This document shows, one piece after another, positions 1-64,000 of a stretch of DNA of 64,000 nucleotides (the first letter of the stretch is position 1; each line of letters opens with the position of its first letter). The stretch spans positions 310,001 through 374,000 of the forward strand of contig NW_026935438.1 of the NCBI RefSeq assembly GCF_032062105.1. Direction: 5' to 3'. The translations under genes were made by a program, and so were the position numbers. This DNA comes from Saccostrea cucullata (taxonomy: Eukaryota). The notes beneath the pieces were generated by a model that ran no database searches, was not told the DNA's origin, and saw nothing but the letters and a program-made list of their open reading frames with translations.

Positions 1-13980: not shown

Positions 13981-16900
13981 ATGGCTTCCCTTTTAAACAA
14001 AGTTGTAATTATAACAGGTAAATTTTTTTTCATTTTTTGTATCGATATAAATGCTGAAATTCCTCCAGTTATTTATTGTTTTTTAGCTATTGCAATTTTT
14101 ATGTGACATAAATGAGTTCTATAGTTCATTGCTTCACTGAAGCAATTGATTGGTTGTATGTTGTTTAACGTCCCTCTCGAGAATTTTTCACTCATATGGA
14201 CACGCCTCCACTTGTGGAGAGCAGCAAATTGTGTCCTACTCGGCGGCACTCAGGACCATTGCGCAGTGATTGAATTGTTCACTTAACATAAAAGCAAGGA
14301 AGTTATATATTTATACATGTAAAGACGAATTCTATATCATTGTTTACTTTATGTTTTTATCTCATTCTAAAACAGCATATATTCATGTTCAAATTCGAAT
14401 ATTGACTCCACTTTTTTTTTATCTACGATGTTTTATTTGAATATCAGGTGCTAATTCTGGAATAGGAGCTGCAACTGCGCTTGCATTCGCCAAAACTGGT
14501 GCAAGGTTAGTTTTAGCGGCGCGGAATCAGGAGCGACTAAACGATGTAGCAAATCAATGCTCGGCAAAGGGACTACCACAAGAAAAGGCAAGTAAATAGA
14601 CGGCAAAGGGACTACCACAAAAAAAGGCAAGTAAAATAGACGGCAAAGGGACTACCACAAGAAAAGGCAAGTAAATAGACGGCAAAGGGACTACCACAAG
14701 AAAAGGCAAGTAAAATAGACGGCAAAGGGACTACCACAAGAAAAGGCAAGTAAATAGACGACAAAGGGACTACCACAAGAAAAGGCAAGTAAAATAGACG
14801 GCAAAGGGACTACCACAAGAAAAGGCAAGTAAATAGACGGCAAAGGGACTACCACAAGAAAAGGCAAGTAAAATAGACGGCAAAGGGACTACCACAAGAA
14901 AAGGCAAGTAAATAGACGACAAAGGGACTACCACAAGAAAAGGCAAGTAAAATAGACGGCAAAGGGACTACCACAAGAAAAGGCAAGTAAAATAGACGGC
15001 AAAGGGACTACCACAAGAAAAGGCAAGTAAAATAGAAGCACAAGTACGTATGCATTTCAATAAAATGTTCTGGCTGCTATTTTGAAATACATGTAGTGGT
15101 ATAGAGAATCGTTTTCATTGTATGAGGGAAGAGGTATTCAGAGAGTCACCTTTGGTTGAGAAATAGGTAAGAAATAGCTCTGCACCATCAATATCCAATG
15201 TGTGAAATGTATATAAGTTATGAATATATAATGAGTCAATTTTTTTCTTCTTGATTATGGATATAGGTATTGGTAAAAAGATGTGATGTCACGAACGAAG
15301 AGAATCTGAAAGGTTTGGTTGGATCAGCTATAGATAAATACGGGCAAATCGACATACTGGTAATAAATTTTTGATTTAAAAACATTCACATAGGCCTATT
15401 TATTTTAAATTAAACACTAATTCTTTCCTGAAGTGGAGAAGCAGAAAAACTCAACATTTATTTCAGGTAAACAATGCAGGGAGTGCTCAATATGTCAACT
15501 ATCTTGAAACAACAACGGAAGTGTTTGATACTACCTTTAATCTCAACATCCGGGCCCCCTTTTTTCTCACCAAGCTGTGTACCACACACTTGAAGAAAAC
15601 TAAAGGTGATCAAAGTACTAAGAAGTACAGAGAGCCGGGCTCATTTACAGAGTAGAATGAATTTCTTACATGAATCAAACGTTTATATTCTGATGAAAAA
15701 ATTATTTTACAACTATCAATATAAATGATAAGATACTGACAGTGAGTTTTCGTTCCTAATACCACGGTCCGATTCTGTCAGAATCAGAATTAATCTGGTA
15801 CCGCAGCTGAATGTAAACATTCCAGGCCAGTCTGGTTCCCTCTCCCGCTTTACCTCGTATGTGTAGAGAACTACGACAACACTAATTATCAAAAATCCTT
15901 ACGCTAATGAACTATGTTCTTTGACTTAGGACTGAAGTTTTCAAAGTCATTACTACTAATGTTTTATATAGATAAAACTTTGTTTTATTTTTGTTGCTTT
16001 TAGCGTTTGTATTATCTCAAAAGCGGTTGAGAGTAAGAACTATATTTTTACTCGTAACTTTAAAATGGTGACTATGGGGTGGACTTCCTGCCTTGAACAG
16101 GATGACATAAGCCGGCAATTGCTCTTTGAGCAATAAGCCCAGCTAAAAATCAAAGCTTAAATTCAGTTATGAATTAAACTGAACTAGAGGTACTGTGAGC
16201 AATGAGCTCACTAAATGATACCCCCGCCTCCCATATGTATAAAATGGCAGTGTCCATGTTTTGCTATGGGAAACCCAAAATATGTGTCGGATCAAAGAGT
16301 AAAATAGGAGGCGCACAATGGCAATATGTAATAAAGATTCTTTCAAAGTTACATCAAATTTCATTCAGTGGTATAAGAGGAGTTGCGGATAAGAGATAGG
16401 TACACCAAAGCGTAATAGACGGACGAAGGGACGGACGTACGGACGAACAGACATACCGATTACTATATACCCTCGCAAGATTCCAATAAGAAGTTTGCTA
16501 TTTTATATAGGATGTGTGGTGAATGTCTCAAGCCTTGCGGGACAACGTTCAGTAAGTTTTTACATTTAAACTTAAAGTGTTATTGTATTCATAAAGTGAT
16601 AGAGCTATAGTTTAAACTGTTAAGCATATACTGGCTGCACATGCTACTATATGTTCAGTTTTAATCCCAGTATTCGTTAAAGACACTACTTTATTCTCCC
16701 AGTTTCCGATTGCAATGGTGTACGGAATGACTAAAGCAGCCATGGACCAGTTTACAAGGACTCTGGCGGTTGGTCAGTATTTTATACAAATCACTCTCGT
16801 AGTGTTTCCTGGGTTTATTTTCATTTTTGTCATGTAAATTATCTGTTATTTACAGATCTGGTGAAAGATAGTGTTCGGGTTAATTCAGTAAAGTGAGTAA

Positions 16901-19900
16901 CAAAGAGGAGATATTTTTATCCAAAACAAATAAGTTACGCATTCTGCAATTTAGTACAGTGTATCTTGTTCACACTACTTATTAATTACACTCCAGCCCA
17001 GGAGTTATCGACAGTCTGGAATTTCAGGCTTGGTGTAAAATGCGGAGGATGGAGTCTCCACAAAACTCCAAAATGGAGGGTCAGAGAGTGCAAGGGGTGG
17101 AGCCTCTTGTGTCAGTTTTTATACATTTGCCCGTTTTATCTTTCAATCATTTTAGAAGCTGGATACAACTGGGTTGCTTGTAGAGCTCTCCATCGGTGAT
17201 AAAAAGTGCCTGTCAGAATTAATTACTGAGTCTAGATACTGGTATGTCCCAAAAATTTTATTGCAGATAATTATGTCATGCAGATCACTTTGTCTGCAAA
17301 TTATCAACAATTAAAAAGTATATTTCACATTGCTGTAAAAGCTGCTAAAGCTTCTGTATGTGTAAACCACAAAAAGAAGATACAATTAAATTACAACTGA
17401 AAATGAAATTTAGCACAAAAAAGATAACATGACTTTCAATTATATCAACAACAAATGAGGGGACAATTTTTTGTCATCTTTCCCTAGAAGTTTAGGTAAT
17501 CTAGCCCTTAGCAATTTTAACATTTGGCCCTTCAGATATTTGATACCTATACTAATAAAATCTGTCAAGACCTCATGGGTTACTGCGAGATAGCAGTGTG
17601 AATCAGTCAGTTTCCATTGCACTTAGCATCTGTGATATCGCAAAACAAAATTTAAATCACAAGCACGGACTGCATGCCCCTCATTTGTTTCTCATATCTG
17701 TAGGTCATTCCGATTCTCATTTTGTTGTCTCTTTATCATGATGCTTGTTTCTCATTCTTTTTAGAGCAAAAAAATAAAATAAAAGAAAAACAGTTAATGG
17801 CCAGAGTTCTCCAATAAAACAATCAGTTCATTTACTGAATCTATTATTTAATTATTTTTAATTTTTCTAAAGTGGGATAATATTTCTGAGTGAATAATGA
17901 CATCACGGCACATTTCCAACATCGGACATTGCTTCGACAGCAATCAGATTTCAGATGGTAATAGGTGTTTTGTAATGAGGCCGATATTCCTTGACACCTT
18001 TATATACATATCAGTCTATTTATATATATCTGTATATAATATCACCAAAAGATAATAATTTTGATGCTATTCTGTTTCAGTCAGTCTCCGTTATCGTTAA
18101 AAATTAAATAATCAGCAAAGCTGTTCCCCTCGTTGAAATGTGGTGTTCATTATTTTTTTTTATTACTGTTGCCTGTTTCTTTGTTTCTCATATAGTATTT
18201 TATGGACTTTATAAACAAATGTCATCAGATACTGTCAAATGGTCATCACAAAATCAGGTTGGATCGAGATATAACTGAGTTTCATTCACTCAACTTCAAT
18301 GAAATTATTTTTTTAATTGTTTGGGTAATGTAACACTCTAACACATTCTCACGGAGTATCAGAAAATGAGATGACAGATCTAATAAGCACGTGCTAAATT
18401 TACGACAACACTATGCTCCACCTCCTGCATCTTCTAACACAAGAGGCTCTACCCCTTGCACTCTCTGACCCTCCATTTTGGAGTTTTGCGGAGACTCCAT
18501 CCTCCGCATTTTACACCAAGCCGGAATTTCAGAGGAGGGCTGGCATGACGGAGGAATTCTACAATCAGGTAGGCATCTTAAATTCTCCTGTTGTTTTATC
18601 CAGAATGAGATGTTTTATCAATCAAATCAAATAAGATCTTTGATCCACGGTCACATCGTATCTAGACAAAAATACAGTGTGTATTAAATTAATAGATAAA
18701 AAGAAAATAATTAAATAGCAAACGCTGTCATAAGAGTGTAGTACCCAGAACTTGAGTCTTGGTATCTAGTCGAGAAACAATAATGCTTACTAGTATCAAA
18801 TGATTGTCTTCATGTTTCAAACTGAGCTTTAAATGTTCATGTGAGCATGGAGTCTATATGAGCCTTATATGTTTGATTGATTAGTGCTTAACGCTGAGTT
18901 GGCAATACTCCTTGTATGGGTGTGTTTCACAGAATATTCAATATAATTCATTAGTAGGCTGAAACTTGAGAATTTAATGAATCATAAGTTCTGTCGAAAG
19001 GGAGTTTTTGAAAGTAAAATTGTATGAAAAATATACATGTACCTCCAGGATGAAAAATTACGAAATCTCAAAAACATATCTAATGGGTATAATAAACATA
19101 TTCTGAAAGTAGAAGTGGCTACTTCTTAAAATGTAAGATGTACTGGAAACGTGGTTTTTGGAGCAAAAATGTCCTATATGTGGCCAGCTAGACTCCCTTT
19201 AAAAGTGAAAAATCTTAAACCTTATTGCACTTTTACATGAAAAAGTACCACTCACATTGCGAAAGAAACTGTATACATTTAAAGTGCATAAAACGTAACA
19301 AAAGTCCAGGAATATTTTTTAAGGAAAAACGTCTGATCCTCTTCCCATTGGTCCCCATGATATAAATTAAAGTACTGAGACAGTACTGAAAGACGGGGTC
19401 AAATTAGTTTTCATGCTAGATTTCACAAATATGATTTTTGTAACGATCAGTTTTGATAAAAAAAATTATTAACAAGCTAAAAACAAAATTATGAATATTA
19501 TAAAATCGCATTTTTCTTTTAATTTGAAGTAGAAATTTCAGTAATTGGTAAGTCTAGAAACCTTTTTGAATTGTCCGAATTTCACCTGGTCCGAATTAAT
19601 ATATTTCCGGAAGTAAACAATGGATGATGCGTACGCAGTCGTAATACTACGCAGGAGAGTACTTTGTTTACTAGTGTGTTTTACAATTAATATTTTGAGT
19701 TTACATTTACAAAATGCTTCATTAATTTGATTTAGAAATAAGCTCATATCACTTTCTTCAGTTTGATACAAAATGTTTATATTTTGATCAAAACAATTTC
19801 TGCACTCTTTCATATAGCGTAGATTTAATTCATGTGTTATCACCACGGCTTCCTTTTTGAGGGTCTACAGTAAACTAATAGACGGGGTCACGTGACCCCG

Positions 19901-20701
19901 TCTAAAAAAGGTACTTCCAAAACCTTATTGCACATCTACAGGACAATCACATTCCAAAAGACACTGTGCCTACTGCTTTAAACAGAGAAGAACAATTGGT
20001 AGAAAAACAATAAACTGTTGTTTCGCGAATTCTTTGGTCGATGTAGTGATTTGTGACCTTGTTTCAAATACAATCTCTAAGTCAAATGTTGACTGACGTT
20101 TCTAATGCAGATATTGTTAGGCCATTATTTTTACACTGATTTGTCTATGGATTTACCCGATCAAATTTACCCGATCAACTCAGGTGCACACAGTTAGTGT
20201 GACCACTCGACAGGGGTGCTTACTCCACTATGGCACCTAATCCGATCTTAGATGTGTTTGCTCTGCTCCTGATCTGTATTGTTTTGATGAATTTTTGAGC
20301 AAGATAACTGTTCGTGATCTTCATATTTCACTTACCCCATACCGGGTATATAAAGGAAAATTTGAGATTCTTTTTGCACATCTACAGCACTCGACACTTC
20401 ATATCCACCCGCGCGATAGCCAGTCGTCTTTCAAAATAATTTATTGGTTGTGTCCTGTCGATGTGCAGAAGAATTTTGATAATTTATTTTCATAAAGAAG
20501 GCTAATCAAGCATGCAATAATAGAAACGTTTTTATGTTGTAGTACATAGAAAAACAGAAGGAACTACAGCCTCTGACGGGAGCTGTTGAACCGGAAGAGG
20601 TTGCCAAGGTGATCCTGTTTCTAGCGTCGGACCAATCATCATCGATCACAGGAGAACTAATTTATGTGGATGGAGGGCGTCACGCAATAATGCCCTTGTG
20701 A
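13981..20701 (+). CDS. Classical SDR paralog 2; exon 8 is interrupted by a TIR transposon (functional only if the insert is spliced out, otherwise a disrupted allele or pseudogene)
   Basis: Exons 13981-14017, 14448-14587 (GC donor), 15267-15359, 15467-15605, 16511-16551, 16703-16772, 16856-16892, 16997-17027 + 18533-18568, and 20543-20701. Same intron positions as paralog 1. Motifs TGANSGIG, VNNAG and YGMTK are intact. No other stops or frameshifts seen. Confidence 0.85.
14562..15036 (+). repeat. Minisatellite, 12 x 39/40 bp, made of the SDR2 exon-2 3' end plus its GC donor
   Basis: Unit CGGCAAAGGGACTACCACAAGAAAAG|GCAAGTAAA(A)TAGA. Copies are near-identical and alternate 39/40 bp. Confidence 0.95.
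16181..16480. repeat. Dispersed repeat with GGAC microsatellite (HINE-like), same family as 170-525
   Basis: Shares blocks with 170-525. The GACGGACG...CAGAC tract and TATATACCC end resemble a reversed HINE 5' end. Confidence 0.55.
17027..18522. mobile_element. Mutator-like non-autonomous TIR element (1496 bp) inside SDR2 exon 8
   Basis: 89-bp TIRs (17027-17115 and 18434-18522, 3 mismatches) starting GGCTTGGTGTAAAATGCGGAGG. 9-bp TSD GGAATTTCA at 17018-17026 and 18523-18531. AT-rich interior with no long ORF. Confidence 0.92.
20070..20330 (+). mobile_element. Diverged 3' fragment of the Penelope-like element
   Basis: GTGTGACCACTCGACAGGGGTGCTTACTCCACTATGGCACCTAATCC is the reverse-complement version of the motif at 21320-21380. 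Confidence 0.5.
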
Positions 20702-20756
20702 TGTACACTGCACTGACACTAAACATGTAAAAAGAATAAGCTTATAGTGTTCTATG

Positions 20757-20915
20757 TATGGGGCGCCGTTCTGGTATTTAGTGCCAAAAAGTGATATCAC
20801 CTATTCGAATAGGTGATATCACCTATTCAGTTGATGATATCACCTATTTGAATAGGTGATATCACCTATTCATTTCCATTTTTTTTGGCAGTAAATACCA
20901 AAACGGCACCTCATA
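20757..20915. mobile_element. 159-bp MITE with 6-bp TSD (TAT...ATA termini, IS3EU-like), just 3' of the SDR2 stop codon
   Basis: TSD TCTATG at 20751-20756 and 20916-20921. TIR TATGGGGCGCCGTTCTGGTATTTAGTGCCAAAAA / TTTTTGGCAGTAAATACCAAAACGGCACCTCATA. Confidence 0.85.
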
Positions 20916-21229
20916 TCTATGGATGAACTTTTTCACCATCAGAAACACAATTCTATGAAAGAAAGTTCAAATTTTCACTTTGGTAGAACAAGTGAAATTT
21001 AGTTTGACCCTCTTTTTTCAATTATATATACATTACTCAAGGTGCTGCATAATTATACCGGTACCCCCACTTGAAAAGTGGGAGGGTATATAGCGATCAG
21101 GATGTCCGTCCATCCGTCAGCACAGAATTCTGGCGGTATAAATGCAGCGGCCAGACTTTTATAAAAATGAATCTGGGGATGCAGCTTTTGGATGTTGTTG
21201 GATTTTTTAAAAAGTAAATAATGGAATGA

Positions 21230-22700
21230 AACATATGGAGATAACAAACAATATTCAAGATCAAAAGTCCATAAAACAATACAAAATAGAAGCAAAGCAA
21301 ACACGGAACCCAAAACATCAGAGGTGGGATCAAATGCCACGGAGGAGTGAGAATCTCCTGCCGACCGGTCATTACCGCTGTGTGCTCGTTGTCATGATCG
21401 GGAAATAACGGGAAAATCCGTCGTCACTTCAGTGTATAAATAGTGGTCTTACAATAAGTATGAAAAAAGGCAGTCAGCATTTGACTCTGTGATAAATTGT
21501 ATTTGCTGACAAGGTCATTGTATCGACCATAGAACTAACGAAATGATAACTTTAAACGACTGCTGATATTCGTGTTTCATCAACTTGTTTGTCAATAATT
21601 ACCTCGTTCATACATAGAACATGCCCTTGCATATCGAATCAAATGAGATACATAAACTCCGTATGCAGGTGATGAAGATATATTGCGGCATAGGTAAGGG
21701 AAGTTGACAATAGAAAAGTTAAAAGTCATCACGTTTATCATAGAGCTTGGTTGTTAGATTACCATTGACGTCTTTTTAAAGTAAAATACTCAGATATGAA
21801 ACAAATGTATCGGACTCTGTGGTACCTTTTATCTCAAGGTCACCAGGATATACCGTATTGACATAAGAAGGGAAATTACAATTTTTCATTGACAATACGT
21901 CGTCGATACACTAGCATTTAAATGTCGAGTTGAGGGCCACCACAGGTGTTTTCGTCTTTTACTGCATAAGATTTTGTACAAATTCTGCTTCATATGAACA
22001 AAAATAGGTCTGCTAATGACGGTGCTCAGTTGGTACCCATGGGAATTCTAATAGATTTTCGGAAGACCTGGTCTCCAAAAACAACATAGATATTGTCAAT
22101 CAGAAACTCAAGCATCTTTTTGATGTCGACTTCCGAGTACTTGTGTGTACAATAAAAATGTTTTTAAAATTTTGCAAATGACCAATGACAAGGTAAGTAA
22201 ATTTAAACATTCCATTTTTATTGAAAAGGCAGCTGATATCGAAAATCCTGGACTACAATTCATCGTGGGGAATGGTTGTAAAGTTGAAAAGTCGTAAGTT
22301 TTTTAAGCTCTTGCATTTTGGTAAATCTTGTGATTTCAAATTGTACAAAAGTTCTTGGAATTTTTAAGTATCCACATCTGATTTACAACACTTCTTGGAT
22401 ATATTGTTGTACAGTACTCTTGAAGTTTCTCCTTCACTACTGTTAATATCTTAGTAAGGAGTAAAGAACGAGGCTTGGTTGAACATTTACTGGAACCCGC
22501 TATGTATCTTTTTTTGTAAGGATTCTTGTGAAGTTTCGAAATCCAGTATACATGTATATACGGTAGTTCAAAATCATTTTGGTTCTTTGGGATATTAAAA
22601 CTATTCAAAACTGACACATGATTTTGGAGAATTTCCTCCTTAGAAAGGGAACTATGAGTATAAGTTGGGTTACCACTTATAGAAAGAACATATTTTATTG
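21230..22700 (-). mobile_element. Decayed, 5'-truncated Penelope-like retroelement (reverse transcriptase remnant, probably Naiad-type)
   Basis: Minus-strand peptides YWISKLHKNPYKKRYIAGSSKCSTKP, MLEFLIDNIYVVFG..IPMGTN*APSLADLFL, IDDVLS, KLYDKRDDF and NFPYLCRNISSSPAYGVYVSHLIRYARACS, with several frameshifts. No endonuclease seen after the RT thumb. Confidence 0.8.
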
Positions 22701-23706
22701 AGACCCAACCAAAGAAGTTCCATGGAGAATCAATTTTTAGATTTTGAGTGATGACCATCCTTTTACGGCTTCCGTAGTCTCGCGTAAAATAACTTTGAAC
22801 ATGCAGTAAATATGGAATCTTCTGACAAATCTGAATTATCTTTGTAGAAGGTTTAGCCTTACCAACGAAATTATGTCCTCATGAATCGGTAAAATTTTGA
22901 TTGTCAACATAAATTAAAATGATTCCGCAATAGGTATTGGTAAAAGAAAGCAACAGACTGAGTCTGAAATCCAATTTCGGTGACTATATTCTGTAATTCT
23001 CGGTGAAATTGACAGATTTCATGTAATCAACCGTCATGCGTGTTTTCTCTGCTACAAAGATAAAACTAAAGGATAGGTCTTGATATTTTTTTTTATATAT
23101 CCCATGCAAATATTTTACATTGTATACATTATAATACGTAATAAACATTCATTACAAAATATATTATTGCACATTATTTGACTAAACATTTTTTGCAGGA
23201 ATGTAAAATATGTTAATATCCTTTGGCATCACAATCACATACAAAAAAAAAATCACTTCATTGCTATAAAGAAACTAGTATAATATACACATATGATAAT
23301 TAGACATCTTTAACCTGTAGTATGTATTCTAAATTGACAAATGTGACGAAAGGGAATGTCAATATTGTATATTTCTAAAAGAAAAGATACAAATATGAAG
23401 AAAGCAGTTATCACAGATTTTTTTTCCATTTACCTTTAAGGCTCAATTCTAAAGAAAAAGTGCTAAAAAATTTCTTTAAAAATTTCATTAAAAATATCTT
23501 CAAAATTCGTAAGAACTCAAAAAAAACTTAGGAGCTGGTACATTATACATATTTTCTTTCGTAAATAATTAAACAACACAGATTTTTTTCCAACTTATAG
23601 CTATCTATAAACGTGGCTTAACTATCAGAAAGTGATCAACAGATACAGGTGAGCAGAAGGCACAAGAATTTGACCACAGGGATTTTGGAAAATCATCTTT
23701 TCTCTT

Positions 23707-24101
23707 AATAGAACTAAATCGTTGATGAATCATTCTGCTGTGGCCTGAATTGCTATCCTCTGTATATTTTATTTGAAGAATTAAATATGAAATAGAACTA
23801 AATCGTTGATGAATCGTTCTGCTGTGGCCTTGCTATCGTCTGGACATTTTATTTGGAGAATCATTTTGATATTAAATAGAACTAAATCGTTGATGAATCA
23901 TTCCATGGTGGCCTTGCTGTCCTCTGGACACTTAATTTGGAGAATCATTTTAATACAAAATAGAACTAAATCGTTGATGAATCATTCTGTTGTGGCCTTG
24001 CTGTTGTCTGGACACTTTATTCGGAGAATTATTTTGATATTAAATAGAACTAAATTGTTGATGAATCATTCTGATGTGGCCTTGCTGTCCTCTGGACACT
24101 T
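23707..24101 (-). repeat. 84-bp tandem repeat (about 4.7 copies) built from the last codons, stop codon and proximal 3' UTR of the sorting nexin gene
   Basis: AATAGAACTAAAT recurs at 23707, 23791, 23875, 23959 and 24043. The first minus-strand unit encodes KCPEDSKATSE*. Confidence 0.92.
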
Positions 24102-27100
24102 GATTGACCTGAGTGTCCGCAGCAGGAGAGTGATGGTGTCTCTAGACGTCTTAATCTGCGCCTCCACAAACGTAGACAACGACTCCCCGAAAGCCAACAG
24201 TCTCTGCTGTCTGAAGGACTTTAACTACAAGAGATTTTATATAGATAGACACTATTTGAATTTCTAATGTCTTGAAGCATAAAAATGAGCAAAGGAAAAG
24301 CTTAATAGGATTAAATTTTTGCTGTGATACTGGGAATCGTTTTAATATGTGGGGATCAATGTTCATTGGTAAGCAAAATTTGATCTGTTCATTGGGACGT
24401 ATTTTCTTGGTTTACTCGTAAAAACGATGGTTCAATGAATCAATATGTTAACAAAATAAATGTTCATGGGGATGTAATTTGAATTCCACGAACCTTGGTC
24501 CCTCACTAACAATGATGATTCTACAGTATATATTTATACATGTAACAAGCACATTTGTAATGCCAATAACATCACCAAAATCTTCTGTTAAATATAACCT
24601 TACCTCTCGTCTGGCAGTGTCTGAGCATTCTTCAAAGGATTTCTCCGTGGTCAGTTTAACTTCTTCTGCCTAAAAAGTACACAAAAAGGAAATTTGAAGT
24701 TTTCTCTAAATATCAGCTTAGTCACTTTAACTTAAGGACAGATGATACAAAGAAACTTTTTTCAAAAAATTTGAAACTTGAGTCATGTTTAAATGAGTAT
24801 AATGAACAAGTTTCTCCGCGTAGGTTTTAATTTTTTATTCAAAATTTCACAGATATTGGATTTGAGGTGAGAAGTACTTGTATAGATTAATAAGGATCAT
24901 TTCAGTGAGGCAGAATTTTGACCATCATGAAGGTTTACAATTTCTTTATATTTTAGAAATTTATTATTTACATCATTATCAATGAAATTAGACCAAAAAA
25001 TCTATACCAATCCAGGCATCCATTTTTTTGTTTGTAGCATCTGTCCTTAAATAACAATAATTTTGAATTGAATTGAATCATTCTTACCGCTGTTCTCTTG
25101 TTTGGCTTGGCCTTCTCTAGAGACTTGGTGGCGTCTTCATATGTCACCAGCAAACAAGTCCTCCTAAATAACATCTCCTACAAAATAGGGTAGAGAGGAG
25201 TTTTGTGACTATAGAAGTGTATTTATTCTTAAGGTTTTTGTTTCTGATGTCTTTTCTTTTTTTAAATTTCATTTCGTGAAAGGGGTATAAAAAAATCTGT
25301 TATTTCTTAATTGCATTTTATACCTTTACACTTTCCATATACTTGGCATACAGGTCGAGATGAACTCCCAAACTTTTTTCATCATTTCTAGACATAACTT
25401 CCAAGCCATGCTAAAATACAGAAGAAAACAAAGCTATAATCTATCTATATCTATTTATAAATATCTAAAATATATCTAATTATAAATACTGGGTACACGT
25501 ACAATTAAAATTCTCAAACCTAATTTCAACTTAACAAGCTGACAGCGCTATATTTTAAGAGAAAGGTTGTAGAGGTGGAAGGGTGGGGAAAGAGGGGGGG
25601 GGGGGCTGTTGCAAATGAAATGAGAAAAAAAACACAACAAAACCCAGTACATTTAATTGTTGTAATAAATCACATGAAGATATCCCAAACATAAATATTT
25701 AAAAAGAAGTTTTACAGTAGGAGAATTCAGCCATGCATGTAAAGTGTATCCTTTTCCTCAAAGATGTGCTTTTGGTACTACATGTAATAAAAGCTAGGCT
25801 TTTTAAAAGGAGTAAAATAATCACCTTGACATTTTCTGCACCTTCACCAAGAATCAACTGATATCTGGAAATCAAAATCCAAATGCTATCACCAATGTTT
25901 CATATTATTTGACAGGTGATATTTTATACTTAATGTAATTTTGGTATAAAAATAAGAGAAAAGGAAACCTGTTCATCTCTTTCTGGGAGTCATCGGTAAA
26001 TGGAACAGTCTCCTTGAGGACTGTTATTAAGTGACCATAACAGTTGGCTAATCCTAGAAAAATATACCCGGTATAATTCAGATTGAAATGCTCTCAAAGT
26101 GATAGACTTTTAACAGATTTTACTCATTTATACCTATATTTGTAAGTGATATTCAAATACTTACTCATTTGTGCAAACAGCATCTTGTTGAAATTCTGTT
26201 AAAAAAACAGTTCCATTAAAAATGCCTTCGAGGTGGACATATTTTATATTATGAAGTATGTGTAACGCTAATAAATAAAGAATAACACAGTGATTTGGAA
26301 ACAATATAATTCTGACCCATTATTTTACCAGAGAAGTCTCTTTCATACAAGCTGCATATTTAGTGGCCCAGTCTCTCTGTGTCTGGAAGTATTCATCTAC
26401 ATCCTATAGAACAAAAAATAAATTTAACCTGATGCTAGGTACTAACAATGCATTTTTTCTATACAATAACCCTAACATGACATTGTTTATTCATTATTAA
26501 TGATGGTATTAATGATAGTCAGACTTGCCATGTGTTGGCATAATCATGATAGTCAGACTTGCCTTGTGTTGGCCTTAAAGATAGTCACAGTTGCCTAGAG
26601 TTGGTCTTAATAATAGTCAGACTTTCCTTGTGTTGACCCTAATGATATTTACGCTTGCCATATGTTGGCCTTAAGGATTTCCATCCCTAATGGGACCAAA
26701 TTCCCTACCCTTAAATATCCGTCAAGTAAATAATACTCTGATATTATATTAAAGCATTTTATAGTAGAAAAGGATTGACTGCGATAAAGTTTCAAAAATC
26801 TCATTAATTAAGCAGTAGTTAATTAACAAAGATTGTACATTGAAGTCTATGGGGAAAAGCATTTTTTCAAAATAAAAATTCTAAAAATTTGAATATCAAA
26901 AAATCCTGCGGTGGAAAGATGCATTGAAACATTAAAAATAGAACGACAATTTAAAACAATATTTTTACCAGCTAAATTTTCTTTAATTGATTTTTTTTTT
27001 ATTTATTAAAAAAAGGGGAGATAACTCTTACCAAAATTCAAGGTCATAAATTAGGACATATCCCACTATACATACTTATAGTAATATATGGGAAGCATGT

Positions 27101-29954
27101 CTAAATAAACTGAGTATTCAATGCCTACATATCTGTTATATATTCAATTTCAATGAATTTGTTCCTATTAGGGATTGAATACCTTAATTATGGCCAGACT
27201 TGCCTTGTGTTGGCCTAAATGATGGTTAGACTTGCCTTGTTTTTGGCCTTAATGATAGTCAGATTTGCCTTGTGTTGGCTTTAATGATAGTAAGACTTGC
27301 CTTGTGTTGGCCTTAATGATAGTTACACTTGCCTTGAGTTGGCCTTAATGATGGAAAATACTTGCCTTGTGTTAGCCTTAATGATAGTCAGAATTGCCCT
27401 GAGTTGGCCTGAATGATAGTCACACTTGCCTTGTGTTGGCCTTAATGACAGTCACACTTGCCTTGTCGTGGTCTTATAAATGATAGTCACATTTGCCTTG
27501 TGTTAAACTAAATGATAGTCACACATACCTTATGTTGGCCTTAATAATAGTCACACTTGCATTCTATTGGCTTTAATGATAGTCACACTTGCCTTGTGTT
27601 GGCCTTTCCGTGCCTCATCCACTGCTTGGGAGACTCGCATAAACAAACTCTTCTTCAGTTTGGTCCTCACTGCTGCCTACAATTAATCTGTCACCAATAT
27701 CCTCAGGTTTTCAATATTTAGAATACCTAAAGAATCTACCTAATTAAATTTTATTTCCAAAATATAAATGCAATTATACATGTAGTAAATCTATTGGTTC
27801 TTTCTTGGAACAGAATTTGTTTGTAGGAACCTTTTGCACTTGGTTAATTCACAATCAACACCTAATAAAGATTCCTCAAAATAACATTTTAAAGCACATT
27901 TATTGTCAAAATTGACTGCCAAATATAAAACATAAAGGTGTATTACATCTGATAGTGCTGATTACCAAATCAATTATTGCTCCGGGGAGCATTATTTACC
28001 CTTGTATTATAAACAAAGCATACCTCTTTCTCACACAAAAACTTCTTTAGTAATTCACTTTTTCCAAACTTCTCATGGGAAATCACCATTTTTAGGTATC
28101 TATTAAAAAATATACAGCTATGTATACAGAGCTCTTTTAACAATTTTCAGGTACTGAGGTACTGAAAGGCTACTGCTGATGCTTTGAAGTATAGAGCAAT
28201 AAAACAAAAATGAAAACTTGATTTTTTTTAAAGATCAAATTTATTATTATAAACCAAGTTTTCCTCTCCAACCTTTCTACATTCCTGCAGTCTTTGTGAA
28301 ACTCGTCAGCCATGATAACATTGGCATCACTGCCTAGCTGTTTCTTTGTTTTGGACTCTGCAGCCTTGGCATCATATTCTGGCTTTGCAGGAAGGGGAGG
28401 GATCTAAAGGGGTGGAATTCATGAATCAGTATGTCAGCAAATTTCATTTAGAGATAAGTACAACTTCCTTTGTTACTACCCTGCTTATCCTATAACAGGA
28501 AGAATTCAAGTGAGAGCCAGGAAATATTTAAATGTATTATTCAGAGATACAAACGTGTTATGAAGAGAACATATCAAGTTTAACAATTTTTTTGTAAAAG
28601 AATGACAATTTCTGATAAACTTACAATGCATCCCACAACTGCATCCTCGGTCATCAGGCAATGCTGTAGCCATTCTAAGTCCTCATACTCACGGACTACT
28701 TCCTCCTGCTCATCATTATCAACCTATGTTATACAAAGTTGTCATAATCATGAAGTGAATGCAAAAAAATAACATATCTAAGGATTTCTGTAGAAGATAT
28801 TTAGAACATATCTTAACATACTATCCATGTACATTTGTAACTAAGATTGAAATGCATACACGTATGTATATATATGTAATTAAACTGCAGGGTTATGAGG
28901 AAGGAATTACATAAATGCATTGAAAATTTAAGCCTCTGCTCTCTATGACAACAGAACATCCTTCAAAAAGTTTGATCCTAAGTTGGAATTTCAAAATCAA
29001 TTTTCTGACATCCAATTTGTGGGGGTGTTAAATACAAAACTCCTTCCCTTTACCTGTTTACACCATGCACTAGATCAAGTTTACTCAATCAAGAATATAT
29101 ATATATATATAGTTATTGTCAGATCCCCAATATACTCAAACTGTTAAAATCTTTTTTCAGATCCATTTGATACTTCTCATTACCTTTGATACACAGATAG
29201 TAAACTGCAGAGCCTCTCCATTTTTTACAGCATTAGGTACTTTGACAGAGTAAAGGGGTTGGAATGGACCTAGGGTGGGAGAACTGGACAAGCCTGAATC
29301 CTCAGATACGCCATTATAATCTTGTTCCTTGGTTTGTGTCAGGTCTGAATTCGATGATATTGGGGAAGAAACATCTTGGATCGAATCATTTTCTGGCTCC
29401 TGACAATTTGATCAATCACATCCGATGTTAAACAAAAATCAAACAAACAAAACAAAAACACATGCAAATGGTACAAACACAGTCACACAAAACAAATCAC
29501 ATTGCGTTGTAGACCTAAAAACAGTGATTTCCTGTTAACTGATGAAATATGCTAGTCTATCATTATCAATGTTTACATATATATTTTATGTTCAATCTAT
29601 TTTACAAAATAAATACATGTTGCTAGTTAAATATTGTTCAAAGCATAATGATCAATCCAGAACAACATTCGAACCAAAGAATGTAAACATGGTTATGAAA
29701 GTAAATGAAAATTTGACACCAGTTTTGCATTTGGTGGGTGTTTTCAAAAAAAGGGGGCGTACCCTATTTAGACTGAAACTGTCTTAGTGTCTACATGGCA
29801 ATTATTTATGAACTGAATCACTTAGTCTACTATTCACATTCTTGCTCTGTATTCATATCATCTTATCATAACGGTAACCTAAAATTCTACAGCTCAGAGA
29901 TTAGCACAAAACTAAATTTCTATTAATTAACGTTAAGTTTTTTACCTTCATCAT
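24066..29954 (-). CDS. Sorting nexin of the PX-BAR class, SNX5/6/32-like but divergent; 14 coding exons
   Basis: Spliced peptides MMK|EPEND..., VVREYEDLEWLQHCL..GCI|IPPLPAKPEYDA (PX), GQHK|DVDEYFQ, EMLFRRTCLLVTYEDATKSLEKAK, FEECSDTARRE|LKSFRQQRLLAFGESL (SNX5/6-type BAR). ATG at 29954, TGA at 24068-24066. One GC donor at 27592-27591. Confidence 0.85.
26510..27605 (-). repeat. About 32-bp minisatellite (roughly 18 units) made of the sorting nexin exon-6 3' end plus its GC donor
   Basis: Minus-strand unit AAGGCCAACACAAG|GCAAGTGTGACTATCATT. Moderately diverged. Interrupted at 26675-27183. Confidence 0.9.
26675..27183. mobile_element. Kolobok-like TIR element with TTAA TSD, inserted in the minisatellite
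   Basis: TTAA|GGATTTCCATCCCTAATGGGACCAAATTC ... GAATTTGTTCCTATTAGGGATTGAATACC|TTAA. Confidence 0.75.
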
Positions 29955-31792
29955 ACGGTCAGCTTAGACCGGATATCAAAGAACATTTCTAATAGTCGGG
30001 TCCCATTGTTAAGGGTTCCGTGCATTACAAATGTTTCTCAATTTTACAAAAATACCGAAAGCTTTAAGAATTCACAGGTGTACAGATGATATGATAATGA
30101 TAATTTTGTTTCATTTCTCTTGCCATGTTTTATTAACATAGTAAAATTACTCATAGCCATTAATTATTAATGTAAGGAGATTATTGTACAAACAAATTAC
30201 ATTTTGGATTTCCCCTGTTCTATAAATAGAGTACATGATACATACGGACATTGCAGTTTTCACCAGATTTTTCCAGATAGAATAACTGGACAAATGCACT
30301 TGTTTGAACTAAAATAAATTGACATTTTGAAAAAAGTGACACACGGGAAAACTTAAAATATTGTACATTAAACAATGGTACATAAATAGCATAAAGACAA
30401 CTTAATTGAAATGTTCATCAATATATTAAATATTTATATAAGAATACATGTTGTAAGAGGACTGAATGCATTTGATTATTATTCCTTTGTGTCCCATAAA
30501 ACCCGGCTGTTTCATCGTCAAATCGATGAAACTGCGTGTTCTTTCAACCTTGTGCTCTAAAATCCCCTTTTCTAAATATAGCAATTTGAAAGCAATGTAT
30601 TTAACTGAACAGATTGTGTGTTTTTCTTTAACCTAAAGTATGGGCAAACTTCGGGTATGTTTCTCTACTTGTTTTTATTATTAGAAGTATCATTATTATT
30701 TATTTATTTATTTATTTTTTTTTTTTTTTGCAAAATAGATCAATATTTGTGCCAAATTTATATAAACTATTTTTAATTATTATCCGGGTGAAAACAGAAG
30801 GGGGGGGGGTATACATGGAATTGCAGAATATATAGACTCACTGATTGAATGTCCATTATATAAACATGATAGAGATGACTTTTTTAAGGTTATTGCTATA
30901 AGTAATAAAAATGTCTATACATTAACAAATAAAGAAAAATTTTTATGGATTAAGTCTAATGAAAATGACATGTTGCTTATCAAGCTGGGTAATTTTTTAA
31001 TCAATATCTTTAAAATAGAAATAGCGCATCATGCAATGTTAAAAAAAGAAACAAATAAATGCAAAAGAGTAATAATGTTTATACTCTAGTGAAAAAGCTT
31101 TATATGTACAGTATGTCGATTATATATGTTGTAATCCCCAACCGCTGTATCATCATTAATCTTTTGTTAGTTGCTACTATCAATTTTGAAATTCTTCTTG
31201 TATGCTTTTATTTTTACTTGTATGCCCTGATGGGCCCAAAATTGGTATTAATAAATCTTACCTTATCTTATAGATTCTCTCTTCCCAAATTATGCAAATA
31301 GACAATCGTCATATTTTTTTTAACTTTGTATCATAATTATTCAATCACTTAAGATTTGTGAAATATTTCCAAGTGGTTATCATAAAATGCGGATTATTAT
31401 TCACAAACATCGAGAGACAAAAAAAAAAAATACAAAAAACAAACAAACAAGCAAACAAATAAACAACCACCCCCCCCAAAAAAAACCCTCTCCTTATCCG
31501 GATAAATTGTTTGCAAGGTTTTTAAACATCCTCCTTGAAAAACAAATTAAATTGTGTGTGGGTGGGGATATTTGGTATCTTTACAGACTAATATGACAAG
31601 GAACAAAAAACTCATTAAATGTCTACATTGTCTAAATCCTAATATAAAATACCTTATAGCAATAAGGGAGTTGATGGAGAGAAAAAAATCTATATAAAAA
31701 TACTCTTCCCAGAAAACGGAGGGGTCGGGTCTTCTTCTCTGCTCATGATCTTCTCTTCTCTTTCAACTATTACAAAAAAAAGCAAAGGGGTG

Positions 31793-34700
31793 TGTGGCAA
31801 CGCACTTTGAAAAAATTACGCACTTTTAATTTTTTTTTTCTCAAAATGTGTTAAAATTGGGACAAAATCAACGCACTTTGAAAGTTTGTTCAAAGTGCGT
31901 TAAATTTGGGACACACTCAACGCACTTTGAAAAAAAAAAAATTCAAATTGCGTTAACTAAGAGTGTACATAAACATTTTTTTACCATGGGGAAATTTAAC
32001 GCACTTTGAAAAAAATATGTAGAGTATTAAACAAAAAATCTAGACTTCGATTTTATGTAATTGAGAGAATTAATTTGTAATACTTATATCTTTCGAAAAT
32101 TTTTAATTTACGTGAATTGATTTAACCTCATTGAGAACAAGGAGAAGACGAGTAGAATCACTCAGCCCAACTCTTCTTTTACATAGCCGTGGGTAGCAAA
32201 TTGAACGTTGCCCCCCCCCCCCCCCCGAAAGTAAGACCCAATTTTCAATGTCTCTATTATGTAACTGAATCTTTGTAAAACATTCGTGTGCCTAAGCATC
32301 CGGTACCCGATGCCTATGCTATACCAAAATATGTATTTGCATAACTACATGTAGTATGACGTTGAAAACTTTCGATATATAAATTTTAGTTTACATAAAA
32401 TGCATGCAAACTGGAAAAAATTAAGTACAATTATAAAACATTTAAGAGAGAAAGAATTTTCAAAGTATGGAAAAATCAAAATCGCTCACTTTCACATCCT
32501 GAAGTGACCTTATCACCGAACAGTTATCCAAAAGGTTCAATTATTTATCATCCCTAAGATTTGCAGGAATATCGTATCGACCATACAGTTTTTTCAAAGT
32601 GCGTTAATATGGTCGATATTAACGCACTTTGAAAAGAAAGGATGAGGTGACTTGCGGCCCCTCGTATACTGACAAAAAATTAAATGTCAGAATTTTACTC
32701 AAATTTTTGTGTGTAACTAATTACTGATATGTATACTTTTATAGAATACTATTTTTAACAAAAATAGCAACGTGATTTGAAAGATATAAATCTTTTATTG
32801 GGGTAGGGGTATCATGTTTACATTCAATTCCCATTGCATTTTAACCCCGCCCCACTCTTTGAAGCCCTTAAAATATACGAGCGCAGATAGGTACAATTTT
32901 CTCCTTTGGCTGGTCACTGTATTTTATTGAAATCTACCTATATGTGAAATGAGAAAATTGTACCTAACTGCGCTCACATGATATTTTTTAAAAATTTGTA
33001 AAATCTAGTTGGCCTTTCCCATTATAAACAAATCGACGGAACTAGATTTTCTGACGCAAGAATGAATTCATATGTTAATCGAGGCACAGGCGATACTTTC
33101 TATAACTGACCAATCAGCTAAAGGCCCTGTCACACCGACCTGCGTTCACACGGAGTCGTTACGGCGTTGTTAAATTTTTAAAATCGCCGTGGAATACCTA
33201 TAGGAAATGTAAAATTTTCACAATGTGAAGATCACACGGCGTTTTTTCTATGGAGATCTCACGGCATTCTAAAATCGGCGATTGACTGCGCTTCCGCGGA
33301 GTTTTCACCTCGTGTTCACGGCGTTCTCACTGCGCTGGCTGCGTTCACAATACGTTCACAAACTCAATATATATTCAGAAGGAATGTGAAACATTTTTGT
33401 TTAAAGATTCAAGTTACACGATGAAAAGACTTCTTATCATGCCAAGAAAAATTCTTAATAATTAAAAATGTTCTATTTAAATAATTTAGTACTAAAATTA
33501 TTAAATAAATACTTTTTTGGTTAAACTCCTTTTTTTCTCAATTTTATCGGTTCAGATGTGTTGTTAAATTTTCTTTGATTTTATTATGAACGTAAACAAA
33601 ATTTTAAATTTAAAGAAACAACAGAACAGCCGTGTAATCGCTGTCGAAAAAATCACAAGCCGTTAAATCTCATTAGAAGCGCCGTAAAAACGCGATAGAA
33701 ACACAGTGACATCTCCAAGGACTCCGCGACATCTCCGTGAGGTCTCCGTGGAAGCGCAGTCTTCTATCACTGCGTTCGTGCCGCAATCATGTGCGTCTTC
33801 ACGGCGTTCGTACGGAGCTCCCACTACGTTGTTGGGGATCTCACCGCGCTGCTACGGCGATCATACTACGTTTCTACTGCGTTCTTGTCAGACCGCGATC
33901 ACACGGCGCGTACTTGTGCATGCCCAAAGTGACTAGGAGACCCTACGCGACCCTCAGCATTCAGTAAGTTTACTGCGATCACCTCGGCGTTTTGCATTTT
34001 ATGAGGACGCCATGCAGTCGCCGTGAGGACGCAGCCCCGGTGTGACAGGGGTTTAAATGAAATTCGTTACGAGTGAGTTACACAAAAATACTATTGAAAC
34101 TTGCTTGGGATTTTACTGCTTTCCGATAATTTTTAATGCATTTGAGTGGCAGATTAGACACGTTTCTACATACGTACCATTTCCGAGGCCACTGTAAAAT
34201 TTATATACAGTTACAAACAACTGATAGAATATACATGATATAGGCCTACATTTAAGTTTTGTAGCGTGTTTGGTGAGCAATTCGCTAGGTCTACACGTAT
34301 TCCCGAGTATCGGTGAATACAAGTGAATTTCTTGTCCTTAAAACCGTAAATGCTGAAAATCCATGTGTATTTTTAAGTATAAACAGCATTGGCTGACCAT
34401 TATAAAAGTTTGAAATGTAGAAAAGGACAACAGGTAAATTTACTTAAACCACGTGTCTGCGGTAAAATGTACACGTAGTAAACCAGCATGTTTTGTTGTT
34501 GTCATCGGATTGGACAATGACTAAGTGCGAAATAATAACAATAGCCATATAAGGTCATTATAAAAGTTTGAAATTAGAAAAGGACAACAGGACACGCATA
34601 TCCATGTTTTGTTGTTGTCATCGGATTATTGTGCGAAATAATAACAATAGACCCGCCCATTCTCTTGCCATGAAAGATAATATTCTCACAAACCTGGCCG

Positions 34701-34991
34701 AATTCAGCTGTGATAGGGTCTAAAAAATCAAAGATAATGCAGTATTCCTTATAACGAAAATGTGTCTGAACTATTGAAACTATTCAAAAGGAGTCGTATT
34801 TATTCACTCATGTTTGAAAACTAACAATATCGTTGTAGATTAAATATAATTCGTCGTGGAAAAAGGGGCCCCAGATAACAGTTATGTCACATCATCCTTT
34901 TATTTTTTCAAAGTGCGTTAATTGGTCCCAAGTTTAACGCACTTTGAAAATTTTGTTCAAAGTGCGTAATTTTTCAAAGTGCGTTGCAACA
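31793..34991. mobile_element. 3.2-kb non-autonomous TIR element, TGT...ACA termini, 6-bp TSD, repeated AACGCACTTTGAA motifs (superfamily uncertain)
   Basis: GGGGTG|TGTGGCAACGCACTTTGAAAAAATTACGCAC ... GTGCGTAATTTTTCAAAGTGCGTTGCAACA|GGGGTG. Confidence 0.8.
33122..34053. mobile_element. PIF/Harbinger-like non-autonomous element nested in the previous element
   Basis: TAA|AGGCCCTGTCACACCG ... CGGTGTGACAGGGGTT|TAA, with GC-rich CACGGCG subterminal repeats. Confidence 0.75.
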
Positions 34992-34999
34992 GGGGTGCC

Positions 35000-35120
35000 T
35001 TCGCTAGCCAAGTCTAGAGGACTCGGATAAACTACCAAAAATCCCGGAAAAAGCCCGGAATCGTTCGAATGTTAGTGTAGTCTTTTCCGCGCTAAGCGAT
35101 GACGCCATGTTGTAAACTTA
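35000..35120. promoter_or_regulatory. Possible housekeeping-type core promoter (candidate for the Nup98 non-coding first exon)
   Basis: Locally CpG-rich, with two CCGGAA (ETS-like) motifs and CGCCATGTTG (YY1-like). The Nup98 ATG exon has an acceptor at 38078, so an upstream exon is implied. The TSS cannot be determined. Confidence 0.3.
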
Positions 35121-38108
35121 GAATGTGATATCACAACGAAATGAAACTGGAATAATCCCGATTTATCTTGATGTAAGATGTTTAAAACTGTATATATAGG
35201 GGTAACAACACAGTAATGAATGGATTTACATTCGAAGATTACTGTTATGTGTGATACGCCATTTTTCCTATGACGACACAATATTTTATAGTCTCCTCAT
35301 TGTACTTTAGTCTTTACTTCGTATCTAAGATTTAGGTAAATATAACAATGTTCAACTTCATAAAGGAGTGTCTGTTGAATTTTTCTCAGTTTTTTTTTCT
35401 CAAAATGATGTGGAAGTGGAGTGTGGTGTTTGTTTTAAGAATGTGTGTGAAAAAGATTCGGAAGTAAACTTTTTTGAAAATATTGAAGAAATGTTGAAAC
35501 ATGGTGCAGGAAAACAATTCTGTGATTCATACATTCAATATACATAGTATAATTTTGTTGATGTTTTTCATACATTGCATTTTTATTAGAAGGAAACATC
35601 CAAGTTAGAAGCCCTAAATTTCTTTTGTCCAAGAGTTGTGCTCTTATTTTCCTCAAGTATCTCTCTGGATTTTTTTTTTTTTTTTTTTTTTGCTGCTGCA
35701 CCGTACATTATTGGAAAATATCATATGAATTTTAGAACAGACGATAAGGTCATAAACAGGTAAAATGTAGTCTAAAGGAAATTTTCACTTCTCTTGGCAT
35801 AAATCAGCTTTACCGCATATCAAAAGAAAGTCTAAATTACTTTTGGTTGCATTAGTGCTATAGTAGGGGACCTTCGCATAGTTTACATTATTTACACAGA
35901 AGTCACATGTCCGATTTATAACTTTTAGCATTTTTAATGTAATTTCTGCTGAGGTCATGATCCTAGGTAGTGGGACCTGTTTTTCAAATGTGCGAAGTAT
36001 ATATTCATAGTGGTATGCAAATCAGCAATTTTTGAAACCAGGATTGTGCAACCCCCCCCCCCCCCCCTTACACACTCTCAGGCAATTTGCCAAAGATTCA
36101 CACACACATGTATGGAAAAATATAAAATTTGGAAAATATATTGGTTCTACGTCCTTATTTCTTTAGTGTATCAAAAAATTTAACACATTTAAAAAACTAC
36201 CGAAGCCTTAAAATTGAATGGATTTGCAGCATTTCCGAAGAGTAGAATGGATTTTCTTAATGAATTTGAAAATCCTTTTTGGGTTGGGTATGAAACAATG
36301 AATTAAATTTTAGTTCCTTCATTAGATTTAATTTTAAAAAACGACACCTTCTTGTATATAGCCAACACAGCCAAATTTTTTAATATCAAATTTAACCTCG
36401 CATGTTACATATCATATATAAGATTTATAAAAATAAGTAGAATATTTTCTACCCTTCACTCATAAAAAGTAATAGTGAAGGTGAATGGAAAAACTAAATG
36501 TGTGAGAATCTATCTATTCAATACATATTTAAGTTAGACGTACAAATACTTATTCTTGGGAAACGTTTTATATATATTCATAGCCAATGGTATGCATAGG
36601 TACTTTGAAGATGTTAACAAAACTTCCTGAATTTAAAGAAAAATATAAATAACTGGTATGACATAGGAAATGGAACAGTATTTCATATTTATTTACAAAA
36701 AAGTCAAATGGATAAAATCAAATCATGGTCAGGGCTCTCCATTGTTTAAAATTTTATTGTGTTACAGAGATTATGCGAAGCACTAAAATTTCGCGGTATT
36801 TTTGCGATCAAATTCGCAATCGAAGCACTATTCATTATATAATAACAAAAGAATACATACACAGACTTTTACAAAAAAAAATCGCTAATTCGTTACACTG
36901 TATGGTCTTACATATATTGATCAATAAAAGTAAAAACACATGTTCTGAAAAGCAGAGGAAATTCTGGTCATTACATTCTAACTACACAACATTTTTGAAA
37001 GAAAATTTGCCATGATTATTTGTCAGTTTTCTTGATCGAATTAGTGAATTACAAAAAAAAACCCCAAACTTCTGGATAGCAAAATACTTTTAAGAGTTCT
37101 TTGAACATGTCGAAAATTTTAAGCAATTTATTTACATCAGTTGAATGACTTCAGCAAAATGTTATATTTGACTCACAGTGCTAACATAATTCTAAAGCAG
37201 TGGCTCTATAGAAAAGACATATTTAAATATTTTATTTAGATAATACAATCTATTTTAATGCAACTACCAATTAACTGTTACATGGAAGTGTGAAAACAAA
37301 TTATTTGTCTTTGTTCCTTCATGCAAAAAGTCTGGCGAGGGTCTAGGAGATAATAAATATTATGCAAGGTGAAGCCCTAGTAATTAAGGGCTCTACATTT
37401 TAGAATTGAAAGACGGTATACTTGTTTGATTCAAGGATCTGTTAAAGAGAATTTATATTTTTGGATTTTCTAATTATCACAGAATTTACTGTGTCGGCAA
37501 AATTTTTACTGTGTCGCACGCATAAAATTTTAATCGTTACTATGTCGGAGAAAATTTTACTGTGTCGGGAGCAATACAGTATGTCTCATGGACCTCCAAG
37601 AGATCATTTTGTTTTGTTTAAATGAAAGCAGTTACTGAATTTGCAGATTGAGTGGTAAAAATTAATTTGACTGTGAACGATTGTTTTACAAGCTGTTACT
37701 TTTCAAGTATCACACTAAGAAAATTTAGCCATACTGTATACCATGTTTTTATGCATGATAAACCTGACTATGATATACATGTACTATCAATCCCAAGCAA
37801 AAAAGATTTTGTCCAGTGCATCAAACTACTGGTAATAAGAAATACTTTGGTGAATTTTTACCATGTGTTGTGAACTTTTTCCTTCCTATCTGTAATTAAT
37901 TCAAACTAAGAGTTCAAAGGTCTTCCTGATTGGAGAATGTAAGACGATGATTATGTTTTTTTATTACGCAGAAACATAAACACCATCTTTCTTTTTGATG
38001 TGTGAGTGTGTGACAATTGCCACAATTGGGCAGAATCCCTATTGAGACAAGTATTATGATTTATCTTTTTTTTTTCAGATATATCAGAGAAGTAAATAAA
38101 GAAGAAAC

Positions 38109-41100
38109 ATGTTTGGTGCAAAGCCTTCGTTTTCCTTTGGAACAGGAAATGGTAAGATACTTATGCAAAACATGTTTCATAAATCCTGTATATTGTGGTT
38201 CATAGGGATTTCAAGATGTTAACTATTTATTGTTGGTTTCTTTTAGCTTCATTTGGAGGTGCCACGTCAACCCCTTTTGGTGCAGGTAAGAATTTTAAAA
38301 GTGTGCATTGATATCTTGGATAATGATGAGAATCCTAAACAACTCAGAACAATTATTATCTTGAAATGATTTTTATAGGGAGTACATCAACATTTGGAAA
38401 TGCAGCTAACAAAACATTTGGTGCCACACCAGCGTTTGGATCCCAGACCCCAAGTGCGGGAGGAACAGGTTTATTTGGTCAGCAGAGCACGTCTGGGGGG
38501 ACGGGGCTGTTTGGACAGCAGAACCCAGGGGCTTTTGGTGGCGCTGGCCAGTCAACAGGGTTCAGTATGTAGATGTTTTTGTACCAGTATAAATCTCAAA
38601 TTATGAATACCTTTTATCATGTTTCTAAGTGATTCATTTAAGAAGTTTTTATTTTATAACAATGTGATCACAATTTAAGTTAAAAGATAATTTGTGAAAT
38701 AAAGTCTGAAAGAGCTGAATGTTTATTTTTTGTAACAAATAATTATCTTATTTCAGCATTTGGTGCTACACCTGCCACAAACCCAGGAAGCAGTCTGTTT
38801 GGCCAGCAAAGCACAGCACAGACAGGTGGATTGTTTGCGTCACCGGTCTCCAGCACTAGTTTTGGTGCCAAGACCCCAGGGTTTGGAGGTAAGGCATCTT
38901 TGATGTTTCACCCATTCTTTTAGGATACTTTGCTTTGTGGACAGAATTTGCAAGCAAAACTATAATTTTTTTTAAAAATGGAAACATATTTCTTTTCATG
39001 TTCTTACAAGATATTTACATTATTTAGATTTTTTATGATTAAAAAAAAAAGAAGTTTTCATAATTTATACTCAAAGGTTTTGGAACAAGCACATCAACAG
39101 CTGGAGGGTTGTTTGGAAACACTCAGCAGACCACTTCTTTATTTGGAAACCCAAGTGGAAGTACAGGTAATATGAACAAAAACAACACCAAAAAAACAGA
39201 GAAACTTTGGAAAATTTCTATGCTGTATCAAAATCTTGGTAGTTGCTATTAAGATGTGTTATGATCTCATAGTATCTATCTAGAAAAGCAATTTTCTTGG
39301 AGAAAAAAGTTTTTCTTTCTATTAATGAGATTTTTTTTCTTCAATTTTACAGGTTTTGGTCAGTCAGCAAACATAAATGGAACCACTCTAAAATTCAACC
39401 CTCCAACAAGCCAAGACACAATGGTAAAGAATGGGGTCAGCACAAACATCAATACCCGACATCAATGTATTACAGCCATGAAGGAGTATCAAAGCAAAAG
39501 TCTGGAGGAGCTCCGAGTGGAAGACTATTTAGCAAATCGCAAAGGAAAACAAACAGCAACAGCATTTGCGACTCCGTCAGCATCAGGTGGCTTCTCTTTA
39601 CTACAGAACTCAAACATGGGTGTGTAGCTGAAAGCTGTTTGTTGACATGTTCCTCAGAATGCCTTTCATTCATGTCAACTCATCATGCTTCAGTTATCAC
39701 TTACCTTATAGGCTTTTATCATATCAGACACAGCAGCAAAAATAAGAACATTAATTTATGTTTAAGATGTAGTGTTCCTTGATTTAAGAATAGTTTTAAG
39801 AGGGAAACATCTAGCAGACTAATGTCTGTATTTCAATGTGATATGTTTTCTGGGAGCTTATTGTGGTTCATACGTTTCTTTGGGATATGAGAAATATTTT
39901 TAGGTTAGGAAACCCATGCACTATACATACAGTGTTATGTATATTTTCCTTCTCATTTCATATGAAAAAAAAAAAGAATTTATTTTTCAATTAGGGCTGT
40001 CACGGGTACCCAAAATGACCCGGAACTGCGGAACAATTAATTGGGGTCTGGTACGGTTCCGTTTTTTCCGGAATTCGGTTTGGTTCCGATTTGTATAATA
40101 GAGTAGATTTTGCTATAAAAATGGCGTCAAAAATGAGAGATTGATTAGTACATTGTCATTATAAGGTGATTTAAATAATTTGGTACAATTGTTGTCTAGT
40201 CAGGAGGCTACTTTAAACTGTTTATAATGTTGCAATTTCTAAGATTAAATGAAAATATTCTTTTTATTGTTGAAAATAATACAAATCATGAGCTTTTCTT
40301 CCATTACATACCCGACCCGAAAACCCGAAACCGAACCTAAAAAAATCAGAACCGACCCGACCCGAAAAATTTTGGAACCGTGACAGCCCTATTTTCAATA
40401 CATTGCAACATTTTACTGTGTGCTTATATCATGATGTATGTATGTCACAAGTTACAAATGTTATTCTTTTATTTTTCAAAATATGTGTATAAATATAGAC
40501 TGACAAAGTAAAGAATATTTTTATGTTCAATCGCAGCCTTTAACCCAACTCCAGCATCAACAGGAACTTCTTTGTTTGGACAACAACCACAGCAACAAAC
40601 CAGCAGTTTATTTGGACAGAATAAACCCCTCTTTGGGGCCTCAACTGCTACAGGAACAGGGACATCTGGCTTTTCTGGCTTTGGAACCACTACATCTACT
40701 TCCAGTTTGTTTGGTCAGCCATCTCAGAACAAGGTAAGCTTTCATTTCCTGATTATTATTGGAATTTCATTGCATTTTATTTACATTGTTTCAACTCCAT
40801 TGTAAAAGGGTAGTGAATTGGCCTATAAGAGCATCACATTTATTATTCCAGCCTCTCTTTGGAGCCACTCCATCCACACAGGCCTCAGGCTTTGGAGGAA
40901 CCAGTACAGGGTTTGGTGGATTTGGGGGAACCAGTACAGGCTTTGGACAAACCAGTGCAGCAGTAAGTTTCAACTAACACTACATAAATTTAATTCTCTG
41001 GTTATCAGGCCAATTTTTTCCAAAACAGATGCAGGAGGGTTTTTATCAATATGTTGGCAATAAAGTAGATGAGGGAGGTATTTTTTTTAATCCCAGAATT

Positions 41101-44100
41101 TTCTGATACTTTAAAATAGATGTTTGGAAAACAGCCACAGATGGCAAATTCAGATTTGGCATTACAAGGACAATTTTAATTATAAGGGGAAACATTCTTG
41201 AAAAACTGCTTTAAAATATTGCAAACAACTGAATGGAGATAATTTAAGAATTAACTGTAATTGATTTATTGTTTATTAAAAACCATCTAAGATATTTTAC
41301 TTGTAGATATAAATACAAGTACATTTGTTTTATTTTACAGGGCACAAGTCTGTTCAACTCCAAACCAGCTTTTGGAACTACTACCACTACTGCCAGTGGT
41401 TTTGGAACACCAGGCAGTAATTTGTTTGCCAAGCCAGCTACTGGGCCCAGTCTCTTCGGTACCACTTCACAACCCTCCACCTTTGGCACCTCAGGAGGAT
41501 TTTCCTTTGGCACAACTCCTGGTATAGGTACAGCATGATATCAGTTATATTGGAATAGATTTTTATTTAAATGGTTAATTATATCCTTTATCTAGGCTGG
41601 ATTTTTCTTTGCATTCAGAGTTTTTCTTGGTGTTTGTCCATAGTTGTACATCTTTTAATCCAATTTAATATAAGATCAAAAGAATTTGCCTCAAAATATT
41701 GTTATAAACTGTATGTAGCATTCTTCTTTTTGGATGATAAGTATATTTATATGAATCTAATTAAGAGTTCTTTATTACTTTTTAGGAACGAGTACTGGAG
41801 TGTTTGGAGCCAAGCCCACAACTTTTGGAAACACCAGTACATTTAATCTGGGTCAGACCTCGGCTTTCAACCTGAACAAACCATTTGGTACCAGCACAGG
41901 GATTAGTGGATTTGGTACAAGTACAGGTAGACACACCTTTATAATAAATATTTGTACATGTCATGTATTGACTGTACTCATACTATAACATTGCATTTTT
42001 AATAGTATACATGTACGTATATTTACACATGTACATGAACTAAGAATGGGTTGGGTTTTAGATAAATGTGGTTCACTACATTCATTATTGATATTTCAGG
42101 TTTTGGTGTAGGTACTGGGTTTCCTCAAGGAGGGGCTTCAACAACATTAAGCACGTAAGTCCTTGTCAATAGACAAAACTTTTCTTTTGATACTACGTTG
42201 AGAAAACAGTCATATTATCTACATGTACTTGTAAAAGATCCTGAGTTTTGACAACAATTCTCTTACTGACATTAATTTTCTAATTGACAGGGCAGCACCA
42301 CAGACAGCTCCTGTTCCTAACGAGGTCCAGATCAAACAGCAGTTAATGGCTCTGGCCAGTTCACCGTATGGCGATTCTCCTTTATTCTGGAATCTGAAAC
42401 CTGTAAGTATTTTAGCTCTGATATTAGCTTGAAAGATATGAAAATTAATTTAACATTATTATTTAATTTATATTTTCTGGGATAAAAAATGTCAGTGTTC
42501 TTGATGTAATTGTTGTTCATTGATTTCAGAGTGATAAGAAAAGAGAGGAGATCTTGAAACCAACAAACCCTTCAGCACAGAAAGCTGTTCTGTCCAATCA
42601 GTACAAAGTCAGCGCACGACCCACGACCAAAATTAAACCCAAATCTCTCCACAATATGCTGAATGGATCAAAGGTAAACATTTAATCATTATTTCTTATG
42701 AATTATTTGTATGGATTTCATTAGAAACTACATTTATTTGGATGAAAGACTGACTTTTAATTTGGTTAAATGATTTCAAATAACACTTTTTCACTGTTTT
42801 AAAGACACACATGTTTGAGGGCCTGGAAGATGATGATTTCAGTGGAGGAAATGAAAGCTTCATGCCAAAGAAAAGCATCAAGAAGCTTGTCATCCGGAAA
42901 GGGAGCTCTAACTCTACTTCTCCAAGCCGTGCCTCCTCTGTGTTAGGAGAGTCAGAAAATCAGAGCCTCAACGAACCAGAAGTCACCCAGAATGGAAACT
43001 CATTGTAAGTCTCTCTTATGAATAATAATTCTATTTCTGTGTTTTCCTTTGACACAATCTTAAACATTTCTCAAACATTGTGATGTGTATTAATTTTTGT
43101 TTATTTATTTTTTGATAGTTTATTGATTCATACATAGTTTCCTACTATGTCCTGTTTTTTTCAGTAGTTTACATGACCGACTGGAAAAAGAGCCTAAAGC
43201 CCCTGAAGTTCACCTTTCTCAGAAGCCAGTCTCAGAAAATTTTGATGACACAATATCTCAGTTAAACGTACAACAGATCCGAGTCCCGATAACTTCTAAA
43301 TCAGCAGATGACACAGATCTCAGTCTTAATCAAACTGTGGATGAGAGCATCGAGAGACCAGTAAGTCAACATCCTTATTTCTCTTTTGAATTTCTGAACT
43401 CAGTTTATTTTTATCATTTCATGAGGAGTCTCTAAAACTGTAGAGGGTACATGATTATACATGTAGAAGCTAAGATAGTGACTGTATAATGATATACATG
43501 TTGAATATCTTTTAACTTTGCAGACCACACCCCCTCCACCTAACCTTGCTGGAATAATCCTAACTCGACCTGGGTATTACACAATCCCCTCTATTGAGGA
43601 GCTGTGTGAACTTGTGGATGAGAATGGGGACTGTTTTGTGGAAGGACTGACAGTGGGAAGGGAGGGATATGGAAGTATATACTTTCATGGACCTCTCAAT
43701 GTAGCCAACCTGAATCTGGATGATATAGGTAAGAATTTGTCTGGTTACTTTTACTCAGGCTAAAAATGACTGTTATGATACATGACATATATCTTTGTAA
43801 AATTCCATTTGCTTTATGTTTGTAGCAAGTTTTAGTATTTGCATAACATATTGCATGTCTTTACAGTGCACATTCGCCGTAAGGAAGTGATTGTATACCC
43901 TGATGATGATAACAAGCCTCCTGAAGGGGAAGAATTGAACAGGAAGGCAGAAATTACACTGGACTGTGTATGGCCTACAGATAAAACCACTCGATCCTAC
44001 ATCAAAGTAAGTTCCCTTGATGACTCGGCCATTTATTCACACCCTCTCTCAGAAAGTGGTAGATTGAAATACCATTGGACACTGTAAAACAGAGAATAAC

Positions 44101-47100
44101 AATGAGATTTCGTTTAATTCACACTGTGAAACTGTCAGAGAATATCAATGAAACTTCTTTTTAATTCACATTCTGATTGTTTTAAGGATCCAGAGAGATT
44201 AAAAGCCTTGGGTTACCATGAGAAGATGGAGGAAATTACTGCACGCATTGGAGGTCGATTTTTGGACTATCGTCCAGAGACAGGCTCATGGGTATTTGAG
44301 GTAAGTCTTTTAATTCATTGAATGCCTGTTTATAATGGTTGTATTCAGTTGTAATTGATTTTTTTTGCAGTAAGAAAATTTTCACTAGTTTCTGAATAAA
44401 TTTCTTTTTAAAAAAAAAAAAAGCAATGGATCTTAAACATTCATTTTCATCAATGTAAATTGAATCTCAGTATTTCAACTTTTTTTAGGTGAAGCATTTT
44501 ACAAAGTACGGTCTGGAAGATAGTGACGAGGAGGATTTGTCTGCCCTTGCTCAAATGAAGAAAACGAGCCAGGTTAGTACCTCCTCATACTAGAGAGTTC
44601 CACACCCCACTGGACCAGTGGATCCACCCTCAATGGATGGTCATCTCTGGATCTTAGGGGAAATGTTCTGTATAAGGACACAAACTGAAAACAGAGCATT
44701 GTGAATATATAAAAAAAAAAATGTTTATCCGTGCTTGCGTTTAATATGTAAATATGTGTAGGTAATGAAAAACACAAATATGTTCTCAGTATAAACAGTG
44801 TAATTATAACTATTGGGATTTTTTTGTCTGTGTGTTTGTAAATGCATGTTTATGTGGATTAACCAGCATACATATTTCTTTTAATTGTATTCTGTGAATA
44901 TGGTTTATTTTTAATTGTGCCAGGATGTACCACTTAACTAGACTTTATTGCAAATTTGGGCTGTGATTGATTGGTAAATTTTACAAAGTGCAATGGTTTT
45001 ATGAAATTATAAATGTTTTTAGCAGTTTTACTTGTATGAATATGTACATTTTTATTGTAATACTTTTTATTTCAAACAATATTATAAACACTATAACCTT
45101 TCTTTGAATTTTAAGTCGATTATCAATAAACTTAATAAACTTTTATTTATGATAAAGTCATCATCATTGATTGTTTTGTGTACATATACTTGTTTATACA
45201 TGTTTTGATTTACTTTGAAGTTTGTGGAAGCAATGTATATCATTGTGAATTGTTCATAAAAAAAAACTTGCTTGTTGCAGTTTATGTTTTTCTTTTTATT
45301 TATGATTATTATAGTTTTATCAATTTTTTATTTGATTTTTCCTTTCCTCTTTTGTTCTCAATTTATAAAATAATTATAAATATGCTTTTAGTATGGTTTC
45401 TTGTACATAGAAATCAAAGGGATTGGTAATACTATACCCAAGTCATTATTTTATATGAATGCTTGTTTATCTGTCCTCTGCCAGCAATAGCAGGTAGCTT
45501 CTGATTGACTCTTAGAGGAATTTTGTACATCAGGTTAAATTGAGTAAAAAACAAAGATTGAAATACCACATCTTGCTTATTGATACTTAATGGTATTGCT
45601 ACTGCAGAAATTTGAATGTTTTTTTTTGTTTTAATTTATCAAGTGGCAATAAAAGAACCACAGAAATTTCCTGTAACATGTTATGTTATTTTGAAAAAAA
45701 AATATTTAAAACATATTCAACATAATTTTCTCTATTATTTATATTTATGTAAACGGGGAACGCTGGTAGAGGATAGAATAAATATGTTTATTTTGTTTTA
45801 TTTTGTACATTAAATCATTAAAGTTATATGAGGCATGTGTTACTTTTGAAGTTATTGTTTGGAGGACATAGGTATTGATTGATGATTGAGAATAATAGCA
45901 ACCTCATTGCCAACCAGAGGATGAAACCGAGGCATTAGATTAGTTTATATTTATTTGAATTTCTTCATTTGGAAAGATTCCAAGATGATCTGTGCGAACA
46001 AGCAGTGAATGTACATACTTGTAGAAGTGGAATGAATTATAGTAAAACACGCTTATTGCAAAGTGCCAGGGACAGATGGTTTTGCTTTCTTATAAACATA
46101 TTCATTAATTCTGTCAAGTTTATAATATATGTTAAAGCTATGGGGAATGAAAATCACTTTGCAATAAGCATCAACTTGTTATAAGCGTGTTTAACTATAT
46201 AGAGAAGGTAGAAAAATGATTTGTAATGATTGAGGTTGTAATAGTGAAGAAAATCAGCAGCATAAATACTGTATTTGGCATGTACGATATTTGGCGGAAA
46301 ATAAGTTTTCAACAAGTTAGTGTAGATTTTAATAAGTGCTAGCTGAATGTGCTAGATATACATGTAAATGTATGATATACAAGACATTTAGCAATGTACT
46401 TGATTTAGCGAACTCTGTTTTCCACCAAAATCACTAAATAGAATACACCACTAAATTTTAATACATTCACAGTATTGTATAAGTGGAAATTTTAGCGAAA
46501 CACAAATTTAGTGATTTGTCCTTAAAAATTGGTAGTCTACTTTTAGCAAGATGTTATTTTAGCAAATTTAAAAAGTTCACTAAAGAAGCTTTTACAAGGA
46601 AAGCAATATTAATTTTTAGCGAAATTCAGTTTTAGCGATCTCATCACCCTCGCTAATAATGCCAAAATTAAATCCTCGCTAAAAATTCTGCCTTTACGGT
46701 ATATTGTGCTACTGAAAAAAATTGAAAGATTTTTTCTGGTAATAAAATTGTGTTCAAGTAGGAGTTGTAGAGAGTACAAACCAGAGACCTATTAAATGGA
46801 TAAAATGAGCAGTTGCAGCAATTAGTTTAATTGGGGATTATATTCAATACAGAAATATCAATATGTTTTGATATACTGATACCGACTGGTAGGTATAGTA
46901 ATTTTTTTTTTATCTGTAGAAAGCTCAAGTGAATGGAAAACCTGTGCCTCCAGCAATGGGAGAAAAGAAAGCTGCCCCAAAGATGTCCTTGATGAGTGAG
47001 GTACCAGCTGCCCCACCCCCAGACACGGCGGTGCCCATGACAGAGGACGATGCCCTCACAGATATCACCCAGGAGACCGCTCCAGACAGCATGGTGGAGG

Positions 47101-50100
47101 AATATACAGGTTAGAGACTTAAAGGGTTACAATTAGGCCATCACAAATATCTTCAAATTTTCGGAGTAGGCTTTATTTGGCATGCAAGCTATGAAAATAT
47201 GAATTATTAGTTTTACTAAATGTCCAACTTGAGCAGATGATCTGGCCAGCTGACCACTGTTAGACAGACTTTCCAAAAGCTGCACTAATAGAAAAAAGAA
47301 ATCATAATACTGGTCTAATTTGTCAAAAAATAAAATTAAGCTCACATATTTTTACAGTTATGAAAGACATGTAACTTTCAAATCAATAGAATGTCAATAT
47401 ATCATGTTGAACTGTTCGAATTTTTACTATTCAAATGCACCCAGATTCCTGCCAAATATAAGTTTTTTCGGTTATTTATCAAGTGAATAATACAGACAAA
47501 TACAGCCAGACATTGTTATTTTGGACAAATCTTTATGATTTTATAACCTTGTTTATTACTGTAGGTGAGGGGTATGAGGATGAAATGGACGAGCAGCCCT
47601 CCTCCCACCGCCTGGCTCAGAGTATGGGGGTCAGTGCCCAGAACATGCAGGTCATGAAGGCCTCATTCTTCCAGGAAGAAGAAGCTCCACCACAGCAGGG
47701 TAACATGACTTAGTCAATTCAACTCATTGTGAAATAAAGAATTCAAACTTAAGAAAAATATAATTGGGTTATGAGTCTAAGATTATCAACTGCAAGAAAA
47801 ATTGATATGCCACTACAATACTCTTAATATAAAAGTTAATTTGAAAACAAAAATCAGAATATCTGTTTAAATAATTCCTCTATGATTCTTACTGACTTGT
47901 TCTGCATGTTTTCAATGTGTGGATATTTTGTTAAACAGACATATTAAGTTCTACTCGTCTGAGTGGGAAGAAGGAAGCGAGTATGTTCAGCGATGCCTAC
48001 AAGAATTCCTTGATGTCTCCGGTCAAGCTCTCAGGCATCCCTAAAAATGTTAGCATTGAAAGAGGTATGTTTGCATTTTTTTTCTTTGTCAGGCCATAAG
48101 TTTTGAACAAAAAGTGGTGCTTAGAATTAATTTATTTTTCTGTAGATTCTATTTGATTATTTGATAATTTTGAAGTTTAGTCAATAATCAAGTATCTTTA
48201 CATGTTTGTTGGAAAATAGCCTTGAAATTTCAATCTACTGGTAAAGAGACATTTCAATCTACTTGTATAGAGACAGAGCAATGGTTTAAAGAAAATTTTC
48301 TGTTTAGGTGCCTTTCCACCAAGGATTGTAACTCCAGAACCAATCCGGCCAGCCAAATCCAAATTCCACATGCCTCCGGTGGATGAGCACCTTCCACTTC
48401 CTACTGGGATGAAGTCGGATGACCTGCCACGTCGGATAGTAGGGGCTAGGATAACGAGATCTATTCCAGAGTTCCGGGACTCCACAATGTATGATAAGCA
48501 GGATGTTATAGTTGATGCGGCCCTGTTCCATGGTCGGTCGTTCCGTGTGGGCTGGGGACCAGGCTGGACGTTTGCACATGCTGGATCAACAGTTACGCAA
48601 CAAGTCACAGGTTAGAAAAATTTGAAAAGTTTTCTAGATTGTAGTATTCTGATTTTTGTTTCCAGATCAATTAACATGTGTATATTAAATGTTGTAGGTG
48701 CAGAAGAAACATCTTTCTCAGTCTTATCAAGCTCAAGGAAAAAGAAAGTTGGTCCCACTAGCTGGAATGTGGCTGTAGAAAAGTTAGATGTGACATCTTA
48801 CTTCCAACCTGAGGACCCAGTTGTCGTGGTAATCTATATGCAGTTTATCTAGCAATCCTTTTAGCATCCACAATTTTCTTGTTTTAAGGAAATCAAGATG
48901 ATAATGCTTTATTTTCCAAGACTTTTAAGTAAGTTGAACTTATAAGACAATGACATTCATTTTAGAATTTTTGCAATGATTCTCTTCCTTTTTTTTAGTG
49001 TTGGGTCTGTGTATATATTTGTGTTGAATTTTAGCGAAACCATGAAGAGTTGCTGTCCATACAGTTAGAACACTCCAGGAGGGATGTGGAGGAGGGGTGC
49101 CCGGTCTTTGCCCCCAGGGAGGGAGAGACAGCCCTGCAGCACATTGTGGACCAGATCAAGCAGGATAAGGAGAACTCAGGTAAGATAGGTATATAAACAC
49201 TACAATGTATGATATTGTTATAAAAGCTCACAGCTATAAATCTAGAAGGAAACTTTAAAGTCATTGTATTCACATATTTACAAACTGTATTTGTAATATT
49301 TAATGGCAGTGTGTACCCATGAATTGATTGTTACTGTATACAAAAAATTGATGTTTATTTGTACTTACTTTAGTCACATTAATTTGTGTTGTAATTTTAC
49401 AGTGTGTACAGTGTACACATGACTGAATGATTACAAGTTATATTGTATAATGTATATTACAGAGGGACATCCAGACTTTGACAGTGTCAGCTACTCAGAG
49501 ACTTTGTGGAACCTTTGCTCTGCTCTCTTTGGGAATTTACCAGGTACTTATGTAATCTTTCTTGTTTACTATGTTCATTTAGGTGCCTTATGATAAATTA
49601 TGTGTCTTTTTGTTTGTCATTTCATCTTCCTTCCATCAACACACATTTAACTTCTTTCATTTTAATAAATCTTTAAAAATGGAAAAGAAATACAGAGTAG
49701 TTAAAGGAATGCATGTGAAGATTTTGGATCACTTTATCAAGGTCAAAAGTCAAAGGTTAAGATAATGGCTATAAACTGAACACAAGCTCATTCTGACTCT
49801 GTCCGTTTTCTTGCTAATATTCTTCTCTCTCTGTGTGTTTGCCTCTAAAATAAGATGTCTAAGACTGAGTTGTATTTTGGCCCTTGTATTTCAGATGACA
49901 TTGCTAACCTTTATGAAGTACAACATGCCAGAAGAGAGGCCGTGTCAAAATGGCTATCCTCCACAGCCAGTGATAAAATCAAAAAGGAGATTCAAGAAGC
50001 CAAGTATAGGGTTTGTAACACCTTTAATTCAAGTACATTGTACAAGATTGTGGTAGCATTTGTAGAGTTTTGTAATCTTTGATTACCTATGATTTCAGTT

Positions 50101-53100
50101 GTGTACATGTGTATAAAGTATTGTCTTTCTTGCAGGGAAAGAATCACCTACCCGCTCTGTTTGCTCACCTGACGGGTGGACAGGTGGCAGAGGCCTGCAG
50201 TCTATCCCAGAAGAGTGGGGATACAAGACTGGCCTTGGTTCTGTCACAGTGTGTAGGCAGTTATATTCCCAAACAACTTCTGGACATGCAGCTCAATGAA
50301 TGGGCAGAGTTAGGGGTGAGTGTGTAATCTTAAGAAGGAAGTATTAAGTTTTTAATGTTCTTTAGATAAATAAATTGTATCTTATTGGTATATTATTACA
50401 CCTCTGATTTTGATTTATAGGCCTTTAAGTTTATTGAGGAGTTGCGTCTGAAGCTGTATGCTCTACTAGCTGGGCGCCTGGTGTGGCAGGCCCCCCAAAC
50501 AATAGTTAATACCTGTGTGGATCTGGACTGGAAGAGAGCTTTTGCTTTACATTTATGGTAAGATTGTTTTATAGCATTTAAATAAAGATTAAAAAAACAT
50601 TAACTGATGTATTTCATTTAGATTTTTTCAAGGACTTTTTATTTACAAACAAAATCTGAATTTTAGGTACATGTGTCCACCAACTGCTCCTGCCCAGATC
50701 CACAAAGCCCTGGAGGAATATGAGATGGGATATAGAGGAGACTCTCCCCTAGGGATGTATTGTAGCCCTCCATTACCCCCATACCTAGAGGAAAGTGAAA
50801 GTGGGGATAAAGAAAACATCCAAGATACTACCTACCACTTACTCAAACTGTACTGTCAACGTACCTACCCACTAGAGAGCTTATTTAACCCCATGTCATC
50901 TACAGTGAATCACATGGACTACAGACTTAGGTGAGGGTTTAGATATTCAAAAACCTCTTGTGACACATTTTGTAAATTTTTTAAGATTGAAGATTCTACT
51001 CGGTTTTATTTATTGTGTTGGTAAATGAAATTCTTTTTACTAATTAAGATTTTGAACTGAACTATAGTGTATTTGATTTGACTTTCTGTTCCAGCTGGCA
51101 TCTACAACAGGTACTCCAATCTGTGGAAGCCCAGTACCGTCATCTGTCTGCCTACCACACTGCCTGTCTACACCTCAGCTTCGCCGCCCAGCTGGAGTCT
51201 ATAGGGATGTGGGAGTGGGCCGTGTTTGTGGTACTGCACCTAGAGGACAGGCGAAGGTAAATACCTGTATAAAGGTCTACATTTACATAGAATTACATAA
51301 AGAAATTATCTTCATCTTCATAGCAAAGTAACAGAATGATTGCTTATGTCTGTTTTAAAAAAAGTGCAAATGTTTGAATCTCTGTTTGATGAAAGCCTGA
51401 CATTTTGTTTCTATAGCCGAGAGTGGAGGACACGGGATCTGTTGAGCAGAAATGTGTCGGTGAAAGAAGAGTTTGATGAAAAGGAAATTTTTCTGAGAGA
51501 GAAGCTTGATGTTCCTGTAGAGTGGATTCACTTTGCTAAGGTTTGTACAAATACAGTGAAACCTGATTATTTCAAACTTGATGGAATGAAAACAAAATTA
51601 TCCAAGATATGTGTAAGGATTCAAGATGTCGAGAGTAAAATACAGTGGTCCTTCAGATATCCGGACGCCAGATATCCGGATGCTTCAGTATCCGTACGAC
51701 TTTTCATGGGAACAGAATTCTTTAATGTTATTTTGTTTTGTTTAACTGGTAATTCAGATATCCGGACGCTTCACATATCCGGACAAATGACTAGGAACCA
51801 AAGCGTCCGGATAAATGAGGGTCCACTGCACATGTACTTAATTAATAAGTGATAGGGACTGTCAAATTACTGTAAATCACTTTTTATTCGCGAGAACTTT
51901 ATTTACGCGTAATTACGCAAGACAGTGTGCTTGTGAAAATTTGATTCTCGCGTATAATAATATTACTTAAGATTATATAGAGCAATAACCAAAAGTTTTG
52001 TCTCGCTAATCAAGAGTCAATGACTATCTCGCGAAAATAAGGTGTCGCAAAAATTTAGTGATCTACAGTACTTTGACATATCCAATGTTCAATACAACAT
52101 ATGTATTGAAGTTCAGCTAACTTGTATGGTAAATTTTAATTGAAGATCTGTGATTTTATCATGTTTTGCTTTGGTATTGATATAGGATTTTGATATGCGA
52201 TTCTTTTTTACCAAACAGGCACAGAAAGCTCGATATAATAGGAATTCTCATGCTGAAGCTGTTCATTTACTGAAGTCCAGAAGGTGGAATGAATGTCATA
52301 AAGTCATTCTGCGACATTTGTCCTCTGATGCCATAATTAACGGTACAGTACATAATAAGTTTTTCTGGGATTCTGCTATGGGAAAGAGTACAGAATATAA
52401 CTATTAATTTTTTTTTTTACAGAGAACAATAGTTACCTGTATGGTTTCCTGGTAGAGCTGGCACCACCTGACAGGTGTAAACAGATCCTAGACTGGTCTG
52501 TAGGGGGACAGGTGTTGTTAGATTATCTTACACTAGTTCAAAATCTGGAGCAGTTAAAACTGGAAGTGGAGAGAGATGGGGTATGTTGTTATACAGTGTT
52601 CTGGGAAACTTGTTCACTCATGACAGAAAACTTTCTGAATTCTGAATTGCCATTCAATTTGAATTTCTTGTACAGTTAACACTTTCTCTTCAGAAATATT
52701 AACATCCCCCCTCCCCATTTTGTAACATCTTAACTTACGTGATGGATATACTAATCACCACATGTTCCTACTTTTTCATGCACTAATGACTTACTGAGGC
52801 AAATGGGGTATTCTGAAAAGTTAAACGCAAATACAGTTAATTCATATTCATTGCAAACAAATGAGTGAGGAAATCTGCTAGATTATTACATGGAGTGTGT
52901 GAAAACCAAAGTCCATTGTACATATTGAGGTATGATATAATATTGGTCCTGTTTGTTAAGCATTCATACATTTTTGTTTATTTTAGCGTGAGAGTGTAGT
53001 TAATATAGATGGTCTGAGGTCAGACATCACGTCCCTGTGTGAGCGGATCTCTAACCTCCCTTGTTATCAGTCCAGGGACAGGTGAGTGTTGTATATACAC

Positions 53101-64000: not shown

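What the first reader, a model, noticed from the sequence alone, without database searches (positions are those of the whole stretch)
16997..18568. Mutator-like element inside an SDR2 coding exon that could be spliced out precisely (candidate introner)
Seen: the exon that is continuous in paralog 1 (NPGVVITEFQRRAGMTEE) is split in paralog 2 by a 1496-bp element with 89-bp TIRs and TSD GGAATTTCA. The left junction reads GAA TTT CAG|GCTTGG and the right junction ...CCGGAATTTCAG|AGG AGG GCT. Removing 17028-18532 as a GC-AG intron restores NPGVIDSLEFQRRAGMTEEFYNQ exactly, with the donor from the TIR and the acceptor from the TSD plus one host base. A second AG at 18519-18520 is also in frame (+PEFQ). 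All other exons and catalytic motifs are intact. Established: introner elements create introns through this TIR/TSD geometry, and this gene already uses a GC donor. Caveat: CAG/GCTTGG is a weak U1 match. Unspliced read-through hits TAG at about 17181, so this may simply be a knocked-out allele.
Basis: partly seen in the sequence, partly recalled or inferred. Interest (0 to 1): 0.8.

Follow-up and report, generated by a model that had tools for sequence, protein, structure and literature searches.

The report
Young transposon breaking an SDR exon
A recently inserted 1.5-kb DNA transposon sits inside a coding exon of the second of two tandem dehydrogenase genes; it most likely just disables a dispensable gene copy, and nothing found here supports a new intron, although no RNA from this allele could be tested.

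Summary
Element 17027-18522 is 1496 bp, has 87-89-bp TIRs and a perfect 9-bp TSD (GGAATTTCA), and splits exon 8 of SDR2. Removing 17028-18532 restores the frame, and read-through stops at TAG 17181.

The introner reading is not supported.
- The family has about 60 copies (126 TIR ends) with 9- or 10-bp TSDs of unrelated sequence. The A|G geometry needed for precise removal occurs in 2 of 27 copies, which is chance level.
- No other copy shows a host-exon context.
- The proposed donor CAG|GCTTGG pairs with U1 at 5 of 11 positions, the weakest of 17 donors in the two paralogs. The real GC donors are AAG|GCAAGT.
- The TIRs can pair in the pre-mRNA (about -199 kcal/mol) and would bury that donor.
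- Exon 8 would become 31- and 36-nt microexons.

The allelic haplotig C7528 lacks SDR2 exons 2-3 and exon 8 together with the insertion site. It keeps every exon of paralog 1. SDR2 therefore looks dispensable in this animal.

RNA evidence is inconclusive. One transcript contig (run X6) carries an uninterrupted exon 8, but it comes from an allele about 5% divergent, so splicing cannot be told from an empty site.

Best reading: an ordinary, young, disruptive MULE-like insertion (0.68). The scan had not noted this on other DNA.

The parts
1167..12229 (+). Paralog 1 (SDR). Nine exons, intact: 1167-1203, 3146-3285, 9866-9958, 10603-10741, 10845-10885, 11081-11150, 11236-11272, 11382-11445, 12071-12229. 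Exon 8 is uninterrupted.
   Evidence: All exons are also intact on haplotig C7528, with no amino-acid differences.
13981..14017 (+). SDR2 exon 1 (MASLLNKVVIIT-G)
14448..14587 (+). SDR2 exon 2 (GANSGIG cofactor motif). It ends at the GC donor AAG|GCAAGT.
   Evidence: (PF00106, E 3.5e-7)
15267..15359 (+). SDR2 exon 3
   Evidence: X6 depth arithmetic.
15467..15605 (+). SDR2 exon 4 (NNAG motif)
   Evidence: X6 record 17.
16511..16551 (+). SDR2 exon 5
   Evidence: X6 depth arithmetic.
16703..16772 (+). SDR2 exon 6 (catalytic YGMTK)
16856..16892 (+). SDR2 exon 7
16997..17027 (+). SDR2 exon 8, left part ((N)PGVIDSLEFQ). Base 17027 is the element's first G and is identical to the host G.
17018..17026 (.). 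Left copy of the target-site duplication, GGAATTTCA
17027..18522 (.). Non-autonomous TIR DNA transposon, 1496 bp, MULE-like. It is 1.34% from the family consensus and has 6 private substitutions.
17027..17115 (.). Left TIR. It holds the proposed GC donor at 17028-17029.
17181..17183 (+). In-frame TAG reached if the element is not spliced out
18434..18522 (.). Right TIR. It holds the alternative AG at 18519-18520.
18523..18531 (.). Right copy of the target-site duplication, GGAATTTCA. The proposed acceptor AG lies at 18531-18532.
18533..18568 (+). SDR2 exon 8, right part (RRAGMTEEFYNQ). Donor CAG|GTAGGC.
20543..20701 (+). SDR2 exon 9, including the TGA stop
   Evidence: (PF13561, E 9.3e-13)
14374..15361 (.). 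Stretch absent from allelic haplotig C7528 (SDR2 exons 2 and 3). The junction carries a 13-nt filler.
16996..18980 (.). Stretch absent from allelic haplotig C7528: exon 8, the whole element and 412 bp of intron 8. The junction carries a 2-nt filler.

Best explanation
A member of a low-copy (about 60 copies), recently active family of non-autonomous TIR transposons inserted into exon 8 of SDR2. By its 9-10-bp TSDs and roughly 88-bp TIRs the family is best placed in the Mutator superfamily. SDR2 is the downstream member of an old tandem pair of classical short-chain dehydrogenase genes. The insertion interrupts the frame right after the NPG motif. Unspliced or mis-spliced transcripts end at a stop 154 nt into the element. 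Skipping the 67-nt exon shifts the frame. Both routes lose the last 64 residues and probably trigger nonsense-mediated decay. The allele is therefore most likely null or strongly hypomorphic. It is tolerated because SDR2 is dispensable in this animal. The other haplotype has lost SDR2 exons 2, 3 and 8 by deletion. Paralog 1 is intact on both haplotypes. The exact GC...AG removal geometry follows from the element always starting with GGC, plus a TSD that ended in A next to a host G. That combination is expected in about 6% of insertions by chance. Shown here: the anatomy, the family properties, the haplotig deletions, the weak donor and the long-term constraint on SDR2. Inferred: loss of function, dispensability, and the absence of efficient splicing.
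For: - Element, TSD and frame.
- Family: at least 35 full-length copies at 85-97% identity and 126 TIR ends against 0 in the control. TSDs are 9 bp (16 copies) or 10 bp (11 copies) and of unrelated sequence. The A|G geometry occurs in 2 of 27 copies, with about 1.5 expected.
- Context of other copies: their ORF span across the reconstructed empty site is no greater than at random positions. The two long spanning ORFs look like other transposons' genes, namely a weak Phage_integrase match and an RT-like YRDD motif.
- Age: our copy is 1.34% from the consensus, with 6 private substitutions.
- Donor: CAG|GCTTGG makes 5 of 11 U1 pairs. The 16 authentic donors make 6-10, and both real GC donors (AAG|GCAAGT) make 8-9. 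GC donors normally sit closer to the consensus (PMC2490688).
- Structure: TIR-TIR pairing of about -199 kcal/mol covers the donor and the polypyrimidine region of both acceptors.
- Haplotig: C7528 is collinear with C17575 from 308.7 to 332.9 kb at 93-99.7% identity. It lacks window 14374-15361 and 16996-18980. All nine paralog-1 exons are intact there.
- Gene content: SDR2 and paralog 1 are the only close copies in the genome.
- History: paralog 1 versus SDR2 gives dN/dS 0.115 with dS about 1.3. SDR2 was a working gene for most of its history and the break is recent.
Against: - No RNA from the allele that carries the element could be examined, so splicing is not excluded.
- All other SDR2 exons and splice sites on this allele are intact. 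This is expected for a young insertion either way: only about 0.2-0.5 disabling changes would have accumulated.
- The acceptor side looks usable (CAG with a moderate pyrimidine tract).
- The left TIR is transcribed about 1.4 kb before its partner, so U1 could bind before the stem forms.
- If the C7528 allele is null, the element-bearing allele is the animal's only possible source of SDR2. That would fit retained function just as well.
- The haplotig deletions rest on one assembly and were not checked against reads.
Confidence: 0.68

Rival explanations
1. Nascent intron. The element is removed from the pre-mRNA as a GC-AG intron (17028-18532), with the donor from the TIR and the acceptor from the TSD plus one host base. 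SDR2 would then stay functional, and this would be an intron gain from a MULE-like element in an animal.
For: Removal restores the exact pre-insertion reading frame. The acceptor context is acceptable. The gene and its paralog already splice a GC donor. All other exons are intact. Introners that take one splice site from the TSD are documented (bioRxiv 10.1101/2022.06.06.494994, PMC11282704).
Against: The donor is the weakest of 17 and departs from the strict consensus GC donors need. The TIR stem can bury it. The result would be 31- and 36-nt microexons flanked by 1.5-2-kb introns. Stronger out-of-frame GT donors lie 52 and 83 nt inside the element. The family shows no enrichment of AG-forming sites and no exon context. 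The element is 1496 nt, against family median lengths of 30-654 nt for introners. The other haplotype shows that SDR2 can be lost.
Confidence: 0.1
2. Leaky allele. Part of the transcripts use cryptic in-frame sites. Options are the GC donor with AG 18520 (+4 aa, PEFQ), or the GT donors at 17088 or 17097 with acceptor 18533 (+20 or +23 aa). These would give a low level of altered but possibly active enzyme, as known for Ds, dSpm and Mu insertions in maize exons (from my own knowledge, not checked in a paper here).
For: In-frame candidate sites exist and the read-through frame stays open up to 17180. The insertion point lies in the variable loop after the NPG motif, where paralog 1 and SDR2 already differ in length by one residue.
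Against: All these sites are weak (5-6 of 11 U1 pairs). They lie within the TIR stem. There is no RNA evidence.
Confidence: 0.12
3. Assembly artefact. The element was placed in the exon by mis-assembly and the real allele is uninterrupted.
For: No public run covers this allele closely (best share of words 0.20). None of the four laid runs shows the copy's private letters.
Against: The 9-bp TSD is perfect and of the family's normal length. The termini are complete and the copy has its own private substitutions. A chimeric join would not create a target-site duplication.
Confidence: 0.03

Closest known systems
Ordinary insertional mutation by a non-autonomous Mutator-like element (MULE)
   Same: 9-10-bp TSDs, long TIRs, no coding capacity, low target specificity, insertion into a coding exon with a premature stop. 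The genome holds many MULE transposase genes (at least 96 PF10551 matches with open frames up to 1130 aa).
   Different: No autonomous element with the same TIR ends was found. The superfamily assignment therefore rests on TSD length and TIR length alone.
Introners (intron-generating transposons; Micromonas, Aureococcus, dinoflagellates, a few animals)
   Same: A TIR plus TSD element inside a gene. One splice site could come from the element and the other from the TSD, and removal would leave the mRNA unchanged. An alternative acceptor would add 12 nt, as described for Aureococcus.
   Different: The family is not enriched in genes and has no splice-site-forming target preference. It is 1.5 kb long, and its only constant 'donor' is a poor GC site. 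No splicing was shown.
Transposons spliced from exons through cryptic sites at their ends (maize Ds1, dSpm, Mu alleles; from my own knowledge)
   Same: A DNA transposon in an exon, with candidate donor and acceptor sites in or next to its termini.
   Different: In those cases the spliced products were observed. Here they are only possible on paper.
Presence/absence and null-allele polymorphism of dispensable tandem paralogs
   Same: Two different disabling lesions of the same gene sit on the two haplotypes of one individual, and the neighbouring paralog is intact on both.
   Different: Only one individual's two haplotypes were seen. Population frequencies are unknown.

Membership tests
Introner family | Several near-identical copies act as spliceosomal introns of unrelated genes (at least 4 in the screen of bioRxiv 10.1101/2022.06.06.494994) | tested here: inconclusive
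   26 other copies were examined. The ORF span across the reconstructed empty site has a median of about 53 codons, against 62 at random positions. The two long spanning ORFs look like transposon genes. No annotation or RNA was available, so an intron location of some copies cannot be excluded.
Introner family | Consistent supply or recruitment of both splice sites from the element and its TSD | tested here: not met
   The TSD sequences are unrelated. The 'TSD ends in A, host G follows' geometry occurs in 2 of 27 copies, with about 1.5 expected by base composition. The constant element end gives only G|GCTTGG.
Introner family | Observed splicing of the element from mRNA | tested here: inconclusive
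   The depth arithmetic for X6 contig record 17 fits an mRNA with exon 8 uninterrupted. That contig is about 94% identical to the window, so the allele may simply lack the element. The relevant joint was not among the 15 of 201 joints listed.
Mutator superfamily (non-autonomous MULE) | Target-site duplication of 9-11 bp | tested here: met
   16 copies have 9 bp (one of them with a mismatch) and 11 copies have 10 bp. A 5.1-kb copy also has 10 bp.
Mutator superfamily (non-autonomous MULE) | Long terminal inverted repeats | tested here: met
   87-89 nt, 3 mismatches.
Mutator superfamily (non-autonomous MULE) | Shares its termini with an autonomous element that encodes a MULE (PF10551) transposase | tested here: inconclusive
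   The genome has at least 96 PF10551 matches. None lies between a listed pair of TIR ends. None of 12 fetched loci holds the TIR. The 4.27-kb pair at C11096 was not inspected.
GC-AG spliceosomal intron | GC at +1/+2 and AG at the 3' end, in a frame-preserving position | tested here: met
   17028-17029 GC and 18531-18532 AG. Removal restores the frame.
GC-AG spliceosomal intron | The rest of the donor lies close to the consensus, compensating for +2C | tested here: not met
   CAG|GCTTGG makes 5 of 11 U1 pairs. The two authentic GC donors, AAG|GCAAGT, make 8-9. The rule is from PMC2490688.
Classical short-chain dehydrogenase/reductase (adh_short) | Rossmann TGxxxGIG motif, NNAG, catalytic YxxxK, NPG, and Pfam matches | tested here: met
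   ITGANSGIG, VNNAG, YGMTK and NPG are all present. Exon-by-exon matches to PF00106 and PF13561, the best with E 9.3e-13.

The most novel reading that the evidence does not exclude
The element is removed, at least in a useful fraction of transcripts, as a GC-AG intron. The donor would come from its TIR and the acceptor from the TSD. That would be an intron gain from a MULE-like transposon in an animal gene, caught while still polymorphic, in an individual whose other allele is a deletion.
Probability: 0.1. Interest if true: 0.75.

Novelty: new member of a known kind. Interest (0 to 1): 0.25.

Why it matters
As it stands this is an ordinary event: a young transposon knocks out one copy of a duplicated enzyme gene, and a second, independent null allele sits on the other haplotype. 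It illustrates how fast tandem paralogs become dispensable in a highly polymorphic genome. It also shows that a 'perfect' splice geometry arises by chance in about one insertion in 16 for this family. It would matter more if carriers turned out to splice the element. Introners are very rare in animals, and this locus would then be a natural test of whether an unspecialised transposon can become an intron at once. One RT-PCR on a genotyped carrier settles that.

Tried and rejected
- **Reads.** High-copy repeats in introns 4 and 8 swamped the joint table, and only 15 of 201 joints were listed, so a 17027>18533 joint could be neither seen nor excluded. Only depth arithmetic on X6 could be used. 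No run is closer than about 95% to the window.
- **Protein word search.** The query was the ORF across the right junction (window:18503-18631). It found nothing. A blank here proves nothing.
- **Autonomous partner.** The 5.1-kb copy at C11026 is the same element with two nested insertions and no ORF of 100 aa or more. MULE-domain loci do not carry the TIR.
- **Haplotig check with long queries.** Other repeats swamped these searches. One search gave the collinear match.
- **Other family copies in host exons.** Rejected on current evidence, but the ORF test is weak.
- **Another close paralog as the source of the X6 transcript.** Rejected: only SDR2, paralog 1 and one 55%-identical gene exist in the genome.
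- Exons were searched one by one by reference, and exon comparisons in scripts were done exon by exon. The N run at 11723-11879 was left alone.

Full report
**Anatomy**

The stretch was read directly and scanned for repeats. The element occupies 17027-18522 (1496 bp). Its ends are GGCTTGGTGTAA...TTACACCAAGCC, and the terminal inverted repeats match over 87-89 nt with three mismatches. It is flanked by a perfect 9-bp direct repeat, GGAATTTCA, at 17018-17026 and 18523-18531. The host base after the duplication is G, the same as the element's first base. This is why removing 17028-18532 (GC...AG, 1505 nt) gives back the pre-insertion sequence exactly. Translation confirms the frame on both sides. 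It also confirms the in-frame TAG at 17181-17183 on read-through and the +12-nt option at AG 18519-18520.

**The gene**

Two tandem genes of the classical short-chain dehydrogenase family lie on the + strand. I fixed their exon borders from sequence and reading phase.
- Paralog 1 runs from 1167 to 12229.
- SDR2 runs from 13981 to 20701.
- Both have nine exons of equal length, except exon 8 (64 nt in paralog 1, 67 nt in SDR2).

Exon-by-exon Pfam scans hit adh_short and adh_short_C2. The motifs TGxxxGIG, NNAG, YxxxK and NPG are all present. Both genes use a GC donor, AAG|GCAAGT, for intron 2. The two genes are 75.6% identical in protein, with dS about 1.3 and dN/dS 0.115. SDR2 is therefore an old duplicate that was kept under purifying selection. 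The comparison was done exon by exon.

**The family**
- The window's genome is 1.17 Gb in 23,869 contigs. It holds at least 35 full-length copies, 85-97% identical to ours.
- It holds 126 TIR ends with at most 2 mismatches in 24 nt, against 0 for the reversed control. That makes about 60 elements, haplotigs included.
- In 27 copies with both ends, the target-site duplication is 9 bp (16 copies, one with a mismatch) or 10 bp (11 copies), and its sequence is unrelated between copies.
- Our copy differs from the consensus of the others at 1.34% of sites and has six private substitutions. It belongs to the younger part of the family, whose copies range from 0.4% to 6%.
- A 5.1-kb copy is the same element with two nested insertions and no long ORF.
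- The genome is rich in MULE transposase genes: at least 96 PF10551 matches, with open frames up to 1130 aa.
- 'Mutator-like' is therefore the best label, on TSD length and TIR length alone. It is not proven.

**Is it an introner?**

- Precise GC...AG removal needs a 9-bp duplication that ends in A, followed by a host G. Two of 27 copies have it (ours and L015). About 1.5 are expected from base composition.
- The open frame across the reconstructed empty site is no longer than at random positions for the other copies. The two long ones look like genes of other transposons. One gives a weak tyrosine-recombinase match. The other has an RT-like YRDD motif seen by eye, with no Pfam hit.
- Published introner families are defined by several similar introns in unrelated genes with consistent splice sites, and their median lengths are 30-654 nt.

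**Would the spliceosome use it?**
- In the canonical register, CAG|GCTTGGTG pairs with the U1 5' end at 5 of 11 positions. The 16 authentic donors of the two genes pair at 6-10, and the two real GC donors at 8-9.
- GC donors are known to compensate by staying close to the consensus (PMC2490688).
- Better GT sites lie 52 and 83 nt inside the element but are out of frame. Weak in-frame GT sites lie at +60 and +69 nt.
- The two TIRs can pair in the pre-mRNA with about -199 kcal/mol. That stem covers the donor, the alternative AG and the pyrimidine tract.
- Splicing would turn exon 8 into exons of 31 and 36 nt between long introns. From general knowledge of exon definition, this is unfavourable.
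- Skipping the whole 67-nt exon shifts the frame.
- The acceptor itself looks usable.
- None of this excludes a minority of correct products.

**RNA and DNA reads**

No public run holds more than a fifth of the sampled words. That corresponds to about 5% divergence. The laying was dominated by very high-copy repeats in introns 4 and 8, and the joint of interest was not among the 15 joints printed. One indirect reading is possible.
- X6 record 17 is 647 nt at depth 48.2. It lies on exon 4 at record positions 245-382.
- The binned depths of X6 equal 48.2 x (exon letters in the bin)/187 for exons 3, 4, 5, 6 and 7.
- The bin 18566-18752 reads 0.77, which equals 48.2 x 3/187. This is what a contig ending exon 8 at 18568 would give.
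- The record's length budget fits exons 1-8 plus 27 nt of exon 9, with exon 8 uninterrupted.

So an mRNA with a continuous exon 8 exists in that sample. However, it differs from the window at 8 of 138 letters in exon 4. Of the 8 differences listed for exons 3 and 4, 7 fall at third codon positions. It is therefore another, functional allele or population, and may simply lack the element. None of the four runs shows our copy's private letters at 17669, 17872, 18089 or 18450. Contigs drop rare variants, so this is only a weak hint that the insertion is absent there.

**The second haplotype**

This is the new piece of evidence. A search of the genome with the flanks found a second contig, C7528.
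- Its whole length (26,454 bp) is collinear with C17575 from 308.7 to 332.9 kb, at 93-99.7% identity, with several transposon-sized indels. It is an allelic haplotig.
- It lacks window 14374-15361, which holds SDR2 exons 2 and 3. The junction has a 13-nt filler.
- It lacks window 16996-18980, which holds exon 8, the whole element and 412 bp of intron. The junction has a 2-nt filler.
- The remaining SDR2 exons are intact, with one amino-acid change. All nine exons of paralog 1 are intact, with no amino-acid change.
- No other close copy of SDR2 exists in the genome.

The animal thus carries two different lesions of SDR2 and two good copies of paralog 1. This argues that SDR2 is dispensable here. 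It makes a plain knock-out the economical reading of the insertion. Whether the deletion allele once carried the element cannot be told.

**Verdict**

The element is a real, young, probably Mutator-type non-autonomous transposon in a coding exon. The introner reading is not supported by the family's behaviour, the donor's quality, the RNA structure or the state of the other allele. It is not formally excluded, because no RNA of the carrying allele was available.

| Reading | Confidence |
|---|---|
| Null or strongly hypomorphic allele | 0.68 |
| Leaky in-frame cryptic splicing | 0.12 |
| Precise intron-like removal | 0.10 |
| Assembly artefact | 0.03 |

The N run at 11723-11879 was left untouched. 

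Noticed in passing
window 14562-15036: A tandem array in SDR2 intron 2 repeats the last 25 or so nt of exon 2 together with its GC donor (GGCAAAGGGACTACCACAAGAAAAG|GCAAGTAAA), about 12 times. It creates a row of decoy GC donors. It was also noted by another first-stage finding (s1-701222). I only confirmed, by reading phase, that the first GC donor is the one used.
   Followed up: partly
window 15574-16508 and 19314-20435: Very high-copy repeats lie in SDR2 introns 4 and 8. Summed contig depths reach 1e5-2e6 in DNA run X2, against about 10-40 on unique sequence. They swamped the joint table of the read laying.
   Followed up: no
window 19367-19902: A 536-bp stretch is absent from haplotig C7528. 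Its ends look like inverted repeats (…CAGTACTGAAAGACGGGGTC / GACCCCGTCT…). It is probably a polymorphic small TIR element in intron 8.
   Followed up: no
window 20790-20880: Just downstream of the SDR2 stop codon there is a tandem set of palindromic units (GGTGATATCACCTATTCGAATAGGTGATATCACC...). This may be a hairpin-forming MITE or satellite in the 3' UTR region.
   Followed up: no
G000 genome-wide: There are at least 96 matches to the MULE transposase domain PF10551. About 20 have uninterrupted frames of 670-1130 aa, so Mutator-type elements may still be active in this genome.
   Followed up: partly
L004 (C18799:29219-30753) and L021 (C15807:424931-426419): These are the same insertion, with TSDs CCCTAAATAG and its reverse complement, on two contigs. 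They are presumably haplotigs or a duplicated host element. The insertion sits inside a 294-codon ORF with a weak tyrosine-recombinase match (Crypton- or DIRS-like).
   Followed up: partly
G000:C11096:339508-343776: A pair of TIR ends of this family lies 4.27 kb apart. It could be a copy with a nested insertion or a longer relative.
   Followed up: no
window 18568/20543 junction in run X6: The X6 transcript contigs break at the exon 8/exon 9 junction, with a 30-nt overlap. Depth jumps from 48.2 (exons 1-8) to 85.7 (exon 9). This suggests that about 40% of exon-9 transcripts in that sample have a different upstream sequence. It is unexplained.
   Followed up: no
C7528 versus window 1-743 and 308.7-310 kb of C17575: The two haplotypes differ by about 9.6 kb of extra transposon sequence just upstream of paralog 1, and by 0.3% to 7% in point differences along 24 kb. 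Heterozygosity is very uneven.
   Followed up: partly
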